64,000 nt of DNA, taken from contig CAVRQT010000003.1 of assembly GCA_963723515.1 (NCBI GenBank), forward strand, positions 800,001 through 864,000. Direction: 5' to 3'. The position numbers and the translations under genes were made by a program. Shown here one piece after another: positions 1 through 64,000 of the stretch. The notes beneath the pieces are model-generated. The model saw only the letters and a program-made list of their open reading frames with translations. It had not been told where the DNA came from and searched no databases. The number at the start of each line of letters is the position of its first letter. Position 1 is the first letter of the stretch. This DNA comes from Vulcanimicrobiota bacterium (GTDB lineage: Bacteria > Vulcanimicrobiota > Vulcanimicrobiia > Vulcanimicrobiales > Vulcanimicrobiaceae).

Positions 1-2405
1 CTCGCGCCAAACGGAACGGTGTAGGTTACGGTGAATTGACGCGGTGAATTCGGACGCGCGATCGTCGCGATTTGCTCTCCACCTAGCGTTGTGTATGGCA
101 CGGCGCCGACGTTGGTCGCAAAAATGCCGCCATAGGTATTAAAGAGATTATTGCCGGCAATCGTGAGGTCGCCGTGGGCCAAATGTAGATCGATGCCGGC
201 GTCGATCACCGTGTATGCCGGCAAGTTTTGCGAATTGTTGGCCCCGACATACTGCGCTGAGACGAGCCCTTCGACAATTGAATGCGGCGCCTTATAGTCG
301 AGGGTCAGCCCCGCTTTATGGAGCGGAGTATTCGGCAGCTGCGCTCCTGGGATGACGATCGAATATGGATTGTTGATCCGCGGATCGCTTGAATTCGCTT
401 TGGCGACGGTGATGTTGTAATACGGTTGCACGTTGAGGTTGCCGAAGTTGAAAGTGGCCGCTACCTGTGCGCCTTCGTAGATCCGCTGCACGCCGCCGAT
501 CGGCACGCTGAAGTAGACGTTTTGCGCGCCAAACGGCACATCTGGTCCCGCGTCGCATCCGCCCGCAGACTGGAAAACCTGCTCGACGGTCGTGAAATAA
601 TCCGGCGGCAAACTTGCGTTCAGAACGGTACCGTTAACCAGCGTCGGCAACACAACGCCGTTTTGCACTTGCCGGTAGACTTGTGCGCTCAAGAGCCCGT
701 TGCGAAAACTGTGCGCATAGCCGAGACGGGCCGACGTGGATGAACTTGCGGCGGGCTCATCGCCCGGCGCATTGCCGTATGCGACGTCGCCGTTGCAATC
801 GTATCGCAAGGATTGCGGATCGCTGAGCACGCCGTTACGGCCGACATGCGGCGCAACGCCGCCGATATCATACGGCGGCCGTGTACGTGTCGGCCGTAGT
901 CGGCGTCCACGTCGCCGCCACGCCGGCCAGGAGCGATGACGACGCATTGGACGCTTGGCTAAGCCCAAAGTGGTCGTTCAACTTGAGCTTGGCATTGGAA
1001 CGAATCGTGTCGTTGACCGTTAGACTGCTGTAGTTGCTCGTCGAAGGGGCGCTAACATACGGCGTGCGCCGGAGCTTATCAGCGGAGTTGAGCTCGTCGT
1101 CGTGCTTGTCGAGTTGGCGCTGATGCTGATCGTATGCCGCTCTTTTGCCGGCAGCGTCGCGTTAACGGAAAAACCTTTAGAAGTCGTATCCGTCAAGAAT
1201 CCAGTCGGATCGGGAACGCCGTTGAGATACCGGTTCAATAAATCGCGATCGAATTTGACCGAGTTTTGATAAACCGAGGCCTGCACCGCCGTTTGGCCGA
1301 TCAACGCGCTGTCAGTCAGCGCATACAACGCAAAGTGGCTGGCGATGCTATTATCGGGACCGTAACCGCACGGCAGAGGGCCCGTGATCTGCAAGCAGAG
1401 CAGCGAATTTGACTGGTTCGTATCAAGATACGTCGCACTCAACGTTTGCGATTGGCCGAGGCGATAGCGCAACTTCACGAGATCGCCTTGCGTGTCGTTG
1501 ATGCCGTCGTGTTCATAATCAAGACCGCTCGCATCAAGATATCGCAATCCGTTTGCGAGGCTCGGCGTGCTGCGCGACGTGTGCTGTACGGCGATACCGA
1601 GATTGCCGAGCGATCCCGTTTCTCCGAACGACCAGTACCCTTTGCCGTACGAACCGGCGCTTATGCTGGCTGTACCCTGCCACGACAGCGTCGGCTCCAG
1701 CGTGCGGAAGTTCACGCCGCCGCCTAAGCCGTTGGTTTGCGGACCAAACGAAACGGATGCGCCCCGAAAAAGATCGGAGCTAATCTGCGCGAGATTGCCC
1801 GCGGTTCCCGGAGCGTTCAGTGGAATGCCGTCGAGCGAGAGCGCGGTTTGACTCGGATCGTGGCCTTCGAGCGATACCGTTTGGGTTGCGTCCGTGTCGG
1901 CACTTGACGTCGTTACCGAAACGCCTGAGAGTTTATTGAGCGCGTCTGCAAGCGTATCCGAGAGCTTGCGTTGCGCGCTCGTGTCACCGATCGAGCTCGT
2001 TGAAATAGAGGCCGTGGAGTGAACGGTAACGCTTCCGATCTCTCTAAGCTGCTGGCTCTTGGCGAGCGAAACTGAAACCGTAACCGTCTTGCCGTTGATC
2101 ACTTCGAACTGGTCCGACGTGACGGCTTGGTAATCACGTTTGAAAATTCGAGCGGTGTAAATCCCATCCGGCACATCGGTAAATTTCACCGAACCGGTCG
2201 GACCGGAATACTCGCTCGTCATCACCGGGCCATTGAGCAAAACCCGCGCCATGTCAATCGGTGCCTTGCTCTGGCTATCCATAACATTGATGATGATCTG
2301 GCCGCTGTCCGCTTGCGCAAAGGCAGCAAAGGGCGCCGCGGCAAGGCTCATCGCGACGGCCAGAGTGAAGGTCAACGCTCGTTTGGTCAAGCTATGGCGT
2401 CTCAT
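1..2405 (-). CDS. TonB-dependent receptor-like protein with N-terminal carboxypeptidase-regulatory-like domain (frameshift near 1050; 3' end runs off the window)
   Basis: Signal peptide, 'DVPDGIYTARI' Ig-like domain and plug-like 'LADALNKLSGVSV...LDGIPLN'. A second frame continues to position 1 with a barrel-like C-terminus '...LPAYTVIDAGID...GNNLFNTY...PRQFTVTY'. Confidence 0.8.
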
Positions 2406-2497
2406 GAAATATTAAAAAATGCGCACACGGCGCGTTCTGCGCTAGTCTAGCGTGCCGAGTTTAGAGATTACTGTGATTAACGAAGAGAGCGCCAATG

Positions 2498-2674
2498 TGT
2501 CACGCTGGGCTCAGCGAAGCGCCACCACCCCTGTCACGCTGAGCTTGATCGAAGCGCCACCGCGCCTCTCACGCTGAGTTCATCGAAGCGCCACGATTAC
2601 GGATGCCCATCGATCCTCGACATTCGACGAGCTCGTGCAGCAAGCTCGGGACAGGCGCACTGCTCAGGGTGACA
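2498..2674. repeat. Cluster of REP-like palindromic repeat units
   Basis: Three degenerate TGTCACGCTGAG..CGAAGCGCCAC copies followed by an inverted GCTCAGGGTGACA. Confidence 0.8.
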
Positions 2675-2702
2675 GAGTTTTTGAAGCGGCGCCCGATGAT
2701 CG

Positions 2703-4112
2703 TTAGATTTTTATCGTGACCGTCGTACCGTGGCCAGGGGCGCTATCGATGCGAATGTCGCCACCTGCGCGATCAACGGCGCTTTTAGCAATCGCAAGCC
2801 CAAGACCCGTACCGGTAATCGCTCCCCGTTCGTCGCCCCGGTAGAAACGTTCAAACGCATGCAAGCGTTCTGACTCCGTCATTCCAGGTCCATCGTCGCG
2901 CACCATGATCGCCGTCTTGCCGTCATCACGCGCGGCCCGCAAATGGATCGGCGCGCCCGGTGCATACTTCAGCGCGTTCTCTACAACGTTCCAAAGCGCT
3001 TCGCCGAGTTCAGCGCGGTCTCCGACGACTTGCGACGCGCCGTCGACGCTGTAATCGATCTGGCGTTCGCTGTCGAGTCTTCGGGCGGCGTCGCATTGAC
3101 TGCGCAGCAATTCAGTGAGGTCGATCTGTTCTTGATGCGGCGGCGTTTCTGCGTCGAGCCGAGCGAGGCGCATCAAGCGATCGATCAGCGAACGCATATG
3201 CTCTTTTTCAATTGCCATCGTATTGAGAATCTGTTTGGCGACGTTCGGCTCGGCAACCGCACCACGGCGCAGCACATCGATGTATCCGGCAATTACAGTC
3301 AGCGGCGTGCGCAACTCATGGCCCGCATCGGCTACGAACTGACGCATTCGCTCTTCCGTTCGCCGCCGTTCGTCCATCGAGGCGGCGACATTCGCGGCGG
3401 CCTCATTATACGCACTCGTCAAGGATGCCATTTCTTCACCGTCCGCTAAGAGAAAACGCTGTTGGGCATATTCTCCGCTTGCTAAAGCATGGAGCGCTTG
3501 GGCGACTGACTGCAACGGGCGCAACGCTTGTTTTGAAAAATACCAGCCCAAGAGCCACGCGAGTGCGACCGCGAAAATCGCGATCGTAACGATGATCTTC
3601 CAGTATGGAAGCAACGCAACCCAAATAACACCCAGCGACGGCTCGAAGGCGACAAAGCCGCCGTTTACTTTGGCAAGCCCGATCGGCTCGCGATGCGGTC
3701 CACCCGGCCGGCCGAGCATCTCACGCATGATCATGCGCTGCGCAGGGTTTCCCTCATGCCGCAGCACTGGCGATAGGTTTCCCGGAGAGAGCAGCCGCGG
3801 GTGCAAGTCCTTGTCGCCGGCTAAATAGTGGCCTTGGCTGTCGAAGACCGCAATATTGAGCCCGATTCCGCTTAATTCGTCGATGATGCGCGGCGCGGCT
3901 TGTTTTAGCGACATGCCTTGCGACGCGTATTGATCGGCCAAAATCCGCGCCTCTTCGTGTTTTGCAACCAAGACGTCGCCGCTGAACGCGCCCAACTTCG
4001 AGACCAGAACTAATGACGACGCGATGATCACCATTAGCACGATCACGGCGAGCATCAGTGCATAGGTCGTCGCGAGCCGGGTTGCGATTGACTTATGCAA
4101 GGCCGTACCCAA
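2703..4112 (-). CDS. HAMP-domain sensor histidine kinase
   Basis: Two TM segments, H-box DAGHELRTPL, N-box NVVENALKY, DDGPG and GTGLGL G-boxes. Confidence 0.95.
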   Translation of the reverse strand: MGTALHKSIATRLATTYALMLAVIVLMVIIASSLVLVSKLGAFSGDVLVAKHEEARILADQYASQGMSLKQAAPRIIDELSGIGLNIAVFDSQGHYLAGDKDLHPRLLSPGNLSPVLRHEGNPAQRMIMREMLGRPGGPHREPIGLAKVNGGFVAFEPSLGVIWVALLPYWKIIVTIAIFAVALAWLLGWYFSKQALRPLQSVAQALHALASGEYAQQRFLLADGEEMASLTSAYNEAAANVAASMDERRRTEERMRQFVADAGHELRTPLTVIAGYIDVLRRGAVAEPNVAKQILNTMAIEKEHMRSLIDRLMRLARLDAETPPHQEQIDLTELLRSQCDAARRLDSERQIDYSVDGASQVVGDRAELGEALWNVVENALKYAPGAPIHLRAARDDGKTAIMVRDDGPGMTESERLHAFERFYRGDERGAITGTGLGLAIAKSAVDRAGGDIRIDSAPGHGTTVTIKI

Positions 4113-4769
4113 CGCCGCGCACCGTGCGCAGCATCGAATTCTCGCCGGCGGTGTCTAGCTTGTTTCTCAAATACGAGATGTACGTTTCAACGATGTTCGT
4201 GCCGCCTTCGAAGTCGTGGCCCCAGACAAGCTCGAGCAAGTGGTCCTTACTGAAAACTCGGCGAGGCTCGCGCATGAAGACGGCGAGCAGTTCGAACTCT
4301 CGCTGCGTCAGATCGATCAGCCGCTCGTTTCGATAGACTTCGCGGGTTTCCAGATTCAACGAGAGATCGCGCCAGCGCAGCGCGACATCTTCGATCAACT
4401 GCGGACGCCGTAAGGCAGCCGTCAGATCTCGCGATCAGCTCTTCGAACTGAAACGGCTTAACGAGATAATCGTCTGCGCCGCTCGTCAATCCCGCAACTT
4501 TATCGCCGAGCTCTCCTTTTGCCGTGAGCATCAGTACCGGCACATGCGGTAATCTTGCGCAGCATCGGCAGCAAGGCAAGACCGTCGATCTTCGGCATCA
4601 TGACGTCGAGCACGATGACTTCAGGCTCCCAGTCACGCACGAGCGTAAGCGCCTGCTGACCGTCGGCCGCCGTGCGCACCGCAAAGCCTTCGCGTTCGAG
4701 CCCAAGCTCGAGCATTTCTCGCACGAAGCGGTCGTCGTCGACGACCGCCACGCGTGATTTGGCACCCAT
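4093..4769 (-). CDS. OmpR/PhoB-family response regulator (frameshifted)
   Basis: Receiver VVDDD...[10 protein letters not shown]...MLTAK...[10 protein letters not shown] and w[12 protein letters not shown]...[12 protein letters not shown]...RTVRGVGY, spread over three frames. Confidence 0.93.
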
Positions 4770-4779
4770 CGTACCTACC

Positions 4780-5469
4780 TTAGGGGTGCATTTCGGGGCG
4801 CATATGCCCCATCGCTCCCATCAGCAAGTACTTGCCGGCGTCCGGCGTTTGATTCGCACCCATACCGAAGCGGCCGCGCATCGGCATCTGCTCGAACATT
4901 TTGGCTTGATCCGCATTCAGCAGCGGTTTGATTTGGTTGATGGCCGACGCATGAAGCGCCGTCATCTTTGAGTGCGCATCGTTGCCGATTGCGATAACGG
5001 ATTGCTTTTCGCTCGGTGAGAGGATCGCATCGATTTGTGAGACGAGCTTCTCGTGCTGCGCGCGCATCGCGCCGAATTTGCCCATGTCGGGATGCGGACG
5101 CTGTGCGTTCGGTCCCGATGGAGGCATCGCGGGCATCATGCGTTGCATCGAACCGCGTGCTTGATCGATGATCTGTTGCACTTTCGCACGGTGGTCGGCA
5201 GATAGTGCCGCCATTTCGCGATTGTGCGCATCTTCAGTGATCGAGCGCATCTGCGTCATCGTCGAGCGCATGATCGGTTGAATCTTCTGCCGTTGATCGG
5301 CTGTTAGGTTCAGGCGACCAGCAAAACCGTGCGGACCGCCCGCCGGGCCAGCAGCCGGAGCGCCGGGCATCGCAGCGCTCCCACCTGCGGGTGCGCCGCC
5401 TGTATTCTGTCCGCAGGCGGACATGGAAAGAGCTGCCGCCGCAAGGACGGCAATAAATAATGGCTTCAT
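4780..5469 (-). CDS. Spy/CpxP-like periplasmic lipoprotein
   Basis: Lipobox LSMSAC; repeated LNLTADQRQK / LSADHRAK / ILSPSEKQ / LLNADQAK (LTxxQ-like) motifs; Met-rich; directly upstream of the two-component pair. Confidence 0.7.
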   Translation of the reverse strand: MKPLFIAVLAAAALSMSACGQNTGGAPAGGSAAMPGAPAAGPAGGPHGFAGRLNLTADQRQKIQPIMRSTMTQMRSITEDAHNREMAALSADHRAKVQQIIDQARGSMQRMMPAMPPSGPNAQRPHPDMGKFGAMRAQHEKLVSQIDAILSPSEKQSVIAIGNDAHSKMTALHASAINQIKPLLNADQAKMFEQMPMRGRFGMGANQTPDAGKYLLMGAMGHMRPEMHP

Positions 5470-5513
5470 GACAAGATTTTCCATTGGCATCCTCAATGCT
5501 GGCTGAGAGCGGG

Positions 5514-5963
5514 CTAGGCGGCTTTCAAACCGCCTCGCCAAGCTTGGTAGCGATGCCGGGCGATGAGGGCTGCTCGCGAGACGTCTTCGAGAGGATGCCT
5601 GTGCAGCGTGACGCCGGCTGCCTCTATCCGTGCCATGATCTCTGCCGGTGGCTCCCAATGCGCATAGAGGTGAATTTCTGGTGCGCCCGTCGACTCGGCA
5701 ATGATGCGCACGAGGTCGTCAAAGCCGCATTCCCCTTGCGCTATGAGGCGAGATGCCACGGCGCCGTCAAATGAAGCCACGCTATAGCCGGAGACGACCG
5801 TCAAGAGCTGCCGCACTTCCTCAAGCGAGGCGCCGTCGAAGTCTACCAGCACGACCTCGGGCTCGTGGTCGCCGTCGAGCTGGGCGTGCAAGGTTGCGCC
5901 GATGATCTTGGCGGTTTCCCCGGTCTCAAGGATGGCGCCGCTGCCGATGAAGTACCCTTCCAT
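5514..5963 (-). CDS. Hypothetical protein
   Basis: 149-aa ORF from ATG 5963 with protein-like composition; no family recognised. Confidence 0.65.
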   Translation of the reverse strand: MEGYFIGSGAILETGETAKIIGATLHAQLDGDHEPEVVLVDFDGASLEEVRQLLTVVSGYSVASFDGAVASRLIAQGECGFDDLVRIIAESTGAPEIHLYAHWEPPAEIMARIEAAGVTLHRHPLEDVSRAALIARHRYQAWRGGLKAA

Positions 5964-6025
5964 GGTCACAGTGTGCGATTTCAGAGTGCCAACTGGGTGG
6001 CACTTTGCTAAGTGCTGAAAAGACA

Positions 6026-6244
6026 ATGCGGATCATAGCCTGCCTGGCGACGGTCATCCTGATACAAGGTTGCGCCCACCCGGCTGCCCATGGAACGCGC
6101 GACGGTAGTCTCGCTGCGCCTTCCGGCTACCGCTGCGATCAGGAGATCCCACCGCGCCTTGCAGCTGCGTGCCGACACTTTCGCCATATGCTCGCCCCGA
6201 CACCGCCGCCAACAACGCCGTTGCCACTCCGGAAGAAACGATAA
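6026..6244 (+). CDS. Small putative lipoprotein (paralog 1)
   Basis: MRIIACLATVILIQGC lipobox; YRCD...RLAAAC motif shared with the next gene. Confidence 0.6.
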   Translation: MRIIACLATVILIQGCAHPAAHGTRDGSLAAPSGYRCDQEIPPRLAAACRHFRHMLAPTPPPTTPLPLRKKR

Positions 6245-6289
6245 CGATGGAGCCCATCGCGATTTGACGCAGAACGATTGGGCTCGCAG

Positions 6290-6510
6290 ATGACTAATCG
6301 GTTAGCAGTTGTGGCACTCGCCATTTTGCTGATTGCCGGATGTGCGAGGTCAACGCCACGCGCAGCTCCACGTGGCGGCTCCGTTGCGCATCGTCCTTAC
6401 CGTTGCGATCGACTGCCTTCCCAGCGATTAGCCCCGCCTGCCACCGACGTAAGACCGGCGGGCTGGTCGGAGCATTGGTCCCACCGAAGCATCCAGCCCG
6501 TCGCAAGTAA
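6290..6510 (+). CDS. Small putative lipoprotein (paralog 2; probable one-base deletion near 6432)
   Basis: MTNRLAVVALAILLIAGC lipobox; YRCD...RLA. Adding one C to the C-run restores 'PACHRRK...RRK*' ending at TAA 6508-6510. Confidence 0.55.
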
Positions 6511-6514
6511 CTCG

Positions 6515-7122
6515 CTACGCCGTCGAGGCGAGCTGCGTCCTTTTCCGAGCACCTGACACGAGCAACGCCACCAGCTGATCGACGACCTCCGGATCCCATT
6601 GCGAGCCACGTCCGTGCTGCAGTAACTCCAGGCCCTGTCTAGCCGGAAGCGCTGCACGAGCTTTCGTGGACGAGATCATCGACTGAAATGCGTCGCTCAC
6701 CGCAAGGATCCGCGCCTCAAACGGAATGCTGTAGCCGAACAGCCCATCGGGATAACCCAGTCCGTCAAAGCGCTCGTGATGCGCACGAACGACAACGCGC
6801 AATGCTGCAGTGCGGGAATCTGGTTAAGGATATGTTCCGATGTCACGGGATGCGCCCGGAGTTGCTCGGTTTCTGTCTCCGTCAATGCGCGCGTATTGAA
6901 AACAACCGGATCGGATAGAGCGATCTTCCCCACGTCATGCACAAGCGCGCAGAGCTCAACGTAGGCGATCCCATCGCGCGACAGCCGCATCGCCGTTGCG
7001 AACCGCCGCGCCCATTGAGCCGTACCTTTTGAGTGCGCGTATGTCGTTTCGTCGCGTTCTTTCATCATCGCAAGCAAGCCCATCGCGACTAGAAAGGATT
7101 GCGGCATCATGCTGGGCGGCAT
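6515..7122 (-). CDS. Stand-alone HD-GYP domain phosphodiesterase (frameshift near 6800)
   Basis: RDETTYAHS, LVHDVGKI, HP, HHERFDGLGYPDGL, ARILAVSDAF, GRGSQWDP. Confidence 0.9.
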
Positions 7123-7128
7123 GTAATA

Positions 7129-7203
7129 CTAACCGAGATTCGGCGGCATTATCATGATCAAGTGATGCACAAGTGCGGCAAGACCCAACAAGATAAGATG
7201 CAT
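7129..7203 (-). CDS. Unannotated 24-aa hydrophobic peptide MHLILLGLAALVHHLIMIMPPNLG
   Basis: ATG at 7203 preceded by CAGGGAGGAGTTACC (strong SD); TAG at 7131-7129, 6 bp before the HD-GYP start. Confidence 0.7.
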   Translation of the reverse strand: MHLILLGLAALVHHLIMIMPPNLG

Positions 7204-7265
7204 GGTAACTCCTCCCTGAAGACGCCGAGTGTCATAATGTAACCACAGTACGGGTCCGTCGTCCT

Positions 7266-7281
7266 TAGCCAAAACTGACTA
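7266..7281. promoter_or_regulatory. Imperfect palindrome TAGCCA-AAAC-TGACTA, candidate LuxR-type activator site
   Basis: Inverted repeat with one mismatch; a minus-strand TACATT -10-like hexamer lies at 7241-7236. Confidence 0.45.
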
Positions 7282-7286
7282 TCAAT

Positions 7287-9916
7287 TTAGCGTATGAGGC
7301 CTTCTTGCCGCGCCATGGCAAGGGCTTCCCCTCGGCCACTGCAGCCAAGTTTGTCTATTACGCTTCGGATCTGTGCATGGATGGTATGGATACTGCGCCC
7401 GCGTTCGCTTGCGATTTTTTTCGCGGCGGTGCCGGCCGAAAGAGCTTCTAACACCTCGATCTCCGACCTCGTAAGCCCAAGAATCGCCTGTTGCCTCTGT
7501 TGACGTAACATGTGGAAAACGGCCTCAAGCAGTAATGCGTAGCCGCCGTATTCGTATTTCATGTAGCCACTTAGATCGGCATATAGCATTCTGTCATACG
7601 CTGCGCTCTTAGCAGCCTTAAGCAACACCACGCAAGCAGAGCACAACAATGCCGCGGAGGCGTTTCAGCAAGCTTCTGATTGCGGCGTAGCACTTGAATA
7701 CCATCGTGCTGCGCCCGAGCAGTCCATACGCTAAGCCGATCAGCGCTTCGCGAAGTGCAGCTGCTGAAATTCGTATCGCGAAGACGGCTCGATCTGTTCT
7801 TACGTCTTTAACGCCTGGTCCGCATAACGTAATGCTTCATCGCGCCTTCCATCGGCGCTAAGAAACACAGCGCACTCCGCTCGCCTCAGCGCTCCTAGCA
7901 CCACAAACGATTGCTTGTCGCACAAGCCGCATGTTAGCCGATAGGCCGCCCCAAAGTCTCCTCTCCATGCGAGGCGCATTGCGCGCAATGGTGAAATGAC
8001 TGCTGATCTGAATGGATCGCTCGTATGCAGTGCATCGATTTCATCTTCGAGCTCCTGCATTCGCTGCTCACGACCGCGCCGCGCTTCAATCTCATACATT
8101 TGAAACAACGCTGTCTGGCGCCCTAGTCGGTCGCCACCTTTCGCGGCGCATGAGGCATTCTGTTGCGTGTACCAAAGGCTCTTAGATACGTCCTCATCGC
8201 ATGTCATTTCCGTGACAGCCAAAACGCTGTAAGCTCGAGCCGCCAAGATATAGTAGCCGAGCTCCTCACAAACCCGAGCGGCTTCGGTTGAAGCGGCACG
8301 TGCTGTATCGTAGTCAGCCGTATAAAATGAGGCGAAACCAATTCGTTGCAGACATCTGACTCGGACGCCCTCATTGTCGCAGTCGTCCGCTAATTTAATT
8401 GCGCGTGGAATCAGTGCTTTGGCTGCGTCTATGCGGCCAGCCGTAGCGTGTAGGCTCGCTAGTGCAGCCATTGCTTCAGCACGAAGCCCGGACGGGAGTT
8501 CAGGCGCTCTGGATCAGAGGTTCCAGCGTTGCGATCTCGTTCTTGCCCTGGTTCATCATCAGAATCATCAGCTGAATTGCCGCGGATGCCTTAAACGTCT
8601 CATCCTCACTAAGAGCAATCGCACGTTTGTAGAGATGCTCCGCGCTGTCAAAACGGCCAGCCGCCATCTCTGCCGATGCACGGATCGCGAGCACGCATAG
8701 GATTGTGCGTCTGCATTTCGCTTGGCAAACTTAAGATAGCGCCGCTCACGACGTCACCATGGCCATGCTCTATAAGCTCTAGGCCGCGCCGTTCGATTAT
8801 CTCAAGCGCTTCATCCGCTGCATCAGCACGCGAGAACAATGCCAACGCCTGCGCATCGCGCCCGCTGCACAGTAGAGCTCGCGCAGCCTTCAACTGCACG
8901 CCTCGATACGCTACGTCGCCGCGCTGTCGTAGCTCGTATTGCAAGAAGTCGCGGAACAAATCGTGGCAGCGAAAGCGCTCTTCCGCTTCCTTATATATAA
9001 AGGCAACACGTTGGCGCAGGCGCTCAATAATCGTCTCGGCTCTCTGGATGCCGGCGGAGCGCAAGATCGCTACATCGATTTCCGGCAGAAAAGACGTTAG
9101 CAACAGCAGATCTTCTTGCTCAGGGCTTAGCGACTCGAAGACTTGCTCTGCAAGATAGCGGTAAATCTTTTCCCGCGTCTCGGTTTCCAGATGCTGCAAG
9201 TCGGCCGATCTTAACGTACTGCGCAACGCGAAGGCCAGCGCCGTTGGCCAGCCGCGAGTGAGCGCCAAGATCTGATTAAGCTCGTCATCCCGAACGATCA
9301 CGTGCGCCATTCGTGCGGCACTCCGCGCCTCGTCATAGGTGAATCGTAGATCCATCTCATCGACGCCTAATCCCGTGTCGCCGTAAGCCAACCAGGATGC
9401 GACGGGCAAATCCAATGTCGAACGCGTCGCGATGATCCAGCGAATTTTGGTTTTTGAGCGCTCGATAATCGACGCCACGAACCTGGAAACTTCGGGTTCC
9501 AGTTCTGCAACGTGTAAATCGTCGATCGCAACGAGGCCGTCATATTCTTGGATGTGCGCATACATCCAAATGGCGAGCTCCGTTCCGGGGGACGTTGCAC
9601 TCAGCGCCCCATCGAACGCCTCCGCCAGCGTGTTGCGCAGGTTAGGCGCAACCTCGCTAAACACGTTGACGAGACCGCGCACAAAACCAAGCAGCGTCGC
9701 ATTATCCGCGCGAACATCGTAGCGAAGTGTCGGACAATCGATCGTCGAGAGAAACTGTGTCAGCGCAACAGACTTGCCGTAGCCAGCCGGCGCGACGATG
9801 AGCGTAATGCGCTGTTGCGCTGCCTGCGCGATTCGCTCAACAATACGCTCGCGGTGAATCGGCGTGAAGACGCCGCCGGTGTCGATTCGACCATCAGACC
9901 CAACGGACCGAATCAC
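7287..9916 (-). CDS. MalT-like (LAL) STAND ATPase-TPR-LuxR HTH transcriptional regulator (several frameshifts)
   Basis: Walker A APAGYGKS, Walker B AIDDLH, TRGWPTAL, YLAEQV, FRCHDLFRDFL, TPR-like helical region, C-terminal LTRSEIEVL...TIHAQIRSVIDKLG LuxR HTH. Confidence 0.88.
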
Positions 9917-10000
9917 AAGTCGCGCTCGCTTAATGCCAAGCGTATGGCACTCCTGCCGCTCACATTATGTGTATAAAACTATCCACAGGATGTGCATACC

Positions 10001-10348
10001 ATGAAAAATTCGCTCGACCAATCGCTATCGAAGATGGAGGCATTGCTGCGTCAGGCAGCCTCGCTGGTCGGTGCGCTCTCTGATGCGCTAGCGACCCAGG
10101 CTCAACCGCAGATTGCCGATGAGAAGCAGGCAGAAAGCATCTACGCTAAGGCCCGACAGCGCCATCCGAATACCGGTAAACCGTGGAGCGGCGAAGCGGA
10201 CGAAGAACTGCGAAAGCTCTTCGAAAGCGGCAATACGATCGAAGACCTTTCGATTTACTTTCAGCGGACGAAAAACGGTGTGCGAGCGCGCCTCGTGAAG
10301 CTCGGCCTACTCGAGGCGACTCAATTTCAACCAAGATTTGTGGCCTAA
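10001..10348 (+). CDS. Small protein with C-terminal HTH-like domain
   Basis: 'HPNTGKPWSGEADEELRKLFESGNTIEDLSIYFQRTKNGVRARLVKLGL' resembles a Myb/SANT-like HTH module. Confidence 0.75.
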   Translation: MKNSLDQSLSKMEALLRQAASLVGALSDALATQAQPQIADEKQAESIYAKARQRHPNTGKPWSGEADEELRKLFESGNTIEDLSIYFQRTKNGVRARLVKLGLLEATQFQPRFVA

Positions 10349-13300
10349 TGATCTCGCTGTTCGATGTCGTCACCTTCATCGGCCGACGTCGGCGGCTTTG
10401 TAGCGGACGTGGTCGCATGGTCTAGCGGCCGCATATTCAGCCGGACAAGCTGCGCGTTGAGTCCGCCCAACCCGCTGACAAAGGCACTCACGGCGTGCAC
10501 GCGTTCATTCGTGAGCGCGTGCAGCGCTCGTCCTTCGCGCTCTTCTTCCGCTGTCGGTCGCCTGAAGGTGTCGAACAAGAAAAGCTGCGCCTGCACACGT
10601 TCGCGTAGCACATCTTTGAGGAAGTCGTCGTCCTGATCCGCTTTAGGATCGGAAGTCAACGTCGCTTGCAAGGCGGCAGCGCGCGTTCGGGCCGCCGCCA
10701 GTTGAGAGACCAATGCCGGATTGCTGCCGTCCTTTTCCAGCGCATTCTTGCGCGCGTCGCTCTCTCGTTGAATCGTGGACAGCGTGTTCAACGCCGTGTC
10801 AATGCGAGACCAATCGGCGTACATTTCGTGCTCTAAACGATAGCGCGCGATATGATCCAATAGCGTCGCATCGTCACGCGGATCACGATGGACCGTAATC
10901 GGGGCACGCAACGTGCGGTTGTCCACATGAAGCATTATCGAATAAGTCCCTGGCACAACGGTCGCACCACTCTCAAACTGATTCCAATCACCGGTTGAAT
11001 CCCACGCGACCGGCTTGTCTTCGGTCAAATCCCAAGAGAAACGGTTGAAGCCCGCTTGATTCGTCAGGTCAGGCATGCTCTTTCCATTTTCGGTATGCGA
11101 GCGAAATGTGTGCACAACATTGCCGCGCAAATCAACGATCTCCGCGCTCGGGTTGTGTCTTGCCGGCGTACTCAAATAAAATGTGATGATCGCACCGTAC
11201 GGCGGGTTCTCCCCGGCGCCGAGCAAGTTATTGCCACCCGAATGTATCTCGTAGAGATACGCCGGTCGCACCGGGAAGACGTACGTTCCGGCGACTCTTG
11301 CGCGTGATAGCAGCTGAAGTGGCGTCGCGTCATCAAGAATCCACGCACTACGCCCGTGCGTGCCGATCAGAATGTCATCAAAATCAGGCTGTACGCGAAT
11401 GTCGCGCACGGACGCAGCGGGTAAATTCTGCCGGAACGATTGCCAACGCGCTCCACGATCGAAGGAGACGTAGAAACCAAATTCCGTCCCAAGGTACAGG
11501 ATCGATCCATTGCGCGGATCCTGTCGGATGCTGCGCGCATAATCGTCCGCCGGTAAACCGGTCGTAATCGTGTTCCAATGACGTCCGAAGTCAGCGGTTT
11601 TGAACACATGCGGCGCCTTGTCGCCGATCATGTGCCTGTCGTAAATGACGAACGCCTCGCCTGGATGTTGATTCGATGCGGAGATGCTTGCAAAACGGCC
11701 GAACGGTCGAATGTTGGTCGGTGTAACGTTGCGCCAATGTTTGCCACCGTCGCGCGTTAGCTGCACGAGACCATCGTCCGTGCCGACCCAAATTTGGCCG
11801 CGCGCAACTGCCGAAGGCTCGATGTATAAGATCGTCTCCGATGTTTCTGCGCCGGTTCCCTCGCGCTGCGCGCCGCCGGTCATCACCTCATGCGACCGGA
11901 GGTTGCGCGTCAAATCGGGGCTGATAACCGCCCAATGTTGGCCACGGTCAGATGATTTGAAAACGACGTCGCCTGCAGCGTACGCAACATGCGGATCAAA
12001 AGGATCAAAAGCGAGCGGCGTCTCCCAATTAAAGCGGTAGCGCAACTGCGAGGGTGACGTGGCATTTTGGTCGCGCAAATAAGGCGACGCGGCGATGGTC
12101 TGCTTCGTCCGCTCGTTGAGAATGTCGATCTCGCCGCCATTGTTACCGCCGCCGCTCGTCAACCATGTGTAATTCCGATTTGCTGGATCGGGAATCACCC
12201 AGGTGCCATCACCACCGCCGACGTCTTCCCACTGCGCCGCGACGATGCCGCGCGGCGTGAGCGAATGGTTCGGCGCGCACCAAACGCCGTTGTCCTGCAG
12301 CGGCGCGCAAACCCGATACGGATTTCCACGATCGTAGCCGATGTGGTACAGCTGCCCGATCGGAATCGTGTTGTGCCAATTCCACGTTGCGCCGCCATCG
12401 CGTGAAAATGCAACGCCGCCATCGTTGCCTTCGATAATCCGTTTGCCGTCTTGCGAGATCCACATCGCGTGGTGATCGCCGTGAATGCGCTCGCCGGTCT
12501 TCTTCCACGTTTTTCCACCATCATTGCTGACGACAAGGTGTACTGAATCCGACCAAAGATGGTCTTCGTTTGTCGGATCGACGTAAAGGCGGCTGAAATA
12601 AAACGGACGCTGATTGATATTGCTGTCGCTCGAGATGAGTTGCCAACTCTCGCCGCCGTCGTCTGAACGCCACATGCGCCCCTGACTGGATTCGATTACG
12701 GCATAAACGCGATGCGGATCCGACGGCGCTACGGCCAGGCCGATTCGACCAACTGTATCGGTGGGCAATCCGTGGCCCTGCAGTTTTTGCCAGGTGGCGC
12801 CGCCATCAGTGGAGCGAAAAATTCCATCGTCCGGACCGCCGCTATTGGAAGACCAACCGGTGCGCCGGTATTGCCACATGCAGGCAAAGATAACGTTCGG
12901 CGCTCGCGGGGAACTCGCAAGATCGCAGCCGCCGCTCGATGGACCCAGATACAATGTTCGCGTCCACGTTAGGCCGCCGTCCGTTGAACGATAGATTCCG
13001 CGCTTTGTGCTATCTGCAAATGCATCGCCGAGCGCTGCGACAACAATCGACCGTGGATTGCGGGGATCGACAAGGATCTTTGCGATTGAAGCGGTGCCTT
13101 GCAAACCGGAAAGCGCCCATGTTTTTCCGCCGTCGCGAGAAACGTAGAGCCCGTTTCCTGGAATGACATCGTTGCGCGGATTCGCCTCACCCGTGCCGGC
13201 CCAGACAACGTCCGGGTTTGCCGGATCGAGCGCCAGCGCGCCAATCGCCGCCACGGGTTGGTCATCGAAGAGCGGCGTCCAATCGGCTCCGCCGTTGGTG

Positions 13301-13554
13301 CTTTTCCAGACGCCGCCGCCGGCGGCGCCGATATAGTAGATCGAAGCGTCACGATCACTACCGACGACGGATGTCAAGCGGCCGCCGGCACTTGACGGAC
13401 CGACATTGCGAAACGTCAATTGCGCAAATGGCGATGGCGTAGGACTCGGCGTCGCCGATGGCGCGGGAGAAACTTTCGTTTCGGCGGCCAACGCGCGGCT
13501 TCCAATAAGGGCGCAGAACAACGCCACAACGCACAAGATGTAACGCACGATCAT
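10345..13554 (-). CDS. Secreted BNR/Asp-box (VPS10/sortilin-like, GH74-like) beta-propeller protein
   Basis: Signal peptide and PSATPSPTP linker; many S-x-D-x-G-x-T/S-W Asp-boxes; HGDHHAMWI, YRFNWETP and GTHGRSAWILDD motifs. Confidence 0.9.
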   Translation of the reverse strand: MIVRYILCVVALFCALIGSRALAAETKVSPAPSATPSPTPSPFAQLTFRNVGPSSAGGRLTSVVGSDRDASIYYIGAAGGGVWKSTNGGADWTPLFDDQPVAAIGALALDPANPDVVWAGTGEANPRNDVIPGNGLYVSRDGGKTWALSGLQGTASIAKILVDPRNPRSIVVAALGDAFADSTKRGIYRSTDGGLTWTRTLYLGPSSGGCDLASSPRAPNVIFACMWQYRRTGWSSNSGGPDDGIFRSTDGGATWQKLQGHGLPTDTVGRIGLAVAPSDPHRVYAVIESSQGRMWRSDDGGESWQLISSDSNINQRPFYFSRLYVDPTNEDHLWSDSVHLVVSNDGGKTWKKTGERIHGDHHAMWISQDGKRIIEGNDGGVAFSRDGGATWNWHNTIPIGQLYHIGYDRGNPYRVCAPLQDNGVWCAPNHSLTPRGIVAAQWEDVGGGDGTWVIPDPANRNYTWLTSGGGNNGGEIDILNERTKQTIAASPYLRDQNATSPSQLRYRFNWETPLAFDPFDPHVAYAAGDVVFKSSDRGQHWAVISPDLTRNLRSHEVMTGGAQREGTGAETSETILYIEPSAVARGQIWVGTDDGLVQLTRDGGKHWRNVTPTNIRPFGRFASISASNQHPGEAFVIYDRHMIGDKAPHVFKTADFGRHWNTITTGLPADDYARSIRQDPRNGSILYLGTEFGFYVSFDRGARWQSFRQNLPAASVRDIRVQPDFDDILIGTHGRSAWILDDATPLQLLSRARVAGTYVFPVRPAYLYEIHSGGNNLLGAGENPPYGAIITFYLSTPARHNPSAEIVDLRGNVVHTFRSHTENGKSMPDLTNQAGFNRFSWDLTEDKPVAWDSTGDWNQFESGATVVPGTYSIMLHVDNRTLRAPITVHRDPRDDATLLDHIARYRLEHEMYADWSRIDTALNTLSTIQRESDARKNALEKDGSNPALVSQLAAARTRAAALQATLTSDPKADQDDDFLKDVLRERVQAQLFLFDTFRRPTAEEEREGRALHALTNERVHAVSAFVSGLGGLNAQLVRLNMRPLDHATTSATKPPTSADEGDDIEQRDH

Positions 13555-13656
13555 CTTTTTCGTGGTCTTTGTTGCCTTGCGCCTGTCGAAGGAGCAATCC
13601 ACAACCCGCAATCGCGTCGCCAAGAGGTTTCGTGATGAAGTGCCGTAGCAAGCCGC

Positions 13657-13971
13657 ATGTTAGTTCATTTGGGTCACATCCAACCACTGTTGGCGCTCGG
13701 CGTCGTCGCGACGACGGCTGCCACCGATGCGGTCTATGTCATGTTCACTTCAGCCGTCTCGGCACGGCGGCGTTTTTCAGCGGCCACGTGGAGCGGCGTC
13801 TGGTATCTCTTGTCGTCATTCGCTGTGATCACATACACGAAGGATTGGATTTACGTCTGCTTCGCCGCAATTGGCTCATGGATCGGTGCCTACGCTTCGA
13901 TGACGTGGCTTCACCACTCGGCGGCACATGGAGATCTGCCGCTTCAGAGGCCGCTTGATTCCGGGCGATGA
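13657..13971 (+). CDS. Small membrane protein (about 3 TM)
   Basis: Hydrophobic 104-aa ORF. Confidence 0.65.
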   Translation: MLVHLGHIQPLLALGVVATTAATDAVYVMFTSAVSARRRFSAATWSGVWYLLSSFAVITYTKDWIYVCFAAIGSWIGAYASMTWLHHSAAHGDLPLQRPLDSGR

Positions 13972-13982
13972 TTGGCTTTGAT

Positions 13983-14429
13983 CTAGTGCGGCGTTTGAGA
14001 ACCCTCGGCGACGCCTACTTGATCGCGGTAGACCATTTGTCCGCCAAGATAACCGGAAATGGCCAACACGATGATGCCGATGATTTCCAGCACATAGCCC
14101 GGCGCGGATGTCGCATTTGCTAACCGAAGATAAAATGCGATCGCGAAGATGACGACGGTCAGCAGATTGAAGATCATGTGGGTCGTTGCCGTCTTTTTTA
14201 CAGAATCGGATAAGGCGCCGTCAGGTAATCGGTGAAACCGAAGACGGCCGCCAACAAAGCGCCGATGATCCCGAGGCCAATCAGCACGATCGCCATGCGC
14301 GGCCAGAACACGGGATCACCCCAGTGCGAAATGATGTCGCAGAGCGAGGGCGCCAACAAAGAATGCTATCGGAAACGGAATCAGCATCGGATGAATCGGG
14401 TGGCCGTTTATCGTCGCTTTGCCTTGCAT
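13983..14429 (-). CDS. DUF2231-type membrane protein (frameshifted)
   Basis: MQGKATINGHPIHPMLIPFPIAFF...AAVFGFTDY...THMIFN...GYLGGQMVY; GGAGG SD upstream. Confidence 0.85.
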
Positions 14430-14502
14430 CGTAATGACCTCCGGCAAGGCGCTTACCCGCTCATCAAGCGCCTCGCAAACTCACGCGCGATAATTTTGCG
14501 CC

Positions 14503-15120
14503 CTAGCGGACGCGCGAAAGCAAGAACTGGGCGATGAGATCTGCTTCAAAGAGCAGATGATGCGTGAGCCAGCGGATTGTGCGGGGCACGTCAGTTCGCC
14601 AAGTTCGAGCACAAGCGCCGCATCGGACGCGTGGACTTGCCGAAAAGCGTAATAGTCGCGCAAATTGTCGGTGAAGTTGTCAGGCTGAAAAAGGAATGGC
14701 CAATAGCGCTGATACAGCGACCGCCAAGAATCGGCTGCTGCACGAGCGGACTGCGCGTGATAACCAATAGATGCGCCGCTCGTGCATGGCGACGAGGTGC
14801 CGTCGAAGTGGATGAAGACGGCGTCTTTCACGCCATATTGTCCATCGAAATCGGCCGGGACACGGATGACCGAAACGCCATGCGATCGCAATATCCGCGT
14901 CACTTCATCGGCAACCTTGGGCGTTAGCTCTTTCTCACCGGCCGTTCCCATGTTGCATTTATGTGTCGGAAAGCGCTTACAGCTCGCCGGCCTGCCCTCA
15001 TGCCCGGCGCCTATGAGCACATCAGCGTGAAACGGCGTGGGACTTGCGCTCGCCGCTAGATCACCAAAGCCGATGGCAATTGCAACGAGCGTTGCAACAA
15101 TAGCAAAATGCGTTTCGCAT
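14503..15120 (-). CDS. Secreted N-acetylmuramoyl-L-alanine amidase-like protein (Amidase_3 fold; frameshifts near both ends)
   Basis: VLIGAGHEG, GEKELT, VFIHFDG and LVLELGELT give the Zn/catalytic residue pattern. Confidence 0.65.
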
Positions 15121-15148
15121 GTGTCACGCTGAAAGCTCAGGGTGACAC
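15121..15148. repeat. Compact REP-like hairpin
   Basis: GTGTCACGCTGA-AAGC-TCAGGGTGACAC. Confidence 0.75.
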
Positions 15149-15180
15149 TGAAGCAATCGATGACACATGAAGCTGACGCG

Positions 15181-16767
15181 TCACGCGGCGCGTTGAGCCG
15201 TACTTTGCTGCCCCGGCCGAAACGCACGAACGCAACGACGCCGGCGCCGAATGCAAGCACGGCGCAAGCCACCATCGCGGCCTCGAATCCTCGCGTGAAC
15301 GCATCACTCGACAATCGCCGAAACTTGCGCGCGCTCGCTGCCATGAATGCTGGAGGGAATGTACCCTGTCACGATGCGATTGCGATCTCGGTGCAAGCTT
15401 GCGCGGCTAGCGGCCGACAGAGTCGCCGACCCGACCGCTCGATCGTACCTGGCATAAAACGCGAACGTCAACACTAATCCAAGCGCCGCAATCGCCAGCA
15501 ATCCCGCCGTCCTCGCAATGGCGTTATTGATGCCGGATGCGATCCCGGCATGGGTGCTTTCAATCGCATTCATCACCGTTGCCGTCAAAGGCGCCACGAA
15601 AATGGCTGCCGCGATTCCCAACACGACCGCCGCTGGAAAAAACGAGACCCAATACGATTTGCCTTGACCCGCCATTGCGAACAACACGTAGGCAATTGCC
15701 GCAATGACCGCACCGGTCACCAACATAACTCGCGGGCCGACTTGCGCTTGCGCCGCTCCGCTGTAGCGTGAAAACAAGAACAGAATGACGATCATCGGCA
15801 GTATCGCCGCGCCCGCCGAAGTGGGCGTGTAGTGCTGCACGTTGATCAAGTCAAACGGAATGAAGAACATTCCGCCGCCCAAACCCGCGTAGAGCAGCAG
15901 CGTGTAAGCGTTCGCTCCCGCGAAAACAGAAGATCGAAAAAAGCGCAGCGGCATCATCGCGTTGCTGATCCGGCCCTCGTAATAGACGAAAAGTACGAGT
16001 AAAATCAGTGCCGCGATACCCACAGCGATCGGAATCAATTGAAAGCCGTGGCCCTGAGAGGCGATCAACGCGTAAACAAGTCCGCCCAACCCGAGTGAGG
16101 CCAAAACTGATCCGCCAACGTCCAGCTTCTTCGAAACCGTCTCATCGTGGCTTTCGGAGATGTGCCGCACCGCTATATAAATGATGAACGCCGCAATCGG
16201 CACGTTGATCAGGAAGACCCAGCGCCATGAGAAGTGCTGCGCAAGGTAGCCGCCGAGCACTGGTCCGATAGCGGTGCTGATTGCCGAAAAGGCGGACCAC
16301 GTGCCGATCGCTTTCCCGCGCTCTTTTGCCGAAAATTGTGCGGTAATGAGTGCCAAACTTTCGGGCACGAGCAACGCCGCGCCGATTCCCTGCACGCAAC
16401 GTGCGGTCAGCAGCTCCGCCGCATTTAAGGAAACGGCGCACGCCGCCGACGCCACCGCAAAGACTGCGCAGCCGAGCACAAACATCCGGCGCCGCCCGAA
16501 GACATCGCCCAAACCGCCGCCGATCAGCATCAGGGCCGCGAGGAAAAGCGCGTAGCCTTCGACGATCCACCAAACCGTTGCCGCATCCGCGTGCAAGTCG
16601 CGCTGTAGAATCGGCAGTACGACATTCACCGCTGTCCCATCGATCAACGGCATCGCGCTGCCGAGCACCGTTGCGATCAGAACCCAAGTTCCGGCGCGAA
16701 CCGCGTGTCGCTCGCGCGCGAGCGTATGCGCGACGCGCTCGCAGGGATGCTCGATGAAGACGGCCAT
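15181..16767 (-). CDS. MFS DHA2 (EmrB/QacA-type) efflux transporter (last TM helix in a shifted frame)
   Basis: IDGTAVNVVLP, GGLGDVFGRRRMF, ARCVQGIGAAL, GPVLGGYL, WRWVFLINVP. Confidence 0.92.
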
Positions 16768-16785
16768 TAAGTGGCCGTCAAGTTG

Positions 16786-17106
16786 TTACAGCCGAGAGAG
16801 AATGCCCTGCGCGAACGAAGGCGCGAAGTGTTGCAGCACTTGCGGGTTGCTCGCAATGAAGCTCACCACGGCTTGCTTAGCACCGCCGCCGCCGCCGGAT
16901 TGCAATTGCGAAACGAGGCTCATCGCCTGTTGCGCGAGATCGCTTTGCCCCTGATTTTGCAGATTGTTCGCCGCAGTTTGAAGGTGATCGGCGATCTGCC
17001 CTTGATCCATCGAATCGAGATGATCGCTCGCGGCTTGCTGCACCTTTTGCTGATCGACATTCCCGCTCATGACCTGTTCGGCCATACCCTTCAGCTGATC
17101 AAACAT
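16786..17106 (-). CDS. Hypothetical Gln-rich helical protein
   Basis: 106-aa ORF with GGAAGG SD upstream. Confidence 0.75.
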   Translation of the reverse strand: MFDQLKGMAEQVMSGNVDQQKVQQAASDHLDSMDQGQIADHLQTAANNLQNQGQSDLAQQAMSLVSQLQSGGGGGAKQAVVSFIASNPQVLQHFAPSFAQGILSRL

Positions 17107-17184
17107 CGTGCGGCCTTCCTTTCAATAGATAGACGCCAAGAAGTGTGTTTTGTACCCTGATTTAAAGCGGGTACACCCTCGCAA

Positions 17185-18699
17185 ATGAACACTGAGCCGC
17201 AAGTCGCAATCGCCGGCGCAGGACCGGTTGGCCTTTCCCTTGCGTTAGGACTCGCTCGCATGGGAATCCGGAGCGTCATCTTCGAGCAAGCGACGCAGCT
17301 GCCGCCGTTCTCGCGCGCAATTGTCGTGCTAACGCGCACGCTTGAGGCGTTCCAGGGCTGGAACGTCGGCGATAGGTTCATGAACACGAGCGAATTCTTG
17401 ACCGAGTTCAGCGCCTATAGGGCTGAAACGAACACTCCGTTTGTTCACCTCGACTTTACGACGCTGCATGATGTCACACCGAAGCCAGGAGTCGCCGTGC
17501 TGCCGCAAGATCGAACTGAAAAGATCCTCTGCGACGAGCTGCTCAAGACTGGACTGAGCGAAGTGCGCTTTCAGCATGAGGTTGTCGGCGCAACGCAAAA
17601 CGGCGATGGCGTCCGGCTGACGATTCAATCGGGTGACGCAACGCGCTCAGAAGCTCAAGCCCAGTATCTGGTCGGTTGCGATGGCGCGCACAGCGCCGTG
17701 CGGCAGTCACTCGGCATAACGCTTGCCGGAACGACGTATCCGGTTCATGTTTTTCTCGCAGACGTGCGTATCAGCGACCAACGCGATGCTCTGCCATGGC
17801 CTCGCTTGGCATTTGATGCCCCGCATTTTCTCTTCGCGGTGCGATTTGAGCCGGGACGATGGCGCATCGTCGGCGCTCTCGATCGGTCGAATGCCGATGC
17901 AACGCTAGATCAAGCGTTCTACCAAGAGCAAGTGGAGCGAACGCTAGGTCCGGGCCCTTTCGAGATCATGTGGCAGAGCAAGTTCAATATCCATCGCCGG
18001 CATGCAGCATCGTTTCGCGAAGGCCGAATTCTCTTAGCCGGTGACGCTGCGCACTTGAACAGCCCCGCGGGCGGACAAGGCATGAACGCCGGCATCCAAG
18101 ATGCGCACAATCTTGCCTGGAAATTGGCATATGCTCTGCGCGGCGGTGACTCTAAAGCGTTGCTCGATTCCTACGATGTTGAACGGCACGAAGCCATCAT
18201 GGGAGGCGTCGAAGTGGTCACCGATCGGCTGTCGCGCTTCGGGCTTTTTACATCACGAAATATGCGCGACATGCTTGCAACGCTCGCCGGCAGGCTGATT
18301 CGACTTCCCTTGTTTAAACGACGAGTGCTCTTTACGATGTCAATGTTGGCGACGCGCTATCGGCGATCGCCGCTGTTCTTCGGTCGCAGTTCGTTGCTTG
18401 GACGGCGCTCTCCGGAACTTTCCGCCCTCGGCGAATATCGCCCGACGCTCTTCCTCTATCAGCCCAGCGAAGACGTCGCTGATGCGGCAAACATGCTGGA
18501 CGTTCCCGAACTGCGCGTAGCCGAGACGACAGATTGGGCGCTGTGGAAATGCGCGCAGCCATTTGCGGCACTCGTTCGTCCTGACGGCATCGTCGGATAT
18601 TTCGAACGCGTTCCGAGCGCTGAAAGCCTCGCTCAAAACGTCCGTGCGGCGCTCGGTTTTCCGCACGAAACGGCCCTGCAAGTCGCGCACGAGTACTAG
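17185..18699 (+). CDS. FAD-dependent monooxygenase (FAD_binding_3 / aromatic hydroxylase type)
   Basis: GAGPVGL, VGCDGAHSAVR, LAGDAAHLNSPAGGQGMNAGIQDAHNLAWKL, LVRPDG. Confidence 0.93.
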   Translation: MNTEPQVAIAGAGPVGLSLALGLARMGIRSVIFEQATQLPPFSRAIVVLTRTLEAFQGWNVGDRFMNTSEFLTEFSAYRAETNTPFVHLDFTTLHDVTPKPGVAVLPQDRTEKILCDELLKTGLSEVRFQHEVVGATQNGDGVRLTIQSGDATRSEAQAQYLVGCDGAHSAVRQSLGITLAGTTYPVHVFLADVRISDQRDALPWPRLAFDAPHFLFAVRFEPGRWRIVGALDRSNADATLDQAFYQEQVERTLGPGPFEIMWQSKFNIHRRHAASFREGRILLAGDAAHLNSPAGGQGMNAGIQDAHNLAWKLAYALRGGDSKALLDSYDVERHEAIMGGVEVVTDRLSRFGLFTSRNMRDMLATLAGRLIRLPLFKRRVLFTMSMLATRYRRSPLFFGRSSLLGRRSPELSALGEYRPTLFLYQPSEDVADAANMLDVPELRVAETTDWALWKCAQPFAALVRPDGIVGYFERVPSAESLAQNVRAALGFPHETALQVAHEY

Positions 18700-18704
18700 G
18701 GCAC

Positions 18705-19115
18705 ATGAGCGTACGAGTTTACGGCATCAACCATATCGCAATCGAAGTCGACGACATCGAAAAGGCAGTCGACTTTTACGAGGATGTCTTCAATTTAGAA
18801 AAACTTGACGAGGGAGAGGGTGACGCATTCTTCCAAATCGGCGAGCACCAGTTTCTGGCGATGTTTGAAGTGGATAAGGTCAGTCCCGACAATACACGCC
18901 ACTTCGGCCTCATCGTGCGCGACGAAGCGCAACTCGCCGAAGTCCGCGATAAAGTTCAGAAGAAATACGGACTAAAGCTGTTCCCGCGATTCCGGTGCGA
19001 CTTCATCGATCCGTTCGGCAATCGCGTTCAAGTCGTCGATCTGCATGACGAATCGCTCGTTTGGCTCTTGCCGTATCAGGAAGTTCAAAAAGCGGGCATC
19101 AACTTCAACGACTGA
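18705..19115 (+). CDS. VOC/glyoxalase family protein
   Basis: INHIAIEVDD...FYEDVF, HFGL, FIDPFGNRVQV. Confidence 0.9.
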   Translation: MSVRVYGINHIAIEVDDIEKAVDFYEDVFNLEKLDEGEGDAFFQIGEHQFLAMFEVDKVSPDNTRHFGLIVRDEAQLAEVRDKVQKKYGLKLFPRFRCDFIDPFGNRVQVVDLHDESLVWLLPYQEVQKAGINFND

Positions 19116-19131
19116 ACCGCTGGTTGCACTT

Positions 19132-19261
19132 CCTGTCACACTGAGCTAACCTGTCACACTGAGCTAACCTGTCACACTGAGCTTGTCGAAGTGCCGAAGG
19201 ATGGCTTAGCTCAGGAAGCGGCGTTGCGTTCATGCCATGCTTCGACAGGCTCAGCATGACA
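19132..19261. repeat. REP-like element whose left arm is tandemly triplicated with 18-bp period
   Basis: CCTGTCACACTGAGCT at 19132, 19150 and 19168; inverted GCTTCGACAGGCTCAGCATGACA at the end. Confidence 0.85.
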
Positions 19262-19267
19262 CCGGGA

Positions 19268-19829
19268 CTATTTCATTAGGAGATTGCTTCCACGTCTTGA
19301 TGGATGCACACGCGGTTCCCTTAGCGGCGGATACCATGACGAAAACGCGTATCGCTTTCCGCGCCTGACGATCTCGACCGACCGATCGAACACCGCGAGT
19401 TCCTCTCCCTCCGGCAACACGGCCGATCGACATGCAATGCCGTTAGCATGCGGGATGGCATACGCTCTTCTTCCTACATCGCGCGTACGCACCCACGTGA
19501 CGCTTCTTGGGATAACTCGCCGGCAACCCGGCCTCCCGGAGCCCCTCATCCGTGGCACAGTCCACAAACTCCGACAATCGCACGTTCACTTGCATCAACA
19601 CCGGTTGAAATTCCGGCTCGAGATCGAAGAGCGTGTGAATCTCGCCTTCGAAATGTCGGCGCGCGTTTGCGGCGGCTACATCAACCGTGGCGCAAAGATG
19701 CAATACGCCGAAGGTATCGGGCGCATTCCAACGACCGCCATCTCTACGCGAGAACGAGATATCGAGACAATCAAGCCACTCGGGGTCGCAAACGCGGTAA
19801 TGACGTCCACCGCGTTTGGTGAGAATCAC
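19268..19829 (-). CDS. RES-domain toxin (frameshifted)
   Basis: HYRV, GGRWN, GIACRSA, ELAVF; overlaps the upstream antitoxin stop (GTGA-type coupling). Confidence 0.75.
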
Positions 19830-20182
19830 AAACCGCTATAGGAGTAGAGCCGCTCGAGATATTCGTAGATAGGCTCAACACCGCGCTGTGCCACCACCTG
19901 AAGCACAGTCTGCCCTTGAAGACCGCGTCCCTCCGTACGCACAATCTGAGGCAGTCGGTCGCTCTTCAGTCGCCGCTTCAGCAATTGTGCCAGCTCGGCA
20001 ACGCGCGCCACGTCTGCCGCGCGGCCGGGTGGAACAGAGCGCATCTTCCATTGTTGCGCTGCTTGCCGGCTGACATTGAAGAGCGCCCCCAACTCGCCAT
20101 CGCTCAACCCGAAGGCCTCTTGGATCACATCAATGGGCTTCAGGGCTGCGGTTCGGCGTGGTCGCGCTAACGTTGCTTGCAT
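19826..20182 (-). CDS. Xre/MbcA/ParS-type antitoxin (HTH plus DUF2384-like C-terminus)
   Basis: FGLSDGELGALFNVSRQAAQQW HTH; C-terminal 'IVRTEGRGLQGQTVLQVV'; immediately upstream of the RES gene. Confidence 0.75.
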   Translation of the reverse strand: MQATLARPRRTAALKPIDVIQEAFGLSDGELGALFNVSRQAAQQWKMRSVPPGRAADVARVAELAQLLKRRLKSDRLPQIVRTEGRGLQGQTVLQVVAQRGVEPIYEYLERLYSYSGL

Positions 20183-20233
20183 TTCATCCTTAGTGTACCG
20201 CTATGTGCAAGCAAACTGCAAGCAACGGCAAGC
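20173..20233 (-). promoter_or_regulatory. TA promoter/operator region
   Basis: Minus-strand TTGCAG-N18-TACACT; TGCAAGCAA at 20206 and 20217, GCAAGC at 20228, inverted TTGCTTGCA at 20173. Confidence 0.55.
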
Positions 20234-20248
20234 GCCTTGCGCGTCCGC

Positions 20249-20917
20249 TTAGTCGGAGCGGCGGCTGCCTCCGAAGATCTGCAGCAACGCGAGAAAGATG
20301 TTAATCGCGTCTAGGTAGAGTTGCACGGCAATCTGCACCGGCGGATAGTTATCGCCACCCGCGCGGATGCGTGCAAAATCGATCAGCGTGATGAACGAGA
20401 AAATGCCGAGCGTGAGCCAGGCGTAAAGCGTGGGATGAACCCAATGCGTAAAGATCGAGACGATGCCCGCGATAACTAGCAGCAGCAAAGCGCCCATGGC
20501 GATTCCGCTGAAGCGGCGCAAGTCCAATCCGGTTGCGTAAACGATCACGCCGAGAGCTAACATCCCGAGCCCAGTCGTCGCCGCGGCTTCAACAACAACG
20601 CCCGGCCCGATCGCGCGCAAGTAAATCCCGATCACCGGCGCGATCCACACGCCCATCAAGAAGGTGAAAACATAGTAGAGCAACAGCGCCAGCGGTTCGT
20701 TGTTGCGAACGCCATGAATCGCGAAAAGCAAAATGAATCCCGCAATAAACGCGATCCATCCGATCGGGCTTCCCGGAGCGAGCACATTTTGCAGTAAGTA
20801 CGCCGCGATCGCCGTCACGAGAAGACCAATCGCCGTGATCCCGAGCACTTGCGCGAGCAACGATTGCACCGGTATCGCCGGCGCGTATGCTTGCGGTTGC
20901 CGATAACTTAACGCCAT
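20249..20917 (-). CDS. Bax inhibitor-1/YccA family membrane protein
   Basis: About 7 TM; C-terminal AVQLYLDAINIFLALLQIFG signature. Confidence 0.92.
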   Translation of the reverse strand: MALSYRQPQAYAPAIPVQSLLAQVLGITAIGLLVTAIAAYLLQNVLAPGSPIGWIAFIAGFILLFAIHGVRNNEPLALLLYYVFTFLMGVWIAPVIGIYLRAIGPGVVVEAAATTGLGMLALGVIVYATGLDLRRFSGIAMGALLLLVIAGIVSIFTHWVHPTLYAWLTLGIFSFITLIDFARIRAGGDNYPPVQIAVQLYLDAINIFLALLQIFGGSRRSD

Positions 20918-20952
20918 ATGCTCCTTCTTACCGTTTGATTAATAACGCGCTG

Positions 20953-21105
20953 TCAATCTGGCTTCTGCAAGCCGGCTGCTTTTAAGGCTGCGACCACCGC
21001 CGCGACGAGATCTTCTGTGCGATTGCCTTCCACTTTGAAAAGGCCAATCAGTTTTCGCTTACGCGGCTGTTCCGTCTGCGCGTCGCGCTTAGGCTCGTGC
21101 TTCAT
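20953..21105 (-). CDS. Possible 50-aa protein MKHEPKRDAQ...LVAAVVAALKAAGLQKPD
   Basis: Intact ATG-TGA ORF in an intergenic gap with an amphipathic C-terminal helix. Confidence 0.4.
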   Translation of the reverse strand: MKHEPKRDAQTEQPRKRKLIGLFKVEGNRTEDLVAAVVAALKAAGLQKPD

Positions 21106-21320
21106 AGTTTTTCTACCACTTAATTACAACGGAAGTTGCGCGCGTCACCCGGCCTGTTGCGGTGCCGACAACGCAGATACGGCCACGTCGTGGCGCCGAA
21201 CTGCTAGCCGATCAGGCCGTTTTTCGGGGAGTTGGCGTCCACCGCCCTAGGAATTCATATTTTGGCAACGTCTGAGCATAGTGCCAGCCATATGGCACTG
21301 CCCTCCGCCATCCTTCCGGT

Positions 21321-21953
21321 ATGGACGTTGCATCAGCCCGATACGCTTTCGTGGACGTGGAGACGACCGGCTTCAGTCCGGCGACCTGCGCGGTCGTCGA
21401 AGTCGCGTGTCTTATCGTCGAGCGCGGCGTCCTCGTGGAGACCTTTGAGTCCCTCGTCAACCCGCAGCAGCTGATACCGCCATATGCCACGGCAGTCCAT
21501 GGAATCACGGACATGGACGTGGCGGGTCAGCCTACATTAGAGGCTGTTGCTCCGTACGTCGAGTCGATGTGCGCCAACGCGATCGTCGTCGCGCATAACG
21601 CTGCGTTCGACCTCGGTTTCTTGCCGTTTCTCAAAAAATTCCGGAGCGTGTGCTCGTATCGGCTCGCCGCGCGCGTCGTTCCGGAAGCGCCGAATCATCG
21701 CAATCAAACGCTGGGTGCCTTCTTTAACGTCACCGACCCGCTCCTTGAATCCCGCCGCGCACATCGCGCATTAGCGGACGCGGTCGTGACGCGGCACGTC
21801 TTCTTCGCATGCCTATCGCGTTATTTGCGTGCCGGCCTTCCGGACGACGTCGCTTCTCTGCTTGCCTTCACGCGCCGCCATCCGCAACTGTGCCGCTACA
21901 TGCTAGCGATCGCGTTACCCTTGTCACCCGGCCCCGCAAACGTGTCACTCTGA
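21321..21953 (+). CDS. DEDDh 3'-5' exonuclease (DnaQ-like)
   Basis: FVDVETTG, VHGIT, AHNAAFDLGFL, HRALADA. Confidence 0.92.
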   Translation: MDVASARYAFVDVETTGFSPATCAVVEVACLIVERGVLVETFESLVNPQQLIPPYATAVHGITDMDVAGQPTLEAVAPYVESMCANAIVVAHNAAFDLGFLPFLKKFRSVCSYRLAARVVPEAPNHRNQTLGAFFNVTDPLLESRRAHRALADAVVTRHVFFACLSRYLRAGLPDDVASLLAFTRRHPQLCRYMLAIALPLSPGPANVSL

Positions 21954-21966
21954 GCTCGTCGAAGCG
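21942..21966. repeat. REP-like half unit
   Basis: GTGTCACTCTGAGCTCGTCGAAGCG, overlapping the exonuclease stop codon. Confidence 0.65.
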
Positions 21967-22036
21967 CCCCTAAATCGTGGCGCTTTAGCATGGTATCCAC
22001 AACCACCTTACCTAAATAAGAAAAGGAGAACAGAAA

Positions 22037-22195
22037 TTGATTACTCTCGTAGGCTGGATCTTAGGAAACGCTCTCGTCTTTTTCGTCTGCATCGGCGATT
22101 CTGAAGCTGATGGACTGCTACGACCGCCACCGGTATTAGATAGCATTGCAAAAAATCGGCGATCGCATCATTTACTCCGCCTCCGATCTGAATAA
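22037..22195 (+). CDS. Possible small membrane peptide (MITLVGWILGNALVFFVCI...)
   Basis: AAGGAG SD at 22023-22028, TTG start and hydrophobic N-terminus; may really end at TAG 22137-22139 if one base is spurious. Confidence 0.4.
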   Translation: MITLVGWILGNALVFFVCIGDSEADGLLRPPPVLDSIAKNRRSHHLLRLRSE

Positions 22196-25100
22196 GTATT
22201 TGGAGTGCGATTATCTTCTTGCGCTCGATCTTGAGGCGCTCCGGGACAAACTGGAGCGCCCGAAGGCGACCGCGTATTCCGACCTTATTACAAACAAAGG
22301 CGTGGCGCACGAAACTCGCCATCTCGAACAGCTGCGCGCAGCCATAACGGCGGCGTGGTCGAACTGCCGGCCAAAACTGAAGACAACACAATTGCCGCCT
22401 TAGAAGCCGCTGAAGCCCAAACGCGTAAAGCGATGGAGAGCGGCGCCAAGATCATCTACCAAGCGGCGTTCTTTGATGGACAGTGGTTTGGCCGCGCTGA
22501 CTTTCTGCAGCGGGTGGAACGTCCGAGCAACTTAGGCGACTATAGTTACGAAGTCGTCGATACCAAACTCGCTGTCCACACCAAGCCCTACTTCATCGTT
22601 CAACTTTGCTTCTACAGCGCGCAACTCGCGCGCGTGCAAGGCGTTGAACCCGAGTTTATGCACGTCGTCTTAGGGAGCGGCGAACAAGAAGCGCACCGCG
22701 TCTCTGATTACAGCGCCTATTGCGCTCACTTGGCAGAGTCGTTCTTAAAGGAAATGGCACGACTTCAGGCGCTCGACGATCCGGTTAATGCAACGATTCC
22801 CATGCCGGTCAAGCACTGCGAAGTGTGCGCTTGGGATTCGCTCTGCGTGCAACGCCGCGAAAGCGCGGACCATTTAACGCTGGTTGCCCGAATGCGACGA
22901 GATCAAGTTCGCAAACTAGAGGGCGCCGGCATCGACACGGTCGCCGAACTCGCCGTGGCCACGGATGATCAGAAGCCGCCTCGCCTGCGCAAAGAGGCGT
23001 TCACACGCTGCGGCAGCAAGCGCGGCTGCAACTCCATCATCGCCACACCGGCGCGCACAAACACGAACTTTTGCCGCTTGAGGACAAGCTCGGTTTCGGG
23101 CTGTTGCCTGAACCGGACGACGGCGACATCTTTTTCGACATGGAAGGCGACCCGCTATACGAGCCGGCCCGCAATCTCTATTACCTCTTCGGCGCATACA
23201 TGCCGAAGGAAGATCGTTACGTTTCATTTTGGGCATGCGACCCGCGTGACGAGAAGCGCGCCTTTGAGCAGTTCGTCGACTTCGTTGTCGAGCGCCGCCG
23301 AGAGTACCCGGATCTGCACGTCTACCATTACGCGCCCTATGAGAAAACTGCGCTTCGGAGGCTGAGCGTTCAATATGCAACGCGGGAATCCGAGGTAGAC
23401 GAATTCTTGCGCCGCGAGGTGCTCGTCGATCTCTATGCGGTCGTTCGCCAAACGATGCGAATATCGCAACCCAAGTACGGCATTAAATACGTTGAGCCGC
23501 TCTACGGCTTCACGCGCGAAGGTGACGTGCGGCGTGGCGACGAGTCGATCTTAGTCTTTGAGACTTGGCGTACATCGCAAGATGCGAAGCTACTGCAAGA
23601 CATCGAGCGCTACAACGATGCGGACTGCCGCTCTACATCGCGCCTTCGCGATTGGCTGTTAGAGCGGCGCACTGAAGCGATCGCACAATTTGGCGTTGAT
23701 ATTCCGTGGAGACCCTCGCGAGAGCAGAAAACTAAGGCCGAGGAGCGCGAGGAAGAGCTCAATCAGCTTACGGCATTGCAGCGCGAGTTGCTCGAGCCGG
23801 TTCACGACATCGAAACGAAATCGGAGTTCGATCTTCTCGATGACGACCGCAAGGCACGCTGGCTGTTCGGCCACTTGCTCGGCTACCATCGCCGTGAAGC
23901 GAAGCCGGCATGGTGGGCGCTATTCGACCGCGGTGAGAAGACGCTGCTTGAGCTGCAGCTCGAGGATCGTGACGCTCTCGCTGGGCTCGAACTGCGGACG
24001 GATGTTGACCCGGTGCGGGTTGGTCCACGCGACACTACGCTGATTTACACATATCGCTTTCCAGACCAAGAATACAATCTCGGCAACCAACCGGCGGATC
24101 CCGCAACCCAGCAATCCGTTAATTTAGTTGACGTCGACGAAGATGCCGGCATTGTGCGGCTCAAAGTCAAACCCGAGCGGGCAGCGGTCATTCGCGCGCT
24201 GATTCCCGGCGGACCGTACAGCACGCCAAACCAACAAGCCTCACTGCGCGCGAGCGCGAGCGATTATCTTGCTGGAACGCTTGAGCGCAGCCGTCCGGTC
24301 ATTTTGGATCTTCTGCTCGCCCGATCTCCGCGCTTTAGAACGAGAGCCGCAGGTAGCGTCATTCAGCCCGACGTCGTTGATGTTGGTCACATCACCTCGC
24401 TTGTCGAGGACCTCGATCGCAGCTGCCTCTTCATTCAAGGGCCACCAGGAACAGGCAAGTCGACGAAGGGTTCCGAGGTTATCGTGCGCTTGCTCAAAGC
24501 GGGCAAGCGCATCGGCATTATGTCCAACAGCCATAAAGCGATTCAAAATTTGCTTTGCATGGTGGAACAGTGCGCCGACAAGGGTGGAGAGCGCTTTAAC
24601 GGCATCTATTGCGGAAGCAGCGACGATGATGCCGGTTATCAGTCACCGCTCGATGAGCCGATGATTCGCGAAGCGTCTTCTAAAGAGTGCGATGGTTGTT
24701 CGGAGCAGCTTGTGGCCGGCACATCGTGGCTTTTTTCGCGCGAGAGCATGGTGGATGCATTCGATTATCTCTTCATTGATGAAGCAGGCCAAATCGCGCT
24801 CGCGGACGCAATTGCCGTCGCCCGCTGCGCAAGGAATCTCGTATTGCTCGGGGATCCGCTGCAGTTGGCGCAAGTGTCCCAAGGCACTCATCCGCCCGGC
24901 GTCGGTGGTTCAGTGCTGCAGCATCTGCTCGGCGAGCACGCGACAATACCGCCTCGATCGCGGCATCTTTTTGGATGTATCGTATCGGATGCATCCAGAG
25001 ATCTGCTCCTTTATCTCCGATGCGGTATACGAAGGGCGTCTCAAGGCCGCCGACGGAACGGCGGATCAATACGTCGTTAGCGAGGGCCTAACAGGCTACG

Positions 25101-25621
25101 GTTTGCGATACATTCCGATCGAGCATTCCGACAACAGCCGTGAATCCGTTGAGGAAGCCGAGCGCGTCGTCGAAGAGATTCGAGAACTGCTCAAGGGTCG
25201 CGTTAAAACGCGTGATGCTGATGAACGACCAATAACCCCGCAAGACATTCTGGTAGTGTCGCCTTACAATGCTCAGCGTAAGCGAATCCGTCGGCTCCTA
25301 AAGGAAGCGGGCATCGACGTTCGCGTCGGGACCGTCGACAAATTCCAAGGTCAAGAAGCGCCGGTTGTATTCTATTCGATGGCGACGTCGAGCGGCGATG
25401 AGCTACCGCGCAGCGTCAACTTTTTGTTTGAAAAGAACCGCCTAAACGTTGCGATCAGCCGGGCTCAATGCATGAGCGTGCTTGTCGCGAGCCCGCGCCT
25501 TCTCGACGTCCGCTGCTCTTCTGCGGAACAGATCGCAATGGTAAACCTGTTATGTTTATACGCCCAGCAGTCGCTGAGCTATGATGAGAGTCGACTCTCG
25601 ACAAACGACCTCGTCTCTTGA
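22146..25621 (+). CDS. TM0106-family RecB-like nuclease fused to RNase H-like domain and Upf1/DNA2-like SF1 helicase (frameshifted)
   Basis: SASDL..YLEC, GRADFL...VVDTKLA, CEVC.W..LC, FFDMEGDP, YHYAPYE, GPPGTGKST, DEAGQ, GDPLQL, YRMHPEI, PYNAQ, TVDKFQGQE, NRLNVAISRA. Confidence 0.9.
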
Positions 25622-27466
25622 TCCATGAAGTAGATAAAACACCCTTTCAACCCTCGGGTGAGCAATACACGGTACGTGTTCTTTATTAAATTAATGAAGG
25701 TTTCAGGAAGAGCTTGCTTTACCGCCGAGTCGTGTGACGCGGCTTTGACCCCTTTCCATCCGCCTTCTGAAGGACGGTACACCAGATCCATACCCCAGAT
25801 CACGCCGACATAATCGAACTCGAATCCCTGCGCCGTATAAATGCAGCCTATTTGATCAATGCCGTGCGGATCCGTTGCCCAGTAGTCGCTTTTCGGAATC
25901 GTACGGGGCAAGTAACAGACTCGGGCCTTGCGTTCCAAGGGCGCTTGTAATCACCGATGACGACATCGTCGACTAAGATGCCATCCTTTGCTCTTGACCA
26001 CTTCCAGCAGAAGCCAGCAGTCAGCCGAGCACTTTCGCGGTTCATGGCCTTTGTTTTGATTGCGCGCTCCAACTGCTCCGGGCTATCGAAGATTTTCAGC
26101 TGAAAGTCGCCAGCCGTATCGTATTCAAACTGATCTGTAGATCGAATATTGAGTAGTTCATCGACCCAGTCAATGAACTCGTCTGATCCGTTACAGCGGA
26201 ACTGCGCCTTGAGCTCCTGCTCCCTTAAATGTGCACCGGCCGTTATCGCAGCCTCACGAATTAACAACGACGACCCGACCTCTCCGGGACGTACAACTTG
26301 CTTGTCGTCGATGAAAAATACTGAGACTTTCGCCGCGCCTATCAACTCATCTATCTGGGTGCGCTGTGAACGCTCGCTTCGACGCGTAAAACGGTTGTTG
26401 CTCGATTCGCGAATCCGATGCGCCTCATCACACAGCAGCACATCTATGTCTCCGCGCTCAGTTGCGGCATAGCTATTGAAGTATTTCAGCTGCGCTGATG
26501 CCCGTTTACCGATGGCGCCTCGCAGATTGCCAGTAAAGGCGCGTAAGCCCGTCGCGTGCTGAACATTGTAATTTGCCTTCAGTAGATCCGCCATAACATA
26601 GAGACAATAACTGATTTGCCAGTGCCCGGGCCGCCTTTGATAATCACACCGTGCGCGGGTCGGTTTCAAGCGCTGGCCCGAACGGATATAACTGCTTTCC
26701 GGCTTCTGTAAATATCTTTTGGTAGGCGACCCGTTGTTCGCGCAATAACACGTACTCTTGCGCCTTTCCGTGAACCATTGTGGCCACGTGTTCCAATAGT
26801 TTTTTGCTAGGCGCATACGGACTCGACGTCACCCGCTCCAAGATTGCATCCCGTTGCCGCATGACAGACGATCATTGAGGAACTCCGCTAGTGTAGGACC
26901 GTCTGCCGCAGTAAACAAGGGCGTCTCAGTCACTATTCCTCGAAACTTCTCAGCAAGGAGCGCGGAACCCGGATCAGGTTGCAGATTATGAAGCCAGCTG
27001 CACGCCGCCAAGCCGACAGTTGGCTCCTCGTGAAAAACCGTTCGATTGTCACGTAGGTATTGTGCATAGTCGCGCGCTTGTACTGAGGGGTGCAGTTCTT
27101 CGCTTGGGCGCGGCCCATATTGGACAATGACACATTCTTCCTCTTCAGCCGGTTGCGCGTCAGACCACTGCTTCAATTAAAGGATTACGGCGTTCGGCTC
27201 ACCCTTGGTACTAATGCCCGTAACATGCAATCAAGGCGCAGCGACGTCAACGGCAATTGCATCTCGAGAATAACGCCGTGGTCTCTAAGGCCCGTCAAGC
27301 GCATCTGACTCGACAGCGCGTGTAGCGAATAGCGCCAGGAGTTTTGTTCAGACAGCGATGGTTCGTGATTGTAGTAATCGAGAAAGCTGACCCGCAGTCG
27401 ATCGACCAGCTGTCGCTCATCTTCTAAGCGATCGAAATCTTCTGCTGACCCCTTAAACAGCTCCAT
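25579..27466 (-). CDS. DUF2075 (Schlafen group 3-like) helicase with N-terminal nuclease-like domain (frameshifted)
   Basis: LEMQLPLTSLRLD, KQWS, HPSVQARDY, GGPGTGKS, DEAHR, QFRC, ARLTAGFCWKW, GCIYTAQGFEFDYVGVIWG, NTYRVLLTRG. Confidence 0.88.
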
Positions 27467-27666
27467 TTTTGAACCTTTCTAATTAAAGATCGGCAGTTCA
27501 CGGCCGCGTTCATAATTAAACCCGAATAGTGGTGCAGTGCTGTATCCCGCGTCCTCAAATCCGGGCTGCAAGCCGCCGAAATACTGGCGGAGCACAAGGG
27601 CGCACGCCCGCCGCCCTTCGCTGTGGCGACAGCCTTTCCACCCATGTTGGTGGTTGGATCGTAGCG

Positions 27667-29040
27667 CTAGTGCACCAAGAGCAAGAGCGAAGCGCCATAG
27701 AGCGAGCGCGACGAAGCTAATTACGGTGAAGCCCATGACGCGGCGGATGCTGATGCCGGCGATCGCAATAATCGGTAGAGCCCAGAACGGCTGTATCATG
27801 TTCGCGACTTCTTCTCCCATCGCAACGCCCATGCTTGAAGCGGCTTGTGAAGCGTGCAGATGCACTGCCGCTGGAACCACAAACGGACCTTGCACCGCCC
27901 AGTGGCCGCCGCCGCTCGGAACAAATAGACTGATGATCACGGAAGCGATGTAACTCCAGAACGGCAGCGTCGCTGCGGTTGAAAAGGCGACAAAGCCTTG
28001 TGCGATGACGCCTGCGAGCCCGGTACCCGTCATCAACCCCATGATTCCGCCGTAAAGCGGATACTGCAGCATCAACGGTCCCGTGATGCTCGCCGCGTTG
28101 TTGACGGCTCGCACGTACGCGATCGGGCGCCAATGAAGCAGCAGCCCAAGGATTAGAAAGATGAAGATTACGGACTTAATGTCGAGCGCAAAGCCGGTCG
28201 TTGCCCATGTCACGACAATGTAGGCGATGCCCGCTGAAGGCAAGGATAAGATTCAGGATCCACGCATTCTCGAGCGCACTCGCGAAGGTTCGGCCCGATG
28301 ACGCAAGGTGGGGCCGGTTCATCTTCTCGACGCAAGCGCTCGGCGTCGGCGTAAACCGATGCGCTTGCCGGCGGCTGCATCAACGTGTAGATGATCGGAA
28401 TAGCGATCAGCAACACGATGACCGGCACGAGATTGAACGCCGTGAAGATCGACTGACTCAGCGGCACAATGGCGCCGGTTAGCTTGTGCACGATATTCAA
28501 GTTCGAGCCTGGCGTTGCTTGAGCGAGAGCAATCGAGCTTGAAAGGCCGCTCGCCCAGATTAAGAAGCCCGAGTACGCGGCGGCGACAAGCCAGCCGAAG
28601 TCGACGCGAACCCGTTTCGCAATTTCGCGAGCCATAAGCGCCGCCACGATTAATCCGAATCCCCAGTTCAGCCAGCAGGCGACGGCGGAGACGAGGAACG
28701 TGACGACGATCGCTTGACGCGGCGTCGTCGCGAACGACGCGATTGATTCGAGGGTGCGGCGAATCGGTTTCGCGTTCGCGAGCGCGTAGCCGGTCACGAG
28801 AATTAAGATCATCTGGAACGCGAATTCCAAGATGTTGAAGATTCCGGCGTACCAAGCGCCGAGGAGCTGCATCGGCGCGTGATGCGGCGCGAAGATTAGC
28901 GCGAGCACTGCGGTCAGCAGCGTTAGGAGCACAGCGAGCAGGTACGGGTCCGGCAGTATGCGTTCGAACAGCGCGACGAAAGCGCCGACGATCGCGCTTA
29001 ACGGCGAAGGGCGTTCTGCCACGTCTACATTGGTTGCCAT
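27667..29040 (-). CDS. atoE: Short-chain fatty acid transporter (AtoE/TIGR00366 family; frameshifted)
   Basis: ERILPDPY, FAFQMILILVTGY, WLNWGFGL, GLSSSI, QYPLYGGIMG, FVPSGGGHWAVQGP, NMIQPFWALP. Confidence 0.88.
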
Positions 29041-29091
29041 GTTCGCGTGTTCGAACGGCGCGCGTCTAAGTCATACGCGCCAACCAATCAC

Positions 29092-29452
29092 CCTTCGATG
29101 CTTCGACGCCGCTCAGCACAGGCGCACTGCTCAGGGTGACACAGTGGCAAGACACTCCTCAGCCACAGCGCGCATATGGGCACGATCACGGCGGCGCTTC
29201 GACAAGCTCAGGGTGACACAGTGGAAAGACGCTCGTTGGTCCTTACGATCCCACTGCATTATCGCGGCGCTTCGACTAGCTCAGCGTGACAGGGGCACGC
29301 ATGATTGCCGCTTGCCATCCTTCGACAAGCTCAGGATGACACTGGGGCTGCTTTGTTCGTTCCGATCACGGTGGCGCTTCGACAAGCTCAGCGTGACAGG
29401 GGCACGCATGATCACCGCTTGCCATCCTTCGACAGGCTCAGGATGACACTGG
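29092..29452. repeat. Head-to-tail array of REP-like right arms
   Basis: CTTCGAC(A/T)(A/G)GCTCAG(G/C)(G/A)TGACA at 29197, 29270, 29320, 29377 and 29427, plus a degenerate copy at 29101; 107-bp higher-order duplication. Confidence 0.88.
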
Positions 29453-29478
29453 GACTACCTTATTCGAGGGCCGTAGGC

Positions 29479-29514
29479 TTGACATTATAATACTATACCG
29501 TTTAGTATTGTAAT
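29479..29514 (+). promoter_or_regulatory. Sigma70 promoter overlapped by a TetR-type operator
   Basis: TTGACA 29479-29484, N18, TAGTAT; palindrome ATTATAATACTA-N7-TAGTATTGTAAT; GTG start at 29516 suggests a leaderless transcript. Confidence 0.7.
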
Positions 29515-29515
29515 T

Positions 29516-30100
29516 GTGCAGCGGAAGTCAACGCGCGGGAGGCCGCGTGATATCAGGCTTGACGATCGCATTGTGGCCGCGACGCTGGGATTGATTTCCG
29601 AACGCGGGCTTAGCGGGATGGCGATGGATGAAGTTGCCGCCCGGAGCGGCGTCAGTAAAGCGACCATCTACCAGCGCTGGCCGTCAAAGGACGCGCTGGT
29701 TCTTCATGCCCTGCGGCAACTGCAGCTCCATCTCCCGAAACTTAAGTCCACGAATCCACGCACCAATTGCATCACGCTTCTGCGAGACGCAATCGATATG
29801 GACGATGGCCATCCGGCGGAACGGATCCTTGCGCGCGCAATCGCGGAATTACCCGATCATCCGGATCTCGCACCGATCTTGCGTGCTCGAATCGTCGATC
29901 CGCGACGTGACCTCTGCACTCAACAACTCGAACGCGCGATCGCAAAACGCCAACTCTCAAAGCGGACCGATATTCCGCTCGCTGTCGATCTTCTGACCAG
30001 CCCGATCTTCTTCCGCCGTTTGATCAACGCCAACGGCGATCTCAAAAAGGCGCTACCCGCAAAACTCGTCGACGCCGTTTGGAAGGCGTTCAAAAACTAA
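29516..30100 (+). CDS. TetR/AcrR family regulator
   Basis: RGRPRD, MDEVAARSGVSKATIYQRWPSKDAL. Confidence 0.93.
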   Translation: MQRKSTRGRPRDIRLDDRIVAATLGLISERGLSGMAMDEVAARSGVSKATIYQRWPSKDALVLHALRQLQLHLPKLKSTNPRTNCITLLRDAIDMDDGHPAERILARAIAELPDHPDLAPILRARIVDPRRDLCTQQLERAIAKRQLSKRTDIPLAVDLLTSPIFFRRLINANGDLKKALPAKLVDAVWKAFKN

Positions 30101-30115
30101 ACCAACGGAGGATCT

Positions 30116-30235
30116 ATGTTTATCGTTACACTGCTCGTTCTCTCGGTCTTCATCGGTTACAAACTGCTCAGTGCCATGCCGCAGCTACGGGCGCGGCGTC
30201 GTGACGACGATGGGAGTCCGCCGGGGATGTGGTGA
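30116..30235 (+). CDS. Unannotated 39-aa single-TM protein MFIVTLLVLSVFIGYKLLSAMPQLRARRRDDDGSPPGMW
   Basis: GGAGG SD 5 bp upstream; starts 15 bp after the TetR stop. Confidence 0.5.
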   Translation: MFIVTLLVLSVFIGYKLLSAMPQLRARRRDDDGSPPGMW

Positions 30236-30670
30236 GCCCGTATACATCGGGCGCGGTGTCACCACAGGTTCCGCTGTGAACACCGTTGTCGGCCTGACGT
30301 GCGGCGCGAGTTGTTCGTTCGGCCGCATCGTGCGCAGCGGCGCCGGCCCAAGACACTCGACGTACAATTTGCGTGAATCGAGGTCGTAACTCACACGCGC
30401 GCCGAGCAAACGCAACGTTGGAGCGACCGCAACATAGTAACCTTGTAGTGTTGCTGGCTCGATAACGCCGGTGAAAATGCGCGCGACACGACCATCGCGC
30501 CGAATCACCATCACGTCCCGCCGATAACTAATCCGATCCGCACAACGCGTCACGAACGGAATGACGGGCGCCATAATCCGCGCATGCAGCAGATATGGAT
30601 GATTGTACGATTGCACCGGCGCACCGCCGATGATAATCGTAATTGGAATCGCGGCAAGTGGGGAAATCAC
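30185..30670 (-). CDS. Hypothetical protein, possibly copper-amine-oxidase N-terminal (stalk)-like
   Basis: 'YVAVAPTLRLLGARVSYD' motif and Pro-rich tail. Confidence 0.55.
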   Translation of the reverse strand: MISPLAAIPITIIIGGAPVQSYNHPYLLHARIMAPVIPFVTRCADRISYRRDVMVIRRDGRVARIFTGVIEPATLQGYYVAVAPTLRLLGARVSYDLDSRKLYVECLGPAPLRTMRPNEQLAPHVRPTTVFTAEPVVTPRPMYTGSPHPRRTPIVVTTPRP

Positions 30671-30696
30671 GGTCCAGCCGCGATATACCGCATCGA

Positions 30697-31533
30697 ATGA
30701 GACGGCTCATCTTCGCCTTTCGAGAAGCCGGCCTGCGGTTCTCACGCGACGGATGCGCCTTCTTAGCGCAGGCGATTGCCTACAACGCGCTCTTCACGCT
30801 CTTCCCGCTCGTGGTTCTTTCAATCACGATCGCGTCGCTGTTCTTTCCGGATAGCCAACAGCGCGTCTTGAGCTTCGTCGACACGCTTGCGCCATCACTG
30901 CACGACTTCATCGCGCAAAATCTTAGCAATTATCTCGGCGGACGCGCTGCGTCCAGCATTATCGCGGTCCTCTTCCTCATTTGGTCGGGCAAGAATCTCT
31001 TCTTGACACTTGCCTACGCGCTCGATCGCGCGCTTGGCGTGCCCAAAGGGCGGCCCCTGGTCCACGACATCGCACTATCGCTGGTCATGTTGCCGCTCGT
31101 CGGCATATTGCTTCTTGTCGCGATGACGCTGCCGATTTTGATTTCGATTATCGTCGCGCTCATCACCCTCCCCGATCAAGCGTTCGTCACGCGGCTTCTC
31201 GGCTACGGCGCGTCACTGCTGATCGTCTTTGTACTGACGATCATCATGTATACGTTCTTGCCGAACCGCCGGGTCATTTGGCACTTCGCCGTGCCGGGCG
31301 CATCGTTTGCCGCCTTGACATGGCCTGCGGTGCAATATCTCTTCGAGCAATACACGACGCACGTCAATTTTACGCACGTCTACGGCGCACTCTCGGCGCC
31401 GCTCGCGCTACTGCTCTGGTTTTATCTTATGGGATCGATCTTTCTCTTTGGTGCGCAATTGTGCGCGGGCTGGGCGCATGTCAAAGGGACGATGAAAGTT
31501 GCACCGATCGTCGATGAAGTCGCCGCTCAGTAA
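30697..31533 (+). CDS. YihY/virulence factor BrkB family membrane protein
   Basis: AQAIAYNALFTLFP, YTFLPN, VYGALSAPLALLLWFYL...LFGAQ. Confidence 0.9.
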   Translation: MRRLIFAFREAGLRFSRDGCAFLAQAIAYNALFTLFPLVVLSITIASLFFPDSQQRVLSFVDTLAPSLHDFIAQNLSNYLGGRAASSIIAVLFLIWSGKNLFLTLAYALDRALGVPKGRPLVHDIALSLVMLPLVGILLLVAMTLPILISIIVALITLPDQAFVTRLLGYGASLLIVFVLTIIMYTFLPNRRVIWHFAVPGASFAALTWPAVQYLFEQYTTHVNFTHVYGALSAPLALLLWFYLMGSIFLFGAQLCAGWAHVKGTMKVAPIVDEVAAQ

Positions 31534-32217
31534 GTGATTATCTTCATTCACGGCTCCGGATTCACCGGTGCTATCTTCCGGGATCAAGTTACAGCCTTTG
31601 CAAACAGCATCGCGCCGAACTTGCCAGGCCACGCATCACATGGCAGCGCGAAGAGCGTTTCAGAGTTCGGTGACTTCATCGGAGCCTTTATCAAAGAGCA
31701 CAAACTCCACGACGTCACATTGTGCGGCAATTCGCTCGGCGGTGCCGTTGCGCTTGATGTTGCCTTGCGAAAGAATCCGGTCGTCCGCTCCATTGTGCTG
31801 CTGGGCTCCGGGGCGCGGCTGCGCGTTGCGCCCGCCATTCTGAACGGACTCCGCGATGATTTCGAACCGACAATTAATGAAGTGGCCAGAATGCTCTATG
31901 CCGACCCATCCGAAGAGCAGATTGCGTACGCCGTTGCGGCGATGCGTCGCGTTGGCGCTAGCCAGACGTTAGCGGATTATGAGGCCTGCAACGCCTTCAA
32001 TGTCATGGAGCGGCTCGACAGCATCGCGATCCCGGTCCTGGCGATCACGGGTGAGCACGACCGGATGACGCCGCCGAAGTACGCCGATCTTTTGGCGGCA
32101 CGGGTTCAGCGTGGAGAAGCGCGAATCGTCTCCGGCGCCGGACATATGGTGATGGTGGAGCGTCCGACTGAAACGAACCGCCTGATCGCGGAGTTTCTTA
32201 AGCAGGGCCTGGGATGA
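31534..32217 (+). CDS. Alpha/beta hydrolase
   Basis: IFIHGSG, LPGH, GNSLGG, GEHDRMTP, GAGHMV. Confidence 0.9.
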   Translation: MIIFIHGSGFTGAIFRDQVTAFANSIAPNLPGHASHGSAKSVSEFGDFIGAFIKEHKLHDVTLCGNSLGGAVALDVALRKNPVVRSIVLLGSGARLRVAPAILNGLRDDFEPTINEVARMLYADPSEEQIAYAVAAMRRVGASQTLADYEACNAFNVMERLDSIAIPVLAITGEHDRMTPPKYADLLAARVQRGEARIVSGAGHMVMVERPTETNRLIAEFLKQGLG

Positions 32218-32224
32218 CGGTTGC

Positions 32225-32294
32225 GCTTCGAGCTTCGGCACTGCTCAGCACAGGCTCACTGCTCAGCGTGACACAGAAAAGCTCAGCGTGACAC
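32225..32294. repeat. REP-like right-arm copies
   Basis: GCTCAGCACAGGCTCACTGCTCAGCGTGACAC plus a second GCTCAGCGTGACAC. Confidence 0.75.
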
Positions 32295-32325
32295 AAGGAG
32301 CATTCGCGTAAAGGCGCGTGACAAG

Positions 32326-33342
32326 ATGAGGTCTATGAGAGGAACGGAAGTTTTGCGTCGTTGTTTCGCTGTTTTCGCAATGATCAGCGTCGTTGCGCTG
32401 ATCGGCGCTCGTCCCGCGAGACCGCCGGCCACGCCCACACCATCGCCATCGCCCACGCCGACGCCGGCTCCGCCGACTGTCCTCATCTATCCGTTTACGG
32501 TCAATGGGGAAGCCGATAAGCGCGCCGGCGGAAAACTTGCTTCCTTATATACGAAGGAAATTCAGACGATGGGCGGCGTGGTGATCAAGGCTCCATCGAC
32601 TCCGAACGTCGACCGCAAAGCATATCTGGACAGCGCGATCAAAGACGGGGTCGACTACTACCTTTCCGGCTATATCACACCGCTCGGTGAACAAGTCGCA
32701 GTCGTTCAGCAACTCGTCAGCACCCAGAGCGGCGCGATCATTTGGGCATCAACCGCGCAGATGCTCACGTACAGTGACGCCGCCGATCAAGCAGACACGA
32801 TCCGTAAAGTCGTGCTCGCGCATGCCGGTCGTATTGAAGCCTCGTACCAACAGCAACAAAGCGCTGCCACCGCCGCGCCCGAGGAGCACGGCGCACAAAC
32901 AAGTATCGCCGCGATCCTCGGCATTTTCCATCGTTTACGCCCCGGTCCCAGGCCGACATTGGCGCCCGAGAAGAAACCGAAGCGCGGCGTTCTAGTCGTG
33001 CAAGTTGCGGCGAGTCCTTCAAGCATGGACACCGCTACGACCACCGCGCTCGCTCTTTCGCTCAACCGCACTTACAACGTCGCGCGCTCTGCTGTCGTTA
33101 CCCAAAATGTACCGAGTGATGCCCATATCATTTGCGGCGCGCTTTCGAACGAAACGATTGCGACCGGTGACTTCCACCAGGACCGCAACCTGCGCCACGA
33201 CATCTCAGATGCGTTTACCTTAAGAGTTTACCGCTGCGACGGCTCACTGATTTTCACGAACACTGCACGCAGCGGATCAGTCGGCGGTGCTATTGACCTT
33301 ACGGTCAACGCCTACATGAAGGACCATCCCAACAACGACTAG
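32326..33342 (+). CDS. Secreted hypothetical protein (Pro/Thr linker, possibly TolB-N/CsgG-like domain)
   Basis: Signal-like hydrophobic stretch, PATPTPSPSPTPTP linker, 'VLIYPF...VDYYLSGYI...LVSTQSGAIIW'. Confidence 0.65.
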   Translation: MRSMRGTEVLRRCFAVFAMISVVALIGARPARPPATPTPSPSPTPTPAPPTVLIYPFTVNGEADKRAGGKLASLYTKEIQTMGGVVIKAPSTPNVDRKAYLDSAIKDGVDYYLSGYITPLGEQVAVVQQLVSTQSGAIIWASTAQMLTYSDAADQADTIRKVVLAHAGRIEASYQQQQSAATAAPEEHGAQTSIAAILGIFHRLRPGPRPTLAPEKKPKRGVLVVQVAASPSSMDTATTTALALSLNRTYNVARSAVVTQNVPSDAHIICGALSNETIATGDFHQDRNLRHDISDAFTLRVYRCDGSLIFTNTARSGSVGGAIDLTVNAYMKDHPNND

Positions 33343-33854
33343 TCCAGCAGACCCGGCGGTAGCTTGACTTCGATCTGACGCACCATCAGGTCGATTCTCT
33401 CAATAAAGGCACCCACGAGCGGGATGCGACCGTTGCTGACGACGAGCATATCTTGCGACGGGTAATGCTCGATGGCGTTGACCGTTCCTAAGTCGCGGCC
33501 GTTTTCGTCGCGTACTTGACAACCAATGAGATCTTCATCAAGGTATTCGTTTGCGCCCAGCGTGAATGCGTCTCGTGGAGCGAACAGTTCACCGCCGACG
33601 AGCCCCGCAGCGGACGTCACATCGTCGAAGCCTTCAAATTGAACGAGCTGCCGCGTTTTATGTTCGCGCACCGACCATACCGTCAGATCTCGCGATTGAT
33701 CGCCTTGCGAGAAGCGTAACGCCTGTCCCGGCTTGAAAACCGAACACCCCGCGCTCGTCGCCTCTATTTTTAGCTCGCCTTTGGTACCAAAGACGCCGGC
33801 AATTCGTCCGGCGCGACGATCATTCGGCGGTTTGGTCGCCGTTTGACTCCTCAT
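33339..33854 (-). CDS. rimM: Ribosome maturation factor RimM
   Basis: GRIAGVFGTKGELKI, EYLDEDLIGCQV, IPLVGAFI, PPGLLD; downstream of rpsP-khpA. Confidence 0.92.
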   Translation of the reverse strand: MRSQTATKPPNDRRAGRIAGVFGTKGELKIEATSAGCSVFKPGQALRFSQGDQSRDLTVWSVREHKTRQLVQFEGFDDVTSAAGLVGGELFAPRDAFTLGANEYLDEDLIGCQVRDENGRDLGTVNAIEHYPSQDMLVVSNGRIPLVGAFIERIDLMVRQIEVKLPPGLLD

Positions 33855-34365
33855 CTTCGAAGTTGCCTTCGAACTCATCAAGATCAAAGAAGTCGACGAT
33901 AACGCGCTCTTCAGCCGTGGCGCGAACGATCGTCCGAAGTGCGTGCGCCACGCGTCCGCCGCGACCGATGACCTTGCCGAGGTCTTCCGGATCGACGGCA
34001 ACCTCAACGACTCGTTCGCCTTGTTCGCCCGTGAAGGCGTCAATCTCGACAGCATCCGGCTTTGCGACGAGTCTCTTCGTCAGAAATTCGAGCAGCGCGG
34101 TTGCTTGGGCGTGGGCAGCTTGCGGATCTTTCGGCGCGCGCGGCGCTCGCGCTATTCGTGGTGCGGTATGCTCGCGTGGTTCACGCGGCGGCATGCGTTT
34201 TGCCGGTTTACCGCGACGCGGCGCCGGCTCATCTTCCGGCTCGACGTCATCGATGACCGTCTCATCCGATGCAATCGTTCGCGCGCCTAAACTCGAACGG
34301 CGCTCTTCCTCTTTTTCGTCTGCCTCGTCGCCGAAGAGTCCGAACTCATCATCAAAGGAGCTCAT
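33820..34365 (-). CDS. khpA: KH-domain RNA-binding protein with acidic N-terminal extension
   Basis: LEFLTKRLVAKPDAV...EDLGKVIGRGGRVAHALRTIV; lies between rpsP and rimM. Confidence 0.88.
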   Translation of the reverse strand: MSSFDDEFGLFGDEADEKEEERRSSLGARTIASDETVIDDVEPEDEPAPRRGKPAKRMPPREPREHTAPRIARAPRAPKDPQAAHAQATALLEFLTKRLVAKPDAVEIDAFTGEQGERVVEVAVDPEDLGKVIGRGGRVAHALRTIVRATAEERVIVDFFDLDEFEGNFEDEESNGDQTAE

Positions 34366-34658
34366 CAGCTCGCTTTTTTGGCTTTCGGCGGCCGCTTCGT
34401 TTCGGAAATTGGACCGCGCTCGACCAGACCGCGCTCGGCTAGCAACCGCCGCACCGGATCGGACGGCTGTGCGCCTTTCGCGAGCCAATCTTTGACCTTA
34501 TCCTCGTTGATCACGACGGTTTTCGGCTCGGTACGCGGATTGTAATGCCCAATGATTTCAATGAACCGCCCATCGCGCGGCGAGCGTGCATCGCTCACCA
34601 CGAATCGGTATGTCGGTTGTTTCTTGGCGCCCATGCGCCGGAGTCGAATCTTAACCAT
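34365..34658 (-). CDS. rpsP: 30S ribosomal protein S16
   Basis: [34 protein letters not shown]. Confidence 0.98.
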
Positions 34659-34689
34659 TATTCCTCTTAATTGCGGGTTTTTGCGTCAA

Positions 34690-34760
34690 TGTCACACTGA
34701 AAGCTTGTCGAAAGGGCGAACCGTTAAATACGCGGCGCTTCGACAGGGCTCAGCGTGACA
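34690..34760. repeat. Complete REP-like inverted pair
   Basis: TGTCACACTGAAAGCTTGTCGAA ... CTTCGACAGGGCTCAGCGTGACA. Confidence 0.82.
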
Positions 34761-34792
34761 GAGTGTGTGACCCGACAGCATGTTCCATGACG

Positions 34793-36139
34793 TCAGCGTG
34801 AGAGTGCGCCGCGACGGGCGACCAAGCTCTGCATTTGCGCCGCGCGCCCCTTCATGCCGCCCATCTTGCGCATCATTACCTTAGCTTCATCGAATTGCTT
34901 GATCAGCCGATTGACGTCGGAGACTTGCGTGCCGCTGCCAAGCGCAATCCGTTTGCGGCGCGAGCCATTCAAAACTGACGGATTTCGCCGCTCTTGTCGG
35001 GTCATCGAGCAAATGATCGCTTCAACCTTACCGACCTGGCTCTCATCCACCTCGAAGTCTTTCGGCAACGCCCGTGATACGCCGGGAATCATCTTTAGAA
35101 TATCGCCGAACGCGCCCATTTTGCGCACTTGACGCAATTGGTCGAGGAAATCGTCGAGCGTGAATTGGCTGCGCGCAAACTTCTGCTCGAGCTCCTTTGC
35201 TTGCGCCTCGCTATAGACGCTTTGCGTGCGCTCGATCAACGTCATCAGGTCGCCCATCCCAAGGATCCGCGATGCTAAGCGATCGGGATGAAACGGCTCG
35301 AGAGCCGGCAGCTTCTCACCGACACCGATGAACTTGATCGGAGCCCCAGTCACTTTGTGGATCGACAGCGCCGCGCCGCCGCGCGCGTCACCATCGAGCT
35401 TCGTCAGGATCACGCCGGTGATGCCGAGGCGCTCGTGAAAACCTTTCGCGACATTCGTTGCTTCCTGACCCGTCATCGCGTCGGCCACGAGCAAGATCTC
35501 AACCGGCTTAACGGCTTCCTTAATACGCTCGAGCTCACGCATCAGCTCGTCGTCGATTTGCAAACGGCCGGCCGTATCTAAGATCACCGTCGAAAGCGCG
35601 AGCCGTTTCGCTTCGGCGACGGCATCGCGCGAAATCCGAACCGGATCTGCTTTGCCGCGTTGATAGACCGGTAAGTCGATCTGCTGCCCGAGTTTTTCCA
35701 ACTGCTCGATTGCAGCGGGACGATAAACATCGGCCGCAACGAGCAAACTGCGACGACCCTGCTCTTTCAGCCGCAGCGCCAGTTTCGCGGCTTGCGTTGT
35801 CTTGCCGGAGCCTTGCAAGCCTACTAGCATGATCACGGAGGGCGGCGCATCCGAAAACTGCAATCGTGCCTGCGCTCCGCCCAGCAATTCTACGAGCTCA
35901 TCATTGACGATTTTGAGAATCGTTTGCGCCGGCGAAAGCGACTCGAAGACATGGGCGCCGATTGCCTTCTCTTTGACTCGGTTGACGAAATCTTTCGCTG
36001 CCGGAAGCGCAACGTCGGCCTCAAGCAAAGCGATGCGCACTTCGCGCATCACTTCATTGATATCGGCCTCGCTGAGTTTGCCTCTGCCGGTCAGGCGCTT
36101 AAAGATCGCGCCGAGGCGTTCGCTTAAACTTTCAAACAT
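34793..36139 (-). CDS. ffh: Signal recognition particle protein
   Basis: MFESLSERL, GLQGSGKTT, DTAGR, TKLDGDARGGAALS, M domain SRRKRIALGSG. Confidence 0.98.
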   Translation of the reverse strand: MFESLSERLGAIFKRLTGRGKLSEADINEVMREVRIALLEADVALPAAKDFVNRVKEKAIGAHVFESLSPAQTILKIVNDELVELLGGAQARLQFSDAPPSVIMLVGLQGSGKTTQAAKLALRLKEQGRRSLLVAADVYRPAAIEQLEKLGQQIDLPVYQRGKADPVRISRDAVAEAKRLALSTVILDTAGRLQIDDELMRELERIKEAVKPVEILLVADAMTGQEATNVAKGFHERLGITGVILTKLDGDARGGAALSIHKVTGAPIKFIGVGEKLPALEPFHPDRLASRILGMGDLMTLIERTQSVYSEAQAKELEQKFARSQFTLDDFLDQLRQVRKMGAFGDILKMIPGVSRALPKDFEVDESQVGKVEAIICSMTRQERRNPSVLNGSRRKRIALGSGTQVSDVNRLIKQFDEAKVMMRKMGGMKGRAAQMQSLVARRGALSR

Positions 36140-36157
36140 ATACTTCTCGTATAGTTG

Positions 36158-36183
36158 CACTTCGACAAGCTCAGCATGACACT
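36158..36183. repeat. REP-like half unit
   Basis: CACTTCGACAAGCTCAGCATGACACT. Confidence 0.78.
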
Positions 36184-36227
36184 GGCACTCTGCGAAACTC
36201 AATCACAAGCTCCTCACGTGCAAACAA

Positions 36228-36473
36228 TTACTCCTTGGGGACCTGCGTTTCGTCGATGCGCTTCACGGCGTCGCCGACGGTCTTGATCTTCTCTGCTTCT
36301 TCGTCCGGGATATCGATATTGAACTCCGTCTCGAACGCCATCACGAGCTCAACTTGATCCAATGAGTCGGCGCCGAGATCGTCGGTGATCGACGCTTCGG
36401 GCGTAACTTCATCTTCGTCGACGCCAAGCTGCTCGACGATGATCTTCTTCACTTTGTCAAACGTTGTTGCCAC
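36228..36473 (-). CDS. acpP: Acyl carrier protein
   Basis: [17 protein letters not shown]. Confidence 0.98.
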
Positions 36474-36482
36474 TATCGTCTC

Positions 36483-37229
36483 CTACATCAAAATGCCACC
36501 GTCAACGACGAGCGTTTGCCCCGTCATATATCCGGCGGCTTGCGAACAAAGAAAACTGACGACTCCGCTCACGTCTTCCGGCTTCCCCGCACGGCCGAGT
36601 GCCGTCGACTTCAGCAACGACTCTTTCGCCGCTTCGGGCACCTTCTGCGTCATTGCAGTCTCGATGAAGCCCGGCGCGACGGCGTTGACTCTTATGTTCC
36701 GTGAACCTAATTCCTTTGCTAACGATTTGGTCAGTCCGAGCAGTCCGGCTTTCGATGCAGCGTAGGCGCTTTGTCCCGCATTGCCGGAAAGTCCGACGAT
36801 GCTGCTCATCAGCACGATCGAGCCCGAGCGCGCCTTCATCATCGGACGCGCAACCGCAGCGCAAAGATAAAACGCCGATTTCAGATTGACAGCGAAATGC
36901 TGATCGAGCGCCTCGGATTGCAACCGCAAGAGCAACGTGTCCAGCGTTTGACCGGCGTTGCTGATCGCGAAATCGAGCCGTCCGAATTGTTTTACTGTCT
37001 TGCCGACGGCATCTTCAACAGCGCTCTGGTCCGCGACATCGGCGGTGAGGACGAGAGCGTTTGTTTCAGAACGCGCATCTCTACATGCGATGGCCGTCTC
37101 TTCAAGTGCCCCCATATCGCGACCGACGAGCGCCACGTCGGCGCCGTCCCGGGCCAGATCGACTGCGATTGCGCGGCCGATGCCGCGGCTTGCGCCCGTA
37201 ATCAGCGCGACGTTCCCTTTAAACTTCAT
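36483..37229 (-). CDS. fabG: 3-oxoacyl-ACP reductase
   Basis: TGASRGIG, NAG, GNAGQSAYAASKAG, NAVAPGFI. Confidence 0.95.
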   Translation of the reverse strand: MKFKGNVALITGASRGIGRAIAVDLARDGADVALVGRDMGALEETAIACRDARSETNALVLTADVADQSAVEDAVGKTVKQFGRLDFAISNAGQTLDTLLLRLQSEALDQHFAVNLKSAFYLCAAVARPMMKARSGSIVLMSSIVGLSGNAGQSAYAASKAGLLGLTKSLAKELGSRNIRVNAVAPGFIETAMTQKVPEAAKESLLKSTALGRAGKPEDVSGVVSFLCSQAAGYMTGQTLVVDGGILM

Positions 37230-38177
37230 GCGCTGGCGAGCTCGCCCGATCTTCGTACGCAGTTTTTCAACGCTCGCGGCGTCGCTGACATTGAACACCG
37301 CCGGCGCATCCGGTAGCCGGCGTATCAACGGTCCAAGCACCGGATTTGCGCCAAATTCGACGACCAAATCGCAGCCCGTTTCAAGCAGCTTGACGGCCGC
37401 ATCATGCCACCGCACTTCGTCGACGATCGAGCGGACGAGATTGCGCTTGATTTGATCGACGGATTCGTACGGCTGCGCATCAACGTTTGAAATAACGGTG
37501 ATTTGCGGCTTCTGAAACGCCGTCTTCTCGATCGCCGCCGCAAATTGAGCAACTGCCGGCTCCATCAACGCGCTATGCCAAGCACCGGAGACGTTCAGCG
37601 GCACGACGCGTTTCGCGCCCGCTTCCATCAATGCATTCGGATGCAGCAGTGACTGCTTCCTGATCGCCGCTGATCACGATCTGCGACGGCGAATTGAAAT
37701 TCGCAAGCTGCAGGCAAAGACCGGATTCTTCTCTTAGGCGCGAAACGATGTCCCGAATCGTCTGCGCGTCCGAGCCGAGCACCGCCGCCATCGAACCGGG
37801 TGCCAGTTCGGCAGCGGATTGCATCGCTCGTGCGCGCGCATCGACGACACGAACCGCATCCTCGAAGGTCAATGCATTCGCGATTGTCAGGCTGCAGATC
37901 TCGCCAAAGGAATGCCCGGCACTTGCAACCGTGTTCAAGAAGGGCCGCGCCGCTTCGTACAGCGCGAGGTTCGTGACGAAGATTGCCGGCTGCGAGAACC
38001 GCGTCTCACGCAACGTCTCTTCCGGACCGCATTGCATCAGCGCGAAGAGGTCGTACCCGAGCACCTCATTAGCGCGATCGAACAGCGCCTTCGCGCTTGC
38101 GTGGTGGCGCGCCACATCGGCGCCCATGCCGACCGATTGCGAACCCTGTCCGGGGAAAACAGCCGCAACACGCTGCA
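37226..38177 (-). CDS. fabD: Malonyl-CoA:ACP transacylase (frameshifted)
   Basis: VFPGQGSQSVGMG, AGHSFGE, ANFNSPSQIVISG, LNVSGAWHS. Confidence 0.93.
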
Positions 38178-39192
38178 TTAGGCGGCGCGTTTTTCTTGTG
38201 CGAGCGCCGCCCACTTCCAAGCCACAGCGCCCCATGACAGACCCGCCGCCAAAGCCGACGAAGATGATCACGTCACCGTCGTGCAGCTTGTCTTTCTCCA
38301 CGGCTTCGGAAAGTGCCATCGGAATCGAGGCCGCCGATGTGTTGCCGTATTCATCGATGTTGACGAGCACTTTCTCGCTCGGCATATCCAAGTATTTAGC
38401 GGCCGCATCGATGATGCGCTTGTTGGCTTGGTGCGGGATCAGAAAATCGAGATCGCTGTGCTTGAGATGTGCCTTGGCCAGCGCCGCTTCCGTTGCGTCA
38501 ACCATCTTGTTGACGGCGAACTTGAAAACTTCGCGCCCTTCCATATAGATATAGTGTTCGCCGGCGTCATAACGCAGCGGATCCATTGCGTAGCGTGAAC
38601 CACCGGCGGCAACACGCAAGATTTCCGGACGGCTGCCGTCCGAACCCAGCTCGCTGCTCAAAAAGCAATCGTTTGGGGTGCGCTCCAACACGACCGCGCC
38701 CGCACCATCACCGAACAAAATGGCAGTGCCGCGATCTTTCTTATTGACGATCTTGGTCAGTGTCTCCGCGCCGATCAGCATGATGCGATTGTAGACGCCG
38801 GTGCGAATCATGCTCGAGGCTACGGTCAAGCCATAAATGAAGCCGCTACAGGCGATCTCGATATCGAATGCGGCTTTATTTTGCGCGCCAAGCTTCGAGG
38901 CGACGATGCAGGCAGTTGCGGGGAATGGGAAATCCGGCGTGACGGTCGCCACGATGAAGCAGTCGACATCTTCAGGTTTGAGAGCAGCGGATTCTAATGC
39001 GCGGTGCCCCGCCGCGAGCGCGAGATCACTCGTTGCTTCGTTAGGCGCGGAAACATGACGGCGCTTCATGCCCGTGCGCGACGTGATCCACTCGTCGCTC
39101 GTATCGAGGACCTTCTCGAGATCCTCGTTCGTCAGAATGCCGGCGGGCGCGTAGTGGCCGACGCCGACGATCTTAACGCCGCTGCCGTCCAA
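38178..39192 (-). CDS. fabH: Beta-ketoacyl-ACP synthase III (frameshift at C-terminus)
   Basis: DTSDEWITSRTG, IACSGF, PHQANKRI, YGNTSAASIP, GFGGG. Confidence 0.95.
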
Positions 39193-39198
39193 GCTGCG

Positions 39199-39402
39199 CT
39201 AGGTCGCTGACGCCGTATGCTCGTCCTTCGGCTCGATCACTTGACGGCCGTTGTACGTGCCGCAGGCCGGACAGACGAAATGCGGACGTTTTGGCGCATG
39301 ACACTGCGGACACTCCACCGTCGTGACCGGAGTGAGTTTCCAATTGGCGGCTCGCCGGCTGCGCGTCTTCGAACGCGGTGTCTTCCACTTTAAGTTTGCC
39401 AC
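39199..39402 (-). CDS. rpmF: 50S ribosomal protein L32 (Zn-binding)
   Basis: CPQC...PHFVCPACGTYNGRQV. Confidence 0.95.
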   Translation of the reverse strand: MANLKWKTPRSKTRSRRAANWKLTPVTTVECPQCHAPKRPHFVCPACGTYNGRQVIEPKDEHTASAT

Positions 39403-39404
39403 TT

Positions 39405-39872
39405 TTCAGACTCCCTGGCGCACGTGCACGCGCCGTCATTCTTGTTTTGCCCACAGTATTGGCAGAGGCCGCTGCACTCGCGGGCTGCACAGCACTGCGA
39501 ACGATGCGGTGCTGTCGACCAGTTGCCTCGTCAAATCCGCGATATCGAGCCGCGATCCGACGAGGACATTGGTTTCGCTCAGCGGCTCGTCCTCGCGCAG
39601 TTCCGTCGGCTTCGAGTCGCTCATCGACCTCGATGTGCATCGGCCGCTTGACGTCTCCTAAGCAACGATCGCAGGCGCCGCAGTGCGACCACATCAACGG
39701 TCCCGGCGACCTCAACCATCCGATGCGCGGCCCGAACGTCGAGTTGGACGCGCGCCGGCTCGGGAAAGCTCCAACCCTCAAACGGTTCAAGCTTCACCAA
39801 CTCATCAACACGCAGCGTGTGATGGCCGCCTGCAAGCAAGCTGCCGATCTCGACCGTATTCGAAGAAGCCAT
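39405..39872 (-). CDS. yceD: DUF177/YceD family protein (frameshifted)
   Basis: CDRCL motif and a second Cys cluster (LC..C.GLC..CG) recoverable across frames; upstream of rpmF. Confidence 0.85.
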
Positions 39873-39919
39873 AACATAGAGGAAGGCCCCCGATTTGTGG
39901 GGCCTCCGAAACCCGCCTC

Positions 39920-39948
39920 ATTGTAGAGCCGCCCCCGGCTCTTGTCAA
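39920..39948 (-). promoter_or_regulatory. Near-consensus sigma70 promoter of the yceD-rpmF-fab operon
   Basis: Minus-strand TTGACA-N17-TACAAT. Confidence 0.8.
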
Positions 39949-39966
39949 ACCGCGTGCGGCGCGTGA

Positions 39967-40721
39967 TTGGCGCGCGTGACCGAGATTTCTGCACTACCCG
40001 CCGTAACTCGAGAGCTGGCAAGCGATGGAGTGGCCTACGCGCCGGAGATTGCCTCTGCGGCACGCCGTCACGGTGTTGATCCAAAACTGTTGGCGGCAGT
40101 GGCTGCTCAAGAGACCGGCGGCCCCGGCGCAAATGCCGGGCACAACATCGTCGGCGACGGCGGACACGGCCACGGGCTGTTCCAAATTGACGATCGCTGG
40201 CATGACTTCGCCAGAACCGCTGCCGCGATGGATCCGGCGCAAAATGCCGACTACGCTTCGGGGATGATTGCCGGCCTCTTGCACTCGTACGGCGGGGACG
40301 TTCACAAGGCGCTCTCCGCATACAATGCCGGCAGTCCGGACGCAACCGGCACGGTCACCGAATGGATGGACGGGGAGCGCTTGGGATACGCGGATTCCGT
40401 CTTACGGCATTGCGCGCAGCTTGGCGAACCGATGCCAGGCGGCGCCGGCGGTTCAAGCGCTACCGCGAACAGCCAGAGCGATCAGGCTCAAGCGAGCATC
40501 GATGGCGGTCATGCAAGAGCTCTCGCAATTAAACGCTCTGCAATCGTTCGAGCAGACCTCTTCGCTCGACGAAAGTCTGTTGCAACCAAGCGTGACTTCT
40601 GCGACGGCGCCGAGCTACACGCAATTCGGCCGGCCTCGATGCGTACGGACACTCGCGCTACGACGTCTCATACGCCGGCCTATTGACCGATGACGACGGT
40701 TCATCGGCGGGAGATTCCTAA
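39967..40721 (+). CDS. Lytic transglycosylase (SLT/goose-lysozyme-like; C-terminal frameshifts)
   Basis: GVDPKLLAAVAAQET, GHGLFQID, ALSAYNAG. The corrected tail plausibly ends at TAA 40719-40721, overlapping the next ATG. Confidence 0.85.
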
Positions 40722-41101
40722 TGAGCTTCAATCTGTTGAACGGCATCGTTCAGGGTGCCGAATCGTTTTTCGCATCGGGCGGCAATCCGATCGCGGGTGG
40801 TGCAGGGGCTTTAGCCGGCGGGTTAACCTCCGGCGCCAATACTGGAACAACTGTGGGCAACATGGGCAATGGAGCCATCGGCGCCCTCAACGCTGCCAAT
40901 GAAGCCGACACCGTCGCGATGTACGCCGAAAACTTGCGCCATCAGTCGGCCATGCAATGGGAGGCCACGTGGTTCAACGAGATGATGGATGAGAAGTCCG
41001 AACGCATGCGTCAGATGAACGAGTTGCGCGATCTGACGATGGAGCAGCGTAAAGCCGACAATCAAATTACGAAGAAGTTCATTCAATCGATCACTGAATG
41101 A
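40721..41101 (+). CDS. Hypothetical protein: Gly-rich N-terminus and amphipathic helical C-terminus
   Basis: 126-aa ORF, TAATG-coupled to the upstream gene. Confidence 0.8.
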   Translation: MSFNLLNGIVQGAESFFASGGNPIAGGAGALAGGLTSGANTGTTVGNMGNGAIGALNAANEADTVAMYAENLRHQSAMQWEATWFNEMMDEKSERMRQMNELRDLTMEQRKADNQITKKFIQSITE

Positions 41102-41359
41102 TCACACCGATACAGCCCGGTCGTCAGCGAAGCGCGACCGCCCAGGCATCCGATCGCAATCGGCGATGCCAAACCAGCTCCCGATCAGAATCAAATCGCG
41201 CACGACCAAGCCGCCTTGCTTGCCCAGCAAGCCACGTTTAACTTTGCGGTGCAAGAGCGGGCGGAGCTAATGCGCGAGTTCAACGAGCTGCGGGCGCTTC
41301 AAATGGAGCAGCTCAAACATGACGATGAGATCGTCAAAAAATGGATCGACTTGATCTGA
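41098..41359 (+). CDS. Unannotated paralog of the preceding gene (one frameshift near 41118)
   Basis: ATGA overlap; C-terminus QQATFNFAVQERAELMREFNELRALQMEQLKHDDEIVKKWIDLI aligns with the upstream protein. Confidence 0.75.
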
Positions 41360-41366
41360 GGCGGAA

Positions 41367-42342
41367 TTAAACCGAGCCGACAAGCTCGCAAAACGTTGCG
41401 AGATCGATGTTGCCGCCCGAGATCACGGTGACGATCGGTCCGTTGGCCTGAACTCTTCCCGAAAGCGCCGCAGCAACCGGTAAAGCGCCCGCCCCTTCCG
41501 CAATGACGCGCGCCTTTTCGGCGACCGTTTTCATCGCACGTTTTGTTTCATCAAGCGTGACCACGACGCAGCCATCGACAACGTCTTTCATCCGTTCCCA
41601 CATTCGCGGGAAGACGCTCTTGCCGCCGGCGCCGTCAACGAAGGTTGCTTGCCAACCCTCAAACGTGGAAGCTTTGCCTCTCGCGAATGACAACGAGCCG
41701 GGCGCTGCGGTCTCAGGCTCGGCGCCATAAACACGGACGTTCGGATGCCGCGCTTTAATCGCCGATGCGATGCCCGTCAGCAAGCCGCCTCCGCCGAGTG
41801 CCGCGACGACGACCTCCACATTCGGCAGATCTTCAGCGATCTCCAAACCGATGCTGCCGTTGCCGGCAATAAAATCGGCATCATCGAACGGATGGACGAA
41901 CGTTCCCTTAACGCCGGGAAACTCGCGCCGCTCGAGCGCTTCCCAGCACGCATCGAACGGGCGCTTTAACGAGCGTTGCGCCGAGCACACGCATGCGTTC
42001 GACCTTTGTTTCAGGGGCCGTTTCGATCGTCACAACGGTGCACGGCACACCGGCGGCGCGCGCCGCGAAGGCGACGCCCTGACCGGCATTTCCGGCGCTG
42101 ATCGTCCAAACGCCCGCTGCGCGGCGATCTTCCGGAAGCATCGCAACCGCATTTGCTGCCCCTCGGAGTTTGAACGAATTGATCGGCTGCAGATTTTCGA
42201 GCTTCAAGTAAATCTCGGGTCGACTTGAACCGAGCTCCAACTTGACGAGCGGCGTGCGCGCAATTGTCGGTGTAATGCGGTCGCGCGCTGCTTCGATCTC
42301 GGAGATTGCGATTGGCCGAATCGCCGGCAGCGTATCCGTCAT
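41367..42342 (-). CDS. PLP-dependent threonine/serine dehydratase family enzyme (frameshifted)
   Basis: KLENLQPINSFKLRGA, SAGNAGQG, VHPFDD, LGGGGL, EGAGA, SGGNID. Confidence 0.9.
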
Positions 42343-42390
42343 GCGTAGCGGATTAGCGTGAGTCTCTCATGATGCCTGGCGCAAGGCGCA

Positions 42391-42420
42391 TTGACCGATT
42401 GCCGCAAAGTCCGGTACAAT
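42391..42420 (+). promoter_or_regulatory. Sigma70 promoter for tRNA-Ile
   Basis: TTGACC-N18-TACAAT, 13 bp upstream of the tRNA. Confidence 0.6.
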
Positions 42421-42433
42421 CGCCTCCGCTTAA

Positions 42434-42510
42434 GGGCCATTAGCTCAGTTGGTTAGAGCGCATGCTTGATAAGCATGAGGTCCCTGGTTCGAGACCAGGA
42501 TGGCCCACCA
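42434..42510 (+). tRNA. tRNA-Ile(GAT)
   Basis: GGGCCAT/ATGGCCC acceptor stem, CATGC-TTGATAA-GCATG anticodon arm, GTTCGAG T-loop, encoded CCA. Confidence 0.97.
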
Positions 42511-42524
42511 TGATCGCTCAGAGT

Positions 42525-42797
42525 TCAGTGATAGAAATAAGGATCTAAAACCGACACCGGCACGATTGAATCTACCGGCAGCCCGTTTTTCTCGGCCGCC
42601 TCTGCGATCGCGGCCTCATTCGGTCCGTCGTAGATGCAGTACGTCTTCCTCTTATCTTGTGTCACGTATGAGTGGACCCAGGTCACGCCGCCGGAACCGT
42701 TTTTATCAACAATCGCCAGACACGCTTTAGCGCCGTCGCTCGTTATCGGTACATCGAGACCGCTTGGAAATGTTCGCTCAACCATGAATCTCGGCAT
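42525..42797 (-). CDS. DUF4242 family protein
   Basis: MPRFMVERTFP, VTWVHSYV, KTYCIYDGP, LPVDSI, VLDPYFY. Confidence 0.88.
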   Translation of the reverse strand: MPRFMVERTFPSGLDVPITSDGAKACLAIVDKNGSGGVTWVHSYVTQDKRKTYCIYDGPNEAAIAEAAEKNGLPVDSIVPVSVLDPYFYH

Positions 42798-42875
42798 AGC
42801 AACTCCTCTTCAATTCGCCTTCGCGGCATGTTCCGCACTTCTCTCAGAGTCCTGTCAGGATAGGGGCGTAGGGTC

Positions 42876-43719
42876 GTGGCGATGATTAGCGTGCCGCAGC
42901 AGGCGCCTCGCCGGCGGCGATGGCGCAGCGTCGTTGCATTCTTCAGCGGCTCTACGCTGTTGCACTTGACGCTTCTGCCACTGCTCATCACGTCTGCTCG
43001 GCCTGCGCATTTTCAATCCGGCGTTCCAGCCGGAAGTCTATCACGTCAGCTCTTCCGCGATTCGGATCGAGCGCATGACGCGTCCCATGCCGCACGCTAT
43101 TCCAAGACCGCGCCCGCTGCCGCACGTCCACCCGATCGTTCAACCACGTGAAATTGTACACAAAGCTGTGCCGAAAGCAGAACCCACCTCTGTTCCTGTA
43201 CAAATCGCGTATCAGCCGCGCATACGCGTGACTCCAGTACAGAGACTACCGCATCAGCAGATCGATCCCAAGACGCTCGCGGCGCAAGAACGGACATATG
43301 CTGCAACGATCGCAGCAGCGCAGGCCGCGAGCAATCCGCTCAGCATTTCAAAGTCGGAGCGCTCTGCGACGACGCTTTCGCGCGTCAACTACAACTTTGC
43401 CGGCTCAGAAGCACCGGCCCAGCGCGGTGACGGCATCCTGTATCCCGTCAAACGGTGGACGGACGGCAGATTTGTTTACTACTACCTGCGATACACCGTG
43501 CATTATGCGAGCGGGGATTACGAAGCCGGAGATGTGCCTTGGCCGGTTCACTACACAATGAGCGATGACCCATTTGCGGAAGGTATCAGCGAGCACATTC
43601 CGCTTCCAGGGCCGGCGCCGAATTTCGTCGCCTCAAACGACACGGTAATGAAGCCCTTGATCGCGCACTGCTATCGGTTGCGGGAACAATACTGCGAGAT
43701 CATGCCCTCGCCGCAATAG
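42876..43719 (+). CDS. Membrane-anchored Pro-rich hypothetical protein (TonB-like architecture; frameshifted)
   Basis: N-terminal TM 'STLLHLTLLPLL', Pro-rich linker, globular C-terminus. Confidence 0.55.
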
Positions 43720-43725
43720 CGGGCC

Positions 43726-44517
43726 TTAGCTAAAGTACGTCGCCGGTAATGTGTCGGGAAATTTAAAGCTCGAGTAATAGTACTCGCCGAAGAAATCCGA
43801 GTATTGCGCGAACTCGTGGTAGCGATATTTCCACGTCACATGATTGATGACGACATACTGACCCACTTGGTCAAGTTCGATTTGAAATTGCGCTAAGCGC
43901 GGCGTACGCTGATCGTCCAAAGCGATCGGTAGCGTTCCGCTCAAATCCACTTTCCAAATCTCCGCGCTGACGGTATCGATCCAGAGGCCGTGCAACGCGG
44001 GGCGCTCGGGATGCGTGCTTTCGAATGACAGGCGAAAGGTTTGGTGCCCGCGATAGTTTTCGATACCCTCGACCGTGCACGTCAATCCATCGGAATTATG
44101 GGCACGCACTTCACCGATTAACGGTGGTGATGGCGCCTCAGGCGCGGGCACGGGAAGCCAGACGCTGCGCCTTGATCCATACGGACCAAGTTCGGGCGGT
44201 CCGGGATCGCTCGCGCGCGTTACGTACGGATCGTACCCGAAGCGCTCATCCCAAACGCGCGACACGCCATCGTCGCGATAGGCGACGCTTTCGTGATTGC
44301 GAATGAGCGGATCGCCGTTGTCGGTCACGAGCGACAGCTCGTTATACACAACAAACGGCGGATGAGTAGCCGCCGCACGATGGCGCAACGCGCCATAGAC
44401 GATGTCCCAACAATTCGGCAGCGGATCGGCGACGGCTCGAGCGCACGCGAACGTCGCAAGCAAAAAAGCCGCCAAGAGGACCGATCCCAAACGCTTTGCG
44501 TTCACGCGGTGTTGCAT
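43726..44517 (-). CDS. Secreted hypothetical protein
   Basis: Signal peptide; beta-rich 'YRGHQTFRLSF...LHGLWIDT' LolA-like pattern (tentative). Confidence 0.7.
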   Translation of the reverse strand: MQHRVNAKRLGSVLLAAFLLATFACARAVADPLPNCWDIVYGALRHRAAATHPPFVVYNELSLVTDNGDPLIRNHESVAYRDDGVSRVWDERFGYDPYVTRASDPGPPELGPYGSRRSVWLPVPAPEAPSPPLIGEVRAHNSDGLTCTVEGIENYRGHQTFRLSFESTHPERPALHGLWIDTVSAEIWKVDLSGTLPIALDDQRTPRLAQFQIELDQVGQYVVINHVTWKYRYHEFAQYSDFFGEYYYSSFKFPDTLPATYFS

Positions 44518-44604
44518 GGCCTCGTGCCTTGCCGTTATTATGAGCCGGACACGACCGCTTCGCAAGGGCCACCGCTTGCTTAAGCGGTAGAGGCGCTGAG
44601 TCTC

Positions 44605-44677
44605 GGGGATGTAGCTCAGCTGGTAGAGCGCCTGCTTTGCAAGCAGGAAGTCAGGGGTTCGAGTCCCCTCATCTCCA
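44605..44677 (+). tRNA. tRNA-Ala(TGC), CCA not encoded
   Basis: GGGGATG/CATCTCC with G3:U70; CCTGC-TTTGCAA-GCAGG anticodon arm. Confidence 0.96.
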
Positions 44678-44712
44678 CTTCGATTCCACTTCACTTCGAT
44701 TCCACTTCGATC
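44674..44712 (+). repeat. Short tandem repeat (TCCACTTCGAT) at the tRNA 3' end
   Basis: tccacttcgat-tccactt-cacttcgat-tccacttcgat. Confidence 0.7.
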
Positions 44713-44889
44713 TGCGGAGCAACTAAACCGGCGAAACGGCAAGAAACAGCTGCCTCATCGCGAACGATTATGCAGCGCTCGCTTCCTTGCTAGGGCAAGG
44801 CCGCGACGCAGGCGAGCGGCCGCTTCCACTAGCCGCGAGACGCATTCATTCACACAGCGTCATTCATCTCGCTACGAAAGGATCGCACC

Positions 44890-45327
44890 ATGAGATCAGT
44901 CGGACTGATCTTCGCCGCGTTTGTACTAGCTCTAAGTGCACCAGCATGGGCTACGGGAAACCTTCGGATCCAGCAGAGCGACGGTTCCGTGCAAACCTAC
45001 ACCGGCGTGACCATGAAAGTAGCCAACAAATCGCTGACTTTGATATCTGCCGACAAAGTCTCGACGGTTGTCATCAGCGGTGCCGCTTGCGCTCACAACC
45101 GCGCAATCATAAAGTGCACCGGCGGAGGCTTCTCACTGCTTCAGGATAGGCAACGGCACATGGTTCCGTTCAAGGCGGCGACGTTTTACTTCAATACAAG
45201 CGGCCAGAGTCAACCGCTACCCGCTTCAACAAACACAATTGCTCCCTACTCGGTAGTCTTTGCGGTGCTCACCGCCAAGGGAACGCATGTGACCGGGAGC
45301 GGAAAGCTCGATCAGGAGTCCAAATAA
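44890..45327 (+). CDS. Secreted beta-rich hypothetical protein
   Basis: Signal peptide ending APAWA; two Cys; AAGGA SD. Confidence 0.8.
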   Translation: MRSVGLIFAAFVLALSAPAWATGNLRIQQSDGSVQTYTGVTMKVANKSLTLISADKVSTVVISGAACAHNRAIIKCTGGGFSLLQDRQRHMVPFKAATFYFNTSGQSQPLPASTNTIAPYSVVFAVLTAKGTHVTGSGKLDQESK

Positions 45328-46082
45328 TGAGGAACGTATCGATTATTCTCATCGCGGCACTAGCAATTGCACCATTGGCGGCCGATGCCCAACGAGGCGC
45401 CCGCGCGCCGCGGGCGGCGGCTCCGAACCAAGGTCGCGGCTTTAACCTCAGTCGCGACGTTCCGGCTCAGAGAGTCAGCGCCCCCAATACGGTTCCCGCC
45501 CGCAATCCGAACACGAATGCCGGGGCGGTGCAGACGAGAAACGGCGGCGCATACAACGGTCGCAACACCGCCGGAGCATACAATCGAAATACTGGAAACG
45601 CCGCAGTGTATAACAAGAACACCGGAAATATGAACGTGTACAATAGGAGCACCGGCACCGCGTCGAGGTACCACTACAATACGAACGGCCGCAACGGCTA
45701 TTACTACCGTGGACCCGTTATCGTGAACCCGATCTACAGAGGGCCCGCCTGGGGATGGAATCGCGGGGTCGTCTGGGCGCCGGTAGGAGGGTATTGGGGC
45801 GGCGGATTCTGGGGGCCCTTTGCAGCAGGCGCAGCGGCGGCAGCCGTCATGGGTCGCGTAGTCTATGCGAATCAGACTTATACGTCGTACCATGTTAGCC
45901 CCGGCAGCCCGGGCGCAACGTTGCTATCGAATTATGGGTCCAACAAGTAACCGTGCGGACCCGCCGGATTGGTCGTCATCTACGGGCCTAATTTCGGTGT
46001 GATCTGCGCGAATCCGAACGGTCGCATCGCCGCCGGCAGCTACGCAGTAAATGTTGACAACCTAACGCTTCAATCACAATAA
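45327..46082 (+). CDS. Secreted Asn/Gly/Tyr-repeat protein (frameshift near 45940)
   Basis: Signal peptide; YNxNTG-like repeats; WGWNRG..W..YWGGGFWG; continuation 'PCGPAGLVVIYGP...VICA...LTLQSQ*'. Confidence 0.75.
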
Positions 46083-46108
46083 GCTCAAGGCAACCTTAAA
46101 CGCAGATG

Positions 46109-46137
46109 ACACGCCTGCCAGTCGGCAGGCGTGTTTG
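46109..46137. terminator. Rho-independent terminator between convergent genes
   Basis: Perfect 11-bp stem ACACGCCTGCC-AGTC-GGCAGGCGTGT followed by TT. Confidence 0.7.
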
Positions 46138-46140
46138 CAA

Positions 46141-46551
46141 TTACTGGTGCTTCTTTTTAGGGCTTGCCTTTTTCGGCGGCGCGTTGGTATTAGCGCCATA
46201 GTTCGCCGCGTTTATCTGAGCCTGCTGGATCTGAAGCAGCTGCAGATTCTGAATATAGCGGAAATCCTGGATCTGCTGATCGAGCGCTCCGCGGATCTGC
46301 AGCGCATTGAGGGCGCGCTGTGTCTCTAAGGTGTTCGCCTGTGCCTGCAGGTTCAGCGATTGCAAATCGAGCTGCCGCTGCATACCTTGCGAAATCTGCT
46401 GCCGTGCCAGCTCATTCTGCACCGCCGTCTGGGCCTGCTGCTGCAAGATGTTCTGCTGGACAACCCACCAAACGGGACCTTGGTCTGCTCGAACCATCGC
46501 GGGGACGATCATAAGAGACGCGAGCAGCGCGACGGCAAACGAACGCTTCAT
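46141..46551 (-). CDS. Secreted Gln-rich coiled-coil-like protein
   Basis: Signal peptide MKRSFAVALLASLMIVPAMVRA, then a Q/L/N-rich body. Confidence 0.75.
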   Translation of the reverse strand: MKRSFAVALLASLMIVPAMVRADQGPVWWVVQQNILQQQAQTAVQNELARQQISQGMQRQLDLQSLNLQAQANTLETQRALNALQIRGALDQQIQDFRYIQNLQLLQIQQAQINAANYGANTNAPPKKASPKKKHQ

Positions 46552-46555
46552 GCGA

Positions 46556-48277
46556 TCATTTTAGCAAAAGATCGCAAACACCGGAATACTGGCGGCGGTC
46601 GTGATCGACACCCGAACGCCAAAAGCTGTCGTCGCCCAGATAATCGCTGTGAATCCACATATGCCAGAGCGGACGGAAGAAGCTCGAGGACAAGCGCGCG
46701 TTTGCGCACACGACCCGCGGCTGGGACGCACGAGCACCGTGCGCACGTGCCGCCCTGCCGACGCGAATTGTCGACTGGTACGATGCAATCTCGTTTGCGA
46801 CGATGTCGTTGAAATACCAGTAATTCGCCCAAAAGATACCGTTCCGGTTATCGCCGTCGTCCAAGACCGAGGCGTCTTCCGTAAAGAGACGACCGTAAAC
46901 GTCATTGCGCCAGTGATCCGGCGACACTGACATGCTTGGTTGCCGCACATCAAAGAAAAACTTCGTCTTCTCCAGCGCCGCGCCGAATGTTATGAAGCCG
47001 CGCAACCGTTCCCAATCCGCTGCCGCCAGACCGTCTTCGGCGTAAAGCTCGTGCACGTTCAAAAGCGCATCCATGCTGATCGTTGAACCAAGGCTATGGC
47101 CGGCGACGAAAACCCGATCGTAAAGCGGTTGCGGAACCGCGGGCTCCTTCAACGTTGTTGCGGTTGTCACTTCGACCGTCGTCGCGGGCGCGTTTTGCGA
47201 TCGTAGGACTTGCAAAATGATCCCTTCCACCGTCGCAACAATTTCTTTGCGAAACTGGTAGAAGCGCGCATTTTCATCGTGCGTTGTATAAATCTGCACG
47301 TCGCCGAGAAAGTTCACGAAGAAGCCTTGCATCACGGAGATCGCGCCTCGGACCAATGCCACAAACGCCACCATCTCGATCGTTGAAAGAGCTAACACGT
47401 GATACGGATCCGGTACGAACGCATGCCAGATCGGTACATAAATCAAGCCCAGGAAGGCGACGGCCCCCAGCACCACGAGAAACCAAAACCGCCAAATTTC
47501 ATAGCGCCCAAAAATTGAGGAAGGCGTTGAGCCAGGGGTGATCTGCGCATGGATTTTGGACGCATTCAAACGCCGGCGCCACTCCGAAAACGCGTTGTAC
47601 GCTCCGATCGCAAGTTGAGTCGCCGCAAGCGCGCCGATAAAGATCACGACGACATAGCCAAGCGCACTGAGCGCAAAACCGGGCAAGGCGGTCGTGGGGT
47701 GGAGCACCATATCAATGATGCTCGGCACCTGGGAGACGCAGCGCTGATGTTCCGCGACGTTGGTAATTCCAGCACATTTCAATGCGACCGCTGCATGCGC
47801 GAAGACATTATATCCACTCACGCCGACGCGGGCCGCCACGGCTAACAGAACGATTGCAATGAGCAGCATCGCGGCGACATAGCCAAGATCGAAGAACGTC
47901 TTCCAAAAGCCGGCGTAGAGCTTGGCGCTCGCATTCAGGGGCGCGAATAACGCGCGCGACATCCAGGCAAGCACGCTTTGCGGCGTCGTCTGATTCTTGT
48001 CGATCGGACTCCAGTAGCCCTCAAAGATATCGAAGGCGTCTTGCTGTGGGTCGTCCGGCCGATCGCCGTCCTGCCAGATGCGTAACGCCGTTGCGTGGAC
48101 GTCTTCGGGTCCAGCGCTGGGCGTTGAAATCGGCGGCCAAAGGATCGAGGTGTGCCAATGGGCGCCGCCCGCGCTCCGTTCGTTCAGACGCGCCGCAAAT
48201 TCCGTCGTAAAGGCATCCTGAATCTGGTATCGCGGTGTCGGACAAACGCCATGGACGACGATGACGGCTGTTTTCAT
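46556..48277 (-). CDS. Membrane-embedded alpha/beta-hydrolase-like protein
   Basis: VIVVHGV, about 4 TM insert, FLGDVQIY, AGHSLGS nucleophile elbow, ITFGA, HSDY. Confidence 0.75.
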   Translation of the reverse strand: MKTAVIVVHGVCPTPRYQIQDAFTTEFAARLNERSAGGAHWHTSILWPPISTPSAGPEDVHATALRIWQDGDRPDDPQQDAFDIFEGYWSPIDKNQTTPQSVLAWMSRALFAPLNASAKLYAGFWKTFFDLGYVAAMLLIAIVLLAVAARVGVSGYNVFAHAAVALKCAGITNVAEHQRCVSQVPSIIDMVLHPTTALPGFALSALGYVVVIFIGALAATQLAIGAYNAFSEWRRRLNASKIHAQITPGSTPSSIFGRYEIWRFWFLVVLGAVAFLGLIYVPIWHAFVPDPYHVLALSTIEMVAFVALVRGAISVMQGFFVNFLGDVQIYTTHDENARFYQFRKEIVATVEGIILQVLRSQNAPATTVEVTTATTLKEPAVPQPLYDRVFVAGHSLGSTISMDALLNVHELYAEDGLAAADWERLRGFITFGAALEKTKFFFDVRQPSMSVSPDHWRNDVYGRLFTEDASVLDDGDNRNGIFWANYWYFNDIVANEIASYQSTIRVGRAARAHGARASQPRVVCANARLSSSFFRPLWHMWIHSDYLGDDSFWRSGVDHDRRQYSGVCDLLLK

Positions 48278-48292
48278 ACACGCATCCTCCGC

Positions 48293-48514
48293 TCATGAAG
48301 CATTACGCAACACGACCGTCAAAGCACTTTCTTCAGCGCGTACGACGGCGTCATCGTTAGCCTGACCAACCAACCACTGGAACTCTTCGGAAGCGCGCTG
48401 CCGCTAGTTCAGCACTCGGCTGTCACCCAGCCGAACTGCATGTAGCCTATACGTTCCGCTTCCGCACGGCCCGCGGGATACGCTAAGCGCGTCGATCTGC
48501 GTGCTTGCGTTCAT
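48293..48514 (-). CDS. Possible small protein (interrupted by an indel or stop)
   Basis: ATG 48514 'MNASTQIDALSVS...' fills the gap and ends at a TGA next to the GGAGG SD of the following gene. Confidence 0.3.
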
Positions 48515-48707
48515 CTCGGTTCTCGTTACGATCGGCCGGGTTCTCAGATAAGAAACGTGCGATAAAGTCGGCGATTGCGCCGGGGCTCGTGACGTAGATC
48601 GTCCGACCCGAGGGAACGTGCTGTATGGATGCACGCCAAGCTCGCGCTTCCAAGCCGTCGTCGGTCCACACCCGAACAAGAAAAAGACTTTCGTTCCGCG
48701 AGGACAT
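48483..48707 (-). CDS. Small hypothetical protein of the type found beside BTAD/STAND regulators
   Basis: 'FLVRVW...WRASIQHVPSGRTIY...IADFI' motif. Confidence 0.7.
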   Translation of the reverse strand: MSSRNESLFLVRVWTDDGLEARAWRASIQHVPSGRTIYVTSPGAIADFIARFLSENPADRNENRDERKHADRRA

Positions 48708-48714
48708 CAACCGT

Positions 48715-48745
48715 ACTGTACACGAGGGCCGTGCTACGGTCGTGC
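48715..48745 (-). promoter_or_regulatory. SARP-like direct heptamer repeats plus -10 box
   Basis: Minus strand GCACGAC-N4-GCACGGC-N7-TACAGT-N7-ATG. Confidence 0.5.
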
Positions 48746-48790
48746 CGGAGCCAGACTGGGTTGCTCGGGCGTACCGAGAAAATCGCCCCT

Positions 48791-51700
48791 GTGCTGCGCA
48801 TAAAACTCCTCGGCAACGCTCACCTGTCCGACGGGGATATCGAACTCAAGATCCCTAGCCGGCGATTGTCGCTGCCACTGCTCGCCTACCTTCTGTTGCA
48901 CCGAAATAAAGCGATCGCGCGATCGCATCTGGCTTTTACCTTGTGGCCGGATGATAGTGAGGAGCATGCGCTAGCGGAGTTGCGGCGACACATCTATCTG
49001 CTAGGAAAGGCGTTCGCGACAGTTTCAAGCGGGGGACCCTGGCTGCTGGCGGATACGGAAACCGTCGCCTGGAGCAAGGATGCGACGTACTGGCTGGACG
49101 TCGCCGAGTTCGAGCGCTGCAGTCAGGATGAAAGTTGTCGCGCTGATGCCGTGACGTTATACGACGGGGATCTGTTGCCCGACATTTACGACGATTGGCT
49201 CGTCAGCGAGCGTGAGCGGCTGAGGCGCCTGCTGCTTGACGACCTGTGGGCGTTGATCCTCGCACGCCGAAGTGATCGCGCCTTTAGCGAGGCCCAGCAT
49301 TTTGCGCAGCGGTTGCTGGATGTCGATCCGTGGCGCGAAGACGCATTGCGCCAACTGATGTCCATCCGCTACGAATCAGGAGATGCAGCCGGTGCGCTGG
49401 CCGCTTTCGATCGTTTCGCGCAGAGGCTTCGAGCCGAAATGGACGTTGAACCGATGCCGGAAACGCTCGCGTTACGCCATGCCATTGTGCGCGGCGCCCC
49501 CGTCGAAGCCGCGCCAAAATCCGAAGAAGCACGGGTGCTCCCGCTTCGCGGACCATTCGTTGGACGCGCATCCGAGCTCGAACAACTGCGTGCCGTTTGG
49601 CGTCGTGCTGCACGAGGCCATGGCTCCGTTGCCGTCGTTTCCGGGGAAGCAGGCATCGGCAAAACACGACTTGTTGGCGAACTCGCTCTGGCGGCCGAGA
49701 GCGAAGGTGCGCGGGTGCTCTTCGGGTCCACAAGTTTTCCGGAGCACGAGCCATACCAGTGCATCGCCAGTGCGCTGCGCTCAAATCTCCCGCTTCTTGC
49801 GAATCTTAGCTTATCGCCTTCGCTGTTGGGGATCATCGCGAAGATCGTTCCCGAACTGCGCTCCGGGCGCCCCGACCTGCCTCTGCCTGTGCCTTTGACG
49901 GACGAGTCAGAAAAATCTCGACTGTTGGACGCCGTGGCTCAAGCGATGATTGCGCTGGCGCGCCCGCGACCCATGGTACTCATTCTCGAGGATCTCCATT
50001 GGTCCGGATACGCAACCGTCGAAGCCGTCGCGTCGCTTGCGAACCGTATTGCGGCAACTCCAATCTTAATCGTCCTCACGTATCGCGAAGAACAGGTGGG
50101 ACGCGCGCATCCGTTGCGGCGTTTGGAGCACGGTCTGCAGAGCGCTCATTTGACGAGCCGCGTAACGCTCGAGGGGCTAAAGCCTGAAGCGGTTGGCGAG
50201 TTAGTGACCGCGATTGTCCCGGGACGCAATGACGCCGCCGAAATGGTGCGATCGGTGTTCGAAACGAGCGAAGGTAATCCGCTGTTTGTAACGGAGATTT
50301 TGCGCAACATCGCTGGAAACGGCAATCGGGATGAATTGCCACGGAGCATCCGTGCGGCAATCGCCGATCGCTTAAACACTCTTGAACCGGCAACACGCGC
50401 GATCGGCGAGATCGCTGCGGTCGCGGGACAAGCGTTTACCATAGAGCTGGTACGCGAAACAGCCGGAGTCTCGGAATCTGAAGTATTGCAAGCGCTCGAT
50501 GAACTGCTGGAGCGGCATTTGGTGCGCGAAGTTAGCGCCAAGAACCGTTTCGATTACGCGTTCACGCATCACCTAATTCAAAGCGCCATCTACGAAGAGG
50601 TCGAACCCAAGTCTCGCCGGAGGCGGCATGGCCGTATTGCGCGCGTGCTGCAAGATTTGTATCCGGAGGTCGCGGCAGAGATGGCGGCCGAGATCGCATT
50701 TCATCTGGACCGCGCCGGTGACGTCGAGAGTGCAGCGCAGCACTACGCTGTTGCTGCCCGTCATGCGGCAGACTTGTATGCGAACGACGACGCTCGCGCA
50801 CTGGCGGAGCGCGCTTTGGAACTCCACCCGGGAGCCGATCGGCTGCGCTATGAACTGCTGCTCGTTTGCGAATCGATCGATTCTCGATTAGGAGAGAAGG
50901 CAAAGCAGAAAAGCCGGCTGGAAGCTCTTGAGGCGCTGGTTCCCGTGCTGGATGAACGTGCATCGGCCGAGGTCCTAATGCGTCGGATCGAATGTGCATT
51001 TCGCAACAACGATCGCAGCGAGGAGCTGCTCGCCATTGAAAAGCTGCGAGAACGCGCGCTGGCGGCGCACAATGCGTCATGGCTGGCCTTTTCGATGGAG
51101 GCGTTGGCGCAGCGCAAGCTTGCGACGTTCGACTACAGCGGGGCTCTTGCTGACGCAGAGTCGGCCTTCAGAAGTTATCAGCAACAAGGCAGTTCCGCCG
51201 GTTGCGTGCGCAGCCGCGCCATTGCGTCGTCGGCTGCAGCCGGGGCTGGAGATGCAGAAGGGGCCGCGCAGTACGTCGATCAAGCGATTGCAATTGCCGA
51301 ACGTAGCGGGGAACCGGCGCTGCTGGTGCGAGCTCTGCAAACTGCAGCTACTACGGCTCAGCAACGCCAGGACTACGTGCGTTTCGCCGAGTTTGCCGAA
51401 CGAGCACTCGTGCTCTGCCGCACAATCGGCGACCGCGAAGCTGAGGGATTCGCGCACAATCAGATTGGCACGGCGAACTGGTCGCTTTGGCGGCCGGAAA
51501 TAGCCTTTGCTCATCTACGCAAAGCAGTCGACGTCTTCACGTCAGTCGGAAGTACGCGCTTGGCGGTAGCGCTGACCAATTTGGGCGGCTTCTTGATGGA
51601 GCTTGGGGAGTTTGAGGCTTCTGCTACGACTTCAGAGCGCGCACACAGACTGGCGTTGGAGGAGCATCTCTATGACGCAGCAGGCGTTGCTCTGAGCAAC

Positions 51701-52294
51701 CTTGCCGAGTTGGCTCGATTCCGCGGCCGCGTTAAGGATCTCCGGGCCGTGGCGGACCGGATGGCAAACGCGCCATGGCGCGTTGCGGCGCCGCGCCAAG
51801 AAGCGATTTTCCTGGAGATTCAGGGCTGGCTGCTGCGCGCTACTGGGAAGTTCGAAGCCTCGCTGCAAGCTTTCAATGAAGTAAAACGGCGTCATTTGGA
51901 GTTGGGGCGTCTGCTCGACGCGCGGGAGGCCTTAGACGATTATGCTCTTGCGCTGCTCGGTGCCGGGCGTTATGCAGACGCGGTTGCCGCGCTTAGCGAA
52001 GCGAACGACCTGCGCGGGCAGCCGAACATGCTGATATATGAAACGCTGCACTATTGGATCACGGCGCTCGTGCATCACGCGGTGGATGACGTTCCAAAAA
52101 CCACGGAGGCCCTGGCCCGCGCCAAAGCTTTGTTCGAGGTGCGTCGTGCTGCGATCGAAGCACCCGAGATCCGCGCCAGGTTTGAAACCATACCACACCA
52201 TGTGGCATTGGTTGCCGCGTCCGAGCGCAACGTTTGGCCGGCACACGGAGCCATTGCTGGCCCCGCAAACAGCGTGCCGGACGATCAACGATAG
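48791..52294 (+). CDS. AfsR/SARP-type regulator: wHTH-BTAD-STAND ATPase-TPR
   Basis: LRIKLLG, LWPD, DVAEFE, DPWREDALRQLM, FVGRASEL, GEAGIGKTRL, LEDLHW, EGNPLFVTE, FTHHLI, TPR-like C-terminus. Confidence 0.93.
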   Translation: MLRIKLLGNAHLSDGDIELKIPSRRLSLPLLAYLLLHRNKAIARSHLAFTLWPDDSEEHALAELRRHIYLLGKAFATVSSGGPWLLADTETVAWSKDATYWLDVAEFERCSQDESCRADAVTLYDGDLLPDIYDDWLVSERERLRRLLLDDLWALILARRSDRAFSEAQHFAQRLLDVDPWREDALRQLMSIRYESGDAAGALAAFDRFAQRLRAEMDVEPMPETLALRHAIVRGAPVEAAPKSEEARVLPLRGPFVGRASELEQLRAVWRRAARGHGSVAVVSGEAGIGKTRLVGELALAAESEGARVLFGSTSFPEHEPYQCIASALRSNLPLLANLSLSPSLLGIIAKIVPELRSGRPDLPLPVPLTDESEKSRLLDAVAQAMIALARPRPMVLILEDLHWSGYATVEAVASLANRIAATPILIVLTYREEQVGRAHPLRRLEHGLQSAHLTSRVTLEGLKPEAVGELVTAIVPGRNDAAEMVRSVFETSEGNPLFVTEILRNIAGNGNRDELPRSIRAAIADRLNTLEPATRAIGEIAAVAGQAFTIELVRETAGVSESEVLQALDELLERHLVREVSAKNRFDYAFTHHLIQSAIYEEVEPKSRRRRHGRIARVLQDLYPEVAAEMAAEIAFHLDRAGDVESAAQHYAVAARHAADLYANDDARALAERALELHPGADRLRYELLLVCESIDSRLGEKAKQKSRLEALEALVPVLDERASAEVLMRRIECAFRNNDRSEELLAIEKLRERALAAHNASWLAFSMEALAQRKLATFDYSGALADAESAFRSYQQQGSSAGCVRSRAIASSAAAGAGDAEGAAQYVDQAIAIAERSGEPALLVRALQTAATTAQQRQDYVRFAEFAERALVLCRTIGDREAEGFAHNQIGTANWSLWRPEIAFAHLRKAVDVFTSVGSTRLAVALTNLGGFLMELGEFEASATTSERAHRLALEEHLYDAAGVALSNLAELARFRGRVKDLRAVADRMANAPWRVAAPRQEAIFLEIQGWLLRATGKFEASLQAFNEVKRRHLELGRLLDAREALDDYALALLGAGRYADAVAALSEANDLRGQPNMLIYETLHYWITALVHHAVDDVPKTTEALARAKALFEVRRAAIEAPEIRARFETIPHHVALVAASERNVWPAHGAIAGPANSVPDDQR

Positions 52295-54015
52295 TGTACT
52301 ACGACGTCATCATCGTCGGCGGAAGCCTAGGCGGTGCAGCGGCGGCCTTAAGCGCCGGCTCCAGCACGTATTCCGTCTGCCTTTTTGAGGCGAGCGATTG
52401 GATCGGCGGTCAGTTTTCATCGCAAGGCGTGACCAAGCCCGATGAAAACCGCTATATCGAGAGCGTCGGGAGCACCGCAAATTACCGGAATTTCCGGCAT
52501 GCCGTACGCGCGTTCTATCGCAATAACTACCGCCTCTCATCGCAAGGCGCAGGTCAGCCGACCCTCAATCCCGGCGGACCCTACCCCGGATTCTCAACCG
52601 AGCCGCGCGCCGCAAGCAATGTGCTCCTTCAGAGGCTCCAAGCGCGGCCCAACATTCACGTTCGCCTGAATACGCACATTACAACGGTCGACGTTCAAGG
52701 CGATCAAGTGCAAAGCGTTACGGCAGTCGGGCCTGACGGCACGCAAACCGTCTACACTGCAAAATATTTTCTCGATGCGACGGATCTCGGCGATCTGCTG
52801 CCGATGGCCAACGTTGAACACGCACTTGGCGCCGAGGCCAAAAGTGACACCGGTGAGCCGAATGCACCCGATACTGCGCGGCCGGATTGGATTCAACCGA
52901 TTACGAGCGTCGTTGCGCTTGAACACCGGCCTTCCGGCGAAAACCACACGATTGCGCCGCCCCCGAATTACGCAACGCTCAAGACGCAACAAAACTACAC
53001 CGTCGTGGACGGCTACATCTCAAAAGTCTTTCAAGCCGGCGTCGACATGTGGACGTACCGCCGCTACATCGATGCCGCCAACTTCAACGATCCAGCGTTT
53101 CCGAATGACTTGAGCATGCTGAATATGGGCGCCAACGATTACCAAGGCGCGACACCGCCTTCCGGTTCGGCCACTCAGGATGCCGCGATTATCGGACGCG
53201 CTCGTCAAGCCGCACTCGGCTTCGTCTATTGGCTGCAAACCGAAGTTCGGCGTGATGACGGCAGCGGCAACGGTTATCCGAATCTAAAGGTCCGCACCGA
53301 TCAATTCGGCACATCCGACGGTACGTCGGCACAGCCGTACATCCGTGAGGGGCGCCGCATCAAAGCCCGCTATACGATCGTGCAGCAAGATCTCGATCAG
53401 GCGTATCGCGGCGGCCCACGGGCGAAGAATTATCCCGATTCTTGCGGCATCGGTTTTTACGGCGGCCTCGATATCCACGCACTCGCCGCAGTGGGCATGC
53501 CGCAGCAATTCATCACGATTTGGCCGTTTCAAATTCCGCTGCGCTCACTGATCCCGGTGCGCGTCACGAACCTGATTCCAGCATGTAAGAACATCGGAAC
53601 GACACACATCACAAACGGCGCCTACCGCTTGCATCCCGTCGAGTGGAACATCGGAGAGTCAGCCGGCATGCTGGCGCGCTTTGCGATCGCGAACAACGTT
53701 AGCCCGGGCACGGTGGCAACGACGCCCACCCTCCTCCGTTCTTTTCAGCATCTGCTGCTGAGCGTCGGCGTTCCGCTCTTCTGGTGGACCGACATAACCG
53801 TGGATAATCCGCAACTGTTTTCCGCCGTGCAATTGCTCGGCGTCGACGGCATCATGAGCGGCAATCCGGATATGAGTTATGCGCCCAACGCAATCCTCAC
53901 CGATCTGGAGCGCGCCGATATCGACAGCGCCGTCGGACGGCAACTCAATTGGCCCGCGACGACGATGACGCGCGGTCAAGCGGCATTGTGGCTCGTCAAC
54001 CAACTCGCGCTGTAG
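52294..54015 (+). CDS. FAD-dependent oxidoreductase (FAD_oxidored type)
   Basis: DVIIVGGSLGG, WIGGQFSSQGV, LDATDLGDLL, PYIREGRR, PFQIPLRSLIP, KNIGTTHITNGAYRLHPVEWNIGE. Confidence 0.9.
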   Translation: MYYDVIIVGGSLGGAAAALSAGSSTYSVCLFEASDWIGGQFSSQGVTKPDENRYIESVGSTANYRNFRHAVRAFYRNNYRLSSQGAGQPTLNPGGPYPGFSTEPRAASNVLLQRLQARPNIHVRLNTHITTVDVQGDQVQSVTAVGPDGTQTVYTAKYFLDATDLGDLLPMANVEHALGAEAKSDTGEPNAPDTARPDWIQPITSVVALEHRPSGENHTIAPPPNYATLKTQQNYTVVDGYISKVFQAGVDMWTYRRYIDAANFNDPAFPNDLSMLNMGANDYQGATPPSGSATQDAAIIGRARQAALGFVYWLQTEVRRDDGSGNGYPNLKVRTDQFGTSDGTSAQPYIREGRRIKARYTIVQQDLDQAYRGGPRAKNYPDSCGIGFYGGLDIHALAAVGMPQQFITIWPFQIPLRSLIPVRVTNLIPACKNIGTTHITNGAYRLHPVEWNIGESAGMLARFAIANNVSPGTVATTPTLLRSFQHLLLSVGVPLFWWTDITVDNPQLFSAVQLLGVDGIMSGNPDMSYAPNAILTDLERADIDSAVGRQLNWPATTMTRGQAALWLVNQLAL

Positions 54016-54067
54016 CGGGTTACCAAAGGAAAGGCGACGCGGGGACTTCAATCAGAGCCGGGCATTC

Positions 54068-54140
54068 GGGGGCATAGCTCAGCTGGTAGAGCATTACGCT
54101 GGCAGCGTAAGGGTCAGGAGTTCGAGTCTCCTTGCCTCCA
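54068..54140 (+). tRNA. tRNA-Ala(GGC), CCA not encoded
   Basis: GGGGGCA/TGCCTCC with G3:U70; TTACG-CTGGCAG-CGTAA anticodon arm. Confidence 0.96.
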
Positions 54141-54169
54141 AGTTTTTTCAATCACACCGGAGGACTTCC

Positions 54170-54547
54170 ATGGAAACAGCCACCGCCAAAGACGTTCAAA
54201 TCACCGGAATCGACATATCGACGTTTCTCGTCAAAGATCCCGATCGCGCGACCAAATTTTGGCGCGACACGATGGGCTTAAACGCAACGCAAGTCTGGGA
54301 TGGACGCGGCGCCGAGTTCGAATTGCCCGACGGTTCAACATTCGGCCTCTGGAAAATGGACGACGGCTCATGGTCGCCGGGCAGCAGCATCATGTTCGCC
54401 GTTCCCGACATCAAGCGCGCCGTCGAATATTACCGTTCGCGCGGCGTCGAGATCAGCGAATCGGAAGAAACGCCCGTCTGCCATATGGCGTTTGCTGAGG
54501 ACAGCGAAGGCAATCACTTCATCCTGCATCAGCGGAAGAGCAACTAA
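54170..54547 (+). CDS. VOC/glyoxalase family protein
   Basis: FWRDTMGL, IMFAVPDI, DSEGNHFILHQ; GGAGG SD. Confidence 0.9.
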   Translation: METATAKDVQITGIDISTFLVKDPDRATKFWRDTMGLNATQVWDGRGAEFELPDGSTFGLWKMDDGSWSPGSSIMFAVPDIKRAVEYYRSRGVEISESEETPVCHMAFAEDSEGNHFILHQRKSN

Positions 54548-54993
54548 CGCTATAGCCGCTGTGCATCGTGAACGGGCCCCGTGCCGGAATCGCGGATGGC
54601 GCGTTTCTTGCTTTGGTGACCGCATGAGTGATGAAATGCCCGACTGGGGATGCTCGCAAAGCGATCCCGCCGGCAACTGCATCAGTTTGCTCTGATCGAC
54701 TTGGTCCCCCACGCCAACCCAAAGAGCGCCGGAAATCACGCGTGAGGTTATTCCGTGTCGCTATGAAAGTGCGCCGGGAAGGTCGTGTTCGCCGGCAACT
54801 TCAGACGAATCGTGTAGGGGCCGGAGTTCGTCGGATCACCATAAGAGAACGGCAATCTGCAGATCCCGCGATCGGTCCGGTGCCGGCAATCCAGTCACCT
54901 TGTCAGGCGTGACGACAGTAGGAGTTGCGGCGATTGCGATTCCGGTGCTCAAAAATATCATCGCCGCAACAAAGAAAGCAATTTGTGCATCAT
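54548..54993 (-). CDS. Secreted cupin-domain protein (several frameshifts; ends approximate)
   Basis: LYGDPTNSGPYTIRLKLPANTTFPAHFH, VISGALWVGVGD, LPAGS, GTGPF. Confidence 0.75.
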
Positions 54994-55059
54994 AAATCGC
55001 CTGGAGAGCGTTGTCTTCTTGTGAACGGCATGGCCGACTATTGTATTACAATGGCTGAC

Positions 55060-55424
55060 GGAGTACGCCGGATGACCGCGCTTCCCAGCTCGTCAAGGAA
55101 AGGTGAGGAAAGTCCGGGCTTCACAGGGCAAGGTGCAGGATAACGTCCTGTCGGGGCAACCCGAAGGAAAGTGCCACAGAAACATACCGCCGTTTTGGCA
55201 AGGGTGAAATCGTGAGGTAAGAGCTCACGGAGCCGCACGGAGACGTGCGCTCGGGTAAACCCCACCTGAAGCAAGGGTGCTCGATGCTCGCGGAGCGATC
55301 CGAGAGCCGGACGGCCCGTCCGAGCGAGCTTGAACCGCATTGAGGCGCACGGTAACGCGCGCCCCAGAGAGATGGTCATCGCGCGGAGATTCCGCGTACA
55401 GAATCCGGCTTACAGGCGTACTCC
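55060..55424 (+). ncRNA. rnpB: RNase P RNA (bacterial type A)
   Basis: P1 GGAGTACGCC/GGCGTACTCC, GAGGAAAGTCCGGGC, AGTGCCACAGAAA, GGTAAACCCC, ACAGAATCCGGCTTA. Confidence 0.97.
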
Positions 55425-55512
55425 GCTTGCCGCGGCGCAACCGTGGCCCCGATGCCGGCGATTTCAAGAAACGAGGGGACCGGCGTCTAACGCCACCTAA
55501 GAAAAGGAACCA

Positions 55513-55920
55513 ATGAGCGAACAGCACTTTAGCCCGGAAATGACCGTCGATGAAGCGTTCAAGTTGCATGCCGGAGCCCGACGCGTCTTCGCGCGCTTCC
55601 ATTTGGGCGGCTGCTCGAATTGCGCGATTAGCGAATCGCATACGATCGGCGCCATCAGCGAGGATTACGGAATTCCGCTGCCGATGCTGCTCGACGCCTT
55701 GAACGGCCTCTTCGATCAGGGTGCGCTTGCCGTTGGCGACAAGGTGCGAATCCCGGATGAGATCCGCACGAAAATTCCGCAACTCGCGAACGTTCCTGAG
55801 CTCGGCGAGGTGCGCAGCGCGGACGCAGGCGCCTACATCGTCGAATTCGGCGAGGTGCGCTTACAGGGTTTGGCCGAAGACTTTATTCCGGTTCAAGCGA
55901 GCGCCACGCCCGCAGCCTAA
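55513..55920 (+). CDS. DUF1858-like (CxxC) protein with extra C-terminal small beta domain
   Basis: MTVDEAFKLH...VFARFHLGGCSNC...LLDALN. Confidence 0.7.
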   Translation: MSEQHFSPEMTVDEAFKLHAGARRVFARFHLGGCSNCAISESHTIGAISEDYGIPLPMLLDALNGLFDQGALAVGDKVRIPDEIRTKIPQLANVPELGEVRSADAGAYIVEFGEVRLQGLAEDFIPVQASATPAA

Positions 55921-55931
55921 TTCAGCGGCGC

Positions 55932-56327
55932 CTAAGCGATCCGCTTGCGATCCATGAACGTCTCGTCCATGCGATGCCAATGCGCGATCGACGGCTCCCC
56001 AGCTTTCCAGCACAAGTAGATTTGATCGCCGTCGCGCAGGGCTGGAAAATCGATCAGCCCGAGATCCATGTCTTTGACGATGCAGCCGTAACCTTCGATG
56101 CGGTTGATCAGCCGTACGATTTCGGCTTTCAGTTCGCTGAACCGGCGGGGCGCAAAGGGCGAGCGTAAGCCGGCCAGCCGCGGTTCGCGCACGCTGTGAG
56201 CGCGCAACGCCGGATCGTTTTCCAACAACTTGATCGCTAACTCCCGGCGCTTCGTCCACAGTTCTTGGACGAGCGGCGCAATCTTCGGAATGAGGGCGTT
56301 AGCCTTTTCAGGCGAAAACAGTTTCAT
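55932..56327 (-). CDS. DUF2203 family protein
   Basis: KLFSPEKANALIP, GCIVKDMDLGLIDFP, YLCWKAGEPSIAHWH. Confidence 0.9.
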   Translation of the reverse strand: MKLFSPEKANALIPKIAPLVQELWTKRRELAIKLLENDPALRAHSVREPRLAGLRSPFAPRRFSELKAEIVRLINRIEGYGCIVKDMDLGLIDFPALRDGDQIYLCWKAGEPSIAHWHRMDETFMDRKRIA

Positions 56328-56354
56328 GACGCCTCACCGCTCGCGGCGGCCGAC

Positions 56355-57216
56355 TTGACGAAGCCACGAATCGTTTTCGTGACCGGGCTTTCAGGTGCCG
56401 GCAAGAGCCAGGCCATGAAAACGTTCGAGGACTTGGGATTTTATTGCGTAGACAACCTTCCTCCCGCGCTTGCGACGGAGGCAATCAAGCTGCTGACTGC
56501 CGGCCACTTGGAACGCATCGCCGTGGCGCTTGATGTTCGTAGCGGGGGGCCGTTGGGCGAGGCAAAGCGCGTCTTCGACACTCTGCAACTAGACCACACG
56601 CGCCCCGAAATACTATTTTTGGAAGCGCAAGATGAAACGCTCGTTCGCCGCTACAGCGAAACGCGCCGCCGCCATCCCCTCGCGGGGCAAGATACGCTCA
56701 TTGAAGCGATCGCGGCAGAACGCGCTGCTCTCGCGCCCGTACGCGAGCGCTCAACGCAAGTGCTCGACACGACCAACTTGACACACGCCACCCTGAAGGA
56801 ACGCATCGCAGCGCTCTATACCTCGGCCGGACCGGCGCCGCGGCTGCTCGCCTTTGTTATCGCCTTCGGATTTAAATACGGCATTCCGCTCGACGTCGAT
56901 TTGCTTTTCGATGTGCGGTTTTTGCGCAACCCGAACTACGACGACAAACTTCAACCGTTAACCGGCCGCGACGCGGCAGTGGGCGAGTTCATCAATGCCG
57001 ATCCCGCGTACGAGCCGTTCATGAAACGCGTTGAGGACCTGCTCGATTTTCTCGTGCCGCGCTACTTGTCCGAGGGAAAATCACAGTTAACGATCGGAGT
57101 TGGCTGTACCGGTGGACGTCACCGCTCCGTGTATCGTCGCGGAACAACTCGCGCTGCACTTAGAGCGCAGCGCGCAAGTCGAAACCCATGTTGATTTTCG
57201 GGACATGACTCGCTAA
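56355..57216 (+). CDS. rapZ: RNase adapter RapZ/YvcJ (frameshift near C-terminus)
   Basis: VTGLSGAGKS, EDLGFYCVDNLPP, RRYSETRRRHPL, FGFKYG, DVRFLRNP, GCTGGRHRSV. Confidence 0.95.
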
Positions 57217-58558
57217 TGCGCGACCGCTCGCTGCGGCTCTTCGGTTGGCTGTATCCGGGCATCGGCGTGAAGCGCTGGCTCGTTGTTGCAATCATCGGTG
57301 CCCTGCTTCTGGTCAACGGCATCAGCCGCTGGCTCGTCGCCGAGGGCATGCACCTCAATATCAACGAGTGGCTCGACGACTTTGTCGACGATCTCTTCCC
57401 GCCGTCGTACCTCTCGTGGATTTTTATATTCCTGGGAGTCGTCTTGATCGTCTTCGGCATCCGCCAATGGATGCGTTCACTGTTGCGCGCATCAACCGTC
57501 GGCGGCGCCGACCGCATTGTCGATACGCTGCTCGAGATGCGCATGAAAGACGGCTATAAGATCGTCGCCATCGGCGGTGGAACCGGACTTTCGACGCTCT
57601 TACGCGGCCTCAAACGTTACACGCCAAACTTGACTGCAGTCGTTACCGTTAGTGACGACGGCGGAAGCTCCGGGCCGCCTGCAAAAAGAGCTCGGTGTCT
57701 TGCCGCCGGGCGACATTCGCAACTGCCTCGTGGCGCTTGCCGATGATGAAGCACTCGTAACGGATCTTTTCCGCTACCGTTTCCGCGAAGGCGACGGGCT
57801 GTCGGGGCATTCGTTTGGCAATCTCTTTCTCGCCGCCATGACCGGAATCACCGGCAATTTCGATGAGGCGATTCGAGAGTCGAGCCGCGTGCTCAACATC
57901 AAAGGCCGGGTGCTGCCCTCAACGCTCGGCGTGGTGCGTCTTTGCGCGACGCTCACCGATGGAACAACGGTCGAAGGCGAATCGAACATTTCCGCTTCGC
58001 ATGCGCGAATCGATCGCGTCTACTTCGAGCCGCGCCACGCAGCGCCGTTGCCCGAAGTGATGGCTGCGATCCGCGAAGCTGACGCGATCATTCTGGGGCC
58101 GGGCAGCCTCTATACTTCAATCATTCCGAACTTTCTTAGTCGATCGCGTCGCCCAAGAAGTTGAGCGCTCGAGCGCGATCAAGATGTACGTCTGCAACGT
58201 GATGACGCAGCCTGGTGAAACCGATTCGCTGACTGCATCCGAGCATGCCGCTGCTTTATTGCGCAACGCCGGAGCGCGCGTCTTTGACTACGTGATCGTA
58301 AACGAAGAGTCGCCAAGCAAACTGCTCGAGGCGTACGCGGAGGAAGGCCAAGTCCCCGTTGAGGCCGACGCGGAACAGATTTCAGGATTAGGCTTGACGC
58401 CGGTGAGCGCGCGAGTCATCAGCGAAACCGTCAACGTGCGACACGATCCGGCAAAGCTCGCATCGGTCGTCCTTGGGCTGATCGAGCGCGCCGTCGCTCA
58501 ACGCGCTTCGTTCGTAAAGGCGCCTGCGGCGGCCGTCAGTGCGAGAGCTTCACTGTAA
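57216..58558 (+). CDS. yvcK: Gluconeogenesis factor YvcK/CuvA (UPF0052) with N-terminal TM extension (frameshifted)
   Basis: IGGGTGLSTLLRGLK, DDGGSSG, PPGDIRNCL, GHSFGNLFL, GPGSLYTSI, NVMTQPGET, RHDP. Confidence 0.93.
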
Positions 58559-58865
58559 CGGTCGCGGTTCCTGACGGTTCGACCGTGATCGTGTCGTTGA
58601 AATTCTTGTAACCGTCTGCGACCACTGCATAATCAACCGATCCACTCGGGACGTTCGCAACGCTGAATGTCCCATCCGTACCTGTGTGGGTCACTATGGC
58701 GGAGTCAACCGTCACCGTCGCATTCGCAACCGGCGAAGCAGTCGCGGCATCGACGACGACGCCTTTAACGATAGCGTATTTGGCTGAGGGCGGAAGCTGG
58801 TCGTCGTTGCAACCTACGGCAAAGGCGGCTAGGAGTGCGATCAATAGCAAGCGCGCGATTTTCAT
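58536..58865 (-). CDS. Lipoprotein with carboxypeptidase-regulatory-like domain
   Basis: Lipobox FAVGC; GVVVDAATASPVANATVTV, TDGTFSVANVPSG. Confidence 0.8.
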   Translation of the reverse strand: MKIARLLLIALLAAFAVGCNDDQLPPSAKYAIVKGVVVDAATASPVANATVTVDSAIVTHTGTDGTFSVANVPSGSVDYAVVADGYKNFNDTITVEPSGTATVTVKLSH

Positions 58866-58969
58866 AAGCATTTCATCCTCAAAACTGCGACGCAGATTTC
58901 TCTCTTCGTCGTCCGCCGCCATAGCGCATTCGAAAGGCGCGATTGTGACTCGCGCGGAAGCGCCATTTG

Positions 58970-60378
58970 ATGGCAACGACGATCCCGGCTGAGGTAAAGA
59001 CCGGACCGGTTTACTTCGAAAACGCGCTGCAGGCCGTCGGCAACACGCCGCTGATTCGACTGAACAAGATAACCGACGGTGCGCGGTGCTTGGTTCTGGC
59101 GAAGGTCGAGTACGTGAATCCGGGCGGCAGCATCAAAGACCGGCCGGCGGTCGCGATGCTCGATGCGGCTGAACGCGAAGGGCTCTTGAAGCCCGGCGGA
59201 ACGATCGTGGAGCCGACCAGCGGCAACACCGGTTCGGGCCTTGCAATGGCCGCGGCGATTCGCGGTTACCGCTGCATCCTCGTCATGCCGGACAAGATGT
59301 CGACGCGAGAAAATCGATCTTCTGCGCGCCTACGGCGCCGACGTCGTCGTCACGCCGACCAACGTCCCGAACGACTCGCCGGAATCGTACTATGGGGTCG
59401 CAAACCGCCTCGCGGCCGAAATACCGGGCGCTTTTCAACCGAATCAATTTCACAACCATGCGAATCCAGAGGCGCACTACCGTACGACGGGCCCCGAGAT
59501 TTGGGAGCAAACCGGTGGAACGATTACGCCACTTCGTTGCCGGCCTGGGAACCGGCGGCACGATCTCCGGTGCGGCGCGCTATCTTAAGGAAAGAAATCC
59601 GAAGATCCACGTGATCGGCGCCGACCCCGAAGGTTCGATTTATTCGGGTGATACGCCGAAGTCGTACGCCGTCGAAGGCATCGGCATGTCGTATCTTCCG
59701 GAAACCGTCGATCTCAAGGTGATCGACGAGATGGTCAGAGTATCGGACCGCGATTCGTTCCTCATGGCGCGGCGCATCACGCGCGAAGAGGGTTTGCTGG
59801 TCGGCGGTTCATCGGGCACCGCAGCGGTTGCCGCCATGCGCCTTGCAAAGACGCTTCCGCAGGATGCGGTTATCGTCGTCGTCTTTCCCGATTCGGGCCG
59901 TGGCTATATGTCGAAGATCTTCAACGAGGATTGGATGATCGCCAACGGCTTCATCGCCGAAGGCAAGCGCAAAGCAACGGTCGGTGATGTGCTGCGCAGC
60001 AAAACGCCGCTGCCGCCGATGATCACCGTCAAGGACGATGACGTCGTCCGCGACGCCCTCGAGCTTTTGCGCAAATACGAAATCTCGCAGATTCCCGTTA
60101 TGCACGATCGCGAACAAATCGGCAGCATCAACGATGTTGCTGTCATGCAAGCGGTTTTCGACCAAGCCGACATCCTTCACAAGCCGGTCCGCGAGGTGAT
60201 GGGCCGCGCGTTTCCCGTTCTGGAGCAATTCGCCGAAATCGATCAGGCATACAAGCTACTCACGCTGGCCAACCCAGCCGTGGTCATTGCCGATGAGGGA
60301 GAGCCGGTCGGCGTGCTGACGCGTCAAGACATCATCTCGTATCTTTCGAGCAGCTCCGAGATGCCCAAAGCAAGGTAA
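58970..60378 (+). CDS. cbs: Cystathionine beta-synthase with C-terminal CBS domains (frameshifted)
   Basis: [50 protein letters not shown] pair ([16 protein letters not shown]). Confidence 0.92.
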
Positions 60379-60385
60379 GGCCAGT

Positions 60386-61548
60386 CTGAAATTTAGCACA
60401 AGGCCATTCACATCGGGCAGGATGCCGATCCCGCAACCGGTGCCACGATCGTTCCGATTTACCAGACCTCAACCTACACGCAGGACGCCGTTGGCCAGCA
60501 TAAGGGATTCGATTACAGTCGAACGGTTAATCCGACGCGCTTAGCGCTCGAACGGCAATTAGCAGCACTGGAAGATGCAGAATACGGTAGCGCGTTCTCA
60601 AGCGGAATGGCGGCGACGTCTGCGGTGCTCGGCATATTATCGGCCGGCGACCATGTCGTCGTTACCGACGACCTTTACGGCGGGACGTACCGCCTCTTCT
60701 CGCGCGTCCTCGCTCGTTACGGTGTGGAATTCTCGTACGTCGATATGACCGACGCGAATGCGGTTCGCAGCGCGATTCGGCCAAACACGAAGATGCTGTG
60801 GCTAGAGACACCGACGAACCCACTCTTGAAGCTCATCGACATTCGCGCCATCTGCAACTCTGCGGCCGGCCAACGTGCATCGTCGCGATCGATAATACCT
60901 TCGCGACGCCGTACTTTCAGCGACCACTCGGGTTCGGCGCCGATATCGTCGTTCATTCGACAACCAAATACATCGGGGGCCACAGCGATGTTATCGGTGG
61001 CGCGGTGCTCACAAACAATTCGCAGTACTATGACGCGATCAAGTTTATTCAGAATTCGGCCGGAGCCGTCCCAAGCCCAATGGATGCATATCTGACGATG
61101 CGGGGCGCTAAGACATTGGCATTGCGTATGCGCGAGCACGCGAAAAATGCGCAACGGATCGCCGAATTTTTAGAGGCGCGCGAGGACATCGACCAGGTCT
61201 ATTATCCCGGCCTGCCGTCCCATCCGCAGCACGAACTCGCGAAGCGCCAGATGTCCGGTTTTAGCGGCATGCTGTCGTTTACGCTGAAAGGGCCGCAATC
61301 ACGCGCGCTTGATGTCGCGGGCCGAACGAAGATCTTCAGTTTGGCGGAGAGCTTGGGCGGCGTAGAATCGTTGATCACCCATCCAGGAAGGATGACGCAC
61401 GGTTCAATCCCGCGCGCAAGAGCGCGAAGCGCGCGGTGTAACGGACGGGCTGCTACGGCTTTCGGTTGGAATTGAGGATGTTGAGGATCTGGTCGCGGAT
61501 TTGGAAGCCGCGCTCGAAGCCACCAAACCCCAAACAGCACCGCTCTAA
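60386..61548 (+). CDS. Cystathionine gamma-lyase/gamma-synthase (frameshifted; start unclear)
   Basis: [65 protein letters not shown]. Confidence 0.92.
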
Positions 61549-61556
61549 AGCCTGAG

Positions 61557-61990
61557 TGTCACCCTGAGCTTGTCGAAGGGCAGCTCTGATCGTGGGCGCT
61601 TCGACAGGCTCAGCATGACAGAATCGAACCACGTCGATCGGAGTGAAACGCCGCGGTCATTCTCAGCAGCGAATTAGTCCCGGTGCTGATCGACGGCGCC
61701 TCGGGCACTCAGTTTCGAAGCATGGCCTAAGTTGATCTGGCGCTAAGCGACGATCAATATCGCTTAGGCACAATCGCGTTACTCGCGATCACGGTAGTCA
61801 CTGTCACCCTGAGCTTGTCGAAGGCGCAGCTCTGATCGTGGGCGCGATTATGCCACGCCGATCGCGTCTGTCAAGATGGATCAGCTTAGACATGCTTCGA
61901 CAAGCTCAGCATGACACTAGGACTAACGCTAAAACGAGAGCATGACCGACTCTACTCATGCTTCGGCCCTTCGACAAGCTCAGGGTGACA
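61557..61990. repeat. Composite REP-like cluster
   Basis: Left arms TGTCACCCTGAGCTTGTCGAAGG at 61557 and 61802, each followed by CAGCTCTGATCGTGGGCGC; right arms near 61598, 61894 and 61967. Confidence 0.88.
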
Positions 61991-62023
61991 GAAAATTAGC
62001 AACACGTGACAATTATCGCGGCG

Positions 62024-62578
62024 TTAGAACGATCGCGGTAAGACAACCGCCAGGTTTCGGAGCGCGTCTTTCGCTTTGTCTTCGTCGATAATACCGACGT
62101 GGCCCGAAACCGACACGACTATTCCGCGCCGGCCGTCGATCGTCGCATATGCGTATTGCTGCATCGAATCGAACCCTTCGCCGTAGGCAAACTTGAACCA
62201 ATAAGCCGGCATTCCGTTGGGCAATCGCGTCAAGACTTTCTTGCTCACAAAGAGCCCGTCGATTTGGTTGCGCAAATCGTTTTCGACGATCTGTTCGAAA
62301 TCGTTGAGCCCGCTTGGAAAGAGCACCATCATGATCAAGATCGTGAGCTGATCTTCCTTACCCCGGTTGTGAACGTACGCCGCTACGGGCGAGAGATGCG
62401 GCTGCTCCGATAAATCAACAGGCGGCACGGTGACGGCATCAAAATCGGGCGGCGGCTGAAACCGCACCGTATCGTCGGTATAAAGCGGCGCATCTGCCCT
62501 TGCGGGCGCCGGATTAACAAGCCCTATTCCGCAAACAATTACGGCGCAGAGGCAGGCTGCCAGCGAAAAACGGTTCAT
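62024..62578 (-). CDS. Secreted hypothetical protein
   Basis: Signal peptide; PsbP/Mog1-like pattern (tentative). Confidence 0.7.
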   Translation of the reverse strand: MNRFSLAACLCAVIVCGIGLVNPAPARADAPLYTDDTVRFQPPPDFDAVTVPPVDLSEQPHLSPVAAYVHNRGKEDQLTILIMMVLFPSGLNDFEQIVENDLRNQIDGLFVSKKVLTRLPNGMPAYWFKFAYGEGFDSMQQYAYATIDGRRGIVVSVSGHVGIIDEDKAKDALRNLAVVLPRSF

Positions 62579-63612
62579 TCCCTCTCCAAGATGTTCGTCA
62601 AGAGCGGCATCGATACCGCGTAACGATACCCGACATTGCGATGGTCGTCATCGAACTCTTCGTGGATGACCTTCAACCCGAAGTCGCGGACGCGCTGCGT
62701 AAAGACACGCGCTCCGATATCGAGCCCGTACTCATCGCGGCGGCCGCAGTCGAGGTAACGCAAGCGAAGCCTCTCCAGTTCCGGCTGCTTTGCTAGGCAC
62801 ATGTCCGCCGGATCGTGCGCGCGCCAGCGCGCGAATACTTCTTCCACGAGCTGGCCCGTTTTGCGATCGACCGGCAAATCCAAATCGAATGCCGTCGCGC
62901 TGTGCGGAGAATACGCAGAGGCGTATCCGAGCATTTCGATTGTCTGGTATTCGGCGGTTTGCCGCTTATTTTGCTCCTCGAAGTGCTCCACGAACTTGCG
63001 GATGTTCCAGTCAAATTTTTCCAGCGTCCGATGCAACGCCGGGAAAGCCGGTGGATGCGCATAGGTGAAATACGAGTCGCCGCTGTGCGAAGCAAATGCC
63101 GCAAAGGCTCCGGGGCGCGTCATGCACAAAAACAGCGATCCAAAGCCGCCCGACGACTTGCCGAGCACGGCGCGGCCTCCTTCGGCGGCGATCGTTCGGT
63201 ACGCGCGATCCACATGCGGAATCACTTCGTCGATAACATAGTCGGCATAGTTGCCGTTGTGCACCGAGTTCATGTATTGCGATCCGCCCAGGCGCGTGAA
63301 GCCGTCGACGATCGCGAGAATCGCAGGCGGCATCTTTTTCTCGCCGATCAACCGGTCGATCCACTGCACGACATTGGTCTCCCAAGGCCGCGCTGAGACG
63401 AGCGCCGCGACGTCCCCAGTATAGCCGTGCAAACAATACAGCGTTGGATAACGCTTGGAGGCTTCGGCATCGTACCGCTCCGGTAAATAGACCGCAATGG
63501 CGCGTTGCGAGGGGTCGCCCAATGGATTGTCGCGCAAGGCTGCGCTGTCGATAAAGTCGATACGAAGATCGCCCTCGAGACGCAAGAGCCGCGCAAGGTC
63601 TGATTGAGCCAT
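62575..63612 (-). CDS. Putative esterase (enterochelin esterase-like alpha/beta hydrolase)
   Basis: VYLPERYD, YPTLYCLHGY, GKSSGGFG, DCGRRDE, DDDH. Confidence 0.9.
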   Translation of the reverse strand: MAQSDLARLLRLEGDLRIDFIDSAALRDNPLGDPSQRAIAVYLPERYDAEASKRYPTLYCLHGYTGDVAALVSARPWETNVVQWIDRLIGEKKMPPAILAIVDGFTRLGGSQYMNSVHNGNYADYVIDEVIPHVDRAYRTIAAEGGRAVLGKSSGGFGSLFLCMTRPGAFAAFASHSGDSYFTYAHPPAFPALHRTLEKFDWNIRKFVEHFEEQNKRQTAEYQTIEMLGYASAYSPHSATAFDLDLPVDRKTGQLVEEVFARWRAHDPADMCLAKQPELERLRLRYLDCGRRDEYGLDIGARVFTQRVRDFGLKVIHEEFDDDHRNVGYRYAVSMPLLTNILERE

Positions 63613-63671
63613 GCCGGCGTCATTCTCCGCCGCGAGGGCCCACTCCGACCCCACCGAATCCGGAGCGCCAC

Positions 63672-64000
63672 ATGATTCGCGGTGTCGGATTGCGTGGCGC
63701 GATCTCCGTCAACATCATCACGATGATCGGGATCGGGCCGCTGATCACGATTCCGCTCGTCGTCGGCGCATTGCACGGCGGTCTCGCGATCGCCGGATGG
63801 GTGATCGGCGCGATCATTGCGCTTTGCGATGGACTCGTGTGGGCGGAGCTGAGCTCTCGCTATCCCGGTTCAGGCGGTACGTATGTCTATCTGCGCGAGG
63901 CGTTTGGGCGGAAAAGCTGGGGCCGGCTGTTCGCCTTCCTCTTCAATTGGCAGTTCTTCTTCTGTGCACCGCTGCTTCTCGCGAGCGGGTATATCGGATT
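63672..64000 (+). CDS. APC-family amino acid permease (partial, runs off the window)
   Basis: MIGIGPLITIP, WAELSSRYPGSGGTYVYLREAFG. Confidence 0.9.
   Translation, partial: MIRGVGLRGAISVNIITMIGIGPLITIPLVVGALHGGLAIAGWVIGAIIALCDGLVWAELSSRYPGSGGTYVYLREAFGRKSWGRLFAFLFNWQFFFCAPLLLASGYIG

Follow-up and report, generated by a model that had tools for sequence, protein, structure and literature searches.

Can a gene of 24 codons, lodged between a large transcriptional regulator and a predicted c-di-GMP-degrading enzyme, belong to a peptide-signalling circuit? The question is raised by the window analysed here, a stretch of 64,000 nucleotides from the genome G000, in which the original prediction had seen a regulator of the MalT type, an exported peptide that it would sense and an HD-GYP enzyme induced along with that peptide. 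The genes and signals on which an answer depends all lie on the minus strand.

7287..9916, minus: STAND NTPase/TPR sensor/LuxR-HTH regulator, a pseudogene as assembled; Pfam AAA_22, TPR_12 and GerE match its fragments
7265..7282, minus: putative operator, an imperfect and partly degenerate palindrome at the site of the family's 18-20-bp palindrome
7236..7241, minus: -10-like hexamer, with the palindrome centre 32 nt upstream
7211..7215, minus: Shine-Dalgarno GGAGG of the small ORF, spaced 7 nt from its ATG
7129..7203, minus: small ORF of 24 codons plus TAG, an apolar stretch followed by a Pro-Pro-containing tail ending in Gly
6515..7122, minus: predicted HD-GYP phosphodiesterase gene, short form without N-terminal domain, in frames 6697-7122 and 6515-6802
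5986..6003, minus: second palindrome, GC-rich, 18 nt, ahead of gene X; shared with genus g80 loci, where it also stands before gene X
5517..5963, minus: gene X, intact, for a conserved 149-aa protein (40% identical to its g80 counterpart over 151 aa by tblastn)
4096..4760, minus: OmpR-type response regulator in three frames, a pseudogene as assembled; intact orthologues have Response_reg and Trans_reg_C
2703..4112, minus: HAMP/HisKA/HATPase histidine kinase, intact

A conserved small gene behind the regulator

On re-reading, the small ORF (7203-7129) and its signals were found exactly where they had been predicted: the ATG occupies 7203-7201 behind its GGAGG, 83 nt separate it from the regulator's TAA (7287-7289), close to the 84-137 nt found on the same strand in most loci of the family, and the TAG ends 6 nt ahead of the ATG of the HD-GYP frame (7122), for which no separate Shine-Dalgarno is visible in this genome. 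Neither Pfam nor NCBIfam has a family that matches the small ORF, and Rfam, searched at E up to 0.1 with positions 4000-10500 of the window and four related loci, returned no RNA element.

The expectation that homologous regulators would also have a small ORF beside them was largely borne out. In Candidatus Baltobacteraceae (Eremiobacterota), 59 distinct regulator-smORF-HD-GYP loci share a small hydrophobic ORF that stands in the same position and ends in a Pro/Gly-rich tail; it was present in all 34 loci first inspected, then in sets of 44 and finally 59 distinct loci. It is also found in 15 of the 25 loci of genus g80, which is without the HD-GYP gene, while the expectation fails at the other 10, where the regulator has no small ORF, and at one g60 locus that likewise keeps only the regulator. 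In the sister family, both loci inspected carry a form of 49-50 aa with a lipoprotein-type signal.

Several comparisons bear on whether these ORFs are translated genes. Within the spacer between regulator and HD-GYP gene, a hydrophobic ORF of at least 18 codons occurs in the sense direction at 54 of the 59 distinct loci and in the antisense direction at 13, an excess that rules out a chance ORF; when a Shine-Dalgarno-like motif is required as well, the numbers are 48 and 4. Across 16 pairs of equal length, differences at the first, second and third codon positions number 137, 95 and 194, with pS at 0.57 and pN at 0.31, and this third-position bias together with pN below pS points to purifying selection. 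Of their 24 residues, the peptides of G000 and its sister species G001 have 12 in common; the final five are among them, and the codons for these, compared by eye, differ in third positions only. Taken together, these comparisons show the small ORF to be a genuine and conserved coding gene, which recurs throughout a family of uncultured soil bacteria; a MalT-like regulator always comes ahead of it, and a predicted c-di-GMP-degrading enzyme usually follows. The automated picker of small ORFs took a wrong frame in L055, L153 and L156; the first was read by eye, and the other two were excluded from the tail/sensor co-variation and from the tallies of 74 distinct peptides given below.

The regulator and its putative target operon

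That the regulator is a MalT-like STAND protein whose sensor is of the TPR type and whose HTH is of the LuxR type is upheld by Pfam, NCBIfam and profile matches alike. Its full-length orthologues measure 864-881 aa (n=19), the Walker-A GxxGxGK residues are invariant in those aligned, and GerE matches the last 57 residues (E 1e-8). A profile of the 19 orthologues matches the MalT NOD (8bob) over profile positions 20-407 at E 2.6e-21, whereas the NCBIfam MalT model NF003420 (E 1.6e-42) scores 146 bits where its cut-off demands 537, which means that the protein is not a MalT equivalog. The Pfam TPR_12 matches lie below cut-off; within the profile, the stretch 459-640 hits several TPR proteins, namely LGN/Pins, KLC, IFIT and RapF, with E values from 1e-9 to 1e-4, the peptide-binding RapF standing at about 1e-4, and the profile also matches the TPR sensor PH0952.

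Ahead of the small ORF, the family has a palindrome of the pattern CTAGT-N8-ACTAG, its centre about 70-85 nt from the ATG in most loci; the G000 copy retains 5-nt inner arms with one mismatch, and a distant clade has a different palindrome in the same place. The pattern occurs once or twice per genome in the five genomes searched, each time including the cassette locus. A -10-like hexamer was picked in 32 loci, and in 26 of them it lies 31-32 nt from the palindrome centre; this would put the palindrome near -43, an arrangement that fits class-II activation by a dimeric LuxR-type HTH. In the taxonomic order to which Candidatus Baltobacteraceae belongs, the small ORF opens a short operon behind the regulator, with the HD-GYP gene following it, and since palindrome and promoter are both conserved ahead of it, the two genes very probably form the regulator's target operon.

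For the enzyme, HD_5 profile positions 7-99 and 102-170 are split over two ORFs in the window, which together show 85-89% identity to the G001 protein in two frames. The HD and HHExxDGxGYP catalytic residues are invariant in 14 orthologues, and the AF2 model (pLDDT 88) has the c-di-GMP phosphodiesterases 4mcw, 9rbz and 4r8z as its best folds, with a Foldseek E of 3.5e-9 against 4mcw and the c-di-GMP-bound 9rbz among the top matches. We therefore regard the protein as a predicted c-di-GMP phosphodiesterase. Its description as stand-alone and sensor-less fits genus g1 and a few others only: elsewhere, the orthologues are 330-aa proteins with a conserved helical N-terminal domain of 130 aa, to which Pfam and NCBIfam assign no family, and all orthologues end in a conserved Ser/Thr-Ala tail. 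The window's short form is, by this comparison, a genus-specific truncation of the 330-aa protein.

The peptide and what it may do

The 74 distinct peptides are 20-50 aa long (median 24) and very apolar, with KD(14) between 1.9 and 3.5; K or R occurs in three of them, and 35 have no charged residue at all. Their apolar run has a median of 15 residues and is 14 in the largest class. Pro is found within the last 8 residues of 71 peptides, and 'PP' within the same stretch of 52 but not of the other 22. A lipobox-like Cys is present in 20, and 46, like the window's own peptide, have no Cys. Within genera, a tail of 5-8 residues is kept and the apolar part varies freely; in g80 the tail is near-invariant among 13 distinct sequences from 14 loci, and one family member carries its tail in three tandem copies. 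Read by eye, both sister-family forms have an Arg in the n-region, an apolar core and a lipobox Cys, whereas peptides of family f1 have the apolar core but no basic n-region such as Sec or PptAB substrates carry.

The reading that we favour, though tentatively and as something short of probable, is that an exported pro-peptide is sensed by the TPR domain of the regulator, which in turn induces the peptide and the c-di-GMP phosphodiesterase. The 20-25-aa product would be the pro-peptide, and its apolar stretch, closer at a median of 15 residues to a signal-peptide core than to a membrane span, would take it into or across the membrane. The Pro/Gly-rich C-terminal tail would then be released and sensed by the fast-evolving TPR sensor, upon which the regulator would multimerise with ATP, like MalT, and activate the promoter, yielding more peptide in a positive loop as well as an HD-GYP enzyme that would lower c-di-GMP. 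We infer export, binding to the regulator and autoinduction; what suggests a secreted pro-peptide is the tail diversifying with the sensor domain, the member with three tandem tails and the lipoprotein-type form of the sister family.

The first of these points rests on distances. The sensor diverges faster (mean p-distance 0.67) than the HTH (0.49) or the HD-GYP domain (0.37), and the predicted co-variation between peptide tail and TPR sensor was recovered: with the HD-GYP distance removed, tail and sensor distances are correlated across 48 related loci (partial Mantel r 0.33, permutation p about 0.0005), a significance that is overstated since the genomes are related, and two fast-evolving sequences may both track recent divergence. 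Six loci with regulators under 420 aa and further loci with HD-GYP proteins under 260 aa were left out of this set. A complex prediction for a full regulator (875 aa) and its own 24-aa peptide, run without controls, scored 0.11 against a mark of 0.32, which speaks neither for nor against the pairing. Persistence of the small ORF in most g80 loci despite the loss of HD-GYP makes regulator and peptide the core pair. On the other side of the balance stand the missing basic n-region in family f1, the regulators of g80 and g60 that have no small ORF and the broken receptor and enzyme of the window, and the flanking genes inspected included no exporter, processing protease or Opp-type importer linked to the cassette.

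Possible as well, but in our view unlikely, is that the peptide is purely an output, a small effector, embedded in the membrane or anchored by a lipid and produced once the regulator is active, whose partner would be, for example, the downstream HAMP kinase, in the manner of a MgrB/SafA-like connector, or the HD-GYP protein. Its position as the first gene behind the operator-promoter would suit such a role, as would the strong apolarity, and STAND paralogues that lack the HTH or are fused to HD-GYP have no small ORF beside them, while full-length paralogues are followed by genes for subtilase-like lipoproteins of 410-430 aa, so that the small ORF travels with the promoter and could be output only. 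The existence of regulators without a small ORF points the same way. Gene X (no match in Pfam), the response regulator and the HAMP kinase follow the cassette as a cluster in many loci, G000 included, and in g80 the small ORF persists beside this cluster without HD-GYP; loci L065 and L068 have other neighbours instead. There is precedent for small membrane proteins that control sensor kinases, in the abstracts of PMC8404706 and PMC12648545. Against this, a membrane span would call for a longer apolar run, flanking charges that could fix a topology are almost absent, and what is conserved is the tail and not the apolar part; three tandem tails are implausible as a membrane helix, and the tail co-varies with the sensor, not with HD-GYP.

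Diprolyl motifs stall ribosomes without EF-P, and a cis-acting leader, in which EF-P-dependent pausing at Pro-Pro would tune the downstream gene and the peptide itself would have no role, could draw on the frequency of 'PP' in the tails, on the 6 nt that separate stop and HD-GYP ATG in G000, with no Shine-Dalgarno between them, and on the short spacers at other loci. We consider it improbable: nothing in such a leader requires conservation of an apolar N-terminal stretch or of the residue that follows the prolines, a separate Shine-Dalgarno at variable spacing serves many HD-GYP genes, the next gene in g80 lies about 100 nt past the small ORF and behind its own palindrome, 22 peptides lack the motif, and Rfam contributed no known element. 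Still less probable is a relic, the 5' end (signal peptide and Pro/Gly linker) of a lipoprotein gene once under the regulator, retained solely as carrier of the next gene's promoter and translation start: the N-termini of the paralogue-linked lipoproteins do combine Pro/Gly-rich repeats with a signal peptide and a lipobox Cys, and the sister-family ORF resembles exactly that part, but the frame is maintained at the 59 HD-GYP-linked and 15 g80 loci, with signs of purifying selection and a near-invariant tail in g80, and a relic origin would be compatible with a present function.

Four further candidates were rejected: a RiPP precursor, as no modifying enzymes lie within the 4.5-kb flanks; a type-I toxin, the ORF being in an activator-controlled operon with no antisense feature seen; a sortase, exosortase or GlyGly-CTERM sorting signal, in which motif and apolar segment come in the reverse order; and a force-sensing arrest peptide, for which the chain is too short to exit the ribosome tunnel.

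Decay of the copy in the window

The original prediction overlooked that the regulator and the HD-GYP gene are not intact, there being at least four frame disruptions in the former and one in the latter. The regulator is divided into ORFs 8648-9916, 7800-8471 and 7287-7649; against the intact 889-aa frame of G001, tblastn places frame jumps near 8697 and near 8500 (about 8494-8697 being in a second frame, with the next fragment at 7800-8510), a TAA stands in frame at 7800-7802, and about 7640-7800 is garbled, with further stops and similarity shifting to another frame and back. The HD-GYP gene has a one-base deletion relative to G001 at about 6797-6800, directly before the HHE..GYP block, and the neighbouring response regulator is broken by two disruptions. 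With both genes frameshifted, the copy in the window cannot work as assembled, while the small ORF, its Shine-Dalgarno, most of the promoter, gene X and the kinase survive. G000 is one of the smaller genomes of the family, and a second regulator paralogue, on its contig C2, is also shattered.

That the local cassette is a decaying remnant is, from the sequence, most likely. The other explanation, assembly errors in a cassette that is really intact, strikes us as rather unlikely. With its 4 contigs and a completeness of 88%, the assembly could well come from long-read metagenome data, and seven or more disruptions crowd into some 6 kb, while small ORF, gene X and kinase are intact; but 90% of bases genome-wide are in ORFs of at least 100 codons, 21 ORFs have at least 1000 codons and rpoB is a single frame of 1277 codons. 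Moreover, the two localisable indels fall outside homopolymer runs, substitution stops are present too, and the C2 paralogue has suffered as well. One public DNA run yielded two near-identical 151-nt contigs at 9461-9820 and fragments from relatives, leaving the frameshift sites uncovered, and no public RNA run was found that matches the window. Of the overall reading, then, the conserved gene, the class of regulator, its separation from RRNPP and the operon stand, and an intact circuit at this locus and an HD-GYP without sensor across the family do not.

Implications

To our knowledge, gene-encoded peptide signalling with cytoplasmic receptors is almost exclusive to Firmicutes and their phages, most MalT-like/LAL STAND regulators have no known ligand, and Eremiobacterota have seen almost no experimental genetics. 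The cassette may be a new type of peptide signalling, and among open-access texts, judged by their listings, we found no paper on one like it. Its four conserved parts (STAND-TPR-LuxR regulator, palindromic operator, gene of 20-50 codons, predicted c-di-GMP phosphodiesterase) make up a system testable by synthesis on two questions, namely peptide signalling beyond Firmicutes and the ligands of STAND regulators. The peptides themselves are mostly invisible to annotation, 7 of 10 being absent from a collection of 15 billion proteins and the other three unnamed or 'hypothetical'.

A fuller hypothesis, which we put forward as doubtful, is that Baltobacteraceae communicate through a STAND (MalT-like) ATPase receptor in place of an RRNPP one, a Pro/Gly-rich oligopeptide from a lipoprotein-signal-derived pro-peptide of 20-25 aa licensing oligomerisation of the regulator and so tying communication between cells directly to the breakdown of c-di-GMP. 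If so, lineage-specific pairs of peptide and sensor would amount to 'pherotypes', and genomes with the regulator only would be eavesdroppers. For G000 itself the meaning is more modest, its cassette apparently decaying along with the second regulator paralogue and the response regulator.

Comparison with known systems

The nearest comparison is with the RRNPP systems of Firmicutes (Rgg/SHP, NprR/NprX), which likewise set a cytoplasmic TPR transcription factor beside a very small ORF and have the active part of the pro-peptide at its C-terminus, as we presume here. Passages of one account (PMC10075063) describe pro-peptides of 10-100 aa, exported by Sec or PptAB (SHP/PrgQ type) and encoded next to the receptor gene, and receptors of 250-500 aa with peptide-binding TPRs; the cassette agrees in peptide size and gene adjacency and departs in receptor size. 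The same passages mention intragenic duplications of the mature part, seen here in one member, and SHP-type pro-peptides of about 20 aa that are hydrophobic and not recognised as Sec substrates, to which the small-ORF peptides are comparable in length and hydrophobicity. The regulator, at 864-881 aa, is too large for an RRNPP receptor, as the label 'non-RRNPP' had rightly implied, and it contains a STAND NTPase module; its HTH, of the LuxR type, is at the C-terminus, whereas RRNPP receptors have theirs at the N-terminus or not at all. The cassette also belongs to Eremiobacterota, not Firmicutes, and its peptides are without N-terminal basic residues.

With MalT and the LAL regulators, the protein shares the order of NTPase (NOD), arm, TPR-like sensor and LuxR HTH, a size near 900 aa and, presumably, a ligand in the sensor that licenses ATP-dependent multimerisation. 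It differs from MalT in falling far below the equivalog cut-off, in its proposed ligand, a gene-encoded peptide in place of maltotriose, and in its 18-20-bp palindromic operator, MalT boxes being asymmetric. Enterococcal sex pheromones are short, hydrophobic signalling peptides that derive from lipoprotein-type signal sequences, and in this they recall the small ORFs, 20 of whose 74 products have a lipobox-like Cys and whose sister-family form has, by eye, the full signal. In enterococci, the pheromone is the last portion of such a signal in a lipoprotein of full size; here, in contrast, the whole gene has 20-50 codons, and the conserved part comes after the Cys, where there is one.

MgrB and SafA, according to the abstracts of PMC8404706 and PMC12648545, are small hydrophobic proteins induced by a transcription factor and found near a membrane sensor kinase, which is the likeness. 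Proteins of this kind have 47-65 aa, enough for a complete membrane span along with a periplasmic part that is functional, whereas the apolar run here is mostly 14-19 residues and the tail 5-8. Finally, the predicted enzyme is like the HD-GYP phosphodiesterases PmGH (4mcw), PA4781 (4r8z) and DvhD (9rbz) in fold and in all metal and GYP motif residues, and unlike them in that most orthologues have the 130-aa helical domain at the N-terminus in place of a receiver or PAS domain, a domain that genus g1 has lost.

A small gene between a MalT-like regulator and an HD-GYP gene

Comparison among relatives shows that the locus is one example of a recurrent cassette, made up, as judged from sequence, of a MalT-like STAND/TPR/LuxR regulator, a dedicated operator-promoter, a small ORF and, usually, an HD-GYP gene. 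Upon re-reading of the window, the position of the small ORF, its spacings of 83 nt from the regulator and 6 nt from the HD-GYP frame, and its Shine-Dalgarno motif all proved correct as originally predicted. The features in and around the cassette are as follows.

10345-13623, minus strand: BNR/Sortilin-repeat protein of 1092 aa, upstream of the regulator
9916-7287, minus strand: MalT-like regulator region
7289-7287, minus strand: regulator stop codon, TAA
7282-7265, minus strand: imperfect palindrome
7241-7236, minus strand: -10-like hexamer
7215-7211, minus strand: Shine-Dalgarno motif, GGAGG
7203 to 7129, minus strand: small ORF of 24 codons
7122-6515, minus strand: HD-GYP reading frame, 6 bases after the small ORF
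5986-6003, minus strand: GC-rich 18-nt perfect palindrome ahead of gene X
5517-5963, minus strand: gene X (149-aa protein without a family), whole
4096-4760, minus strand: OmpR-type response regulator, spread over three frames
2703-4112, minus strand: HAMP histidine kinase, whole, adjoining the split response regulator

Searching relatives at the DNA and protein level showed the regulator and HD-GYP gene to be adjacent in many genomes of Candidatus Baltobacteraceae, phylum Eremiobacterota/Vulcanimicrobiota (the unpublished genomes G022, G036, G045, G046, G058, G112, G116, G125, G135 and G149 enter only the tallies of these searches). The corresponding spacer of the sister species, G001, contains a 24-codon ORF whose product is identical to the window's peptide at 12 of 24 positions, the last five among them, and by eye the codons of these five differ at third positions only. 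Among the 34 loci inspected first, a Gly-terminated hydrophobic ORF was detected automatically in 29; in the remaining five, reading by eye showed an ORF of 21-35 codons at the same place. Extension from public contigs and a regulator-profile search brought the set to 59 distinct loci with regulator, small ORF and HD-GYP, out of 82 with both large genes; in two of the 59 the script took the wrong frame. In 54 of these spacers the sense strand contains a hydrophobic ORF of at least 18 codons, as against 13 for the antisense control; with an SD-like motif added, the counts are 48 and 4.

By the same kind of comparison, the small ORF is shown to be a conserved gene, its substitution pattern pointing to purifying selection. 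In 16 equal-length pairs of at least 45% identity, which are not independent of one another, differences at codon positions 1, 2 and 3 number 137, 95 and 194, with an uncorrected pS of 0.57 against a pN of 0.31. The peptides have no match among Pfam or NCBIfam models, and of ten looked up in a collection of 15 billion proteins, seven were absent and three were unnamed or 'hypothetical'.

Probable decay of the cassette in the window

Read against the frames of G001, neither of the two large genes is intact in the window, which the original prediction did not see. Relative to the intact 889-codon regulator of G001 (locus L017), residues 1-419 fall in frame 1 (74% identity), 420-487 in frame 2 and 482 onward in frame 3 (51% identity). 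Frame 3 contains a TAA at 7800-7802 and three further stops between about 7640 and 7800, and in this interval similarity to G001 shifts to another frame and then returns. The HD-GYP sequence, 85-89% identical to that of G001, is split over two frames and is one base short at about 6797-6800, just ahead of the catalytic HHE..GYP block.

The assembly of the window's own genome, G000, is not riddled with frameshifts as a whole: ORFs of 100 or more codons cover 90% of its bases, 21 ORFs are at least 1000 codons long, and rpoB forms a single 1277-codon frame. Because of this, because both localisable indels lie outside homopolymer runs, and because a second MalT-like paralogue of the same genome (contig C2, about 317600-320150) is shattered into at least five ORF fragments in differing frames, we consider the local cassette to be probably decaying. 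The initial observation is real, and on comparative grounds the family-level case is stronger than could be known from the window; in the window itself it is weaker because the cassette is broken there.

A seemingly dedicated operator and promoter

In most loci, a palindrome of 18-20 bp of the type CTAGT-N8-ACTAG lies between the regulator stop and the small ORF, centred about 70-85 nt ahead of its ATG. We scanned 43 loci, of which one had no palindrome and ten had no hexamer picked (in several of these ten the script had chosen an inverted repeat other than the operator); in 26 of the 32 loci with a hexamer, mostly TATCCT-like, it starts 31-32 nt past the palindrome centre. The predicted palindrome position near -43 is the place of a class-II activator site, and the regulator would activate the cassette promoter. 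In a distant clade, L067-L070, this position is taken by a perfect palindrome of another sequence, as joint change of operator and HTH would predict. Per genome, the CTAGT-N8-ACTAG pattern has one occurrence in three genomes and two in another two, this locus always included, and is no commoner in these five than a reversed control pattern, so that the regulator seems dedicated to this single promoter. The window's copy retains the 32-nt phasing and has 5-nt inner arms with one mismatch.

Distribution, variants and neighbours

A profile search at E 1e-60 over sampled genomes of the phylum matched the regulator in 98 of 113 genomes of Candidatus Baltobacteraceae, in all three of its sister family, f2, and in none of 84 from 19 other families. 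Genus g80 lacks the HD-GYP gene. There, 15 of the 25 loci inspected carry a small ORF (20-21 aa, with a near-invariant tail) between regulator and gene X; the other ten have neither small ORF nor HD-GYP, the regulator running straight into the gene-X leader, and one locus of genus g60 likewise has the regulator without either. An HTH-bearing orthologue with HD-GYP but no small ORF was not seen among the loci inspected.

HTH-less STAND-TPR paralogues have an HD-GYP gene directly after them or fused, with no small ORF; this Rosetta-stone-type link suggests that in these paralogues the enzyme is controlled directly, between proteins. In locus L181 (G103:C48, 867-4316) the fusion forms a 1149-aa ORF; L166, L180 and L185 also belong to the HTH-less sensors fused to or directly preceding HD-GYP. 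Full-length paralogues (L167-L171, L177) are followed, with almost no spacer and no promoter gap, by a 410-430-aa subtilase-like lipoprotein in which 8-residue repeats rich in Pro and Gly stand in tandem directly after the lipobox Cys. Four g60 genomes (G067, G118, G147, G287) have two regulator paralogues in tandem, about 70-80 nt apart, with small ORF and HD-GYP after the second only.

Frequent downstream neighbours are gene X, the OmpR-type response regulator and the HAMP kinase; ABM-domain protein and SARP-type regulators are frequent upstream. The BNR/Sortilin-repeat protein is also upstream of the regulator in G001 (L017, 1-2148). The GC-rich 18-nt palindrome ahead of gene X (149-151 aa) recurs in L172-L174, L183, L184 and L186-L205, and g80 has another inverted repeat that pairs with the start codon of gene X, suggesting control at the level of translation. 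In the flanks examined, no exporter, peptidase or peptide permease was linked to the cassette.

The regulator and HD-GYP proteins

Full-length regulator orthologues (n=19) measure 864-881 aa and match the NCBIfam MalT model at E 1.6e-42, far under the model's cut-off. Their profile matches the MalT NOD structure 8bob (2.6e-21), PH0952, a TPR sensor from an archaeon, and numerous HTH domains of LuxR type; its positions 459-640 match TPR proteins that bind peptides, RapF among them (about 1e-4). Invariant columns are concentrated in the first 420 positions and sparse over 420-810. Neither the regulator nor the HD-GYP protein has a convincing membrane span.

Every metal-binding and GYP residue is invariant among the HD-GYP orthologues, and an AF2 model (pLDDT 88) has fold matches to three HD-GYP phosphodiesterases of c-di-GMP: 4mcw, 4r8z and 9rbz, the last with c-di-GMP bound. 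The enzyme had been called sensor-less, which describes the short form of G000 and G001; this form is a derived deletion, and orthologues outside their genus, g1, carry at the N-terminus an unclassified domain of about 130 aa that is conserved and helical throughout. The HD-GYP gene directly following HTH-less paralogues has the same domain. A Ser/Thr-Ala tail, which may be a degradation or recognition tag, ends all 14 orthologues (alignment A1, last three columns) and the G000 frame.

The peptide and its possible roles

Across 75 loci (74 distinct peptides, alignment A3), the peptides are 20-50 aa long (median 24; 26 aa or fewer in 61). They begin with Met, an aliphatic residue and Thr or Ser in 47 of 74, followed by an uninterrupted apolar/small-residue run (median 15 residues, commonest value 14). 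Thirty-five lack any charged residue, and only three contain Lys or Arg. Cys occurs in 28, and in 20 it closes the apolar run in a lipobox-like setting. The tail is rich in Pro and Gly (Pro within the last eight residues in 71 of 74, Pro-Pro there in 52, final Gly in 46); it is the most constant part within a genus (14 g80 loci, 13 distinct sequences) and differs between genera. In one genus, a member (L034/L060) repeats an 8-residue tail unit three times in tandem and has no long apolar run, and in the 36-45-aa forms of genus g50 a linker separates apolar part from tail. The sister family (L175, L176) has, by eye, a 49-50-aa form with basic n-region, apolar core and canonical lipobox Cys, behind which lies a Pro-rich mature part of 30 residues. 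Sister-family peptide P0002 was deposited under Dormibacteraeota and cassette contig L070 is titled Limnocylindria; genome search puts both source genomes within the Baltobacteraceae order or beside it. The mismatch reflects either mis-binning or labelling, or else transfer. Since the apolar run is of signal-core length and the sister-family form is of lipoprotein-precursor type, the tail probably ends up outside the cytoplasm.

The original prediction read the locus as peptide signalling, which is plausible and supported in part by the comparative evidence, though unproven. We tentatively favour a role of the peptide as the regulator's ligand, a step held with less certainty than promoter activation. 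It is favoured by the persistence of regulator and small ORF as a pair after HD-GYP loss in g80, by an apolar run of signal-core rather than membrane-span length and by the bona fide lipoprotein-type precursor of the sister family, while tail multiplication and the tail-plus-linker forms point to the tail as a functional unit. Additionally, the sensor evolves fastest of the parts compared, with a mean p-distance of 0.67 (HTH 0.49, HD-GYP domain 0.37), and tail distance correlates with sensor distance once HD-GYP distance is removed (48 loci; partial Mantel r 0.33, p about 0.0005), the correlation being negative in the reverse partial test. This test is a weak one: the genomes are related, partial Mantel statistics err on the liberal side, and recent divergence may simply be what both of these fast-evolving sequences follow. 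On the other hand, regulator-only genomes and paralogues without small ORFs exist, peptides of Candidatus Baltobacteraceae have no basic n-region, and no transport genes are linked to the cassette. A small effector that is output only, rather than a ligand, is somewhat less likely than the ligand reading. A polyproline leader peptide, for all the Pro-Pro tails, is improbable; a functionless relic, set beside the excess of synonymous change, is more improbable still. A small ORF that arose as a relic, from what was the 5' end of a lipoprotein gene under regulation, could nevertheless have any function today.

Comparison with known systems

We found no paper on such a cassette among full-text open-access papers and preprints. 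The five RRNPP criteria of PMC10075063 include a small pro-peptide, gene adjacency, receptor TPRs, export and a receptor of 250-500 aa. The cassette resembles the systems so described in its putative small pro-peptide and gene adjacency. Its regulator shows TPRs at the level of weak similarity, and the length of the regulator lies outside that range. The cassette would therefore at best be like an RRNPP or Rgg/SHP pair in its working, and not a member. Its regulator belongs to the broad MalT/LAL STAND class without being a MalT equivalog, and its enzyme is a regular HD-GYP protein.
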